Positions 1-64,000 of a stretch of 64,000 nucleotides of DNA are shown here, piece by piece. The position numbers and the translations under genes are program-made. This DNA is from Azolla caroliniana (taxonomy: Eukaryota > Plantae > Polypodiophyta). Under the pieces are notes generated by a model. It saw only the letters and a list, made by a program, of their open reading frames with translations, was not told the DNA's origin and made no database searches. Position 1 is the first letter of the stretch, and each line of letters begins with the position of its first letter. Location: positions 10,230,001 to 10,294,000 of the forward strand of contig JBHGNT010000013.1 in assembly GCA_043228905.1 (NCBI GenBank). Direction: 5' to 3'.

Positions 1-1850
1 TATCTCATGAATCGATGCATAACATCAGGCGTGTACGAGGTCACCCCTCACTAGAAATACTTTGGAAAGAAGCCAGACCTATCTCACATCAACATATTTG
101 GTTCAATTGCATTCTCACACATTCCCGATGAGAAGCTGCAGAAGCTTGATCCAAAATTGGAGAAGGGCATTCTTGTGGGGTACTCACTTGAACAAAAGGG
201 GTACAAGTGCTTCAACCCCTCTACTCGAAAGGTTCACATAAGTTAGGATGTAGTATTTGATGAATCTACATCTTGGTATGCATCTGATTCAGCTCCATCC
301 AAACCAATTGCAACCGACTTTGACATCAATTTGGTAGAAGAAGAATAGCTAAGGTGAGTTCTTGAGGAAAGTCTGATCTCAACCAGGTTGAGTGGACCTC
401 AGGAGCCCCCAAACAATCAAATTCAATCATAGACAAGATCTGTCTCAGACAAAGGAAAGGCCATAATGCCCAAGTATGAGAACAACCACTCCAAGAGAGT
501 GATGCAAATGAACTGGCACAAACAATTGACAACAAATTCGGTGTTCCTATCATGGGGAACCTAGAGTAAAGAAAGTTATCATACCGGCAAATGAAAAACT
601 TCATCACTCTACCCGATAAAAGACCCCAATGAACTCATTCGGCTACAACGACTTTATGGCATATCATTATGCCTTTATGATGAAGGTGGCAACCGTTCGA
701 GAGCCGGAAAGCTTTGCCGAAGCCACTCAAGATCCATGATGGGTTGAAGCAATGAACGAGGAAGTGCAAGCACTTAGCAAAAACAAAACTTGTCATCTTG
801 TTCCTAACTCGCCTCACAAGAAAGCAACCGTCTATAGGTAGATATATAAGGTGAAGCATAATGCCAATGGCCCAGTCAACCACTACAAAACCTGTCTCAT
901 AGCAAAAGGCTATGCACAAACCCACGACGTTGACAACGAAGAGACCTTTGCCCCGGTGGCAAAGATGATGACCATTTGGAGCGTAATTGCACTTGCAGCA
1001 ACGAAAGGATGGATGACAAGAACGCCTTTCTTCAAGGAGAGTTAGAAGAAGAGGTATATTCATACACATGCAATATGCTGACTCAAGAAGCCTCTCTATA
1101 GACTCAAACAAGCACTTAGAGCATGACACTCGAAGATAACACAATATCTTCATCGAATCAGCTTCAGAATGTCAAAATCTGACAACTCTCTCTACGTAAG
1201 AAGCGATTATGAAAGTATTATTTTCATCATCCTCTACGTAGAAGATCTGGTCATTGGCGGTGAAGAGCTAGTCGACATCAACAAGGTCAAATTTCTTCTA
1301 TCTAGGAAATTCGAAATGACGGACATGAAAGAACTTCATTACTTCCTAGGCATTGAAGTAATTTAGACTCCAAACGGCATCATGATCTCCCAACAACACT
1401 ACGTCCTAAATCTACTATTCATGTTTGGGATAACAACATGCAAGTCTGTAGCAACTCCCCTCAATCGGAATCTAAAAATAGATGTCGACTCTGGCACTAC
1501 ATAGTGTGAGTCGGTATGATATCGACAACTTGTTAGAACTCTGATCTACCTCACCATCACCTGATCCGGCCTCTGTTATCTAGTTGGCCTCATTAGCCAA
1601 TTCATGCAGACACCAGGCCATATTCATCTAGATTGTGCTAAGCAAGTGTTACAATATGTGAGTGATACGATGGACTACAAAATTCTCTATAAGTCAGACA
1701 CGCCAATTCGACTCGAAGGGTAGACAAATGCCAACTGGGCCGGCTACAAATCCGACCAATGATCGACTTCGGGGTTCGTAATTTCTATAGGAAGTGGGGC
1801 TATATCATGGAGCAGCAAGAAGCAGCCGACCGTCACATTATCGAGCATAG
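1..1850 (+). mobile_element. Degenerate Ty1/Copia internal region (integrase C-terminus, RT, start of RNase H); same family as 38422-43933
   Basis: ORF remnants KGYAQTHDVDNEETFAPVAKM and SKSDNSLY..IILYVEDLVIGGE..FEMTDMKELHYFLGIEV are colinear with 41000-42900; many stops and small deletions; ends at WSSKKQPTVTLSS. Confidence 0.9.
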
Positions 1851-4800
1851 TGTTGATAATTAGCTCCCTCCGGATGGGCTGAACCCCAAATGGAGGATAT
1901 TTCACCCCCGACCAAAAGTCCTTGTCATCATACACGCCTGGAGATCACAGTCTTGTAAAAATGGGAAATGAAGGAGCATGCCGAATCATCGGCATTTGAG
2001 ATGTGTGTCTAGTAATGTCAACTAATCGAGTTGTCGAAAGGGAAACCAGTCGAAAATTGAAGGCAGTCTGAGCAGATAATGGTGGAGAGTACCATGGACC
2101 ATTTGAAGAATATTGCCGAGCGTAGGGAATCCGGCTCGAGTATACCGTGCCGAAGACGCCAGAGCTTAACGGGTTGGCCAAGAGAATGAACTAGACCGTA
2201 ATGGAGAGGGTCTAAAGTATGCTTGCACATGCGAAGTTACCAAAGACGTTTTGGGTTGAGGCGTAGATGACGGCAGTGTATGTGATAAATCGATCATCCT
2301 CAGTACCCTTGTATTGTGATATTCCACAAAGGGTGTGGAGCGGCAAAGACGTCTCGTACTGACATCTGAGGATGTTCGGTTGTCTTGCCTATGTGCATGT
2401 GGCAAAGGACCAAAAGGGGAAATTGGACCCGAAATCTCGGCCATGTATATTCCTCGGCTATGGCAATGATGAATTTGGATATTGGCTATGGGACTTAGCA
2501 AAGAAGAAAGCGATCCGGAGTCACGACATTGTCTTCATGGAGGAAAAGACAATAGTCTATTGGGAGATTGAGAATACGTCTCCAACTACCAAATCAAGCC
2601 AAGTCAATGCTCAGCCGAATCGAGTAGAAGTCGATTTGATCAAAATCGAATACGATCGATCGATCGATTACTCGGCGAAATCGAGAACCGACTTATGAAC
2701 GAGGGGAACCGGCTGAACAAGGAACCAAATTCAACTCGGCCGAAGAAGTCGAAGAAGAACCTACCGTGGCGAATGGAGGCCGAAGATACCCCCTAAGAGA
2801 AAGGAGGGCCCCCCGAAGCTTTCCGAATGAAGAGCGTGTACTGCTAACCGATGAGGAGGAGCTGGAAAGCTTTGAAGAAGCTAAACACGATACCCACAGC
2901 CAAAAGTGGTCAAGTGCCATGCAAGAGGAGATGGATTCCCTGCATCAAAACTACACATAAGAACTAATCAAGTTGTCGAAAGGGAAGAAGCCACTACATA
3001 ATAAGTGGGTATACAAACTAAAACCAGGAGATGGCGGGAATCCACCCAGGTACAAAGCATGAATTGTCGTGAAAGGTTTTCAACAGAAGAAGGGTGTTGA
3101 TTTTGATGAAATATTTGCCCCGGTCGTGAAGATGACGTCAATCCGAACAATGTTGAGCATCGTGGCCAGCATGGATCTCGAAGTCGAGCAACTAGACGTC
3201 AAGACTGCCTTCCTTCATGGAGATTTGGAGGGAGAGATATACATGCACCAGCTAGAAGGATTCAAAGAAAAAGGTAAAGAAAACCTGGTAGGTCGATTGA
3301 GAAAGAGCATGTACGGGTTGAAGAAGGCACCTCAGCAATGGTACCGAAAGTTTGAATCTTTCATGGTGGAGCATGGTTTCAACAAGACACATGTCGAACA
3401 CACGTCTTTGTCAAGAAGTATGATGGAGGAGATTTTCTCATCCTCCTATTGTATGTGGATGTCATGTTGATTGTCGGACCGAACCCGAGGAAAATCGAAA
3501 GTTTGAAGAAGGCCTTGAGTAGGTCGTTCTCGATGAAAGACATGGGTCCGGCAAAACAAATCCTAGGAATACAAATTGTTCAGGATCGAACAAAGAAATT
3601 GTTATGGTTGTCACAAGAGAAGTACGCGACAAAAGTGCTCCAGAGATTCGGCATGGAAAGCACGAAACTGGTCGACTCGACACTGCCGACAAACTATAAG
3701 TTGAGCGGAAGTCAATGTCCGAAATCGAAAACCAAGAAGGCCGAGATGTCAAAAGTCCGTTATGCCTCGGTAGTCAGAAGCCTAATGTATGCAATGGTAT
3801 GTACAAGGCCGGAAATCCCATATGCAGTCGGAGTGGTTAGCCGAAATATGAGCAATCCTAGAAGAGAACATTGGGCTGCAATTAATGGATACTTCGGTAC
3901 CTGAGAGCCACCTCGAACGTCTGTCCTCGATTCGGCTCGGGTATCCCCACATTGGAAGGTTATATGGATTTAGACATGTCGGTTGATGTGGATACCAGCC
4001 GATCCACGTCCAAATACCAGTTTGTTGAGAAACGAATCTCAATCCACAAGAAAAGAAATATGCTGAAATACACAACTCTGAAACACAGAAAATAGTGTAC
4101 ACATATTTAACGTGGAAACCCTAAAGCGGGAGAAAACCACGAAGAACGGAGCTTCACTATACAGTGGATATACAACAACGAGATTAGAGTACAACACTCT
4201 CCATACACAGAGTGTAAACTGCCTCTCAGGGCTCTTGGCGTATGTTGTTACTAAACATAGCTATGGCGTCGCTCACTCTCTCACGCTCCCACACACACAC
4301 TCTTCTCCCGCTACGCTACAGAGGCTCACCCATGTACATCTATCTAAATGTTCTGTTTTCCCTAGGTGTATTTATATTAATACACTGAATGGGTTATTTA
4401 CAATCATGGCCATTATTATTATCCAATAATAATAATAGTCTTATTAATCAGTCGACTCACTCGTCCACTGTCGGGTCAGTCCGACTAGTCGGCCTAGTCA
4501 TTGACCATCCGGTCTATCCAACTAGCCACTCGTGTCTTCGACCTCGATCAACTCTCTCTGAGTCGACTCCTCAAATGTTGGCTCTCATCCGATCAGTCGG
4601 CTACTCCCTGTCTTCGATTGTCGGCTCTCTCCGAGCAGTCGGCTCCTCCCACTAGAGGGACATATTCCTAACAGTAATTATGTATGCAAGGGGAGTTGTC
4701 TCGTGGCAGTTGAAGTTCCAGAAGGCCATGGCGTTGTCAACCACATAAGCCGAGTATATGGCCGTAGCGGAATCCGGCAAGTGATTTGGATGAGGGAGTT

Positions 4801-4893
4801 CATCGGAGAGTTGGGAATTCGACAAGAGGAATTTTGACTCCATTGTGATAACCAGAGTGCCATCCACCTTACGAAAAATGTTGCCTACCACTA
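1851..4893 (+). mobile_element. Degenerate, internally deleted Copia (Tork/Tnt1-like) nested in the previous element; related to 9998-15521
   Basis: Starts TGTTGATAATTAGCTCCCTCCGGATGGG, resembling the LTR start at 9998, then jumps to integrase; RT motifs KGFQQKKGVDFDEIFAPVVKMTSIR and LDVKTAFLHGDL; RNase H resumes at 4674 after an inserted LTR. Confidence 0.85.
4023..4673 (-). mobile_element. Isolated Copia-type LTR, inverted, inserted in the RNase H of the host Copia
   Basis: Minus strand reads TGTTAGGAATATGTCC...CA; carries the GTGGTTTT...GGGTTTCCACGT motif shared with other Copia LTRs here; followed on the minus strand by a PBS stub AACTGGTA. Confidence 0.8.
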
Positions 4894-4969
4894 CCTAGGG
4901 GCTTCACTATGAAAACTTGTATGATAGCACGTGAGTTCATCAAAAGGGGTTTAAATTAACCATTGAGAT

Positions 4970-6863
4970 ACAGAATATATATATATATATATAAGGGTAT
5001 TAACAAATGCATAAAAAATATATTTACATAAGGGTATTATCAATTATGCTATAGAAAAAAATTACATAAGCCCATGAAATATTAGATATTTCAATGAGAT
5101 AATAAAGAATATAATGTGCAAACAATAGTCAAATTTGGAGTGGCATACATACATACATATACATGCATACATGCATATATGTACCTACATTTAAACATTA
5201 CATCCATAAATATGTATATACATACATTACACCCATTTATACATGCATATTGACTAAACATGAATATATATACAAATATATATTATCATATGTAGATATG
5301 TACATACACATACATAAATACAAATATGTAAATGCATACATGCTACATACATATTATAATAAGCCCATGAAATATTAGATATTTCAATGAGATAATAAAG
5401 AATATATTGTGCAAACAATAGTCAAATTTGGAGTGGCATACATACATATACATGCATACATGCATATATGTACCTACATTTAAACATTACATCCATAAAT
5501 ATGTATATACATACATTACACCCATTTATACATGCATACTGACTAAACATGAATATGTATACAAATATATATTACCATATGTAGATATGTACATACACAT
5601 ACATAAATACAAATATGTAAATGCATATATATATGTACATACATATTCCACCTATATATAGGTTATATGGAACCATACAACCTACAATACTTACATATAT
5701 ACATACATACACACACATCATATATATGACTGCATATTACGTACATATTGAAAACATAAATTCATATATGATCCATACACATACTAGACATGAAAATATC
5801 CCAAAAATAATACATTACATATATACACATACGTACATTCATACATGTACATGCATATATTCATTCATAGATTGCTACACATATATACGTACATATGCCT
5901 ACAATGTTACATATATAAATTTTACAAACATACATCCATACACATACATACATACATATCACCACATACACAAACATAGACACACACATGGTCATACACA
6001 CTATAATAGTACATATATGCATACACATACATACATTAGATATATACATAAATATTATAAACACACATCCAGACACCTTAAATCATGTGCATTGACACAT
6101 GCATATATGCATACATGTACATACATACATATTCTACATATCACTATATATATAGGTCATACATGGTCATACAAGTTACAATACTTTCATACACACACAC
6201 ACACACACAGTATGCTTACACATACATTGGATAATATATGCATGCATATTATGTGATATTGCAAACATACATCCATATATGAGCCATACACATACTAAAC
6301 ACGATAAATACACCGAAAATATACATACATGAATACATTACATATTACATGTATACACATATATGTATTCGTACATGGACATACATATATTCATTCATAC
6401 ACTGCTACACATATATAGGTACACATGTCTACAATGATACTTGTATAAATGTTACCAACTTACATCCATACATGTACATACATGCATGCATGCATACATA
6501 CAATACAATGTGTACATACATACACACATACATACATGCATATGTGTATATATGTTTGTGGTGTGTGTTGTATGTGTGTGTATATATTGTATTGTATGCA
6601 TGAATAGACACACATAACACATATACACATACATACAATACATATATATGGACATGTAAAGAATATATATACACACACATGCCATGCATACTATACATTC
6701 AACGCATGCAATACAATACAATATGTACATACACACACATACATATATACACGTGCAATACAATACCTACATATGTACATCAATAGAAAATACACACACA
6801 CATATAACACATACATATATACACATGATATACAATACATACATATGTACATCAATAGAAAAT

Positions 6864-6894
<31 letters not shown>

Positions 6895-7580
6895 ACACAT
6901 ACATACATAAACACATGATATATATACAAATTACATAATACATACATACATACATATGTAGAAATGTAGAATACACACACACATATAACACATATGTGCA
7001 TGGACACATGCCATACATACAATACATACATATGCACCTATATAGAACATACACACACATAACACATACATACATTATACATAGTCACATGCCATACATA
7101 CAACACATTCAACACAATACAATATGTACATACATACACATGCATGTCATACATATAATGCACATATACAATAATGCAATTAATACAAAATGATACAATA
7201 CAATAAAATGCAATACAACATGTACACATATGCATATACACACAACACATACATATATATACATAGTCACATGCCATACATACAACACATGCAACACAAT
7301 ACAATATGTATGTCATACATACACATGCACACATGCCATACATACAATGCATATATACAATAATGCAATTAAAACAAAACGATACACTACAATACAATGC
7401 AATACAACATGTACATACATACATATTATACGCATCAATACATACACATACATATATATATGCATGCAATACAATACAGATGCACATATATAGAACATAC
7501 ACATGCATGCTATACATATAATACATACAATACATACTTAAGCACAAGTATAAAACATATACATACATACACACATGGAA
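4970..7580. repeat. TACA/TATA/CACA low-complexity tract, including an approximately 290-bp tandem duplication (about 5068-5650)
   Basis: Dense atacatac/acacat motifs; AAGCCCATGAAATATTAGATATTTCAATGAGATAATAAAGAAT occurs at about 5068 and about 5361. Confidence 0.9.
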
Positions 7581-7791
7581 TACAATTCATCTTTCTCTTC
7601 CTTTTTCTCACAGAGGAACGAGAGAGAGAGAGAGAGAGAGACAAGGTTTACTTGTATCTATGGTCGTCTTCACCTTCATCGGCAGAAGCGGCGGCTCCTC
7701 TTGGAGTGCTAAGCAACACCTTGCTTCTGAGGATGGAGGTTGCCTTGAGGGATCTGTTGATTCCTCCTTCAATCTTTAGCACTTGCTTATG

Positions 7792-7793
<2 letters not shown>

Positions 7794-7860
<67 letters not shown>
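7794..7860. repeat. (CT)n microsatellite
   Basis: Perfect CT run of roughly 33 units. Confidence 0.95.
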
Positions 7861-7863
<3 letters not shown>

Positions 7864-9639
7864 GCGCTTTTGGATTGGTCTTCCAGGTAACCATTAGCAG
7901 TGGAGGAGGGGCGGCTTTGTGTCTAGTGGAGCAATAGCATCGGTTGGGGATGGGGGAAGGGGTAGTGGTGGTGCTCCTATTGTAGAAGAGAAGGAAGAAG
8001 TAAAAGAGAAACAAGAAGAAAGTGATGATGATATGGGATTCTCATTATTTGATTATAATTAATTAATTCAACTATTAGAGTAGAAATAATATCTTTTTGT
8101 TTGCATTTTGTATTCGACCTTTTTCCACTTTATTGAGTCTAGTTGCTTAGAAAAAGTTGTTATTGAGAATTTATTTATAAGGGTTTTTTCTTCATGACAT
8201 GGATGTATGTATGTTTACATTTTGGAGTTATCAATAGTAAGTTTGTTGCTTTGGTTTGAGAGAGAGAGAGAGAGGAAAAGAAAGCAAAGAGAGCAAGGGA
8301 GGAGCCATGAGTGTGATCGACCTCGTCGAAGTGGCCCTCCTTTGGCAAGCAAGGATGTGTAGGATGAGCTACAAGAAGGCGAGAATGTGTGGCCATTAGG
8401 ATCCAAACTACTTTTCGAGGGTTATTAGTTTAGTACCATATCAATTTTTTACCATATTCATATGTGTGCATGTGTATTTTCATATGCATGGTTGTGTTTG
8501 TATGTGTCTATTTGTATGCATGTATGAATGCAAGCACACATGCATAGGTAGCATTCCATCTCATGTTCTTTTTTTCCATGTTAATTTGTGTATTTGCTAT
8601 TGTCATTTCAGAGGCAAGAAGAGTTCTTTTGGTCTTGAGAAGCTTCAGGGGAGCTCATGATGAGTTATTGTCAAAGTGAAACAAAATGACGACAAAATTT
8701 GCTATTATGACTAGGGGTTATGTTTATGATCTATGTCTTTCTTTCTATTAGAGAAGTATGATAAAATAAGAATGAAATGGTTGGAAAGGAAAGTATAGAG
8801 GGAGATGATATTTTGCTTATTCCAATTTTTTTCTCTTAAAACTCCTTTTTAACTAATATGGGAGTTCTATCCCATTTGTTTGAAGTTTTTTTTTCAGATA
8901 TCTGTTTTCTTTTCATTATTTCAAATGGAAGAAAAATAATGGGCTATTTATAAGAGAGCACAACAACAAATATTCATGTACTATGTGTGGTGATGGAGAT
9001 GTTGAGTTAATTGGATATCTCCATCAAAGACTCGTTGTGCTTAATTGCTTTTCTATATGATATCTTTGTATTTAAGGATATGGAGCTTTCAATACTTGAG
9101 ACTAGGCTTGACATCTAACTAGTTTTTATTTTGGTGTGCAGTTATGCTAAGAATGCACCATCAAGGCTCTCATACCATGAGTTTGTTTTGAGGCTAACTA
9201 TCAAGGGAGGTCGAAGCATGCATTTCTTCCTATGATTGCCTTTTGTTCTATAAGTATGGATGGTCTTCGTTCCTTTCATGAGTTTTTGGATTTGGAGATT
9301 GACATTTATTAGGACCATTTCTAAAGCCAAGTGGGTGTTTATTCATCGAATCCCACCCACTTTAATCTTCACTAACCGTGTTTGTGGATTTTTATTATCA
9401 CCTAACATTGTATTCATCTTTCTTGGTGCTACATCATTAGGAGAATGCAAGGTCCTCATTTCTACTTATTGTAAAGGAAGGAGATTGATAAATAAATCAT
9501 TGCATGTGTTGTACTATGTATATTACTTTCCTCTCATCTAATGAATTATTGTTTGTTTGAAACATTATTTGAACCGTAGGTATGTCATTATTATAGCAAG
9601 TTGGTTTCGCATGTGTTTGTTTGTTGCAAACTATATAAT

Positions 9640-9760
9640 CTAAGGAAAAGGTGTATTAGAAAGAGATGTTATATTGCCAATAGTGTGATTGATATGTATG
9701 GTAAATGTGGCTTGACCCATGTAGCACATATATGCTTGATAAGCTTCACATATTGAATCA
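9640..9760 (+). pseudogene. PLS-class pentatricopeptide repeat (PPR) gene fragment
   Basis: gcc aat agt gtg att gat atg tat ggt aaa tgt ggc = ANSVIDMYGKCG, the typical PLS-PPR (N.LIDMY.KCG) motif; frameshifted on both sides. Confidence 0.6.
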
Positions 9761-10701
9761 GTCATTTATTAATCTCTTCCTTGTTAAATAGTGTTGTGAT
9801 GTGAGAAGTTATTGAGCATTTGAAGGAACTTCTTGTAGTGATGGGGTATTCATGATGATTGTTGATGAAATTTCATAAAGTTTAAATATAGAATAACTAT
9901 CAAACCAAATAATGAACTCTTGAGTCTTTATTAGTAAAAGAATATCTATGATTTAGGTGCAAATAAACACGAGCCCCTACACACATAGATACATACATGT
10001 TAGGAAATAGGTCCCTCCGGATGGGATGACCCGGTGAGAACCAGATGACGAGTACCCGGCAAGAGCCGGATGGTGAAGACCCTGTGAGAACCGGATGTGG
10101 AGTACTCGGCAACAGATGACCCGGTGAGAAGCGGATGACATGTGCCCGGCAAGCGCCGAATGATGCAGGCCCAGTGAGGAGTGCTCACTGGATGAAGGGA
10201 CATATTCGTAAATATGTTTCTGAGAGTCCATTGGGGCTATATTTGTGAATAGCCGAAAAGTCATATTAGTATAAATATGACTTAGGGCTAACTCTTTTAT
10301 GTTGTTGTTGTCATTCTTGTTGGCGCAAGACTAGAGAGCGTGTAATAGTGTACAGAGAGAGAAAGAGAGAGGAAGAGGTCGTTGCCTCTATTGTAACCGC
10401 CGCTTGTGGCGAAGATCGTGAGCACGAGGTCGTTGCCCCTGTGAGCTCACTGTTGTAATCATTGTGATATAGTGATAGTTTGCAGTCTGTGGGTTGTCGT
10501 GGTTTTTCCCTCTCAGGGTTTTCCACGTTAAACATCATGTGCACTCTTCTCTTCTCTGTGTCGTGCGTTTCATTCCCGTTTTTTTTCTGTGTTTGATCCT
10601 AGACTCGGTTGTGGCCGAGCATTGTTTTAACGGAGCGTGTAGTCCTTAGTGATTTTCTTTCAGTTGTTGCCGAAGATTATTCCGTGTAGTTCCTGTCAAA
10701 G

Positions 10702-10713
10702 TGGTATCAGAGC
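10702..10713 (+). promoter_or_regulatory. Primer-binding site, tRNA-iMet
   Basis: TGGTATCAGAGC 3 nt after the LTR-terminal CA. Confidence 0.95.
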
Positions 10714-10728
10714 GAAACAACATAGAAG

Positions 10729-13700
10729 ATGGACGAATCGTTGGGCGGCATGTTCAAGCTCACCGGCTCCAACTATTCAGTGTGGAAGTCGAAGATGAGG
10801 GACATGCTCGTGGTTAAAGATCTTTGGTTGTCGGTTCAGTTCGGGGACAAGAGACCGGACAAAATCGACGCCACGATATGGGAGGTGATGCACATGAAGA
10901 CAACAGCGTACATACGGTGCTTCATCGACATGAGCCTATACAACAACTTCAATGAAGAGAGCAAGGCTCATGAGCTCTGGGAGAAGATCAGCATTATGTT
11001 TCAGAACAAAAATGCTATTAACCAGGTTTCGGTATTCCGGAAGCTAGTAAGACTCCGGTACCAAGATGGCTCCAACATGGCAGAGCACATGAATGCCTTC
11101 CAGGGGCTGATACACTAGGCAACTTCATTGAAAGTACCTCTCGCCAACGAGGTACTAGCGATACTCCTGCTCGGTTCCCTCCCGGATAGCTGGGAGACAT
11201 TGGTTGTCACTTTGGGCAACGCCGGGCCGGAAGGGAAACGGTTATCCCTAGCAAGAGTAAAGTCAAGCTTGCTAGATGAGGAGGCGTGTCGGAAAGATAA
11301 GGATACAAGCTCCGACTCCAAAGCGCTCCTTACCGAATCGGACCGCGGAAGACAAAGGAACCGTAGTCCCCAGAACCGGGAGAAGTCGGGGACACGGTCA
11401 AAGTCAAGGGGGAGGCCTACTTGATTCTATTGCGGCAAGCCGGGACACTTCCAGAAGAACTGTCAGCATTTCCAAAAAGACAAGGAAACCGACGGTACCG
11501 ATTCGAAGCGGACACCGGACCGGAACGGTAAAGACCGGAGGGGGCCAAACCGGAAGGGAAGGACAGCAATCGCGGCAAGTGAAGAAGAGTTGATGCTCAT
11601 CACCGAGGAGAGTGAGATCAACCTTGCTGGCGACGAGATGACCTGGGTGGTCGACTCCGGAGCATCGTTCCACCTTACCCCGGACCGGAAATACTTCTCA
11701 TCCTACTCAGCCAGTGATCACGGCTGTGTCCGAATGGGGAATGAAGGTACATGCCGAATTGTCGGCATAGGAGACGTGTGGTTGACAACGCCAACAGGAT
11801 GCAAGCTGTTGTTGAAGGATGTCTGACACGTTCCGGAGGTTCGTCTGAACCTGATATCAGCCGGTCAGCTAAATGATGAAGGCTACACGGGTAGCATCCG
11901 GAACGGTGTTATGAAGTTCAGCAAAGGGACCCTGATTGTGGCTCAGGCCCGGAAGGTAAACACGATGTACCTGATGAATGCCCAGTTATGTCCGGAGGAA
12001 GTGAGTGTGGCATCCGACACTGCCGGTGAGCTGTGGCACAAAAGGCTGTGTCACATGAGCGAGAAGGGGATGAAGAGGCTTGCAGATGACAACCTCATTC
12101 CAGTGAAGAACGTGCACTTGGAGAAGTGCACTGATTGTCTGGCCGGTAAACAAAACCGGACCTCCTTCCGATCGAGGCCACTGATGAGACGTAATGCACC
12201 ACTGGAGTTGGTGCATACTGATGTATGTCAAGTGGACACGAAGTCACATGCCGGATCATAGTACTTCGTGACGTTCATAGATGACCACAGCCGGAAGTTG
12301 TGGGCCACACCGTTGAAGACGAAGGATCAAGTGCTATCCGTCTTCAAAGAGCTCCACGCGAGAGTGGAAAGAGAAACCAGCTGGAAGCTGAAGGCGGTTC
12401 AAGCAGATAACGGAGGGGAATACCGGGGGCAGTTCGAGGAGAACTGACGCTCGAAGGGAATCCGGCTCGAATTTACCATGCCGAAGACGCAGGAACTAAA
12501 CGGGTTGGCCGAGAGGATGAACCGGACCATAATGGAGAGGGTCCGAAGAATGTTGGCGCATGCAAAACTACCCAAGAATTTTTGGGCTGAGGCACTGTCG
12601 ACGGCGACATATTTGATAAACAGATCACCCTCAGTACCCTTGGACGGAAACACGCCATAGAGAGTCTGGACCGGTAAGGAAGTGTCCTACCGGCATCTGA
12701 AGGTATTCGAGTGTCTCGCATACGTGCATGTAGCTAAGGACCGGAGAGGAAAGTTAGATCCAAAGACCCGGCCATGCATATTCCTCGGTTACGGTGACGA
12801 TGAGTTCGGCTACCGAGTGTGGGACCCGGTCGACGAGAAGGTATTCTGGAGTCAAGATATTATCTTCATGGAGGACAAGATGCTCGCCGACTGGGAGTCA
12901 GAGAAGAAGATAATGAACTCCGAGTCGACCGGTAGGGATCGATTCTACGATGAGCAGACCCAAGCGGAAAGAGGCCGGTTAGCACTCGAGGAACCAGCCG
13001 GTTACGGTGAGGATACCGAACCGGCAGAAGAAGAAGTAGATGAAGCTGAAACCGGAACCGGACAAGACCCCAAATCGGATTCGGATGAAGAGCCAATGGA
13101 GGGCCCGGTTACCGAAGCCCAAAGACGGAGATATCCTCTCAGAGAGAGAAGGGCCCCCCGGAGATTTCCGGATGCAGAGCATGTGTTGCTAACCGATGAG
13201 GGGGAGCCAGAAAGCTTTGAAGAAGGGAAGGATGACACCCATAGCCGCAAATGGTTAAGTGTCATGCAGGATGAGATGGATTCCCTGCATGAGAACCATA
13301 CATACGAATTGGTGGAGTTGCCGAAAGGAAAGCGAGCACTCCGAAATAAGTGGGTATACAAGTTGAAACCGGGAGATGCCGGCAACCCCCTGAGATACAA
13401 AGCCAGGATCGTGGTGAAGGGGTTCCAGCAGAAGAAGGGCGTGGACTTCGACGAGATATTTTCCCCGGTAGTAAAGATGACCTCCATCCGGACGGTGCTG
13501 AGTATAGCGGCAAGCATGGACCTCGAGGTAGAGCAGTTGGACGTGAAGACGGCATTCCTTCACAGTGACCTCGAAGAGGAGATCTACATGCAGCAACCGG
13601 AAGGATTCGTGGAGAAAGGGAAGGAGCACCTGGTATGCCGGTTGAAGAAGAGCATGTACGGACTGAAGCAGGCTCCCCGACAATGGTACCGGAAGTTTGA

Positions 13701-14775
13701 CTCCTTCATGACCGATCAAGGGTACCACAAGACGCAGGCCGATCACTGCGTGTTTGTGAAGAAGTTCAAAGGAGGCGACTTCCTGATACTCCTTCTGTAC
13801 GTGGATGACATGTTGATCTTCGGACGGGACCAAGCCAAAATACGGATGCTGAAGAAGGCTCTCAACCGGACATTCTCAATGAAAGACTTGGGTCCGGCAA
13901 GACAGATGCTGGGGATGCATATCATCCGGAACCGGCCAACGAAGCAATTGTGGCTGTCACAGGAGAAGTACGTGACAAAGGTGCTTCAACGGTTCAACAT
14001 GTTAGAAGCGAAACCGGTCAGATTGACACTCCCGGCAAACTGCAGATTATCCGATAAGCAAAGCCCGAAGACAAAAGCAGAGAACACTGATATGATGAAG
14101 GTTCCATATGCCTCTGCCGTCGGGAGCTTAATGTACGCAATAGTGTGTACCCGACTGGATATTGGATACGCAGTCGGAGTGGTGAGCCGGTTCATGAGAA
14201 ATCCCGGCAAGGAGTACTGGAACGCGGTCAAATGGATACTCCGGTACTTGAAGGGCACTTCGAATATGTGTCTCCGATTTGGCTCCGGAAAACCTCAACT
14301 TGATGGTTTTACCGATTCAGACATGTCAGCTGATGTGGATACCAGCTGGTCTACATCTGGGTATGTAATGACATATGCAGGGGGAGTTGTTTCATGGCAG
14401 TCAAGGCTGCAGAAGACGGTTGCGTTGTCAACCACGGAGGCGGAGTACATGGCGGTTGTGGAAGCCGGCAAGGAAATATTATGGATGAAGGACTTCATCG
14501 GCAAGCTCGGTATCTGGCAAGATGAATATTGCCTCTATTGCGACAGTCAAAGTGCCATCCACCTTGCTAAGAATGCGGCCTACCATTCCCGGACGAAGCA
14601 TATCCAGCGAAGGTATCACTGGATCCGGGAAAGAGTAGATGACCAGGAGTTCGCACTGACAAAGATCCACACGGCCGAGAACGGGTCAGATATGCTGACC
14701 AAAGTACTGACACCTGACAAGCTGGATGCATGTCGGAAGCGGGTCGGACTACTAAGACATTCCATGCCGGAGTGA
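10729..14775 (+). pseudogene. Copia gag-pol polyprotein (Gag, zinc knuckle, protease, integrase, RT, RNase H) with in-frame stops
   Basis: ORF pieces at 10729, 11128, 11590, 11911, 12478 and 12682 are all in one frame; motifs WVVDSGAS, LWHKRLCH, LLYVDDML and YCDSQSAI. Confidence 0.95.
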
Positions 14776-15715
14776 AGGGGAAGTTTATTAGGAAATAGGT
14801 CCCTCCGGATGGGATGACCCGGTGAGAACCAGATGACAAGTACCCGGCAACGGAAGACCCGGTGAGAACCGGATGACGAGTACCCGACAAGAGCCGGATG
14901 GTGAAGACCCGGTGAGAACCGGATGTGGAGTACCCGGCAACGGATGACCCGGTGAGAACCGAATGACATGTGCCCGGCAAGCGCCGAATGATGCCCAGTG
15001 AGGAGTGCTCACCGGATGAAGGGACATATTCGTAAATATGTTTTTGAGCGTCCATCGGGGCTATATTTGTAAATAGCCGAAAAGTCATATTAGTATAAAT
15101 ATGACTTAGGGCAAACTCTTTTATGTTGTTGTTGTCATTCTTGTTGGCGCAAGACTAGAGCGTGTGTAACAGTGTATAGAGAGAGAGAGAGAGAGGAAGA
15201 GGTTGTTGCCTCTGTTGTAACCGCCGCCTGTGTCGAAGATCGTGAGCACGAGGTCGTTGCCCCGTGAGTTCACTGTTGTAATCATTGTGATATAGTGATA
15301 GTTTGCAGTCTGTGGGCTGCCGTGGTTTTTCCCTCTCAGGGTTTTCCACGTTAAACATCCTGTGCACTCTTCTCTTCTCTGTGTCGTGCATTTCATTCCC
15401 ATTTTTTTTCTGTGTTTGATCCTAGACTCGGTTGTGGCCAAACATTGTTTTAACGGAGCGTGTACTGCTTAGTGATTTTCTTTCGGTTGTTGCCGAAGAT
15501 TATTCCGTGTAGTTCCTGTCAATACACACATGCTATACAACTAAGAATCAAGATATACCACACTTACAATATAATACATACATAAATATGCAATACATAC
15601 ATATGAACACACACATAACACATACATACATAAAATATATACAACATATGCAATACAATATAATACATACATACACACATGTATAAAACATACATGTGGC
15701 TTCTATGTAAGGGCA

Positions 15716-16350
15716 TTTAAAATGAGAAACTATTTCTCACCCGTAAGTCCTGATTTTTGGATCTAGGTCCGAGCATGATGCACATAATCCTCAAGAGAGG
15801 TAAATGGCTTACTCGACAACATGAGCAAGTGTTGCGCTTGTTCAGTTTGAGAAGGTGGCTGCAAAAACTGTTTCTTAAAAACATGCACGAAACCTTCCCA
15901 AGTTGTGGGTAAGTTCTTTGCAGTCCTTTGGCCGCGCCACCAAGCAACAGCTCGGCCACCTAACTCACGACCGACGTATCCAATTTTTACAGCATCGGGC
16001 TTGGGGTGGAGCTCAAAGTGAGACTCCCAACGACCAAGCCAAGTGCTAATGGCCTCCTTGGTTCTTTCTTTCTTATCTCCCTTGAATGGTGTTACTACGA
16101 AAGAAGGCTCACCTTCTTTCTTGGACTCAATAGTCAATTCTTGGAATTTCTTTTCCAATGCCATATTGGCTTGCCTCATTTCGGCCAATTGATTCAAGGT
16201 AGTAGTGAGCAATTGCTCAATAGTGATCTTAGCTTGTGTGCGAGATGCGGATTGGAGTTGAGAGGTCTCGGTCGGAGAGATTGCTCCAACAACGTTCAGA
16301 ACTTTACCAAGAAAGCATCTCACGTCTTTACCCCTCTAGACATATGAGAT
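15716..16350 (-). mobile_element. Gypsy gag (retrotransposon capsid) fragment
   Basis: ORF 15763-16323: FKG..WLGRWESHF..VKIGYVGRELGGRAVAWW..TTWEGFVHVFKKQF, a Retrotrans_gag-like pattern. Confidence 0.75.
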
Positions 16351-17797
16351 GTGATTCGAGATCCGATAACTATGGTAACACGATGGTGTTTTAAAAACCA
16401 TGGGGGAAAACATAGCTAAGATGTCTTTCTCGAATCTCTATCTTGAATAATCATGGCAGCTCCCCGAGGCTCAACCATGGTTCTAACATCAATGTAGTTT
16501 CCTAGTTAGCCTTATATTAGAATGCTAACCCAACATGTATTGATATGGTCGAGAAAGTGTATTACGTGAAAAAACAAGTGCACTCGCAAGTAATATTCTA
16601 GTCTTGCGAGTAACAAGCAAATGTTATGACAAAAATGATAAAATAAGGCACTACCCATAAGAATCAAGCAGTGACGAAAACAAGGGTCAAAAAACCCATG
16701 TGTTACCTACTTAAAAAATAATGTCACAAATAAATGGATGGTGCGAGGTATGCACATATACATCCAAATATGGTGGTTGTAATTTGCACAATTGTGACAT
16801 AAGCCACAAATTGATACAAATGGTGGTGGTATTGTGCGCAAAGATGTAGTACTCAAATTTACGAGTAAAACATCAATAGGGGAACTCATATGACTTCACT
16901 TGTGTTCTAAGGTTCAATAATATGAGTTAAACATAGATGATCCGTTGGAAAAAATCGTTAAAAAAAACAGCATGATGCCCACTCCATACGAAAAAAATAG
17001 TCTACACGGAAGTGTTACATCATAGGTAAACGCACGTAAATACTTTATACACGAAAAGGAAGGGGGAAAAGGAGAGTTAATTGTGGGCAAGTAAACAATA
17101 ATTACGAGATAATCATATAAATGAAATGACAATTTGTGGAATTAGAAATTATTTAGAATAATAATCAATTAGGTGTATGAATAATTAAGCATGCCTTAAG
17201 GTATGAAACCCTAAGGTAGTCAACATGCACCTCCTCAAGACCACCACATCTCCCTAGAATCAGCCAATTGATGGCTCAATAATGAGTAAAGTGGCATAGG
17301 TAAGTGACATATACCTCGTCATGGCCACAACATCCCATAGACTCAACCAATTGATGGCTCAACAGAGGGAAGAGTGGCCTACTCAACATCGTATGCAAAA
17401 GGGCCATGAGGTGAGCATGTGCGATTAGGGCAAACACGCTCGACCCAATGCACAACAATAATTAATATCGTAAGAGAAGGCTCAAGAGAAGGGAGAGTGG
17501 GATATACATCGCAATATGCAAAAGGGCCATGAGTTGAGCGTGTGCGATTAGTACAAACACGCTCGACCCGATGCATAAGTAGATTAACATCGTATGATGG
17601 TAGAAAGAAAAAAGAAAAGAAAAGAAAACGTAATGCAAATTTGATTCGACAAACATAGAAAGAAGAGAGATCGAGAAAGAAGAATACCGGGTTTGGAGTG
17701 TTGTTTTGATCCTGAGAAGAGCATGACAAGCCTTGTTAGATCCCCATCGCTCACACGCAAAAAACATCAAAACAAACAAAAAAATTTGTTACTAAAA

Positions 17798-18182
17798 GCT
17801 CTGATACCACTGTTAAGAGTCTATTACTAATCAATAGACCAAACTAAAGTAAAAGAAGGAAAATAGAATGGATAGAAGAACCCGTTCCACCCAACCACCC
17901 CCGAGCTATGATCTAGACATAGCCAACCTACCACCGACGTCCCATACCGCCGGATATTAGGATGACTAATACCTTGGAAGAGATAAACGCGATCGTCGAG
18001 ACGAAAGCCTAGCCTGCACCGCCGGTGTCTAAGACAGCAGCCTTCTGACGTAATGTGATTATGAGGGTAGCTAAGCCTCATATTTATACCTTTTCCTAGG
18101 CCCCTTGAATAGATGCGCCTTCCTAAAAGTCTCTCCATTCATTGGTTGTCCAAATCATGATAGTGCAAGCACCTATCATTCC
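17798..18182 (-). mobile_element. Inverted, 5'-truncated LTR (17811-18182) plus tRNA-iMet PBS (17798-17809); same LTR family as 21839-22311
   Basis: Reverse complement of about 21940-22311 (the ORF-track peptides at 17827-18138 and 21984-22295 are near identical); GCTCTGATACCA abuts the LTR. Confidence 0.9.
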
Positions 18183-21100
18183 GAATGTCAAGTTCATTGG
18201 GAAATGTAAGCAATCCAATGACACTCTTGACCGCGACTCCAAGAAACCTAACCTCTTCTGTGCATATTACAAGAAACAGGGCCACACAGAGGATACATGT
18301 CGTCGTCTTGAGAGGAAGTCAATGAACACCCCTCCTCATGACAAATCTACGAGTCACACAAGTGAGTCTTTTGATGTTGTTAAAGTTCATACCAACCAGT
18401 TCATGTGAATGCACTTTTCCTTGACATTTACTTGGACCTAATGATTTACTCCGAGCATTCGGGTATATCAATGGAACACAAGCACATTTCTTGTTTGATT
18501 CTGGTAGTTCTCACAATTTTTCTTAATGATCACTTTGTGCAGCAAATGGAACTCCACATAAACACAAGTGTGATCATATCTAGATCAAGTTCACATGGAA
18601 AATGGAAGTGTTCAATACATCAGTGGCATTGTTTGTCAACTGCCGATTCAAATAGATACCTATTTGGAGAAGCTTGACTTTCATGTTATGAAACTACAAT
18701 CCGCAGATGTCATTTTAGGATACCCTTGGTTTTCTAATAAAAACCCTTCTTTGTCCATTGATTGGGTTAATCACTCAATCACATTTGACCTTAATAATGG
18801 TAAACATTTTATTCAATGTTCCAAACTTCCTTCGCGTTCACTTGTGTCTTCTAAATCTTTAAGTGAGTATTCCAGCTCATTAATTTATTCGTGTGTAATT
18901 GATCCTACGCTTCAATTTTATTATTTTAATATTGACGCCACACAATTACCACATTATGAACAACGATTACTCAACTCTATTTTAGACGATTTTCAAGACG
19001 TGTTTCCTAACGAATTGCCACTTACTTTACCACCAAAACGTAATGTGGACCATCAAATTGAACTCATTCCTGGTGTTGCTCCTGTGAGCATTCCATCTTA
19101 CCGACTTAGTCGATTAGAAGAGGATGAGATCGCTAAACAACTTAAGGAATACTTGAGTATGGGCCACATTAGGTATAGTAAATCACGTTGGGGTGCGCCA
19201 GTTCTATTAGTTAAGAAGAAGGAAGGTTCATGGCAAATGTGTATCAATTATCGCCGTTTGAATAAAATGACAATTAAAAATGCATATCCGTTACCTCGTG
19301 CCGATGATTTGATTGATTGTTTGCATGGGTCCCAATATTTTACGAAAAATTGAGTTACGGACAGGTTATCATCATATTCACATTGTCGAGGATGATATTC
19401 CTAAAACCGCTTTTCGTACGTGCTATGGCCATTATGAGTTTTTAGTCATGCCTTTCGGGTTGACTAATGCTCCAGCCACATTCCAACAAGCGATGAATGA
19501 CATTTTCCGAGATCAACTCGGTGATTTTGTTGTCGTCTTCTTGGATGATATTTTGATATATAGTTGTATCTTGCAAGATCATGTTCAACATGTTGAATTT
19601 GTTTTGCAAAAGTTGCGTGACAACTCTTTCTATGCAAAACATTCAAAATGTGATTTTTTCCAAAAATATATTGTGTACCTAGGTCACTTAATTACGGAAA
19701 ATGGTGTTAAAATTGAACCTTCTCGTCTTGAAAAGGTTAAACTTTGGCCCATTCCTCGTAATATTCGTGAATTGCGATCATTCTTAAGCTTTGTTGGATT
19801 TTTACGAAAATCAATTCGTGACTATTCCAAATTGACTACGCCATTAACTAACCTTTTAAAAGGTCATCCACGTAAGTCTGTCAAACCAATTGCATGGAAT
19901 GAACAACTTGACAAATCATTTGACACACTCAAAGAGCATGTGTGTCTAGCTCCCACTCTTCTATTATCGGACCCTTCTAAGGCTTTCTCAATCGAAAACG
20001 ATGCTAGTGATTATGCTATTGGTGTTGTGCTTTATCAAGGTGGTCACCCTATTGCTTTTGAAAGTAAGAAGCTTGATGCTATCGAATCTCGGTATTCAGT
20101 TCAAGAGAAAGAGTTGTTTGCAGTAATACATGTACTTAAAACATGGAGGCACTATCTCTATGGAAATAAATTTGTGGTTACAACAGACCATCAATGATTG
20201 AAGTATTTTTGTGACCAGCCAGATCTTGTTGGTTGTAAAGGCCGTTGGGCTGACCTTATATAGGATTTTGATTTTTCCATACGGTATCGCAAGGGTTCTA
20301 TGAACACTGTTGTGGATGCTCTTAGTCGCATTAAAGAAGTTAACATGCTTAGCTTCACGAAAATAAAATCTGATCTTTTAGATCACCTTCGAGGGAAATA
20401 CCTTGATGACAGTTATTTTTCGAAATACTAGACGAAAGTTGAATTTGGTTTAGATGTTGATACTAGCACCCTACCCTCGAAGGCGACCGTTCACATTACA
20501 AACGGTTTGCTCTACCGTAGTGGAAAGGTCTATGCTCCAGATTTACCAAACGTAAAACAGAAAATTCTTCATCTGCTGGTCATCCTAGAATACAACGCAC
20601 ACTCATTCTCATCTCGAGTATTCCTTTCTGGCCTAAGATGCGCTCTGACGTGCATAAATACGTAACTCAATGCTTCCAATGTCAAATTAATAAGTCGGAA
20701 CAACTTAAAGCTATTGGTCTTTTACATCCCTTAGATATTCCCAACAACAAATGGGAAAGTATCTCGATGGATTTTATTGTTAGTTTACCTCGTACACAGA
20801 GGGGTCATGATGTCATTTGGGTTGTCGTTGACAGACTAACAAAATTGGCTAGATTTATTCCTACCAAAACCTCAATAACTACTCAACAATTGGCTTATCA
20901 ATTTGTTGATGAGTTATTTGGTTTTTATGGATTACCGATGGATATTGTTAGTGATCGAGATTCCAAGTTTACCAGTGACTTTTGGACTCAAGTCTTTAAG
21001 AAACTAGAAACTACGTTGAGCATGAGTTCTGCAGATCATCCTCAGTCTGATGGACAAACTGAATGAGTTAATCAAATTATTGAGGACATGCTTCGAGCTT

Positions 21101-22311
21101 ATGTAGCAAAAACCCCTTCTAAGTGGGAGCAATACCTTCCTATCTTAGAATTTGCCTATAATAGCTCTAAACATACATTCACTGGATATAGTCCTTTTAT
21201 GTTGATGTATGGTTTTCAGCCACATGCCCTAGTTGATGTCACGATTCATTGTGATACATTAGACAGTACACGCATTTTTTTGCAAGACATGAACCAAATG
21301 TTGCATATTGCCAAAGACAATGTCAAGACGACTCAAGATCGTGCTCGATTTTATGTTGATCAGGATAGACGTCCTCGTGCATTTACTATTGGTCAAAAAG
21401 TTTTTTTGTGTGTCCCTACTAACTCTACGTCATTGTCTATGGGTAAGTGCGCTAAGTTAACCCCACGATATTGTGGCCCATTTGAAATCCTTAAGCGGGT
21501 TGGGTCATCTGCTTATCACCTTGCCTTACCCTATAACGTTGGTATTCATCTTGTTTTTCACGTTAGTCGTCTAAAACCAGTTTTAGGCTCTGGTGATAAC
21601 ACCATCACAATCCAAGATCTTGTAACATTAGAGGATTTTTCTTACAAACCTCATGTTCTTGAACGAATTCTTGATTCTCGTACTAGTAAACGTTTACGTT
21701 CTAAAGAGATTCAGCTATTCAAGATCAAATGGATGGATGAACCTATTGACGATGCCACATGGGAACGCGAGCATACTCTTAAGGCACAATTTCCTCACTT
21801 TATATTGCAAGAGTGCAATCTTTTGAAGTAGGGGAGTATGTTATGTACACATAACGTTGGTGAGGGTAGGTCACCAATATTTACATTAGTGAAGGATATG
21901 TTCACTAATGTTAAAAAGGGGACTCATGATTGGATAGAAGGAATGATAGGTGTATGCACTATCATGATTTGGACAACCAATGAATGGAGAGCCTTTTAGA
22001 AAGGCACATCTATTCAAGGGGCCTAGGAAAAGGTATAAATATGAGGCTTAACTACCCTCATAATCACATTATGTCGGAACGTTGTTGTCTTAGACACCGG
22101 TGGTGCGGGCTAGGCTTTCGTCTCGACGATCGTGTTTATCTCTTCCAAGGTATTAGTCATCCTAATATTCGGCGGTATGGGACGTCGGTGGTAGGTTGGC
22201 TATGTCTAGATCATAGCTCGGGGGTGGTCGGGTGGAATGGGTTCTTCTATCCATTTTATTTTCCTTCTTTTACTTTAGTTTGTTCTATTGATTAGTAATA
22301 GAATCTTAACA
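18183..22311 (+). mobile_element. Chromovirus-type Ty3/Gypsy: gag zinc knuckle, protease, RT, RNase H, integrase, chromodomain and 3' LTR (21839-22311); degenerate
   Basis: [54 protein letters not shown], chromodomain ERILDSR..KIKW...DDATWERE; PPT GAAGTAGGGGAG before TG at 21839. Confidence 0.92.
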
Positions 22312-25300
22312 GTTCCACACCATCTTTTCCTCTTAAGTACCATAGTACTCATCCTCCTCTACCTCTAGTACTAATTCCCTCTCCATGTTTAGTACTATTC
22401 CTGACAGTTTGAAACGAATTGCTCTATCTTCTTACTCCTCCCTCTCTTCATATTAATCCTCTTATCCCTTTTTCCTCCAATACTATGGCAACTGTTAGTG
22501 GTCAAGAATATCAATCCGTTTTCTCAGAGTTGCAATGCTTGAAAGAAAGGTTTGTCGCATTGGAACAAGAAAATCAACGGTTGTTGGGGGATCTTCAAAA
22601 AATCTCTTTAGAAAAGCAACAAACGTAACAACAACATGGGGATCTAGCGTTACGCATGCAACAACTTGAAGCAACCATTGTAGCATTGCAACAACAAGGA
22701 CCAAGTACTCAAGGGATTCATAAAGAGCCTAAGATCGGCCTTCCTATGATATTCGATGGGACGCAATCACAGTTCAAAGGATTCCTTAATCAGGTACGAT
22801 TAGTCATTCAAATGCATCCTTCCCGATATCCCACTGATGCATCACGAGTGGGTCTAGTAGGCACGTTGCTGAGCGGCTCAGCTTTGGCATGGTTTGCTCC
22901 GTTATTAGAAAAAAGATCTCCATTTCTAGATAATTTTGCAGAGTTTATAAGCGAGTTTAAAGCCTATTTTGGAGATACTGATACCATAAGGACAGTAATC
23001 AACAAAATCCGACGATTACGTCAAGGTGATCATCCAGCCTCCGCTTACGCTATAGATTTCCGTCTACTCACCTCCAATATCCCATGGGATGATCAAGCAT
23101 TGATGGAGCAATTTCGATACAGCCTACGAAATGATATAAAAGACTTACCCATGACTTTCCCCGAAGAACCAAAATCACTCAGAGAGGCAATCTGTCGAGT
23201 TGTACAATGCGATAACCGGCTTTTCGAGCGATGTTCAGAACACCAGTTAGAAATGCCAAGGACCAGGTCAAAGCCCAAATACGCCTCGGTCGTAGCAAAA
23301 CCATTTGCAAGGGAACCATATAATGCATCTCTGGCAAATACTCGAACACCGATGGAAATCAACATCACACGTCATCGTGGACCATTGTCAGAAGAAGAAA
23401 AGCAACGATGCCAAGCAAATCTATTATGTCTTTATTGCGGAGGACCAAGGCATATCGTAGTAAACTATCCACATAGGCAAAGAATATAGGTAAATCAAAT
23501 AGTAGCTTGTACTAAACCTTAGTCTATTTCAGTATGAGTGTCTGACAATCCTATTAGTACTAATAGCCCAAGTCTATCGAACAAATTTGAAGTCCTTAGT
23601 CAGTTAGAAGAAGAGTTAAACGACTAAGTCTAGCTAAAATAGGAGTCGTTCGGTTGGACAGCCCTAGATCTGGGCAGCCCATTACTGGTTCCATTCCCTC
23701 TAAGCAAGTTAGCAATGTCTTCTTAGCTCACGTAACAGTTAGTACTAAAAGTACCCCTCCAGTACATGTCTTAGCACTCTTAGATTCCGGAGCCAATTCT
23801 TGCTTCATAGATAGGAATTTTGCCCAAGCTCATCAGATATCCCTAAGAAAGCTTCCTTGCCCAACATCTGTAATCATCATAGATGGTCACCCCATTGCTT
23901 CCAGAAATATTGTAGAAGAGTCAAAGCCGATTCAGGTTGTCCTAGATAATTTGGTGTGTGTAGTATCATTTAATATAATTAGTAGTCCAGAGCATCCAAT
24001 TGTCTTGGGGTTACCATGGTTCAAATTACATAACCAAGACACAGATTGGAGAACAAGAGAACCTTGATTATTGTGGTTTGAATAAGGTCACCATCAGGAA
24101 TAGTTATGCACTTCCCCTTATCTCGAGTCTTTTAGAACGGATTAATGGTGCAAAGTTCTTCACAAAGATCGACTTATGAGGAGCATATAACCTCGTACGG
24201 ATCCGACCACGAGATGAATGGAAGACCGCTTTTTGCACCCGATATGGGCACTTTGAGTATACCGTTATGACATTCGGTCTCACCAATGCGCCAGCAGTCT
24301 TCCAGCACATGGCAAATGATATATTCCGAGATCTCTTGGATATCGATTTGATCATCTATTTGGATGATCTACTAGTTTATTCAAAGACTCAAGAAGAGCA
24401 TGATTCTCATGTACTATTAGTACTAAAACGACTTCGAGAACATGGTCTTTATGCAAAATTGGAAAAATGTAGTTTTGAGTGCAACCAGGTGGAATTTCTA
24501 GGCTATGTCATCTCCTCGGAAGGCATCTCTATGGATCTAGCTAAGGTCAAAACTATGGTAGAGTGGCATACTCCATGTTCGTTGTGAGATGTGCAATGTT
24601 TGTTAGGCTTCGCAAATTTCTACCGCAAGTTTATACAAGACTAATCAAAGCTTATTTTGCCTCTCACACAGCTTACCAAGAAGGGGCAGTCGTTTGTTTG
24701 GTTTAAGGAAGCGGACACGGCTTTTGTGAATCTGAAGAAAGCATTTACATCAGCTCCTATTCTAGCTCATGTTGATCCAAAAAAACCGTTCATCATTGAG
24801 GCAGACGTGTTAGATTTCGCCCTTGGTAGCATTCTATCGCAACAAGGCGATGATGAAAGACTACATCCTATGGCTTTCCACTCGCACAAGTTTGACGCTG
24901 CCAAAATCAATTACGAGATACATGACAAGGAGCTATTAGCAATAGTGGACACTTTTGCACAATGGAGGCATTTCTTAGAGGGATCTTCTCATCAAGTCAC
25001 AGTATTCAGTGATCACAAAAATCTTGCCTACTTCACAAAAATCTTGCATACTTCACAAAAATCGACAACAAGCTCGGTGGGCCCAATTCCTCACTTGTTT
25101 CGACTTCAAAATTACATATTGTCCTGGGAAGCAACAAGGGAAGGCAGATGCATTATTGTGGCGCTCGTATCTAGCACCTCATCTCGGTGATCCAGCATTC
25201 AATAATCAAAAGCTAGTAATCTTGGGACCAACACAACTACAAGCAACATGGGTTTTTGACACTCCATTGGATTCCCGCATTATAGATACGATACGTGAAG

Positions 25301-27250
25301 ACTTGAAGACAGACACTTTCGCTCAAGCCATTCTAGCGCAAATTGATCCCTCTCAGGCATCTTGTTCACATTCGCAACAACCAGGTACGGACTATCAACA
25401 ATTCGAATGTCATGATGGATATGTTCGGACATGTGATACATGTTGTAGAGCCAAGATGCCAAGACACCATGCATATGGTTTATTAGAACCATTACCAATT
25501 CCAAGCAAGATGTGGCAGTCCATTTCTCTAGATTTTATCACAGATCTTCCAGTTCCAAAGGGATTCAATGCGATCTTAATAGTAGTAGATCGATATTCTA
25601 AGATGGCACATTTCCTGCCTTGTACTAAGGAAATCACTAATGAAGAAACTGCCAAAATTGTCATGCGTGAGGTATTTTGGCATCATGGCCTCCCAAATAG
25701 TATCATCAGTGACCGTGGACCTCAATTCGTCTCAAAATTCTGGAAGCATCTCTTCAAAATGCTCAAGGTCACTTGTAACCGCTCCTCCGGCTATCACCGT
25801 CAAACAGACAGACAAGCAGAATGAACAAATCAAACGCTGGAACAGTATCTTCGGTGTTTTCTAAGCTTATCAACAAGATGATTGAGCAGATATTCTCCAC
25901 TTTGCCAAATTTGCTTATAATAACTCTATCCACTCATTGACTAAGGTTACACCATTTGATGCTTATACATGTTATCATCCTCGGTGGTGTGTATTCGAAA
26001 CTCCAGAGTTACCCACAAATCCACGTGCAGAGGATCATTTGGAGCGGCTACGCAAGATACAAGCATACCTAATGATCGAGAATGTAGCAAATGGTCGAGT
26101 TCTTATTCAAGACTCCCATCGCCAAGGGGGGGGGTGTCATTATATAGCATGTTATGGCTTCAAAAGGATTTGAACCAATGACCTTTTGTCACATGGGTTG
26201 AAGCTCTACCATTAACCTATACATTGTAATACAAAGAATATTTTCATTTATTATTTTACTTAAGAAATTCATGTATATTCTTGATTTCTTTGGAACATTC
26301 TGGAAATGTCAAGAATGCTCCTAAGCACACTATAAAAAGAGGCACATGGCATTATTGAGAACCAATTCGGTTCAATGCTAGTCTTAAGCCTCCTAGTTGT
26401 TCTTGTATCTTTCTCCTTATAATATATATCTTCTATTGCCATCATCTCTCTCTCTCTCTCTCTCGTGAGTTCCACGCTATCTTTTTCTCTTAAGTACTCA
26501 CAATACTCATCCTCCTCTACCTCTAGTACTAATTCCCTCTCCATATTTGTTACCGTGCGAGACGTACGGGTGATTGTTAAGTGTGATAAGTGCGGGTGAA
26601 AGATATATGTATGTGTAATGTCATACGATTATGAGTGTGAATGTAAGTGAGAGTGTGAGGGATATAAAGAGGTGTGAGTTTGTGACTAGGTGTGAATGGC
26701 CAAGGGTCTTGCACCCTTGTGTATCTACCCCTTTGTACCTATATTAACCCCTTATGGGGAATGAATGAAAAAAGGAATAGTTCTCTCTCTCTTCCTCTCT
26801 CTCTCTCTCTCTCTCTCCCATAACGTTGAACCCCTTGGGAGGGGGGTGGAGCCATTCTAGGCACCACCCCCCACCCCACAATGCTTCTCAATGCACATCG
26901 TAATCATGCTCTCAACCCCATAATGCTTATCAATCTCGCCATCACATTGTTTCCATCTTCATCACTATCAATGTCATCATCAATCTTGCAATGCTAATCA
27001 TTTCCATATTCGTATTATTAACAAACCCTAACCCTATTCCTATCTTTATCACCATAATCATTAACCCTAACCCTAAAACCATCAACACTATTTTGGCACG
27101 CGCTACGGCCGACCATCCTTAGAGAAGAAGTCAAAGAAGGATGCACGATGACAACGTAAATGTGAAATGTGCGATAAATGGTGATAATAATGTGGGCGAA
27201 ATCGAATCAACAATGTATGGTAAATGACGGTTACAATATGCTAGATAATG

Positions 27251-27871
27251 TCAATGAATGAGATGTGGCAATACGAATGTGCGAGAAAGAGTGGTGCGGG
27301 AAATGGAGACAAACGAAGACGGTGATGGAATAAGGGAACGGAGCCCGTGATGATGGCATGTAATCCATTGAGCTACGGCGTGCCACAGCTTCCGGCCCTC
27401 CTTGCCGTCCTTCCCTCGTACCATGTCGATTGCCATGCACAACCCGTCTGCAATCAACACCGGCCAGTCCACCTTGACCCCTTCATAGGTGGCTATGATC
27501 ATCCCTGCCCGATTTTTTGGCATGACAGGGGGTCGGGGGTACACGTGACCGTACTCGTGGAGCACTCGAGCTATCTCCCTGAATAGCGGATCTTCGCCGC
27601 CCTGCGTCCGATAGCCTTTGCCGGCAACAGAGTACTCACCGAAATATCGGGTGAGTTGCTCCGAGGTTGGGTTATCGATCTGAAAGATTCCTCCCTCCGG
27701 AAGGCCTGTTAGCGCGCGGATCGCTTCCTCGGTGATGACCTCTGTGGCGAGCTCCTTGATGACCCGGTCGGCTTCTCTGTGCGGCGGTGCCTCCATGATG
27801 GCCAAGAACCCCTCCAGTCCGTTTTGCCTGAACCATTTCCTGGCCGCTTCCGACAGCGTTTGTGGTTCCAT
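27251..27871 (-). CDS. Extra ORF downstream of pol (206 aa), Athila-type accessory/env-like position; function unknown
   Basis: Intact ORF between pol and the LTR; ITEEAIRALTGLP..G and VDWPVLI resemble plant Gypsy extra-ORF patterns (recalled, not searched). Confidence 0.55.
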   Translation of the reverse strand: MEPQTLSEAARKWFRQNGLEGFLAIMEAPPHREADRVIKELATEVITEEAIRALTGLPEGGIFQIDNPTSEQLTRYFGEYSVAGKGYRTQGGEDPLFREIARVLHEYGHVYPRPPVMPKNRAGMIIATYEGVKVDWPVLIADGLCMAIDMVRGKDGKEGRKLWHAVAQWITCHHHGLRSLIPSPSSFVSISRTTLSRTFVLPHLIH

Positions 27872-28247
27872 GTCTGCTTCAAGGTCGAGGGACGATGGCG
27901 AGGTAGAGTGGTGATGAGGGTGAGAGCGAGAGAGAGAGCGTTCTGAGCGCGGGGGTTCTCTGCGTGTAGGTTCGCGTTTGCTCAGCTTCCACTGCCTTGG
28001 TGCTTCTGTGCTTCTTGGCTCGCGAAAAAAAGAAGGTCTCCATGCGCTCCTCTATTTCTCTGTGCGTCTTGGCGCCTTTTTTTCGAGCGTGCGCACGTCG
28101 TGTACCGATTTAGTATTAAGTACGTGGCGGCTCTTAAATGCCCACTACGTACCTTTTCGCGCCTTGCTTTCACACCCGTTCATACCTCGATTTTTAATGA
28201 TTTTTTTTTTTTTTTTTTTTTTCAATCTTTAATGACGGTGTGTGACC

Positions 28248-30545
28248 TTACACATCCGTAGGTCCCTTCGGACCCTGACCGTTTTCCTTACGGGTTGCCG
28301 TGTCTTCCTTCGTCTCTGCTATGGTGAGCTGCATAAACGGGTTCTTTGGCATCGGTCCTTTATAGGGTTTTAGTCGAAATCCGTTTACCCACTTGCCTAG
28401 TACTTCACCGGCAAGTGTCCCTATCTGATAGGACCCGTTGTATTCCCGTGTCAGCCAATACGGGCCTGTCCATCTGAACCGGAGTTTACCCGGCATCTTG
28501 CCCATCCTCGTTTGGAATACTAGCACCGGCTTTCCGATTTCGAACATCTTTTCGTTACCTTTCCGGTGACGGTCAACGAACGCTTTCCGTCGTCGTTGCT
28601 CCAGTTCCATGTGGAGGATGCTGGCCAGCCGTTGCTCCTCCAGTTCGCATAGTGCTGCTAGCCGTATTTCCTCCGACTTCTTTTCATTCAGCCGTTCCCG
28701 TAGTTGGATCCGTAAGCTTGGTACCTGAAACTCGACCGGCATGACCGCTTCTAAGCCGAATGCTAACCGGAACGGCGTTGTCCGGATACTCGTTTTGTAT
28801 GCCGTTCTGTAAGCCCATAGCGCACTATGCAGCTTTGTGTCCCAGTCCGTCCGGTTTTCATTGACAATTTTGCGGAGAATGTTCTGCAGCGTTTTGTTGG
28901 TGGACTCTGCTAACCCGTTCGCCTGTGGGTAATACGGTGTGCTTCTTTTATGGACCACGGCATAGAACGTTGTTAAGCTTTCCACTACCTGGCCGAGGAA
29001 ATGCCCTCCTTGGTCGCTGATCAGTTCAATCGGACATCCGTATCGGCACCAAATGTTCTCGTACAGGAATTTTGCTGTGGATGACGCGGTGTTGTCTCTC
29101 AGGGCCTTAGCTTCCACCCATTTCGTGCAATAATCCGTTGCCACGATGACATAACGATTACCCGTTCTCATTGCCGGTGGCTTGAACGGTCCGACAAAAT
29201 CCAATACCCACTTCTGGAATGGCTCTAGTGGAAGTACCGGTTGGTGTGGCATCCGTGCTTGCTCCGTAGGCTGGCCCATTCGTTGGCATAGGTCACATTC
29301 CTTAGCATACCTGACGGCATCTTTTAGCGTCGTGGGCCACCATAAGCCGCTCTGCCATACCTTTCTTGCCGTCGCTTCCCCGGCATAGTGTCCTCCGGCA
29401 ACCCCACAGTGTGCTTCCCGTAAGATTACTTCTTTCTCGTCACTACGGACTGCCCGTCTCCATATTCCATCTGCTCCTTTGTGGTAGAGAGTGTCCCGTA
29501 ACAGACAGAAATTGCGGCTCTGCACCGCCAGTCGTTTCCTCTCGTCCCGGTTCATTTCCTCCGGTGGCAGGCCCGTGCTTAGGAACTGGTGCATGTTTGT
29601 CAGCCATTTATCTTCTGATGCCACCGTGTCGTCCGCTGCCGTTTCCGGGGTGATACGGAATAACTCCGCGTCCGGGAATTCATCCGCTACTCCGTCGCCT
29701 GGTTCTCCGGACTCTAACCGGCTCAGGTAGTCTGCTACGGCATGCTGGATACCGGGCCGGTGGAAAATCTCGAATTCGAACTCCTGCAACAGCAAGGTCC
29801 AACGGGCCAACTTACCGGTCAGGGACGCCTTGGACACTAAGTACAGAAGCGCCGAGTGATCCACATGAAAGGAAAACTTCCTTCCCAATAGGTAGTGCCG
29901 AAACTTTGTGACGCTGTAGATCATGCCGAGGGCCTCCCGTTCCGTCGTTGAATAGTTCTTCTCCGCTTGGGACAGCTTCCGGCTGGCGTAATATACCGGC
30001 CGGTACCATTTGGGCTCCGTAAGCTGCATTAAGGCGCTGCCAATAGCGATGTCGGACGCGTCCACGAACACGTGAAATTCCTTGCTCCAATCCGGAGGCT
30101 GCACGACGGGTGCTTGCGATAAAAGTACCTTCAGGGCATTGTATGCCTTATCCTCCGTATCCGTCCATTGGAACGGTGTCCGATGTACCGCGGTGTGTAA
30201 TGGTGTAGCCAAGTCAGCCAAGTGACGGAGCATCCGGCTGTGCCACCGGATCTGTCCTAAGAATCGGCTTAGTGCTTTGGCCGTTTTCGGCGCCGGTGCC
30301 CCTAGTATGGCGTTTACTTTGTCCGGGTCGACCGCAATGCCCTCCTTACTTACAATGTGTCCCAGCAATATTCCACTTGAAACCCCGAAGATGCATTTTG
30401 CTGGATTTAAGCTTAGCCGGTATAACCTACACTTTTCAAGGCATAACCGTAGGTGCTGCAAATGGTCTTTTCCCCGGCTATAGACTGCAAAATCATCCAG
30501 GAAAACTTGCATGAAGGCAGGGATGTATTCTCCGAAGATCTCCAT
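28248..30545 (-). CDS. Partial pol: RT C-terminal half, RNase H and integrase (765 aa, uninterrupted); gag, protease and RT N-terminus absent
   Basis: VFLDDFAVY, FHVFVDASD, NYSTTEREAL, HHCC (EAH..GGHY..CDLCQ), LDFVGP, LISDQG, YYPQANGLAE, RWTGPY. Confidence 0.9.
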   Translation of the reverse strand: MEIFGEYIPAFMQVFLDDFAVYSRGKDHLQHLRLCLEKCRLYRLSLNPAKCIFGVSSGILLGHIVSKEGIAVDPDKVNAILGAPAPKTAKALSRFLGQIRWHSRMLRHLADLATPLHTAVHRTPFQWTDTEDKAYNALKVLLSQAPVVQPPDWSKEFHVFVDASDIAIGSALMQLTEPKWYRPVYYASRKLSQAEKNYSTTEREALGMIYSVTKFRHYLLGRKFSFHVDHSALLYLVSKASLTGKLARWTLLLQEFEFEIFHRPGIQHAVADYLSRLESGEPGDGVADEFPDAELFRITPETAADDTVASEDKWLTNMHQFLSTGLPPEEMNRDERKRLAVQSRNFCLLRDTLYHKGADGIWRRAVRSDEKEVILREAHCGVAGGHYAGEATARKVWQSGLWWPTTLKDAVRYAKECDLCQRMGQPTEQARMPHQPVLPLEPFQKWVLDFVGPFKPPAMRTGNRYVIVATDYCTKWVEAKALRDNTASSTAKFLYENIWCRYGCPIELISDQGGHFLGQVVESLTTFYAVVHKRSTPYYPQANGLAESTNKTLQNILRKIVNENRTDWDTKLHSALWAYRTAYKTSIRTTPFRLAFGLEAVMPVEFQVPSLRIQLRERLNEKKSEEIRLAALCELEEQRLASILHMELEQRRRKAFVDRHRKGNEKMFEIGKPVLVFQTRMGKMPGKLRFRWTGPYWLTREYNGSYQIGTLAGEVLGKWVNGFRLKPYKGPMPKNPFMQLTIAETKEDTATRKENGQGPKGPTDV

Positions 30546-31520
30546 GATGATTCGCTGGAAAGTTGCTGGAAAAAAAAAAGAGAGAGGAAAAAGAAATTTA
30601 AAATAATATTATTATAAAGAAATAAAAAGAGAAAGATAGGGGCATAAGACAAATTTCAAAAACTCATGGACCTAAAAGAAATGGACGCAAACCACACACA
30701 ACTCACAAGATACAAAGAAGACTATACATACAACGTTTTTTTGACAACCCGAAGTATGTTACCAAGTTCGTGTGCCGACAGAACGAGAATGTTCGTGTCG
30801 ATAAAGATTCGCTGACCGACAAAGATGTTCGAGTCAAGCGCTCCGATCGAGGGAGTCGATCGTTGAGAGGACCGATGGAAGTTCCGGTCGAAGAAAGATT
30901 ATGATCAAGGCATGTGGGATCGAAGTGCAAGGCACTTTCCCACGGGCGTGCCATATTGTGTTACCGTGCGAGACGTACGGGTGATTGTTAAGTGTGATAA
31001 GTGCGGGTGAAAGATATATGTATGTGTAATGTCATACGATTATGAGTGTGAATGTAAGTGAGAGTGTGAGGGATATAAAGAGGTGTGAGTTTGTGACTAG
31101 GTGTGAATGGCCAAGGGTCTTGCACCCTTGTGTATCTACCCCTTTGTACCTATATTAACCCCTTATGGGGAATGAATGAAAAAAGGAATAGTTCTCTCTC
31201 TCTTCCTCTCTCTCTCTCTCTCTCTCTCCCATAACGTTGAACCCCTTGGGAGGGGGGTGGAGCCATTCTAGGCACCACCCCCCACCCCACAATGCTTCTC
31301 AATGCACATCGTAATCATGCTCTCAACCCCATAATGCTTATCAATCTCGCCATCACATTGTTTCCATCTTCATCACTATCAATGTCATCATCAATCTCGC
31401 AATGCTAATCATTTCCATATTCGTATTATTAACAAACCCTAACCCTATTCCTATCTTTATCACCATAATCATTAACCCTAACCCTAAAACCATCAACAAT
31501 ATTTAGTCCTATTCTTGACA

Positions 31521-31775
31521 CTTAGGTATCAGGATGGCTCAATCATGGCAGAGCACTTGAATGGCTTCCAAGGACTCATCAACCGAACCACCTCTCGAGA
31601 AGTACCTCTAGCCAATGAGGTACTAGCACTATTATTGTTGGGATCCCTTTCGGATAGTTGGGAGACACTTGTTGTCACATTGGGACTTGTCGGACCGGAA
31701 GGGAAACATCTGACCCTAGAGTAGGTGAAAATTTGAGCTTGCTAAATGAGGAAGCTCGTCACAGAAAGTGATACA
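31521..31775 (+). mobile_element. Copia gag fragment (family of 9998-15521)
   Basis: LRYQDGSIMAEHLNGFQGLI..VPLANEVLALLLLGSLSDSWETLVVTLG matches 11050-11230. Confidence 0.85.
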
Positions 31776-31779
31776 CCTC

Positions 31780-33056
31780 GAGCAAGAGGCTGAAATCTTT
31801 CCCTTCTCTTTGTGCATGAACCATCTCCTTGGTTCCTGGCAGGGGATATCACGGCTGAGTCTCCACTACTCGTCCGCTCTTCATGAGACTGGTCATTTCT
31901 ACTCAGTCACTCATGCGGCCCACTTAGCCGGAATGAAATCGAACTCTCATCTAGAGTACCGAATCCTTCTTCATCTTCTAGCCGGATCGTTTCGGGCTTG
32001 CTAGCCTCATCCTCCAAAATCGGGTCGGAGTCGGACATCGGAGCTGGTAGAGAATTCCATGATGCCGACTCATCAAATTTGACATATCAGCTCACTTGAA
32101 CTTGTTTTGTTCGGGGGTTATAGCACTTGTAACCCTTTTGCTCATGTGTGTCGCCGACAAGGATGCACTTCTCCAACTTTGGGTCCAGCTTTCTCCGCTT
32201 CTCATCCGGAACATGCACATATACAATGCTACCAAATATCTTAAGGTGCCGTAAATTCGGCTTTCACCTAAAGTACAACTCATGGGCTTACACCTTATCC
32301 CCGATCCGGTTTTGGATGTAGACGGTCATCCGGACCGCATCGGCCGAGTAGAACTTGGGCCATGCTCTTCTCTTCCAGCATTGCTCGTGTCGCCTCCACA
32401 ATTGACCGGTTCTTCCTTTCGGCCACACCATTTTGTTCCGGTGTATATCGAGAGTTGATTTCCCTCCGAATTCCTTTCTGCTGCAGATAACTATTGAATT
32501 GGCCGGGAAAATATTTTTTTCTGCCATCCAACCGCAAGCACTTGATCTTCCTCTCCATTTTTCATTCTACAAGACTTTGCAGGTTCCAGAAATAGTCGAA
32601 AACTTCGTTTTTCCTTTCGATTAGGTAGATCCATGTGTGTCCGTTGTAGTCATCGATGATAGAGACGAAATATCGACTCCCGCCAAGACTAACGTTCTGT
32701 GTCGGTCCCCATACATCCGAATGTATTAGATTGAGCTTGTTACAGCTCCGGTTTCTTTCGGTGGGGAACGGAAGCGGGTGTTGCTTCCCAAACTGGCAGA
32801 CTTCACATATTTGGGCCTTCCGGTCACTGACTTTTGGCAATCCAAAAACAACTTGTTTCAATTGCAGGTCCTGAAGCTTCCGGTAGTTGACGTGACCGAT
32901 CCACTTAGAGATCGATGTCCGATTCAATTTTCTGTCCTTTGGGAAACAAGGCGGTGCCTACGTCATTGGTGTTGAGGATAAATATCATGTCGTCCCTGCG
33001 CCCTTGCGCGATTATCCGGCCTTCTTCCTCAATGAAGCACCTGAAGTGCGTTATCG
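31780..33056 (-). mobile_element. Degenerate Copia integrase region (relative of 38422-43933)
   Basis: CEVCQFGKQH, LIHSDVWGP, KIKCLRLDG, YTPEQNGVAERKNR on the minus strand, with frameshifts. Confidence 0.85.
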
Positions 33057-36000
33057 TGGTGTGGCTCGCCCAGAAGCATAGCATTGCGCAAACCGAAGAT
33101 AACGTGAAAGTGAGGAAGGAATCGTTGGGATTTTGGACGGAAGAAACAAAAGAGTAGAGATAGAGTAAATAGTGATCATCAAGATGTGACAAGATAGGAT
33201 GTAAAATGATAATTGAGGGAATGTAAGAAATTTATAATTATTTCATGGAAGAGTTACAAAATGGTTGCGAGCATCATTGAACCGTCGAACTTTGTCTCAC
33301 AAGGTAGTCGCTCTTCTCTTTCTTGATAGTAGACCACAATCTTCCCTTCTATCTTTCGATGAGGATAAGACTCGAACCTCCGCCTTTTCATTGCGAGTTG
33401 AGCACCGCTGCCGCCAAGCCTTTTGAAGATTGTATACAGCTTTTACCTTCTCTCCCTCTTTCTCTATTATGGTATCTCTTACAATATAATTTCGCTCGAT
33501 TCCAGACAATAATTCTATTCAATATGATTGATTGATTCCTTGATATCCTTGTTACTATACTCCCTTCTCCTTTTATAGGAAGGGGATGGTTTTGCATGTG
33601 GGCCATATGTCACACATGCAGAGAGGGCTCTTGCATGTGTGCTATATGGTACACATGTAGTACATTACATGGTTTATACATTATCAATTCAAATCATATA
33701 ACACGCATGGATATACAAATCATGGATATTGGGTAAATGGTAAGAATTGAGACTTGTAAGGTAGATGTTGTTAGTTCAAGTCCTCTCTTGCCAATGTGAT
33801 ATGCTATATGTAGTACATTATATGGTTTTATGGTTTAAACCATACAATACTACTTCAAATAAAACAACATATATGGTTCTATTTATATTAAAAGTATAGG
33901 CCAAATGTTAAGGTTTGAGAGTCATAAGGTGGGGGTTATTGGTTCAAGTCCTCTCTTGTTTATGTAATATAATATATATGCTTTTTATTTGCCTCTACAT
34001 ATAATGTATAATATTATCATAGTGTGTTGTTGATATTATCTTTATAAAACATTATGAAGATTTATTTTATTTTAGTTACATATTTATCTTATTGTAGATT
34101 TTTAATGTGAAGCTTTCCTACTTCACAACATCTACCCCCTCTAGAGCTGCACATCCTCCGACATGTGCCACTATCTTTCATCTTCATGTTGATCTATTGG
34201 AGGAGGTTCAAGCTCAAACCTTTTCTTAAATACTTTTATCCTCTTTCCAGCTACCACGTTTAGGATTAGTGTCCCATCCAATTCACTAAGCTTATAAGTA
34301 AAGTTATCATATACTTTTTTTACTATATAGGGCCCAAACCATCTTTCAGCGAACTTGCGGATAGTGCTATGTTGATTATCTAAACTGCTATCATACACAA
34401 GCACCCAATCCCCCTCTTCTATTTTCTTAGGCCAAATTCTATGAGTTTTATCAAAGCGAATTTTATTCTTCAGTCGAGCCTCCTTCAATCGTTGGGCTGC
34501 TAATTCTACATCTTAAGGCCGATGCTCTAATTGCTAAATTCGCAATGCAAGCAATTCTTCTCTGCTCAGCTCTTCTCTCCATGGAATAGATGTCCATGAC
34601 ATAATTGATTCTTCTATTGGCATGATGGGCTTTTGGCCAAGTATCAGTTCAGCTGGCAAATATCCTGTTACAGAACTATGTGGTGTCTGATCTGCCCATA
34701 GTGCATAAGGTAGCATACATGGCCAATCTCTTATTCTACCTTTACAACTTTTCACGATAGCCTTAACTACTAGGCTATGTCCTCTTTTAATCTTTCCATT
34801 ACCCTCCGGATTATATGCAGTTGTAAGCGATAATTTGACCCCTATCCGGCTGAAGAATTCTTTAGCTTCATCAAAATCAAGTTCTCCTCTATCTGCAATT
34901 ATTTTACCAACACACCCATAATGACATATTGCATCTTCTAACAAAAATTTACATACAGCTCTAGTTGTTTTTTGTCGTAGTGGTCTTCCTTCTACTTGGT
35001 TTGTAAGGTCTTCTCTTGCTAGTACTAAATATCGCATTTGACCTTCCCCAAGTGGCATTGTCACTAGATCAACCATCCATTTATAATGCATTGATGATGA
35101 ATATGTTGGTTTTCTCTCATCTCAATACCGAATAGTTGAATACCTATGGCAAACCTCACAGGTTTCCACAAATTTCGTTACACCTATATATATATGTGGC
35201 CACCAACACTTTTCTTTCAACTTCATAAATGTTGCTCATATGCCTCTATGTCCTGCCCACAAACTATCATGGAATTCATTAATTAATTTTTTCTTAATTT
35301 CATCCTTACAAATGACTCGAAGAGGATTCTCGGTTGGCCTTTTTGGACACCTCCATAAATGCCCTTCATGTAGAAAAAATTTGAATGCTCATCTTCGAAA
35401 TTCATTTAATTATTTCTTCGACCATGATGGGTAACTTGGCTTCTTGAGTCTTTAGAAAATTTCCTATTTCTAAACATTGACCTTCATACTCCATGCCTTT
35501 GAACATTATGCTTACATTAAACTCATCATGAGGCTTAATAGATACTTGATGAGCAACTTGATGACTTGTAGTTGCCCAATTCTTATCTTCAGCTTGCATC
35601 ACCCTTTCATTTATGAACCTTGCTCTTGACAGCATATCTGTGATTGGGTTCTCTTTGCCCTTTATATGTCATAATTCTGGGTTCATGGTTCTGATGTATG
35701 CAATCCACCGAAGCATTGCAATATCTGGTGTCGTGCAACTTGCTATCATTCCGATGAGTGGCAGACAATCTGTTCAACCACTACATCTGCTCCGATCAAG
35801 TAATCTCTATCTATTTTTAATGTAGTAAGCAAACCCTACAATTCTCGTTTAAAATAATTTCTTTTTCTTTCATTTAATATCTTTGCTCCAAACCTGATAG
35901 CATATTGATGTTGATCTTCATCTTCTTGGTTGATAACCCAACCGATCCCAATTGGGCTAGTATCAACTGTCACTATAATTGGTGTTTCACCTTTGTAGTA

Positions 36001-36320
36001 TGGTTGACGAAGAACTGGAGCTTTCAATAATGCTTCTTTCAATTGTTGAACAACTTGTGTATGTTCATCAGTCCAAATAAACTTCTTCCCTTTTCTTAAA
36101 AGTTGGTAGAGAGGATCTAATACATGTGCAAAGTGTGGTAACCAAATATGATAAAACACACATGCACCTAAAAATCTTCTCACATCTATTACCGATTCGC
36201 AAATCTCCTTCATATTTTGTATTGTATTAATTTTGATCGGTGAAGGCTTCCTCCCATACCAGCCACACATATGACAAACTATCAGAACTTCGTTCTGCCC
36301 AAAGCATGACTTTGTTCCTG
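33057..36320 (-). mobile_element. Degenerate Gypsy (RT end, RNase H, integrase) with an approximately 1.07-kb 3' LTR (about 33057-34130)
   Basis: VRRFLGAC, IVTVDTSPIGIGW, REDLTNQVEGR..IIADRG, YNPEGNG, RWFGPY; minus-strand PPT AGAGGGGGTAGA directly before TG at 34130; left LTR edge approximate. Confidence 0.8.
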
Positions 36321-36323
36321 ATG

Positions 36324-36610
36324 TGTCAATGACTGGTGTTGAATCCCTTCAAAGGAACCATGGAGGTTACAAGTATTTATACATGTTCTAAGATTGAATA
36401 TCTCTAGAATATACTCATCTAGAATATACCGTACAATATTTCTAGAATATACTAATGACTAGAATATTCTGATTCTGAAATGTACTATATGCTAGACTAT
36501 AGAATACTAAACCATTATATACAAATGCATGCTCATATCAAAATGGTTGAGCATGACATCTTGTAGCTGTGAGGTTGCAGGTTTAATCCTCAATAATTAC
36601 GTATTTGACG
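36324..36610 (-). mobile_element. Probable short solo LTR or LTR fragment
   Basis: TATAAATA on the minus strand, repeated TCTAGAAT motifs, and it interrupts the Gypsy RT; termini imperfect and no TSD verified. Confidence 0.4.
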
Positions 36611-37274
36611 TCGTTGTGCCGTGATAGTTCCCATCAAGGAGTTTTTTGTCAAACAAATGGAGGCAACACCACATAGATTGTGTCAAAGGTGAGGAAGCGA
36701 AATGGTGGTAGTTTATAATACCAGCTAATTGGATGTTTCGGGAGTGTTCGTTACGACATGTTTGTGTTCATGATGTTAAGGTGGTGTGCCATTTGGTTCG
36801 CATTCCAAATTGAGTGAAATGGAAACAATGCATGCTCCTTAGCATTGGTTCCCTCTTAAAACTTGTGATATGGGTACAATATATCAAGCTCTTGAAAGTA
36901 GGATCAATGAGGAGAAGATGGTGTGAACAATTGAGACAATCTTATAGAGGCCTTAGGTTGGTTCCAAAACTTGTATACATGACTAGAGAACGTGTGTCAA
37001 GGCTAGAGCCTTTGCTTGCTTTGCTCTCGACATCACTAGGCATGCTACGAAGGAGATCCTCGATCAACTAACAAGAGTTGTGGAAGAAGTGAGTGAAAAC
37101 TCCCATTGAAGCATACACCACCCTCATCATTAGACAATAATCAAACATATAAATCCCTTTGTTGTTGCGTGTTGAGCAACTGCATCACGTTTGCCAAGTG
37201 TTATCAGGCCATTCTAGGTCATGTTTGCCAAGTGTATTACAATTAGCCATTCCTTCTTTTTTGATTGTCTATAC

Positions 37275-37933
37275 TGTTAGGAATTTATCCCTCCTATGGG
37301 AGAAGTCGACAATCAAAGTCAATGAAGAAGTTGACATTGAATTGACGAGCCGAATACATGATGGTCGATTGGATCGCCCAGCGAGTCGACAGGGTCATTA
37401 ACTGGTTCTTGGAGGAGATAGAGAGCCGACTATGATAGTTGACTACATTGATGGATGCTCCAAGTCGAAGACAAGGCCGACAAGTCAAGCCGATTAATTA
37501 TTATACACATTATATATAATAATAATAATAACAACTACTTTTGTAAATATCCCATACTGTGTATGAATATAAATACACCTAGGGCAACCATTATGGTTAA
37601 TGATGCAAGGTAGAGCTTACGCAGTAGAGTGTAGAGGAGAGAGTAACAAAGAGTAGGAAGAGATGCGAGAGCGTGAGAGCGTGAGAGTGTGAGAGAGAGA
37701 TGCAGAGTTTAGTGAAACTTGCTGAAACCCTAAGAGGGTATTCTCTGTATTTATAGAGACTTGTAATCTCTCTTTTGTATCTCTGTTCATAGTGAAAACT
37801 TGTTGTCCTGTGGTTTTTGTCGTTTTAGGGTTTCCACGTAAATATTGTATTGTGTATTGTGCATTCTCTATTCGATTTTCTATTTTCTATTTTCTATTTC
37901 CGTGTTGGTGCATTTCAGTCTATCTTTCTCACA
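37275..37933 (+). mobile_element. Solo Copia-type LTR related to 4023-4673
   Basis: TGTTAGGAATTTATCCCT...CTCACA; TATAAATACACCTAGGG; GTGGTTTTT..GGGTTTCCACGT; flanks TATAC/TATCT form an imperfect TSD. Confidence 0.75.
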
Positions 37934-38421
37934 TATCTACGGTCTGAACTCATCATATACCTACATAATGCTTCTCTTATCATTAGGAGGATCGCAATGG
38001 CACCTTGAGGGATGTTTTCCAAAACCTCCATATATATTATAGAAATGTGTACTTTTATTGGACATATAATTTTGCAATGTGAGATTCTAGGAATGGGGTT
38101 TCAAACCTCCATTTCATGGGGGGCCAATTTGAGTTTTCTTTCTTTACCCTTTAGAAAAAGTTTTGAGTTCCTAAAATTATTAGGGGTTATAGCAATTTTG
38201 GCATATGCCTAATACGTTTGTATTTGAGACACAATTTGGTGTACAAAGACATATATTAGGCAATTGAAAGGTATAGTTCTCATTGTTGTAAACCCACAAA
38301 GATGTTCTCGCTTAAGGACATCCAAATATGTCAATTGGTGAGGCATAATATTTGCCTTTTGTGTCTTGAAGTTTTGTAGTATCTCAATCAAGATATGAAG
38401 ATCATTTGTCTCTAAATTATC

Positions 38422-41400
38422 TGTTGAGAATCAAGCTCAACCTGGTCTAGTGTGTGAACTCACCTTGAGAGTGAAGAGACACTCCAACGGTCAAGAGTCA
38501 CCATTATGTCACCACTTTGTATTCTAGCATTTAGTATGAGTCATAGAATCATATTCTATGACACATAACTTATGAGCTTTCACATTCCCCATGCTCCATG
38601 AGCCTTGTAGTTAATGAAGAGAGAGGGTGACTACATAAAGCACCCTCCTCCCACCTTGTATAATGTTGTCTTTCTCCTTTGTCAATATACTTTTACATTG
38701 TGTATTCCTTGTCTCTCTCTCACTCCCTCTCTCTCTCTCATACACACACATAACTCATATCTCTTCCGCTTCACAAGAATCCATCTCTTGATTCTTTACA
38801 TGGTATTAGAGCGATTTGGTAGCTCGATCTAGCCCATTCGCCTCATCGTGATCGTGTGTTGTGCTCCACGCCGACGACCAAGAACCGGCTCATCGCTATC
38901 GTAGCTTCGCTACATAGCTCGCATTCAAAGAGAGAAGAAGAAAAAGAAGAAAAAGAATCAACATAATGAATACTCAAATGGGGAGCGCTCTCCCTACCGA
39001 GAAGTTGGATCGAAATAACTTCGCATCTTGGGAGTACAAGATGCACCAATACCTTGTCGGACAAGGCTATTGGAGCTACATCAATGGAGCGCATGAAGAC
39101 CGACCCGCCGAAGCAGCTCCCGGATACGCAACATGGGAGCAAGCCGCTAGCCGCATGATGTATTGTTTGGCGACATGTGTTCACAACCACATGCTCGGTT
39201 ACATTCAAGAAGCCAAGACGCCGAAGGAAGCGTGGGAAAACCTACGAAAGATTTTCAGCGCCAACACGAACGCGAGGAAGCTTCAACTCCGCCAAGAGTT
39301 GAACAACATTCAACAAATGGATATGTCCATCACGACATACACCTTGAAGATCAAGGAGCTTTGCGACTCACTCGGCTCAATAAGCGTAAGTATAGATGAT
39401 GATGAAATGGTGCAAATATGCCTCGGCGGCCTCGCACCACGGTTCGGCACGATGCGAACCACCGTTCTAGCACGGGAGAAATCTCCCTCCTTGTTCGAGC
39501 TCCAATCAATGCTATTGGTCAAAGAAAACCATGTGCGTACGAGGAGCAATGAGTCGGAACGCCACATGCTCTACACGCACTCTAATGGAGGAAGAGGACG
39601 TGGACGAGCGAGAGGCCGATTCGGCCAAGGACAAGGCGGACGAGGTCCGACCTACGACAACAACTCCCAATTTCAGCCACAAAACGGAGGCCAACGAGGA
39701 ACCTTCGTAAGAAGGGGGAGCTTCCACTCTGGCCCGAGCCGTCAAAATGCAACCGAATGCGGATATTGCGGAAAGCTCGGCCACCACGAAGAAGAGTGCC
39801 GAAAGAAGATGTGTGAATCGGCTTCCACAAGCCGACAACTCACAAATTACGCGCACAATTCCGACTACGAAGAGTATAGCGGAATGTACGGGCACAACTC
39901 CGACTACGAGGATCGTGGTGGAATGTACGCATACAACTCCGACTGTGGCGAAATGTTCATGATGAAACATAGAGCAAACTCTATGTCGGCCTCTACCTCA
40001 ACTAGTGCCCTCAATCCGGAGGACGTATGGTTTGTTGACTCCGGAGCCTCAAACCATATGACATCCCACAAAGAATGGTTTCTCGAACTTCGAGAGCCGG
40101 AGGGACCCGGTTATGTCGAAACCGGAGATGACACTACGCACCCGATTCGGCACATCGGCAATGTTCCGTTTGGCGAAAGAGGTAAGCAAACATACATTAA
40201 AAATGTCTTGCATGTACCCACCATCACAAAGAATTTGGTCTCGGTTGGCCAAATAGTTGAGCAAGGGATGCAAGTACGATTCGACCAAGAAGGGTGCTTC
40301 ATCGAAAAAGAAGGTCGAATTATCGCACGCGGACGAAGAGAGGGCCGGATGTTCATTCTCGATTCGCACGAGATGAAATCCGCCATGTTCGCGAAAAGCA
40401 CGAAAGCTGACTCCGACATAGAGCTATGGCATAAGCGAATCGGCCACATCAATCTCAACAAACTCAAAGCAATAAAATCGAAAGGAGTCGTCATCGGACA
40501 CCCGACATTCAAAGAGAAGGAGATTGAAGGTGTATGCGAAGCGTGCCAATTCGGCAAGCAACATCGACACGTATTTCTGAAAGAGCGGAATGTGAGCAAA
40601 GGCGTACTCAACGTAATTCATTCCGATGTATGGGGTCCAGCCAAAACGGCGACATTCGGCGAATGCCGATATTACGTGCTCTTCATCGACGACTTTTCTA
40701 GGCACACTTGGATCTATCCGATGCGGCAAAAGAGCGAAGTGTTCGGACACTTACAAAAGTTCAAGAATGAAGTCGAGAAAGCCACGGGCCAACATGTACG
40801 ATGCCTTCGATCGGATGGCGGCAAGGAGTACTTCTTGGATGATTTCACGGCGTATCTCCGAAAGGAAGGAATTCGGCGAGAATTCACTTGCCGACACACT
40901 CCACAACAAAACGGAGTAGCCGAGCACAAAAATCGGCACATCCTCGAAGTAGCGCGGGCCATGATGAACGAGAAGCATATGCCCAAGTCATATTGGGCTG
41001 AAGCGGCAAATATGGCCATCTACCTAATGAACCGGTGCACAACATCCGGCGTGCACGAGGTCACTCCGCACGAAAGATTCTTCGGAAAGAAGCCGAAACT
41101 ATCACATGTTCGGATATTCGGCTCCATTGCGTACGTGCACATCCCCGACGAGAAGCGTCAAAAGCTCGACCCGAAGTCGAAGAAATGTATCCTCGTAGGA
41201 TACTCACTGGAGCAAAAGGGGTACAAGTGCTACAACCCCTCAACTCGAAAATCTCGGGTAAGTCGAGACGTCATCTTTGACGAGTCCGCATCCTGGTACA
41301 CACCAGAGACAACTTCGCTTCCGCTCGACCCGGAATCCACTGAACAAGAGATAGAGGATGAAGATCATCTTACGTGCATGTTCGATCACGACCCGACTGA

Positions 41401-43933
41401 GCGGATCACAAGAGCCTTTGAGCGATCAAAGCACATCACGGCCTAGCCCGAAGATAGACAAAGGCAAGGCGAAAATGGTGGAATATGAAGACGATCGCTT
41501 CGACGACGATGAATCGACTCACTCACTCGACAGTGAGTTCAGCGGTTTCGTGGTACCAATCGGAGCCAAGAATTCCCTCATCTCTGCAAATAAAAAGCTC
41601 CGTCGATCCACTCGTGAAAAGAACCTTGTAAGCCGATTCGGCTACAACGATTACATGGCGTACCATTACGCCTTCATGATGAAGGTAGCGACAGTACGGG
41701 AGCCGGAAACTTTTTCGGAAGCCGCGAAGGACCCGCGATGGATCAAAGCAATGAACGAGGAGATGCAGGCACTATGGAAGAACGAGACGTGGGATCTCGT
41801 TCCCACCTCACCACACAAAAAGGCGATCGGATGCAGATGGATCTACAACTAGGTGAAGTATAACGTCGATGGCTCCGTAAACCGCTACAAAGCTCGACTC
41901 GTAGCGAAAGGATACGCTCAGACGTATGGCGTTGACTACGAAGAGACCTTTGCCCCGGTGGCAAAGATGACGACGGTACGGACCGTAATTGCGATTGTCG
42001 CGGCGAAAGCGTGGCACCTCCATCAAATGGACGTCAAGAACGCCTTTCTACAAGGCGAATTAGATGAGGAGGTGTACATGATCCAACCACCCTGCTTTAA
42101 CTCGAGCACTCATCCAAAAGCCGTATGCCGACTCAAGAAGCCACTCTACAGCCTCAAGCAAGCACCGCGTGCTTGGCATTCGAAGATAACGCAATATCTT
42201 CATCAAATCGGCTTCTGTATGTCAAAATCGGACAACTCCCTCTACATACGAAGCAATTCCGCAAGTCCGATCGTCATCATCTTATATGTAGATGACCTAG
42301 TCATTGGAGGTGAGCATCTCGTCGAAATCACTAAGGTCAAATCCCTCCTTTCCGACAAGTTCGAGATGACGGACATGAAGGAGCTCCACTACTTCCCCGG
42401 CATCGAGGTAATTCGGACTCCAGCCGGAATCATGATCTCTCAACGGCACTACATCCTCAACTTGTTATACAAGTTCGGGATGGCTGAGTGCAAATCCGTA
42501 GCAACCCCGCTCGATTGTAATCTCAAACTAGATGCGAACTCCAGCACCAAAGCATGTGAGCCGACTCAGTATCGGCAACTCATCGGGAGTCTAATCTACC
42601 TCACTATCACTCGACCCGATCTCAGTTATCCGATCGGTCTCCTTAGCCAATTCATGCAAACACCGCGTGATACTCACTTGGATTGCGCTCAGCGAGTTCT
42701 ACGATACGTGAGCGGCACAATGGATTGCGGCATCCTCTACAAGACCGCGATGCCAATACAACTCAAGGGGTACACAGACGCCGATTGGGCCGGCTACAAA
42801 GCTGATAGAAGATCAACCTCCGGATTTGTTTTCTCCCTCGGCAGCGGAGCAATATCCTGGAGTAGCAAGAAGCAGCCTACCATCGCTCTTTCGAGTACGG
42901 AGGCGGAATATAGGGGCGCAGCTGTAGCTGCATGTGAAGCCGTATGGCTTAAGAGGATTTTGAAGGATTTGGGCGTTCCCATCAAGGATCCAACTCCCCT
43001 TTACTGCGACAACATGAGCAGTATTTATCTGGCTCGGAACCCAGTGTTCCACACGCGGACAAAGCACATCGAAGTGCACTATCACTTCATCTGAGAGCGC
43101 ATTCTAGCTGGCGATGTCGACCTACAACATATTAGCACCAATCTTCAAACAGCTGACATCTTCACTAAAGCCTTAGGAGCTGACAAGCTATGGCAATTCA
43201 TGACCGATCTCGGATTGACGATCCCTGACCTGCCAAGCTTGAGGGGGAGTACTGAAGGCACTACGCAATAACGCGTAGATTCCGCAACTACGCACTACGC
43301 AATAACGCGTGGATTCCGCAACTACGCACTACGCAATAACGCGTGGATTCCGCAACCACGCAACAAAGCCGCGAAGAAAGATGCAAGCCGAAGCACAGAC
43401 TTCGCAACTACGCACAACGCAAGCTGGAGCACGGATTCCACAACTCCGCATACATGCGAGTCGACACGAGTTGACGCGGACTCTAGAACGCGAGTTGAAG
43501 CGGATTTCGGATACAGTCTGAAACCGACCCGACTTGAGCTTGAGGGGGCGTGTTGAGAATCAAGCTCAACCTAGTCTAGTGTGTGAACTCACCTTGAGAG
43601 TGAAGAGACACTCCAACGGTCAAGAGTCACCATTATGTCACCACTTTGTATTCTAGCATTTAGTACGAGTCATAGAATCATATTCTATGACACATAACTT
43701 ATGAGCTTTCACATTCCCCATGCTCCATGAGCCTTGTAGTTAATGAAGGGAGAGGGTGACTACATAAAGCACCCTCCTCCCACCTTGTATAATGTTGTCT
43801 TTCTCCTTTGTCAATATACTTTTACATTGTGTATTCCTTGTCTCTCTCTCTCACTCTCTCTCTCTCTCTCTCATACACACACATAACTCATATCTCTTCC
43901 GCTTCACAAGAATCCATCTCTTGATTCTTTACA
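38422..43933 (+). mobile_element. Full-length, young Ty1/Copia LTR retrotransposon
   Basis: LTRs 38422-38800 and 43551-43933 near identical, TSD TTATC, PBS TGGTATTAGAGC 38801-38812, PPT GAGGGGGCG. Confidence 0.97.
38966..43270 (+). pseudogene. Copia gag-pol with one frameshift (about 41390) and in-frame stops (about 41850 and 43092)
   Basis: CGYCGKLGHHEEEC, WFVDSGAS, LWHKRIGH, HSDVWGP, ILYVDDLVI, YTDADWAG, YCDNMSSI. Confidence 0.93.
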
Positions 43934-45939
43934 TTATCATATGACCATATCAAATAATAACTTCTTTTGATGGCCAAAGTGATCTATCTATCCAACAAAA
44001 AGTAAATTTGAGCAAAATTAAATTGTACATAGAAATTAATAGGTAATTTCCTTAAGTTGTTATTCAAACTACAATGACATAAGGAACTATGAGTACAAAT
44101 AGCGGAGTATACAATGTACAAAATAAATATGTTTGGAAGAGGTATTGGCATACTACCAATGCGGTTAGCCCATGAACACTCACAAGATGGTCATATAACA
44201 TCAAAGTCTTCCCAAGTAAACCACATCGAGTGATCCTGCTCAACCTTAAGTAATGAGACTATATAACCCCCTCCAATGTAGACAACATCCTCTTTAATCA
44301 ATCGTTAAAGGGAGAGAAAGGCCTAATATATCCTCCAAACCTTTTTCCACTAAAATTAGGGATCACTCACTTGTTCACAAAGAATATAGATGTAATTACG
44401 ATAAAGCCAAGCATACTATTAATATATGTCAACTGTAAGCACAAAGTTTTACAAATTCCTGATGAAAATATTATAGTTACCAAACATATATATATATGAT
44501 GTTTTGAAATATGAAGCACACTATTGAAGTATCAATCATAAGGAAAACATTTTAGAATTTGTTTACAATAATACTATATAGTGCTTATTATTCTCAATCA
44601 TCACTTTTCACAAATAATAATGGAATTATGCTTTTAAACCCCATCTTAGACATTCCACAAAACAGAAGCGTGAATGTATGTCTTTGTCCACGTCAAAGCT
44701 CACTTTGGAAGGAAACCATTAAATGTTCTTTGATTTTTGTTCGATGTGATGGATGTTTGCAACATACCTTTTGAGTTCTCTCATCTTGAGGTACCCATGT
44801 TCCACTCAAGGCATAAACTAAAACATTTACATGTCCCTCTCTTTCCAATGTTGATTGTTTCACGCATTTCTTTTTCGTCACTTCCACTGCCACATATGGT
44901 TCCCCCCTCCCCCCCAAAAGTGAGAAAATCGTAGGAATCAATTGCATCCCCATTTTATTCCACATCTTTTACATTCTAATGTTTGAAGTCCACAAAACCA
45001 ATCTTTTATTGTGGAGACAAGAAATTATGCATGTGGTTCTCCCTCTTTAAATTTGGTGCCAAATCCTATTATCGATTCTTTTCCTTTAATCTTCCATTTG
45101 AGTTGGGTCTTGTAAAAGTCCTACACGTTTTTAAGCATATCGAAGAGCAATGCCAACATGTGTATTTATTCTTTATGAAAAATTAGATTGAAGATTATGC
45201 ATCAATTTTTATAAGTTAACAATTTGTGAGTTATTTTTAGATCACTACCCTGTAACATCTTTTACTATGATTCAGTAATTTAGAAGGTGAACGTGATTTC
45301 AAATTTATCGATATTTTGTCACAAGGTTTTGGGGAGGTATCACACACAAGAAAACACAAGGTGAAAGAGCACACAAGTAACTAACAACACAAGCCCCATT
45401 TCTTATTAGGTCTAAGTTTTGAAGAATTATAAATTCTATTTGAGTTACAATTTTAACTCTCAATCGTATTCAAGTTATCATTATATGGTTTGTGTGTTAA
45501 ATCAGAATATAAATCTTCAACAACATTCTAAGTTACAATATGTGCAATTATCAAGAGCCGAACTAGACCTGAGGGTTTACAATAGACCATGTGAATATCA
45601 ACAACTAATCTTTTGATAGAAAAACATTAAGGTAGATTATTACAATAAAATATATATGAAAAAAGTGTGAATGTAACTAAGATAATATGCTGAATGGAAC
45701 TAAGATATTATAGTTCGATGTGTTCTGTTTGGACATATACAAAACACAATTATAGATAAACAATCACGAAGAACATGCTCATATGGATGCACACACATAT
45801 GTATTGGTTAAGCACATACAATATTTGGCAAGGTGCAATTTGAAGAAATAACAAGTGTCAAGCACATCACATCACAAGCTTTTTCCTAGTCACCTCAATA
45901 AGCACAATCTACTTTACACACATTTTATAGAATATTGGG

Positions 45940-47240
45940 AACTAATTGATAGGAGAGAACCCTAAAACTTATTTGTATGACTCACATGACATGAAAGTCC
46001 ACAAATAACTTTCACCCAAGCCGTCCATTCTAGTGCAACCAATGAGGGAAAAGTGCCTTTATAAAGAAAACAAATATGGCTAAAGGTAAAAACATAAAAA
46101 TATGCAACTTGATAATATACTAAAGGAACATGGAAAACAATAAGAATTCATTCTAATAATTATGCATATAACAAATTGTATTTAAAACATTACCGCACAT
46201 AGCATCATTTATACATGAAACATTGTTGCTTAACATAAATTTCTTTATATGGAAATATATCTCCATTTGAGAATGTTTTCTTGACATCTATTTTATTCTC
46301 TAATATATAATGAACCTCCATATGATGAACACTATTATACTTGGTAATGGCATGGGAATTTCCTTTATCACCAATATCTTGCTTTTCATAATAGCCTTTG
46401 AAGTTGAGGTTCTTATTTGTCTAAGATCCCATCAGAATGGTATGTATTTAAGACCTAATTCTCATAAACAATCACCCACATTGGTTCCTTATCCAACAAT
46501 GACCCAAATGATGATTTCATTGATTGTGAGAAATGTTTCTCCTTTGTTTTATCAAGGAATCCTTATATGGAGTATTCTCAAGAACAACTTAATACACAAC
46601 CCATAGCAATTACATCTTGTTGACTATTGCACCCCAATGTGATGGCCAAAGTAGCATCATCATGTGACAAACGGTTAAATGCATGGATCTTTTTCTCAAC
46701 AATTGCATTGTGTTTGTGAAGTGCAAGGATGAGAAAGTTGATACTTGATGCCTTGTTTTCAAAAACATATTGAATTGCTTCCTATTAAATCCTATTAAAC
46801 CCTTTACCTAATGAAGGGATTTCAACAAGATTGAACAATTCTACAAATTCACCAAATGTTTCTTATTGATCAATCATGCATGAAATTTTATGTCGACAAT
46901 AAGCATGTACAATTTCTCAACATCTCCTTATTTGGAAATCCACTTCATGGTTTTACTTGAACTTGTCTTCTATGTGACTAGACAAAGAAAACACCTCATC
47001 AAAGTATGAACCTTCTTTCATAGATGGACTTGCCATTGAATATAATGTGCAGTGCACATTTTGTTTAGAGTTGAACTACAAATTGTTGCAAGCCCCCAAA
47101 GTCTTGGTGAGACTTTGAAGTTTGGAGAACCAAAACATGTGACATAATGGACATAGCCTCTTCTTTCCCTCATAAGAATGCATAGCACAAATTTACCAAG
47201 GAAATCGCCAAATAAACTATTCTGAACTTCATAACCTAGC
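45940..47240 (-). mobile_element. Possible highly decayed DNA-transposon (hAT-like) transposase relic
   Basis: Only weak peptide impressions on the minus strand; no intact ORF or TIRs found. Confidence 0.2.
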
Positions 47241-48257
47241 ATATATTAAATCCAGTCAAAAACCTACACATGTGAGAATAGAGGGTCTACTTATAAGGCT
47301 TTTCTGTTCTTTGGAAGCTTCTAAAGCATTGGTCTACGCACAGAATTTCCAAACTGGTGAACTTGCCACAATAACAGAAACTATGGTCAATAGATTCAGT
47401 CAGATACGTCAAAGAAATTATATCCCTAAACAACAGGCTAGGGGTAAAAAGATTATGTTCAACACATTCAGATAGGTCGAAATCAAACTCTGTATTTGGC
47501 CAAGTTACAGAAACTACACTTTAAACATCCAGACAGTTGATGGGGAAACAAACTTACCATTCACCTTCCGTCTTCAGCTTGTCAGGATATTGAACATTCA
47601 ATTCTACTGCACTGCCATCCCCACCAAATACCACCTTCAATCATTTACTGTAGAGCATGGGGAGTGCTTTCAAACATGTTTATCATAGCCACTCTCTAAG
47701 GGAGTGGTGCATAAAATCTAGCATATTCATCCTTAAACCGTTGATCAATTTAGTTTATAATAGCATTTAATTTAATATTAAACCCATCAGATGAGACACA
47801 ATTACACTCAAGAATCACGACACCTTGAATATGAATATCTGGACGGCAATACCTACAATGATAACAATCAATACAGCTTTGCTATGCCATACATTATTCA
47901 ACAAGGTCAATTTTATCACATATCAATTTGAGTTCATCACATAGATCAAGTCCATCAAGGTAAGGCATGGATGACTATTAGAATTGAAACTTAAAAAGAG
48001 GTAAATTTCTATCCCTTTTGTATTTCAATCAGTCTGATCTAGAAATTCCGTTTTGAAAGACAAATTCTCAGCGCTGCAATTGAGATGTCTGTAAAATCAA
48101 AAACCAGGAATTTGGCCTCAAAGAATTATATGACAAAAAACTTTCCAGCACACAAAAACAGCAAGGCACCATAACGAATCACCCACATCATGTTTAGTTT
48201 CCTCATTGCTCCTTGCACAGCAGGTACAATTTTCCAGTTATGTCATGCTGTGAAAGG

Positions 48258-51200
48258 TCACAAGTTGTTCCCAGCAGCTGCAGAATTCTCTTCATTGGTG
48301 TCTCTCATCTCTTCTTTAACATATTCCTCTATGAGTGTTCGTTGTCTCTGACTTAGATTTCTGATCAATACAGATGTTTCAGGTTATAGCATTCAATGGA
48401 ATTCCATACGTTGAGCAACACAAAACCATGTACTTACGTTGGTATCCTCACTTGAAAATGGACAAACTGATCTCCAGAAAATGGAGAATTCAATGCTCTT
48501 ATACCTGCATATGATACAACCAAAAGACGGAAAAAACATTCAATCAATTCAAGTTTTTTATTTCCGGAACTTCTTCCCCATGCATAAAAACTAGATTATC
48601 ATCATACCTTTTCCTTTCAGAACTTCTTTATGTCCAGGCTGTGTACCAGGACGCACCTGATGCAAGAAAATCCAATATTAAAGAATGAGAAGGAATAAAA
48701 TTAATTAACACCGGATACTGATCAAACATGTCTATTAGCATAGCCTATCTTTAACATTTCTATAACCTTTTTGCACATTTACCTTAAGTATCACATCACC
48801 GGTCAGAGTTGGCACTGGAGCTTTCCCACCAAGAATGGCCTGAAGTACTTATGTCATTACAAAATGTCCATAAAAATAAAGACGAGTTTTTTTTTTAAAG
48901 CATTACCGTCGCAAAAGTTATAGGAATGTCCACATGGACATTTGTCCCTTCTCGCTTGAATACAGGATCTGGAAGAACCTAGAAAATGCAAAATATGACC
49001 TCAAAAAAAGGTTGTATTTCCATCCCACTTCAAAATAACAATACATAATGCATCTATATTTACTAGTGGGGCACCAACCTTCAATGTCACATAGACATCT
49101 CCTGCTCGGGGTGATTTGGCTGAAACACCTCCTTCACCCGGCACTCTAATAGTATTATCATTGTCAACCCCTGTACGAATCCAACTTGAAATCTGAAAAT
49201 CCTTATACAAAAAGAAATAACTATTTTCAAAATGCAAAATCCCGCTTTCCTTACCAGATGGTACATTGACTGTTACAGATTTCTTCACTTTGACTGTCCC
49301 CTTACCACTGCATCTTCCACACTTCTCCTGAATCAACCAAAAGGATATTTAACCAAAACAATAGCTAACTTCATAGCTATAAAATATTTTTCAACCCATA
49401 ACTGTCTACCTTCACTACTTGGCCTGAACCACCACATTGACCACATGTTGACTGGAAGATAAAGCCCAGCTGAGGCTGTTGCATACTCTGAGGAAACATA
49501 CAAAAGAAGATATAAGAGGTTCATAGTAATAATGGAGGAAAAAGAAAATATCAAAACAGTGTAAAACCTACCATTCCTGTTCCATTACAAGCACTACATA
49601 CTACAGGCCTTACTCCTGGAGGCATGCCACTTCCATCTGCATGAGAAAGAAAATCAAGTGACTCATAGATATGCTGCATTTATGCAAAGGAAAACGAATG
49701 ACAAATGTGAGAAAACTTACTGCAAGAATCACAACGTGATGCAGCATAGAAAGTCACGTTTCTCGTGCATCCATCCACAGCCTCCCTGAAAGAAACGTCC
49801 AAGGTAACCTACATACATATCCAAACATTTGCACATGGTCATATCACCATGCAATCCAACTGTATACCAGGATTTTATTCATGAAATGGTAGATTCCATG
49901 TTATTTTACCTTCACATCCTCTCCACCTCCACCCATTCCCCCAGCACCCTTCATCATTTTGAAAAACTGTGAAAGAGAAAATGATACCCAAACATCAAGT
50001 TAGTATTGTTTCAGAAATTATTCAACCAAAGGAACACACTATCAATTCACTAAAAGTTAACAGCCTTATCTGCTCTGCTGCAATAATTTGCAACAATAAT
50101 TCTAATTTTGTAAGTTCATACAGTAGCAATTGTGACCTTAGCTGAGCTTTAATGAGTCAAGCAGGCTCGTAATATTATATATGCAGCAGAACTTCAAGAC
50201 TTTATTACCCTTCATGACAGTGGTGCAAACCAATGTCACTGTTCAATTATACTCCAGAAACATTAGTTAAAGTTGAATTTGTTTTATTTGGCGCATCCTT
50301 TTCAATTGCTAGTTGCAAATTGATTAATAGAGATAACTTAAGCTTCACATAAACTCAACTGTATCTAACTGCATTTCCAGGCATGATCCACGAAATACTT
50401 ACTAAACCATGTAAAAGTTCATTAAATGTCAAACACCAAGTTGGGCAAAGAAAACAGATTGAATAGACCACAAATTGCAAGGTATCTGGTACATACATCA
50501 TCAAAACCTCCAAATCCGCCAAATCCACCAAATCCTCCAAAACCACCAAAACCTGATCCACCTCCAGGCCCTCCAGCTCCCATTTTCTCGTAAGTATCAT
50601 GACCCAACTGTACCAAGAAATCAAGACATCAGGATCAACTCCTGAAAATAAATATGCAAGCACACTGGGCAAAAGTGTGTTCTCACATTTATAGCGAGTT
50701 TCATAAGTGAATACTTATCACATCCATTGCAAGTAAAGTAAATGTGTACCTTTATATTTATGCAAAAAATATAATGGCCAAAAACAAATGTATCTAACTT
50801 TTCAAGTATATCTATACACTGAAAACCTATGTAAAGCATAGAAGAACCAATAAATAAATATCTAATGTACAATCTTAATCATATAAAAAGAAAAATAAAG
50901 AAAAGAAACTCAAAGGAAATGCAGCAGGAGAGATAGTGAACATAAGAAGTGAGGAGAAAACTCACTTCAAAGCTTGAACAATGAGGCAGAAGACTGCCAT
51001 GTGTCCTTAAGCACAACACTAGCATGACATGATGGCAAAATTTTCCCTCAGATGCCATAGTTCACTATATACGTACAACAGATGCAACGCCACAAACATT
51101 TTTAGGATTTCATTTCAAACATCAAACCTTGCTATGCGCAACCAACACTGATTATCATTTTCTAAAAACAGTTACTAATCATCATAAATAGATGACACGT

Positions 51201-54200
51201 CCAGTGCTTTCAAAACACATTTCTTGATGCCCTGATTTCAATCATTCATAAGTGCTAGAAGCAATGCTTTGATCCGTTCCATCTGTTCTTTAGTTCGCAC
51301 CAAATAACGTATTGAGACTAACACTAATATTTAATCCCTCAATCATTCACATGCTGTAGAAGCAGATCCATTCCATCTCTTTAAGGGCAGCAAAACCTTA
51401 TTGAGACCAACAGTAATATTTGATACCTAACATCCATCCTCATTTAGGTAACAAAACTTATTCTGATATTGTAAGAACGAATATTGATACATACATGAAC
51501 ACTTGTCACCTCACCTTGTTTCAATAACCACAATGTCCAGTTACAAAAATGATGAGATTCTTGTAAAGATATCGTAGTCATGATATAAAATAGACCCGAG
51601 TTTGTAATAGTTATATTAAACCCCTCTTAACTTTATCAAGATTCATAGCATACATAAATAACCTGTAGTTGCAAAAAACCAAATGTTTCCTTTGTTGCAT
51701 TCACCTAAATCTGTTTAAAGTTGAAGCCTATGCTTTTGAAGGGTGGAATGAGCAAACCCAATACATTAACACACTTTTATAGAGCAATTATGAATTCATA
51801 ATAAAGGTAGCTTTGATCCACCCATGTATAATGAAAATCAAGAGTCATTCGGATGGTAAGGACTCAAAAGATTCACTTGAAATATCCAGAAAAAAGAAAT
51901 ATCAATAATCACTTTTCTACGAAAGATCAAACCAGAGATTACACCTTAAAATGTTGTCTCATCTTTGCAAAGAAATCAAAAAATGTAACTAAGCAAAAAA
52001 GTAAATAAAATAAAAAGTGACTAGAGAATCTTATCATTGATACATTTACGATTCTCAAGCCATATAGATTGAAATGTTTGTGTTCGAACGGTCTCTAACA
52101 TAATCGTCTTTTCAAGAAAGGTGACTAAAGAATCTTATCATTGATACATCTAAGATTCTCAAGCCATATAGATTGAAATGCTTGTGTGCAAAAGGTCTCT
52201 AGCATAGGTCAATCCAAAATGAAGAGAACTCTAAAGTAACAGAAGCACCTGCAATGGCACGTGATAGTGGTCTTTATCTTTCGATGACAAGGGTGGTGAA
52301 ATAGTGGTCCATAATGTCAGCGCCTACATGGGCATGGGCAACAAATTGCTATTGTGATCCCTTTGCAATGTTCTAACCGAGACCACTTGTGTAGCCCTTG
52401 ATTGACTTGTAGCATGACTACTCAAGCATAGGTCAATCTAAAATGGAGAGATCTCTGAAGCGAGGGAAGCACCTACAATGGTGAGAGGTAATGGTCTTTA
52501 TTTGTTGATGGCAAAGGTGGTGAGATCGTCACATGGGCAACAAATTGCTATTGCCAAATCTATTGTAATCCCTTTGCAATGTTCTAACTGAGAGCCCACT
52601 TGTGTAGCCCTTCATTGACTTGTAGTATGAGTACTCTAGCATAGGTCAATCTAAAATGGCGAGATCTTTGAAGCGAGGGAAGCACCTACAATGATGGGAG
52701 GTGATTATCTTTATTTGTCGAAGAAAAAGGCAGTGAGATCATGATCCACAGGGCCAGAGCCTACATGGGCAATAAATTGCTATTGCCCATCTATTTAATC
52801 CTTCAGCGATGTTCAAATTGAGAGTGATGAGGCTAAATAAAGTTTGTGATTGTTATTTGTTGATGAGCTTGTGTGGCTGTATTGTTTTTCAACAACTTCT
52901 CCCTATACCTCTTGAGTTGCAGCCAGAAAAGCCTCAAGCACAATTGGTCCTCATATTCCTTTACCTTGCACACTAAGTCAATCTCTTGGTTAAAGAGTCA
53001 ATGGCACCTCCCTCTTATTTCATTAAAAGCAGTGCTGTGACAGTGTTCTTCAAATTCTACTCCATAATGACACAATTGACCAATTCTTTCTTCTAGAGGT
53101 ATGTGTGCAAATTTGTCTATGTCAATCTTTAACTGATGTGAAGAGGTCCACAACTGCAATCGCACTGCATAATGGATAGGATAGATGTGTGATGAATCCA
53201 CCCTCTGATTGTGTGTAAAAAGTGGGCCTTATAGTGGGCCATCTTCCTACCAAAAGATGTGTGGCTGATCCATGTTCTTCTATTATCCGATTTTATAATA
53301 TCAATTTACATTAATCTGTTCTTGTCTGCTTCGGTAATGTTTAGATAGGGACAATCCACTGCATATTAATAGGGATAGTGCATTTATGCTTATGCCATGC
53401 AACTTGAACCATTATTGAAGTTTCAACTCTCCATGTTCTGCAAGTTATTTTAATGACATAAGTACCAATCATGAATACCTTAGTTTAGGGAGCTCCCAAA
53501 GTCTAGAGAAATGGTTGACAAATGGGCCTCATGATTGAAGGGACATAGAGAAATTCAAAGCTACTTGCCTTTATGATGATCGTTTAATTCAAATGATACA
53601 AATATTACTTAATGCATACGGCTGAAAACAATACACCAGGTATTGACCTGGCATAACCTAATTTGAACACAACATTGTATAATTATCGTAGTTTTGTTTT
53701 TGTGAAAATCAGGAAAGTTCTAGTTAACAGACAAGAGAATCTTCATAACGATAAGAGTGATTTAACATGAGTCAATTGAGCTAGAAGCTAAAGACCATGT
53801 GACCAAATTCTAGCACAAGGGAGATTGAGAGGATTCTAAATCCTTAAAGGAGCATTCTTGTGTCATCTATTTCATAATCAAATAGTAACATCTATATAAC
53901 CTTGCCAATAAAACAACCTATGGATGAAACTTAGTAAATCAACGCTTTTGATGATACATTTAATATAATATTCAGAGACTTTGGCTTCCTACATCATGGG
54001 AACATTCTTAAATTCCTTTTGGGAATACTGTAAATCATTTTGAGTCATCAAGTTGGCAGCTAAGTTTGGAAGGCGACGGCTGGTACAGTCAGATTAACAT
54101 TTGTCAGAAAATGATGTGCATCAGGTAATAACAATTCAATGCAAAAACCAAACAGAAGAACTAGGGGAACAAATTCAGGCTTATAATATATAGATTGATA

Positions 54201-56089
54201 CAACTTACCATGCATTCTCAAGTCTCAAGGTAGAGCTTAGATGTGATTTGAACAGATGGACAAAGGATGTTAGGAGTTTTAACTCCATATTGATATATGC
54301 ATTGAGTGAAAGAAAGTAGACCATCCCTCTAACTAGAATATGAATGCTAGCCGCAGTACCTGGATCCTACTACTTCTTGGGACTGATTTCAAGCTTTCTT
54401 TATTCTACTAGACATGGTCATGTCCACAGGCATTTTCTTAGAACTATCATGACTTCTACAGTCTAGACTGTAAACCAGAGAGCCTATCAATACCCAATAT
54501 CAATCATGGCATGTAGGGCTTACAGTAACACATTCTTGGGAGGGGTAAATTTGAGCTATCATTAACAACATACAGTTCGGTGTACAATATACGAATTGAG
54601 AAATACCACACTCCATAAACCAAGTGTAATTAAATACAGATTGACACACAATGTAACTGGATAACAAATATATAAATCCCATCTAAATTCATACTTCTTT
54701 CAAGCTATTTTACAGAAGTTACGGTGTACCTTGTCATATTGAGAACGCTTTTCATCATCTTTCAATGTCTGTTGCACAAGATGAAATGTAAGTTTTCAAT
54801 GAATGTTTCATAAGGACATATTTTGCATGTATAACTAACTCATCAAACTTAATCTATGTACCTACCTCGTATGCTTTCTGTATCTCTTGGAACTTCTTCT
54901 CAGCATCTGGATCCTCCTTGTTAGTATCAGGATGATGCTTCTTCGCCAACTGTTAATGATAAAGAGCAAAGAAAATGGTCATACATATGGACAAGAAGTA
55001 AAAGTTACAGGATCTCGTTAAGGGTTTCCAATTATATTTACCGCATAATAAGCTTTTTTCAATTCAGACTGTCCAGCATTCCGGCTCACACCAAGCACAT
55101 CATAATAATCCCTGGACGCCATAGCTTGGCCTACAAAACGCTCAGCTCAAAATTACCATATTAACTGATCGACCAATATGTTAAGATTAGTAAATCTGAA
55201 TCTAGCTGGAACACACAAAGAACTTTCTGAGGGAAGACTAGAAAAAATATCGCAAGATTCTCAAATGCCTGTCAGAATGCATATTCGAAAGCAGGTAGAA
55301 TCATCAAAGTGTCAAAGTCTAACAATCACAAATCAAACTAGGGTATAAAAGAAACAAGACATTGCATGTGAAAGCACGGCCTTTAAGAAATAATCAGTAA
55401 GGGTAACAGAAGGGGAATAAATAATTAAACACAAAACATCTGATTATAACTCAAGTTCCTGCTGATCTTGAAACACAAGAACGAACAACGAATGACTTTT
55501 TTTATTCAATTTCCACAGATGAGCTAAAAATGAAAATCTTTTAAAAATCTTTGAGAGGTTTACCTGTAGCATGAAAGTGGCGAATTCTTTGAATAATGCT
55601 GCTGTGAAGGGGTACTCCAACAACACCAGTATTAGAGCACCGGGGATCACCTAGTTTCACAGTAAGAAGAAATGAAGGTTCAAGGTCCTTATTTGTATGT
55701 CAGTTTCGACGAAACCTTTAACTCATCCACTTAAATCCGTGTTACCATAAAAATAAATCAAATGGTGAAACAAGGTCCTAACCCTAATTGATATGTTAAT
55801 TTTCATTCATCTTAAAACCGATTTCTCATACATTTGGATGCTGATTTCATCTGCGATGAGCTGAGGCAGTGAAAAGATGCATTTTGAGCATCCGGCAAAG
55901 TTCTGAAGCTAGTGAGGGCCTAACCATGTGAAAAGCAGAAATCAGAGAGATTATAAATAAATCAATGAACTGGTTTAATTCAATAAACCAACCAAATTTA
56001 CAGACATGATCACGGATTTCAGAGGGACTCAGCGTCTTCTTCTTGTTTAGCCTTGAAGACGCTTCCTGGAGGCGCCACAGGCGATTCAT
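48258..56089 (-). CDS. GFA2: Type-A DnaJ/Hsp40 chaperone, mitochondrial GFA2-like; about 17 coding exons: 56089-56006(?), 55919-55832(?), 55650-55564, 55130-55042, 54949-54866, 54768-54730, 50607-50497, 49966-49910, 49808-49721, 49636-49572, 49487-49410, 49327-49255, 49170-49079, 48978-48907, 48839-48783, 48656-48608, 48504-48438, 48360-48258
   Basis: GT-AG exons splice in frame: RHFHATG|[19 protein letters not shown]|[11 protein letters not shown] (HPD motif)|G/F-rich linker|four CxxCxGxG repeats|C-terminal domain AILGG..VPTLTG, PGTQPG, GDQFVHF; stop TGA at 48260-48258. The first two exons (transit peptide) are less certain; orthology is recalled, not tested. Confidence 0.9.
52017..52820. 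repeat. Intronic tandem repeats: 2 x about 104 bp, then 3 x about 215-225 bp
   Basis: GTGACTA.AGAATCTTATCATTGATACAT at about 52017 and 52121; AGCATAGGTCAATC.AAAATG..GAAGCACCT at about 52201, 52426 and 52638. Confidence 0.85.
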
Positions 56090-56799
56090 TGTATGATAGC
56101 TCTTCTTCCTTTTTCTTGGTATTTATCGGGTATTTGTTTCTTCCACTCTGTAGTTGGGAAAGATGAGACTTGATTGATACGCAGGGCAGCAGAGCGATGT
56201 GATGATTCCTATAATAAGCAAGAGGTGGGTTCTGCAAAAGAAAACTTTAGAAAGGGAAAAAAGGAACGGAGAGGGAGAGGGAGAGGGAAGCCAGAATCGA
56301 GAGACACACAGGAGGAGTGAGGCGACCAAAAACCCTGCAACAGGAGAAGGAGAAGGAGAAGGAGAAGGAGACGGAGAAGGCGGAAGGCAAGCTCTCTCAG
56401 CTGTCTCAGCTCTCAGCTCTCCCAAAAACCCTTAAGAGAATGAGAGAGACAGAGACAGAGAGAGCCCAGAGGTTTCTCTCTGTCCCAAGGAAATCTGTCA
56501 ATGAAGTGATGCCCCAACCGAGTTCACATTTTTCCAATAGCCCTCTTGCTGTTTCAAAGCCATGATTTTGTCCACTCTCTCTCTCTCTCTCGCCAACTCG
56601 ATTTGGTTTGGTCTGTATGTACATATATGCACTGATGAATTAGACGACAATGGGTTTGCCAAGTTTGTAACGGAAAAATGCGCCGAAGAAGTTGTCGATT
56701 GGGTGGGAATGTATGTAGGCATCATGCTTTCGTAGGTCTTATCCAAATGCCCTCGTAAGCTTTGGTGCATCTTCTAATTAAAGTATTTGCAGAGAGAAA

Positions 56800-58260
56800 A
56801 GTACGGGGTCCTCTTGCATACAAAGTTGAGTGTCAATGGCTCTCGGACAAAAAGATTGTGTTTGTGAAGGGTCATTAATAAGGATAAACTATATGCATTA
56901 TGAGCCATTGTGAAGCTACTTCAAACCTTAAAAAGCTTTAAATACCTTGGCTTTGAAGTTCCTTCAAATCATATATGGAACAAATGAGTTACCCGCCACT
57001 TAAATGTCGGAAAGAGAGCATATTATGAATTTGAGAACACATGCAATAATGGAGAATTTAAGTGTTAGGTCCTTATGAAATACATCTTCAACATTGTTGC
57101 TTCTCTATCGGGTGGAAGTATGGGGCGTTAGCCTCCTAAGTCTACTTGGAAAGAGATTGAAAATGTCCAAAAGCATTTTCTTATAAAGTTTCTCTAAGTC
57201 AAGAAACAAACATCATACACCCTTGTACTTCTTGGTATGGGATCACTTCCCATTAAGAAAGTGACCATGGAAAGGGTTTTCGAATACATGTTTAAGGTTC
57301 AAAAAAGTTTCTTAGATCAAATTCCAAGACTCCCAAACTGGTTAAGCCTGAACTAGTTTGGGTGTTACGGGCATGACCATATAATATCCCGTGGTGAGAA
57401 TTTACCGTAGTAATCTATACACGTGGATAAGTGTGAGGGTTAAACGAGAGTGTAAAGAAGGGGAGGATTACTTTTAAATCCTCAGGATTGAGACAACCCA
57501 TTAGGCCAAGTGTGAACTTGCCTGGGGACCTTGGGTATCACTATAAATAAGAGTCCTAGCTACCCTCATTTCATTATCTTGTTGACTACGTCGAGACTCT
57601 GTCTTGTGGTGGGTCAACTCTTGTAGTGAGCGCGCCAGCACCAGGTACGACTCGACCCCATGGCGGTGGTATGGGACGCCGATCGAGGCTCGAGTCTGTC
57701 TCGATCCCTTCACTCGGGGGTGGTCGGGTGGATCGACACCCTTCTTTCTCTCTCTCTCCTCTCTATCTAGATCTATCTATTCACCTATATTCTATCCTTA
57801 TTTAATGCTTACATTAGTCTATGTCTCTAATATTGGGAGTTTCCATACTTGAATGGAACCACTTCCGAAACCACTCAGCATACCGATTTAGGAATTAATT
57901 TCACCAAGCTAATTAAGCCTTAACTGGTTTGGGAATCAATTTGGCCCAAAATGTTCGGTTTGACTCGAGTCATCCTAAACTGGTTAAGGTAGCTCAAGCT
58001 TGAATTGAGTCAAGTCAAACCACCAAACCTTTTTTAAATGGTTTAACGGTTTGGTTCTTGCTTGAACGGAATCATTGTCGACTCCTAACGGAATGCAGAC
58101 AAGAATATCTAAAAGATACATAAAAGTAAAATTTCGTGTTCTAATTGGATGCAAGATATGGAAAAATGGTTTGGAAGATGGGATACAATACACTTGCTTC
58201 ATGATACATCAAATAATTCCTTTGTGAATGAGGCATTTTTGGAACTTCAATGTATCATGA
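56800..58260 (+). mobile_element. Decayed non-LTR (LINE) RT C-terminal relic, interrupted by later insertions
   Basis: agc ttt aaa tac ctt ggc = SFKYLG, a LINE RT end motif, at about 56934; WMQDMEKWFGRW-like remnant at about 58147. Confidence 0.4.
57363..57832 (+). mobile_element. Solo LTR (470 bp), distant relative of the chromovirus LTR at 21839-22311
   Basis: TGTTAC...CTAATA (CA mutated to TA), perfect TSD TTGGG on both sides, TATAAATA, shared GGTATGGGACG and CTCGGGGGTGGTCGGGTGGA blocks. Confidence 0.85.
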
Positions 58261-58359
58261 TACAATGCTATGTTGTTACATGTTCTTTTAATCATGTATT
58301 CATCCTAATCGTTAACCTTCCATAAACTCGGAGTTCAATGTTTTTCATCTCGTGAGCAC

Positions 58360-58525
58360 ACTACATTATAACATTGTTCTACCATCCATGTATGCCTATC
58401 AATTAGTTTATGATATTACATCATTTGTTTTTACTTTGGTATAACTTTTATTACACTATATCATAACATTGTTCTACCATCCATGTATACCTATCAATTA
58501 GTTTATGATATGCATCATTTGTTGT
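58360..58525. repeat. Tandem duplication, about 95-bp period
   Basis: ATAACATTGTTCTACCATCCATGTAT.CCTATCAATTAGTTT occurs twice. Confidence 0.85.
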
Positions 58526-59235
58526 TGGCCGGGTAGGACAACCGAAGTTGTGAAAGGAGTCAGGAAGCCAAGCACAAAAAGACAAACAAAGGGAGTTGGC
58601 CAAGAGCCGAATGCGGCATTACTATAACTTCAAGTATTCAATGAGTGAAACGATTATAACTAACCAAGCTCTCCAAAAATAGGAAACATGGAATCTTATA
58701 TAAGGACTGTGTGAATGAGTGAAGGGAGCGATGTCGTGAAGATCCATCACTATGTGTGGATCATGAGGTGGAACCGCTGAGGTTCTGGACCGGAAGGACT
58801 CGAAGTACGTGCAAGCTTTAGCGAGAAAGTATTTAAGATAGATTGAGAGAGAGAGAGAAATTGAGATTAAACGCTTGACTTTAGATTGAGAGAGATTGAA
58901 ATGGATAGAGAGATTAAGATTGAACTTTTAACTTTTAGATTTAAGAAACAAGATATATCATCAATTGGATGACGAATTTTCTTCTTATTAAATTCTTTAA
59001 TAGTACATCAATACCCCTTTTGATCTTTTTCATCCACCCTTTTATAGATGCTCCCATGCATATGATGCATGTGAGAGTACAATACATGCATACAATGCAT
59101 GGAATGCATGTGAGCCATTTGGCGCTCATGCATCACATGTCACTCAATCAAGCTCTAATATGAGAATTTACATGTAAAAGTATAATGATAGGAATTATAA
59201 TCCCTAAAGAAATGATTTGGCTTAATGGTAAGCCT

Positions 59236-59730
59236 ATCTTATCTTGAAGGTGCAAAGTTTGAGTCTTGCTTACATCTTTTTCTTTTATGCACAAAATATT
59301 ATTAGGCTTTTGGACCAAATATCTTTAAGACACCATGCATTGCGATCAATCGACCTGATCGATCCGTTCGATTTGCATCCGTTTGGTCTGGCCCAGTCTG
59401 CATCCCGATCTGGTTCGGTCCGCATCCCAAGTCGCTTGCCGATCGCCGGTTGGCCAAAAACTTTTACAAGTAGCTATTGCTTCTTATCTTGGAGGTGCAA
59501 AGTTTGAGTCTTGCTTACATCTTTTTCTTTTATGCACAAAATACTATTAGGCTTTTGGACCAAATATCTTTAAGACACCATGCATTGCGATCAATCGATC
59601 CGTCCAATTTGCATCTGTTTGGTCCAGCCCAGTCTGCATCCCGATCCGGTTCGGTCCGCATCCCAAGTCGCTTGCCGGTCGCCAGATTCGCCGTTGGTTT
59701 CGGTTGGTCAAAAACTTTTACAAGTAGCTA
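59236..59730. repeat. Tandem duplication, about 245-bp unit
   Basis: TCTTATCTTG.AGGTGCAAAGTTTGAGTCTTGCTTAC...AAAAACTTTTACAAGTAGCTA occurs twice. Confidence 0.9.
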
Positions 59731-60629
59731 GGCCACACCCACTCATTCAATTAGCATAGTTCAAGTTACCTCAATTTCTTTATGCTCCACACATAGACAC
59801 AAAGATAATAGCTTTTGCTCTGCGTTATATATGGTGAGATCCTTATTTGTCCTGTCTATGTGGGATATCTCATAGTTTTATCTTTCTCTTTTCCTTTGCA
59901 AACTTCCTACCCACATAACTTGAGACTTAGATGTTCATTTCTTATGTAGTAAAGTGCATTCGAAAGCTCTTGAAGACCATCTTTTTGTACTAAGCTATTA
60001 AACTTATTTTAAATAGTATTTTCACTATTATTGTTTTATATGATTTATACTCGATTTCGTATGTTTTATGCGATTTTCACACCATTGCCAAAAATCTTCA
60101 CGACAACGAGGTAGATTTAGATGAGTAACTATACAAGAGGGGTGAGTGCCTTTCTGAGAGAATAGAAAACTAGACCGACAATAGATTGGTATTTGTAACA
60201 GAGTTGTGTCATTAATATATTATTCTATATTGTGGGGAAACCCCGTGTGGTCTATCTATGTTATAAGATGTGTGGATCTCATGTTATTGTGTAGTCATGT
60301 GCTCTTAATTGGTTGCAGCTAATTCAATAGGATACTTATTCGTGTGTTCCTTATGAGTCTATAGGACTCGTTCTGTGTCTCCGAGTGTCGTACAAAGCAG
60401 ACGAGTTAGGTATCCTCAGAGTGAGATATCTCGGATCCCCTAGAGTAAAGTTACCCCTAACCCCCGTGTTCGACTAAGTGCATAGTCTACGAGACGATCC
60501 AAAGCTCTTTCCCTCCTTCCGACCACAATACCTTGATCCAGTTACTCAGAAGTAGTAATTGAGGGTGTGTTCCTCCAGAGGGAGTACACAACGAACAAGC
60601 GAAGGAGGAAGACCCAGTCATAGGAATGA

Positions 60630-60990
60630 TGTTACCCATATGAGTTGTATGGGGAGGTATGAGGGTGGAACACTATAAAGTGGTTGTTGTGTATGTGTAA
60701 TGTATATGAGTGTGTGATGATGAATATGTGTATGAACACATGCACAATTATGTCCATGTATACAAGAATGTAACAATATTCTTTTATAACAGTCATATTA
60801 TGTAACTGTTACATTATGTACTATATAAACCCCTTATGGGGCATGTAACGGAATAGATTTTTTCCCCTCATTTGGTGTCATTTCTTATGTCTTTCTCTCT
60901 CACTCTCCTTCACGGGTAACCCCCTTGAGAGGGGGGTGGAACCATTCTTGGCTTCCCTCCCCCATAAACACTGGCACACCCGAACGACCG
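60630..60990 (+). mobile_element. LTR (60630-60970) related to the LTRs of 26548-31498, followed by a PBS-like TGGCACACCCGAACG
   Basis: TGTTACC...AAACA; shares AACCCCTTATGGGG and CCCCTTG.GAGGGGGGTGGA.CCATT with the 26548 LTR. Confidence 0.7.
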
Positions 60991-61529
60991 ACCCTCCCTT
61001 GAGAAGAAGCCTCTCTCTCTACCCATGTCTTCTTCTTTGCTTTGTGTGCATGTGTTAAGAATCTCTGTGTGTCCCTCTTGCTGATCTCTCCCGCCTTCCT
61101 TCTTTGTCAACTTGGTTTTGTTTCTGGTCTCTTTGAAGGATTCATGGCGACCTTCGAATGTAGGATCACCCACAACCAACCTCGTTGTAGAGGCTCCAAA
61201 AGTCCTCTTGAACCTTCTTCTTATTTTCCTTCTTTACTCGCTCGATCTTCCACCAAGAAACTCGTAGAAGGGAATCTCCCCAAACCTTAAACTCCTTACC
61301 CATAGCCTAGCCCTAAACTCTGAATCCTTTCCTCATTTTCCTCCCGCCCTCAGATAATTGGTTTTCCCACCTCCCGTTTACCTCCATTTCCCTAGCTTTT
61401 TTTTCACGGCTCTCTGCCAACATGAGGGAGATTCTGCACATCCAAGGTGGGCAATGCGGGAACCAGATCAAAGCTAAGATCTGGGAAGTGGTGTACACAG
61501 AACATGGGATCGGTCCAACGGGGTCCAAA

Positions 61530-61980
61530 GTGGTCTCTATGGACAGATTTTTGACATGATAACTTCGTGGTTAGTCAATCAGGTGCTAGGAATAACTGGG
61601 CCAAAGATCACTATACTGAAGGTGTTGAGCTTATTGACGTTGTCCTTGATGTTGTGAGGAAGGAAGCTGAAAACTGTGATTGCCTTCAAGGGTTTCAAGT
61701 ATGTCATTCTCTCAGTGGGGGTACCAGATAAGGAATGGGAACTCTTCTTATCTCCAAAATCCCTAAGGAATATCCAGATCGGATGATGATGACGTTCTTT
61801 GTGTTTCCATTTCCCAGGGTCTCTAACACGGTTGTGGAGCCTTACAATGCCACCCTCTTTGTCCATTAGCTTGTAGAGAATGTAGATGAATGTATGATCA
61901 TTGACAATGAAGCATTTGTATGACATTTGCTTCCGAACGCTCAAACTTGTCACTCCCACATTTGGTGATTTGAATGATCT
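61530..61980 (+). pseudogene. TUB: Processed (intronless) beta-tubulin pseudogene fragment
   Basis: Degenerate [40 protein letters not shown]...[53 protein letters not shown], with stops and indels. Confidence 0.93.
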
Positions 61981-62904
61981 CTTCTTCTTTTTTCAAAAAG
62001 ATTTCCTTCATTAGTATTAAGAAAAGCATTGAAGGGATACAAAAATGTAAAAACAGAGAGTATTATATACAAAAGAAATGGTTAGGGCAAGGACCATGGG
62101 TGATGATATTTCCATAACGGTCATTGAGAAGAGATTGAGAACAAAGGCAACTTCCTCCATAATTGCAGTAATTTTTTTCTTTTTCTTCAGAACAACCTCT
62201 GAAGAGCTTGGCATATTGTTATATTGCCCCAACACAACCGTCAACAAGCTCCCCCAAAATTCCGGCAATATATCTGAGAGAAGAGGAATTATGGACTCAT
62301 GTCGTCTTTTAAAACGATACTTCCATAATATACATAATGTAAATGTAGATATGATTTTCCATACATGGGTTGCACGCATTTGTTTGCGAGGTTGTTGAAA
62401 AGGGGAGACTGGAATGGAGAACCTCCCATACTGCTGATCGCCAAGAGAAGAGGCAACCCGCATTAATTGTCAGGAATAAAGAGAGAACTTTATTCCATAC
62501 TTGTTGGGCTAGTGAGCATGACCAAAGAGCATGCTTGGTAGTTTCTTGCATGTCACCACAATAACAACATTGTCTAAGACTAGTTTCCACATCTCATTTC
62601 AATGACTGACCTACTAGTAGTGTTGCATGTAGTAAAAGCCATCTAAAGAGATTATATTTGGTTGGTCCCTTGAAAAGACCAAATCCATTTCCAATATGCT
62701 TTCAAATGAATGCTTGAAACACCCCACTTATTCCAGTGCTTTTGAGTTGAAGGAGTTGGAATATTCTTAGACATGAGTAAGGTTCTGCAAAATTTCACAT
62801 GGGGGTTGCCATTCCAATATTGTTTGGACTTTTGTTGGGTCCATGAAAATACCCTTGGATGAAATAGTGTATCCCAAAAATTTGACTTGTTTGAAGTCAA
62901 AACT
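61981..62904 (-). mobile_element. L1-type LINE 3' fragment (zf-RVT-like zinc-binding region and A-rich tail)
   Basis: WKWIWS..., CCYCGDMQETTKHALWSCSLAQQVW; A-rich end at about 61981-62000 on the minus strand. Confidence 0.7.
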
Positions 62905-63790
62905 TCATTTCTCAAGTTTGGCATAAAGACCATACTTTCTTAGGCGTTCAAGTACTTTCCGCACATGTATATCACACTCCTCCTGTGTTTTAGAGTAAAT
63001 CAATAGATCATCTAGGTAGATGATGAGAAAGATATCCAAGAAATCCCGGAAAATATCATTTTCCATATGTTGAAATACTACGGGTGCATTTGTTAGCCCG
63101 AAAGGCATGACTGTATACTCGAAATGACCATACTGAGTACAAAATGCAGTTTCCACTCATCTCTCGGTTGAATTTGAACAAGATTATATGCACCCCTTAG
63201 ATCAATTTTGGTAAAATGCTTTGCCCCACCAATGCGCTCTAAAAGACCAGAGATTAAAGGTAAAGCATTCCTACTCCTTATGGTGACTTTATTTAAGCTT
63301 TGATAGTCCACGACCAAATGAAGGGAGCCGTCCTTTTTCTTCACAAAAAAGATAGGAGCAGTAGCTGGAGACTTTGAATGTCGAATAAACCCATGTACAA
63401 GATTCTCCTCGATGTATTCTCGAAGAACCTCAAGCTCAGTTGGTGAAAAATTGTAAATTGGACCCCATAGTGGTTCTTTTCCTGGTTGGAGGTCAATAGG
63501 ACAGTCATACGACTGATACTTTGGAAGAACACTAACTTTGACTTTGTCGAAAACATCAACATAGTCTTGATATTTTTTGGGAATTTCGATGTCTGAATTC
63601 CCTTGAGTGGCACTAGAAGGTGTCACTGATACTGCACATAAGAAAAGGTCCTCCTTGCCTCCCACTTGGCACAATTGTTGCAATGTGATGGTTGAAATTT
63701 GATGAAAAGGAGATGGTGCATTGGTAGAATCATATTCTTTAAGAGAATAATCCTGAGTTCAATCCTTGGCAATGATATTTTCTTCTGAAG
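62905..63790 (-). mobile_element. Tcn1-like Gypsy RT fragment (same lineage as 22312-31520)
   Basis: [66 protein letters not shown]. Confidence 0.88.
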
Positions 63791-63840
63791 GGCACTAAAT
63801 TTCTCACTTCCTCCAATTGATTCTGGGGTTATGTAGCTTG

Positions 63841-64000
63841 TGTTAGGAATCGACGCTTTCAAAACCTTCACCTCTCGGCCACAACTGAGGAAACACGAAT
63901 CAATGCAGCAGAAAATCGAAAACACAGAGATAGACTCGAATGCACAGGGTTTAGCGTGGAAAACCCTAGACGGGAAAAACCACAGGAGTGCAAGACTCCA
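63841..64000 (-). mobile_element. 3' end (U5) of a Copia-type LTR running off the window
   Basis: Starts TG at 63841; GCGTGGAAAACCCT..GGGAAAAACCAC is the reverse complement of the motif in the other Copia LTRs. Confidence 0.65.

Follow-up and report, generated by a model that had tools for sequence, protein, structure and literature searches.

A tRNA-end cassette stands in place of the polypurine tract in a lineage of Athila-like Gypsy elements and may let a second host tRNA prime the plus strand

Background

What starts the second DNA strand of an LTR retrotransposon that lacks a polypurine tract (PPT) and that carries, in its place, a copy of the 3' end of a tRNA? Priming of the plus strand by a PPT is given as the general rule for LTR elements (PMC5371799, PMC10886601). 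The question is raised by a Gypsy element at positions 26548-31498 of the stretch of Azolla caroliniana DNA that was analysed (64,000 nucleotides, here called the window). The original prediction, made from the letters of the window, described a young Gypsy with tRNA-primer-like sites at both inner LTR edges, and proposed that a tRNA annealed to the second site on first-strand DNA could replace the PPT or, alternatively, that the two sites pair within the RNA or that the element can replicate from either strand.

If true, a tRNA-primed plus strand would be an undescribed copying route for LTR elements: in the literature covered, i.e. outside subscription journals and Repbase reports, no such priming is described, and the excerpted texts of PMC6317226, PMC5371799, PMC10886601, PMC10085805, PMC3286476, PMC4724089, PMC11963269 and PMC12786077 hold no tRNA site that replaces a PPT. 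A replacement of the PPT by such a cassette would imply that reverse transcriptase (RT) can open second-strand synthesis either with a tRNA annealed to DNA or with a tRNA mimic carried by the element's own RNA; either outcome informs the choice of primers by RT and RNase H, and the lineage concerned is abundant and recently active. Annotation tools that score a primer-binding site (PBS) plus a PPT are predicted to mis-orient or under-call such elements.

Results

The element and its two inner edges

The element is bounded by LTRs of 540 nt at 26548..27087 (with a TATA-like motif at LTR position 191) and 30959..31498, which both have TG...CA ends and differ at a single position (539/540 identical), and its sense strand, as judged from the relatives described below, is the plus strand of the window. 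It is flanked by the target-site duplication (TSD) ATATT at 26543..26547 and 31499..31503, which is real because the rejoined flanks line up (90% over 100 nt) with a paralogous uninterrupted stretch at 22311-22409. The near-identical LTRs and the perfect TSD of the original prediction are thus both borne out. A retained primer, which we considered as the source of a resemblance between the left flank and the inner spacer, was rejected, the paralog having the same flank.

After the left LTR and a 6-nt spacer (27088..27093; the autonomous relative L007 also has 6 nt), the plus strand carries a first-strand PBS in the canonical position (27094..27103), where TGGCACGCGCTACGG begins at 27094. At the other edge the minus strand reads TGGCACGCCCGTGGGA from 30953, and a spacer of 5 nt (30954..30958) separates it from the right LTR, so that TGGCACGC is present, inverted, at both inner LTR edges with the predicted spacers. 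The predicted lack of a purine tract also holds: the longest purine run within 30 nt of either inner edge is 4, and within 100 nt it is 9 at the right edge (plus strand) and 5 at the left edge (minus strand). An ordinary G-rich PPT does precede the 3' LTR in two controls, the Copia element at 38422-43934 of the same window and the unrelated Gypsy locus L102. Under a model of independent bases, the 8-mer would turn up within 8 spacer positions with a probability of about 1e-4, and a chance origin of the second site is moot because relatives conserve it (see below). ARAGORN found no tRNA in the window.

The window copy is a non-autonomous chimera

Internally, the copy is composed of pieces of different origin. 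The left internal part (27104..27358, plus strand) belongs to a non-autonomous family, as judged from lower depth and continuous contigs, and is non-coding, with 45 codons as its longest open frame; the right internal part (30569..30913, plus strand) was assigned to the same family from contigs of the host runs, two of which (X4:9 and X5:16) match 30569-30833 with zero differences. Between them, 27359-30568 is an inverted pol/ORF2 fragment that consists, on the minus strand, of an N-terminal piece of ORF2, i.e. the 3' extra ORF of an autonomous family (27359..28051), and of an open pol fragment with the C-terminal part of RT, RNase H and integrase (28248..30568). The former has no Pfam hit, and 176 aa of it are 100% identical to part of a full-length ORF2 protein of 972 aa; the latter shows 94% DNA identity over pol to the relative L001. 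Gag, protease and the N-terminal part of RT are absent from the reading frames and the domain scan of this copy. Sister contigs track the window to 27358, continue with 594 other bases and resume at 30569 (this alternative is seen in one contig each in 2 of 4 public host runs), and loose contig ends at 27358 and 30569 run on into autonomous pol and ORF2.

The window copy is therefore a short non-autonomous element of which the middle has been replaced by a young, inverted piece of an autonomous family, and it would need Gag, protease and RT supplied by an autonomous family. With the pol piece recognised as inverted, the left site is to be read as the PBS, and the right one stands in place of the PPT. 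None of the listed contigs bridged the junction at 30569, depth being zero just beyond it though contigs exist there; the inverted insert may stem from misassembly or from a single rearrangement confined to this copy, and its capture may have preceded or followed the insertion of the copy. Of the young Gypsy that had been predicted, the LTRs and the TSD stand, whereas the element as a whole is no intact Gypsy but a chimera with an inverted pol fragment; likewise, recent transposition of the architecture, as originally claimed, is demonstrated at the level of the two-site frame alone. The size of the repeated site needs a similar amendment. The window has G at 27102, and sister copies have C (all depth in host runs X1 and X4, 120/136 in X5 and 124/130 in X7), so that the two sites, which share 8 nt in the window copy, share 10 nt in the family.

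Relatives share the cassette and lack a PPT

Of 397 candidate stretches from a metagenome scan, 356 were confirmed as relatives, and the best 80 of these were used for the analysis. Unlike the window copy, relatives encode a complete sense gag-protease-RT-RNase H-integrase, and the long ones show the order LTR, PBS, a single gag-pol ORF (~1800-1940 aa), ORF2 in sense (~900-1200 aa), the reverse complement of the PBS and LTR. This layout of intact relatives assigns the right-hand site of the window to the 3' edge, i.e. to the PPT position, and gives no support to the original reading, in which it served the pol-coding strand as PBS.

Among the best 80 loci, 14 reach the LTR start at the 3' edge, and 13 of these carry, 2 nt before the LTR, a cassette that ends in a tRNA-like 3' end with CCA (changed to CTA in one locus); since these 13 come from short-read contigs into which about five subfamilies have been collapsed, they do not amount to 13 independent cases. 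The fourteenth locus, L043, has an LTR without the cassette before it; its ORF2 match also ends early, and it may be deleted or nested. L005 and L007 terminate inside the cassette. A separate scan yielded the long-contig element L104, which has both LTRs (1.6 kb, and of another sequence), 59% pol identity and a different PBS (with an 18-nt PBS-like run at the 5' site); here, too, a PPT is absent from the 3' LTR edge, and a tRNA-like terminus with CCA lies 2 nt ahead of that LTR. An unrelated hairpin of 7-8 bp is found just upstream, in the same place as the hairpin of the window copy. Over the final 30 nt, the window and 13 relatives have purine runs of at most 3-4 nt. The original prediction had proposed to look among relatives for retention of the second site and absence of a PPT, and both are found (13 of 14 loci plus L104). 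The spacers are conserved in part: the 6 nt on the left recur in L007 but range from 2 to 7 nt across families, and on the right each of the 14 relatives whose junction is complete has 2 nt, versus 5 nt in the window.

The public host runs add to this picture. Summed contig depth, which is no copy number, peaks at 30914-30949 and falls on entering the LTR, and several different LTR starts are attached there, so that many families must share the cassette; only 2 cassette positions occur among the best-supported 40 differences (58 further differences exist beyond these). The LTRs themselves diverge, one pair only being alike among seven compared. A TATA-like motif lies on the gag-pol sense strand in 7/7 of them and on the other strand in 2/7 (the patterns were picked after viewing the sequences, and the minus-strand pattern is narrower), which agrees with the plus strand of the window as the element's sense. 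A replacement of the PPT by a tRNA-end cassette is thus real and lineage-wide.

This absence of a PPT refers to the clade itself, the distant seed-plant-like loci L106-L110, L116, L117, L119 and L120 being left out as loci in which an LTR junction was not identifiable. A single-protein scan of viral contigs gave no relatives among 11 candidate stretches, and the alignment scan yielded two distant elements. The cassette pattern matched once in viral contigs, without element context, and twice in five genomes, both times in bacteria and by chance. A putative site in L038 proved to be a fuzzy match inside ORF2 and was excluded from the counts.

Anatomy of the cassette

The cassette measures 40 nt and lies on the plus strand. 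It consists of a decamer that resembles the 5' half of a tRNA T-arm (30914..30923), a 13-nt hairpin at the T-loop position (30924..30936) and 17 nt that resemble a tRNA 3' end with CCA (30937..30953), the latter being the antisense PBS at the PPT position. Across 8 representatives, the decamer, the hairpin and the 3' end have mean pairwise identities of 0.74, 0.64 and 0.95, respectively, compared with 0.27-0.28 upstream. The hairpin is kept through compensatory changes: of the 52 cells that represent its 4-bp stem, 88.5% are paired, and 12 changes are two-sided, a level of covariation reached in 0 of 500 shuffles and far above that of slid controls, in a test that is inflated by the relatedness of the rows. 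In three rows of one family the hairpin pairs in a shifted register.

In folds of the minus-strand cassette the end complementary to CCA is unpaired in 5 of 6 minimum-energy structures and in 6 of 6 centroids, and the sense RNA over the cassette can form a stem with a 3' tail; the cassette as a whole folds better than shuffles in the window copy only. The region is of mixed sequence with a purine content of 45-50%. Rfam does not recognise the cassette, and ARAGORN found no tRNA in the 80 element loci, nor in 14 loci that were rescanned.

Which tRNA, and which 5' PBS

The last 28 nt of a phage tRNA-Arg(TCT) align to the cassette with the hairpin as a single 13-nt insert in the T-loop and with one base missing. 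This phage sequence, which is not a host tRNA, was retrieved with a pattern built from the site, and the match and the duplex energies are in that respect partly circular; the alignment consequently fixes a tRNA-like layout but not an isotype. A looser T-arm pattern returned 15 loci, 11 of them with a tRNA call (7 Ile, 2 Arg, of which one is a repeat, and 2 Cys), and the site-derived pattern gave no match in five genomes with plant contigs. In line with the original prediction, the tRNA type of the cassette is probably tRNA-Arg, the tRNAs compared being non-host ones. Ogre, TatIII and Retand elements commonly have a PBS for tRNA-Arg (PMC6317226). A human ERV paper assigns a TGGCGACCACG PBS to Trp, an assignment that was not carried over to plants.

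The 5' PBS itself takes two forms, TGGCACGCC or a close variant in one set of families and TGGCGAC in another, and its spacer ranges from 2 to 7 nt. It can pair with the cassette over 8 bases in the window, 8 in L023 and 11 in L026, whereas L002 and L104, which have the other PBS type, pair 4 bases plus one wobble and nevertheless keep the cassette. As the cassette is unchanged where the tRNA type of the PBS differs, it is kept for its own sake.

Features of tRNA resemblance also vary within the cassette: its T-arm half is variable, and the site is one base short relative to the phage tRNA-Arg. This variable half and one-base gap, together with the predominance of Ile over Arg calls and the cassette-less L043, run against a host tRNA as the partner of the site.

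Proposed priming of the plus strand

We consider it somewhat more probable than otherwise, at roughly 0.55, that a second host tRNA (likely tRNA-Arg) primes the plus strand at the cassette of this young Athila-like Gypsy lineage. From the observed position and conservation of the cassette, the covariation of its hairpin, the absence of a PPT and the inverted insert, we infer the following course. A tRNA would start first-strand DNA at the 5' PBS, as usual, after which RNase H would clear the RNA over the cassette and the folded first-strand DNA would leave 9-10 nt of TGGCACGCC exposed. A tRNA (likely Arg), or a 3' fragment of it, would then pair over ~17 nt, skip the hairpin and pair with ~10 nt of T-arm sequence. 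RT would extend from the CCA across the 2-5 nt spacer into U3, and integrase would trim the spacer, as is required at the PBS end too.

This reading draws on the fact that a tRNA 3' end with CCA, 2-5 nt from the LTR, is the sole conserved feature just upstream of U3. On the sense RNA the cassette has the tRNA's own polarity, and a tRNA can therefore bind only to cDNA (or to antisense RNA). A host tRNA is favoured since, to the left and right of the hairpin, the tRNA-like letters are preserved as sequence, while the hairpin is kept in structure only; near-fixed letters with a compensating hairpin are what one would expect if an outside molecule constrains the letters.

The main rival, to which we assign a small but real chance, holds that the cassette is itself a tRNA-shaped PPT: the element's own RNA would survive RNase H, be cleaved just behind the CCA, much like the junction between a tRNA and DNA, and prime the plus strand, so that a second host tRNA is not needed. 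Its position and 2-nt spacer are indeed those of a PPT, the ordinary retention of an RNA fragment, as in Ty3 (PMC5371799), would suffice, the one-base gap relative to a tRNA would be tolerated and, as noted, a stem followed by a 3' tail is a possible fold of the sense RNA. It accounts poorly, however, for the ~27 tRNA-like letters that are conserved, including the T-arm half past the hairpin, while the hairpin is free to change. Moreover, described RNase H-resistant tracts differ from a mixed sequence with 45-50% purines. Pairing of the cassette with the 5' PBS within the RNA, as a self-primer or for circularisation of the genome, is on the other hand very improbable: the pairing capacities of the window, L023 and L026 would permit it, but the families with a TGGCGAC PBS keep the cassette with only 4-5 bases to pair, which largely refutes this part of the original prediction, and the plus strand would be left without a primer.

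A host tRNA would still prime both strands if the order were reversed or ambisense, i.e. if the genomic RNA were antisense, the cassette its first-strand PBS and the 5' site the start of the second strand. The cassette exceeds the 5' PBS in both length and conservation, it is built of two parts with an internal loop like the first-strand site of Ty1 (PMC5371799), and the window copy has captured an inverted pol fragment. We nevertheless regard this order as improbable in view of the strand bias of the TATA-like motif (with its patterns chosen post hoc), the ordinary PBS geometry of the 5' site and the PBS-like run in L104, and any LTR element could acquire an inverted fragment through template switching or DNA repair. 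A related idea, to which we likewise give little credence, is that both strands are primed by host tRNAs at symmetrical ends, in which case sense or antisense genomic RNA would lead to the same integrated product and the inverted pol capture would be a by-product. Slightly more doubtful still is a cassette without a role in priming, which would serve in packaging, as a small-RNA target on antisense transcripts or as an RNA structure, while cryptic RNA fragments nearby start the plus strand. A conserved structure near the 3' LTR could serve such ends, and tRNA fragments can target plant elements (PMC12786077), yet the CCA is fixed at 2 nt (5 nt in the window) from the TG of the LTR in every complete cassette-bearing junction. 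This is how the terminus of a primer would be placed, and a precise cDNA end at that point calls for something that defines it.

Relation to known elements

Compared with canonical LTR priming (Ty3, Ty1 and retroviruses; PMC5371799, PMC10886601), the lineage shares the LTRs, a PBS next to the 5' LTR, the TSD and RT-RNase H-integrase, but the RNase H-resistant PPT next to the 3' LTR is absent, and its position is taken by a tRNA 3' end, copied in mixed bases and terminating in CCA. The two-part cassette recalls the bipartite PBS of Ty1 and Ty3, which pairs in two parts with the acceptor end and the T-arm of a tRNA (in Ty1 with an internal loop between the parts, in Ty3 with one part near the 3' end; PMC5371799). 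The latter is, however, complementary to the tRNA on genomic RNA, primes the first strand and coexists with a PPT, whereas the cassette has tRNA polarity on the sense RNA. Other LTR elements bear tRNA-derived sequence as well: Helenus TRIMs have it in the LTR as a Pol III promoter and keep PBS and PPT (PMC10886601), and cqgypsy_1 is a single element with tRNA copies at the PBS region (PMC3286476). The self-priming elements Tf1/Sushi, Tcn1 and TAR also depart from standard priming, but at the first-strand primer, and those of fission yeast keep a PPT (PMC6317226, PMC10085805).

The TG...CA LTRs, the TSD and the domain order RT-RNase H-integrase are those of Ty3/gypsy elements. Pfam detects no archaeal RNase H and no chromodomain in L001, L007, L023, L026 and L104, and by the 5-bp TSD, the forward extra ORF and the lack of these two domains the lineage resembles the Athila clade and may be called Athila-like. 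With the Athila clade (OTA superclade, non-chromovirus Ty3/gypsy) it further shares a single gag-pol ORF, the position of the extra ORF after pol and a PBS for a tRNA other than Met (PMC6317226). It differs in having a tRNA-end cassette instead of a PPT, and in its PBS, which appears not to be of the Asp type and varies among families, whereas the Athila PBS is mostly tRNA-Asp/Asn/Ala, with tRNA-Asp in 72% (PMC6317226). Elements of the Tat group (TatI-III, Ogre, Retand) possess the archaeal RNase H domain that Pfam does not find here, and Phygy and Selgy have a 4-bp TSD and no extra ORF (PMC6317226), as opposed to the 5-bp TSD and the ORF2 of ~1000 aa in this lineage.

A match of one ORF2 to the Pfam family VP30 (E 0.001, under the cutoff) was treated as noise, and weak look-alikes of the N-terminal domain of ORF2 among the ATHILA and Transposase_32 clusters serve as leads only. 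In a quick tree of 54 rows, made without curated references and after one row (P0058) had been dropped for short coverage, the families fall in a well-supported clade that has fern and liverwort proteins as its neighbours, whereas the seed-plant rows, which are presumed to be Athila, lie apart.

Other features of the window

Apart from the main element, the non-autonomous Athila-like Gypsy copy at 26548-31498, the window holds at 60630-61000 a related LTR, roughly 340 nt long and with 70% similarity across 139 nt, from which a single-nucleotide spacer separates a TGGCACACCC PBS. No partner for this LTR was found within the 64-kb window. Some 450 nt downstream of this PBS lies a decayed tubulin-like retrocopy (61422-61990; the match to Pfam Tubulin is weak), which possibly represents a host mRNA taken up by a related non-autonomous element. 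Elsewhere, two 374-nt repeats of 95% identity, inverted relative to each other (17809-18182 and 21940-22313), bracket a decayed Gypsy pol region, an arrangement that could reflect either a single element, one of whose LTRs is inverted, or two insertions that took place separately.

Within the main element, telomere-like AAACCCTAACCCTA repeats occupy the LTR 3' end (27025-27080 and 31436-31491). Its TSD (26543-26547) is similar to both inner spacers (27088-27093 and 30954-30958), i.e. 5/6 on the left versus a 7-nt match at the right inner edge; this likeness may be due to chance or to the cDNA overhangs choosing their target with a bias towards microhomology.

The extra ORF and distant relatives

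No Pfam match above cutoff was obtained for ORF2, the extra ORF 3' of pol in autonomous relatives (900-1200 aa; positions 3319-6327 of L002, a relative from the metagenome scan, and, for an N-terminal piece, 27359-28051 of the window), and its N-terminal domain has weak look-alikes in the Transposase_32, ATHILA and PMD clusters. In L104, a distant relative, pol runs on for about 1000 aa beyond the integrase within a single 2444-aa ORF (L104:7925-15256), which possibly includes a fused extra ORF; BLAST yielded no match to the other ORF2s. Among the loci numbered L103-L134, eukaryote-type Gypsy elements reside on contigs of several prokaryotic genome records, and these contigs are likely contamination.
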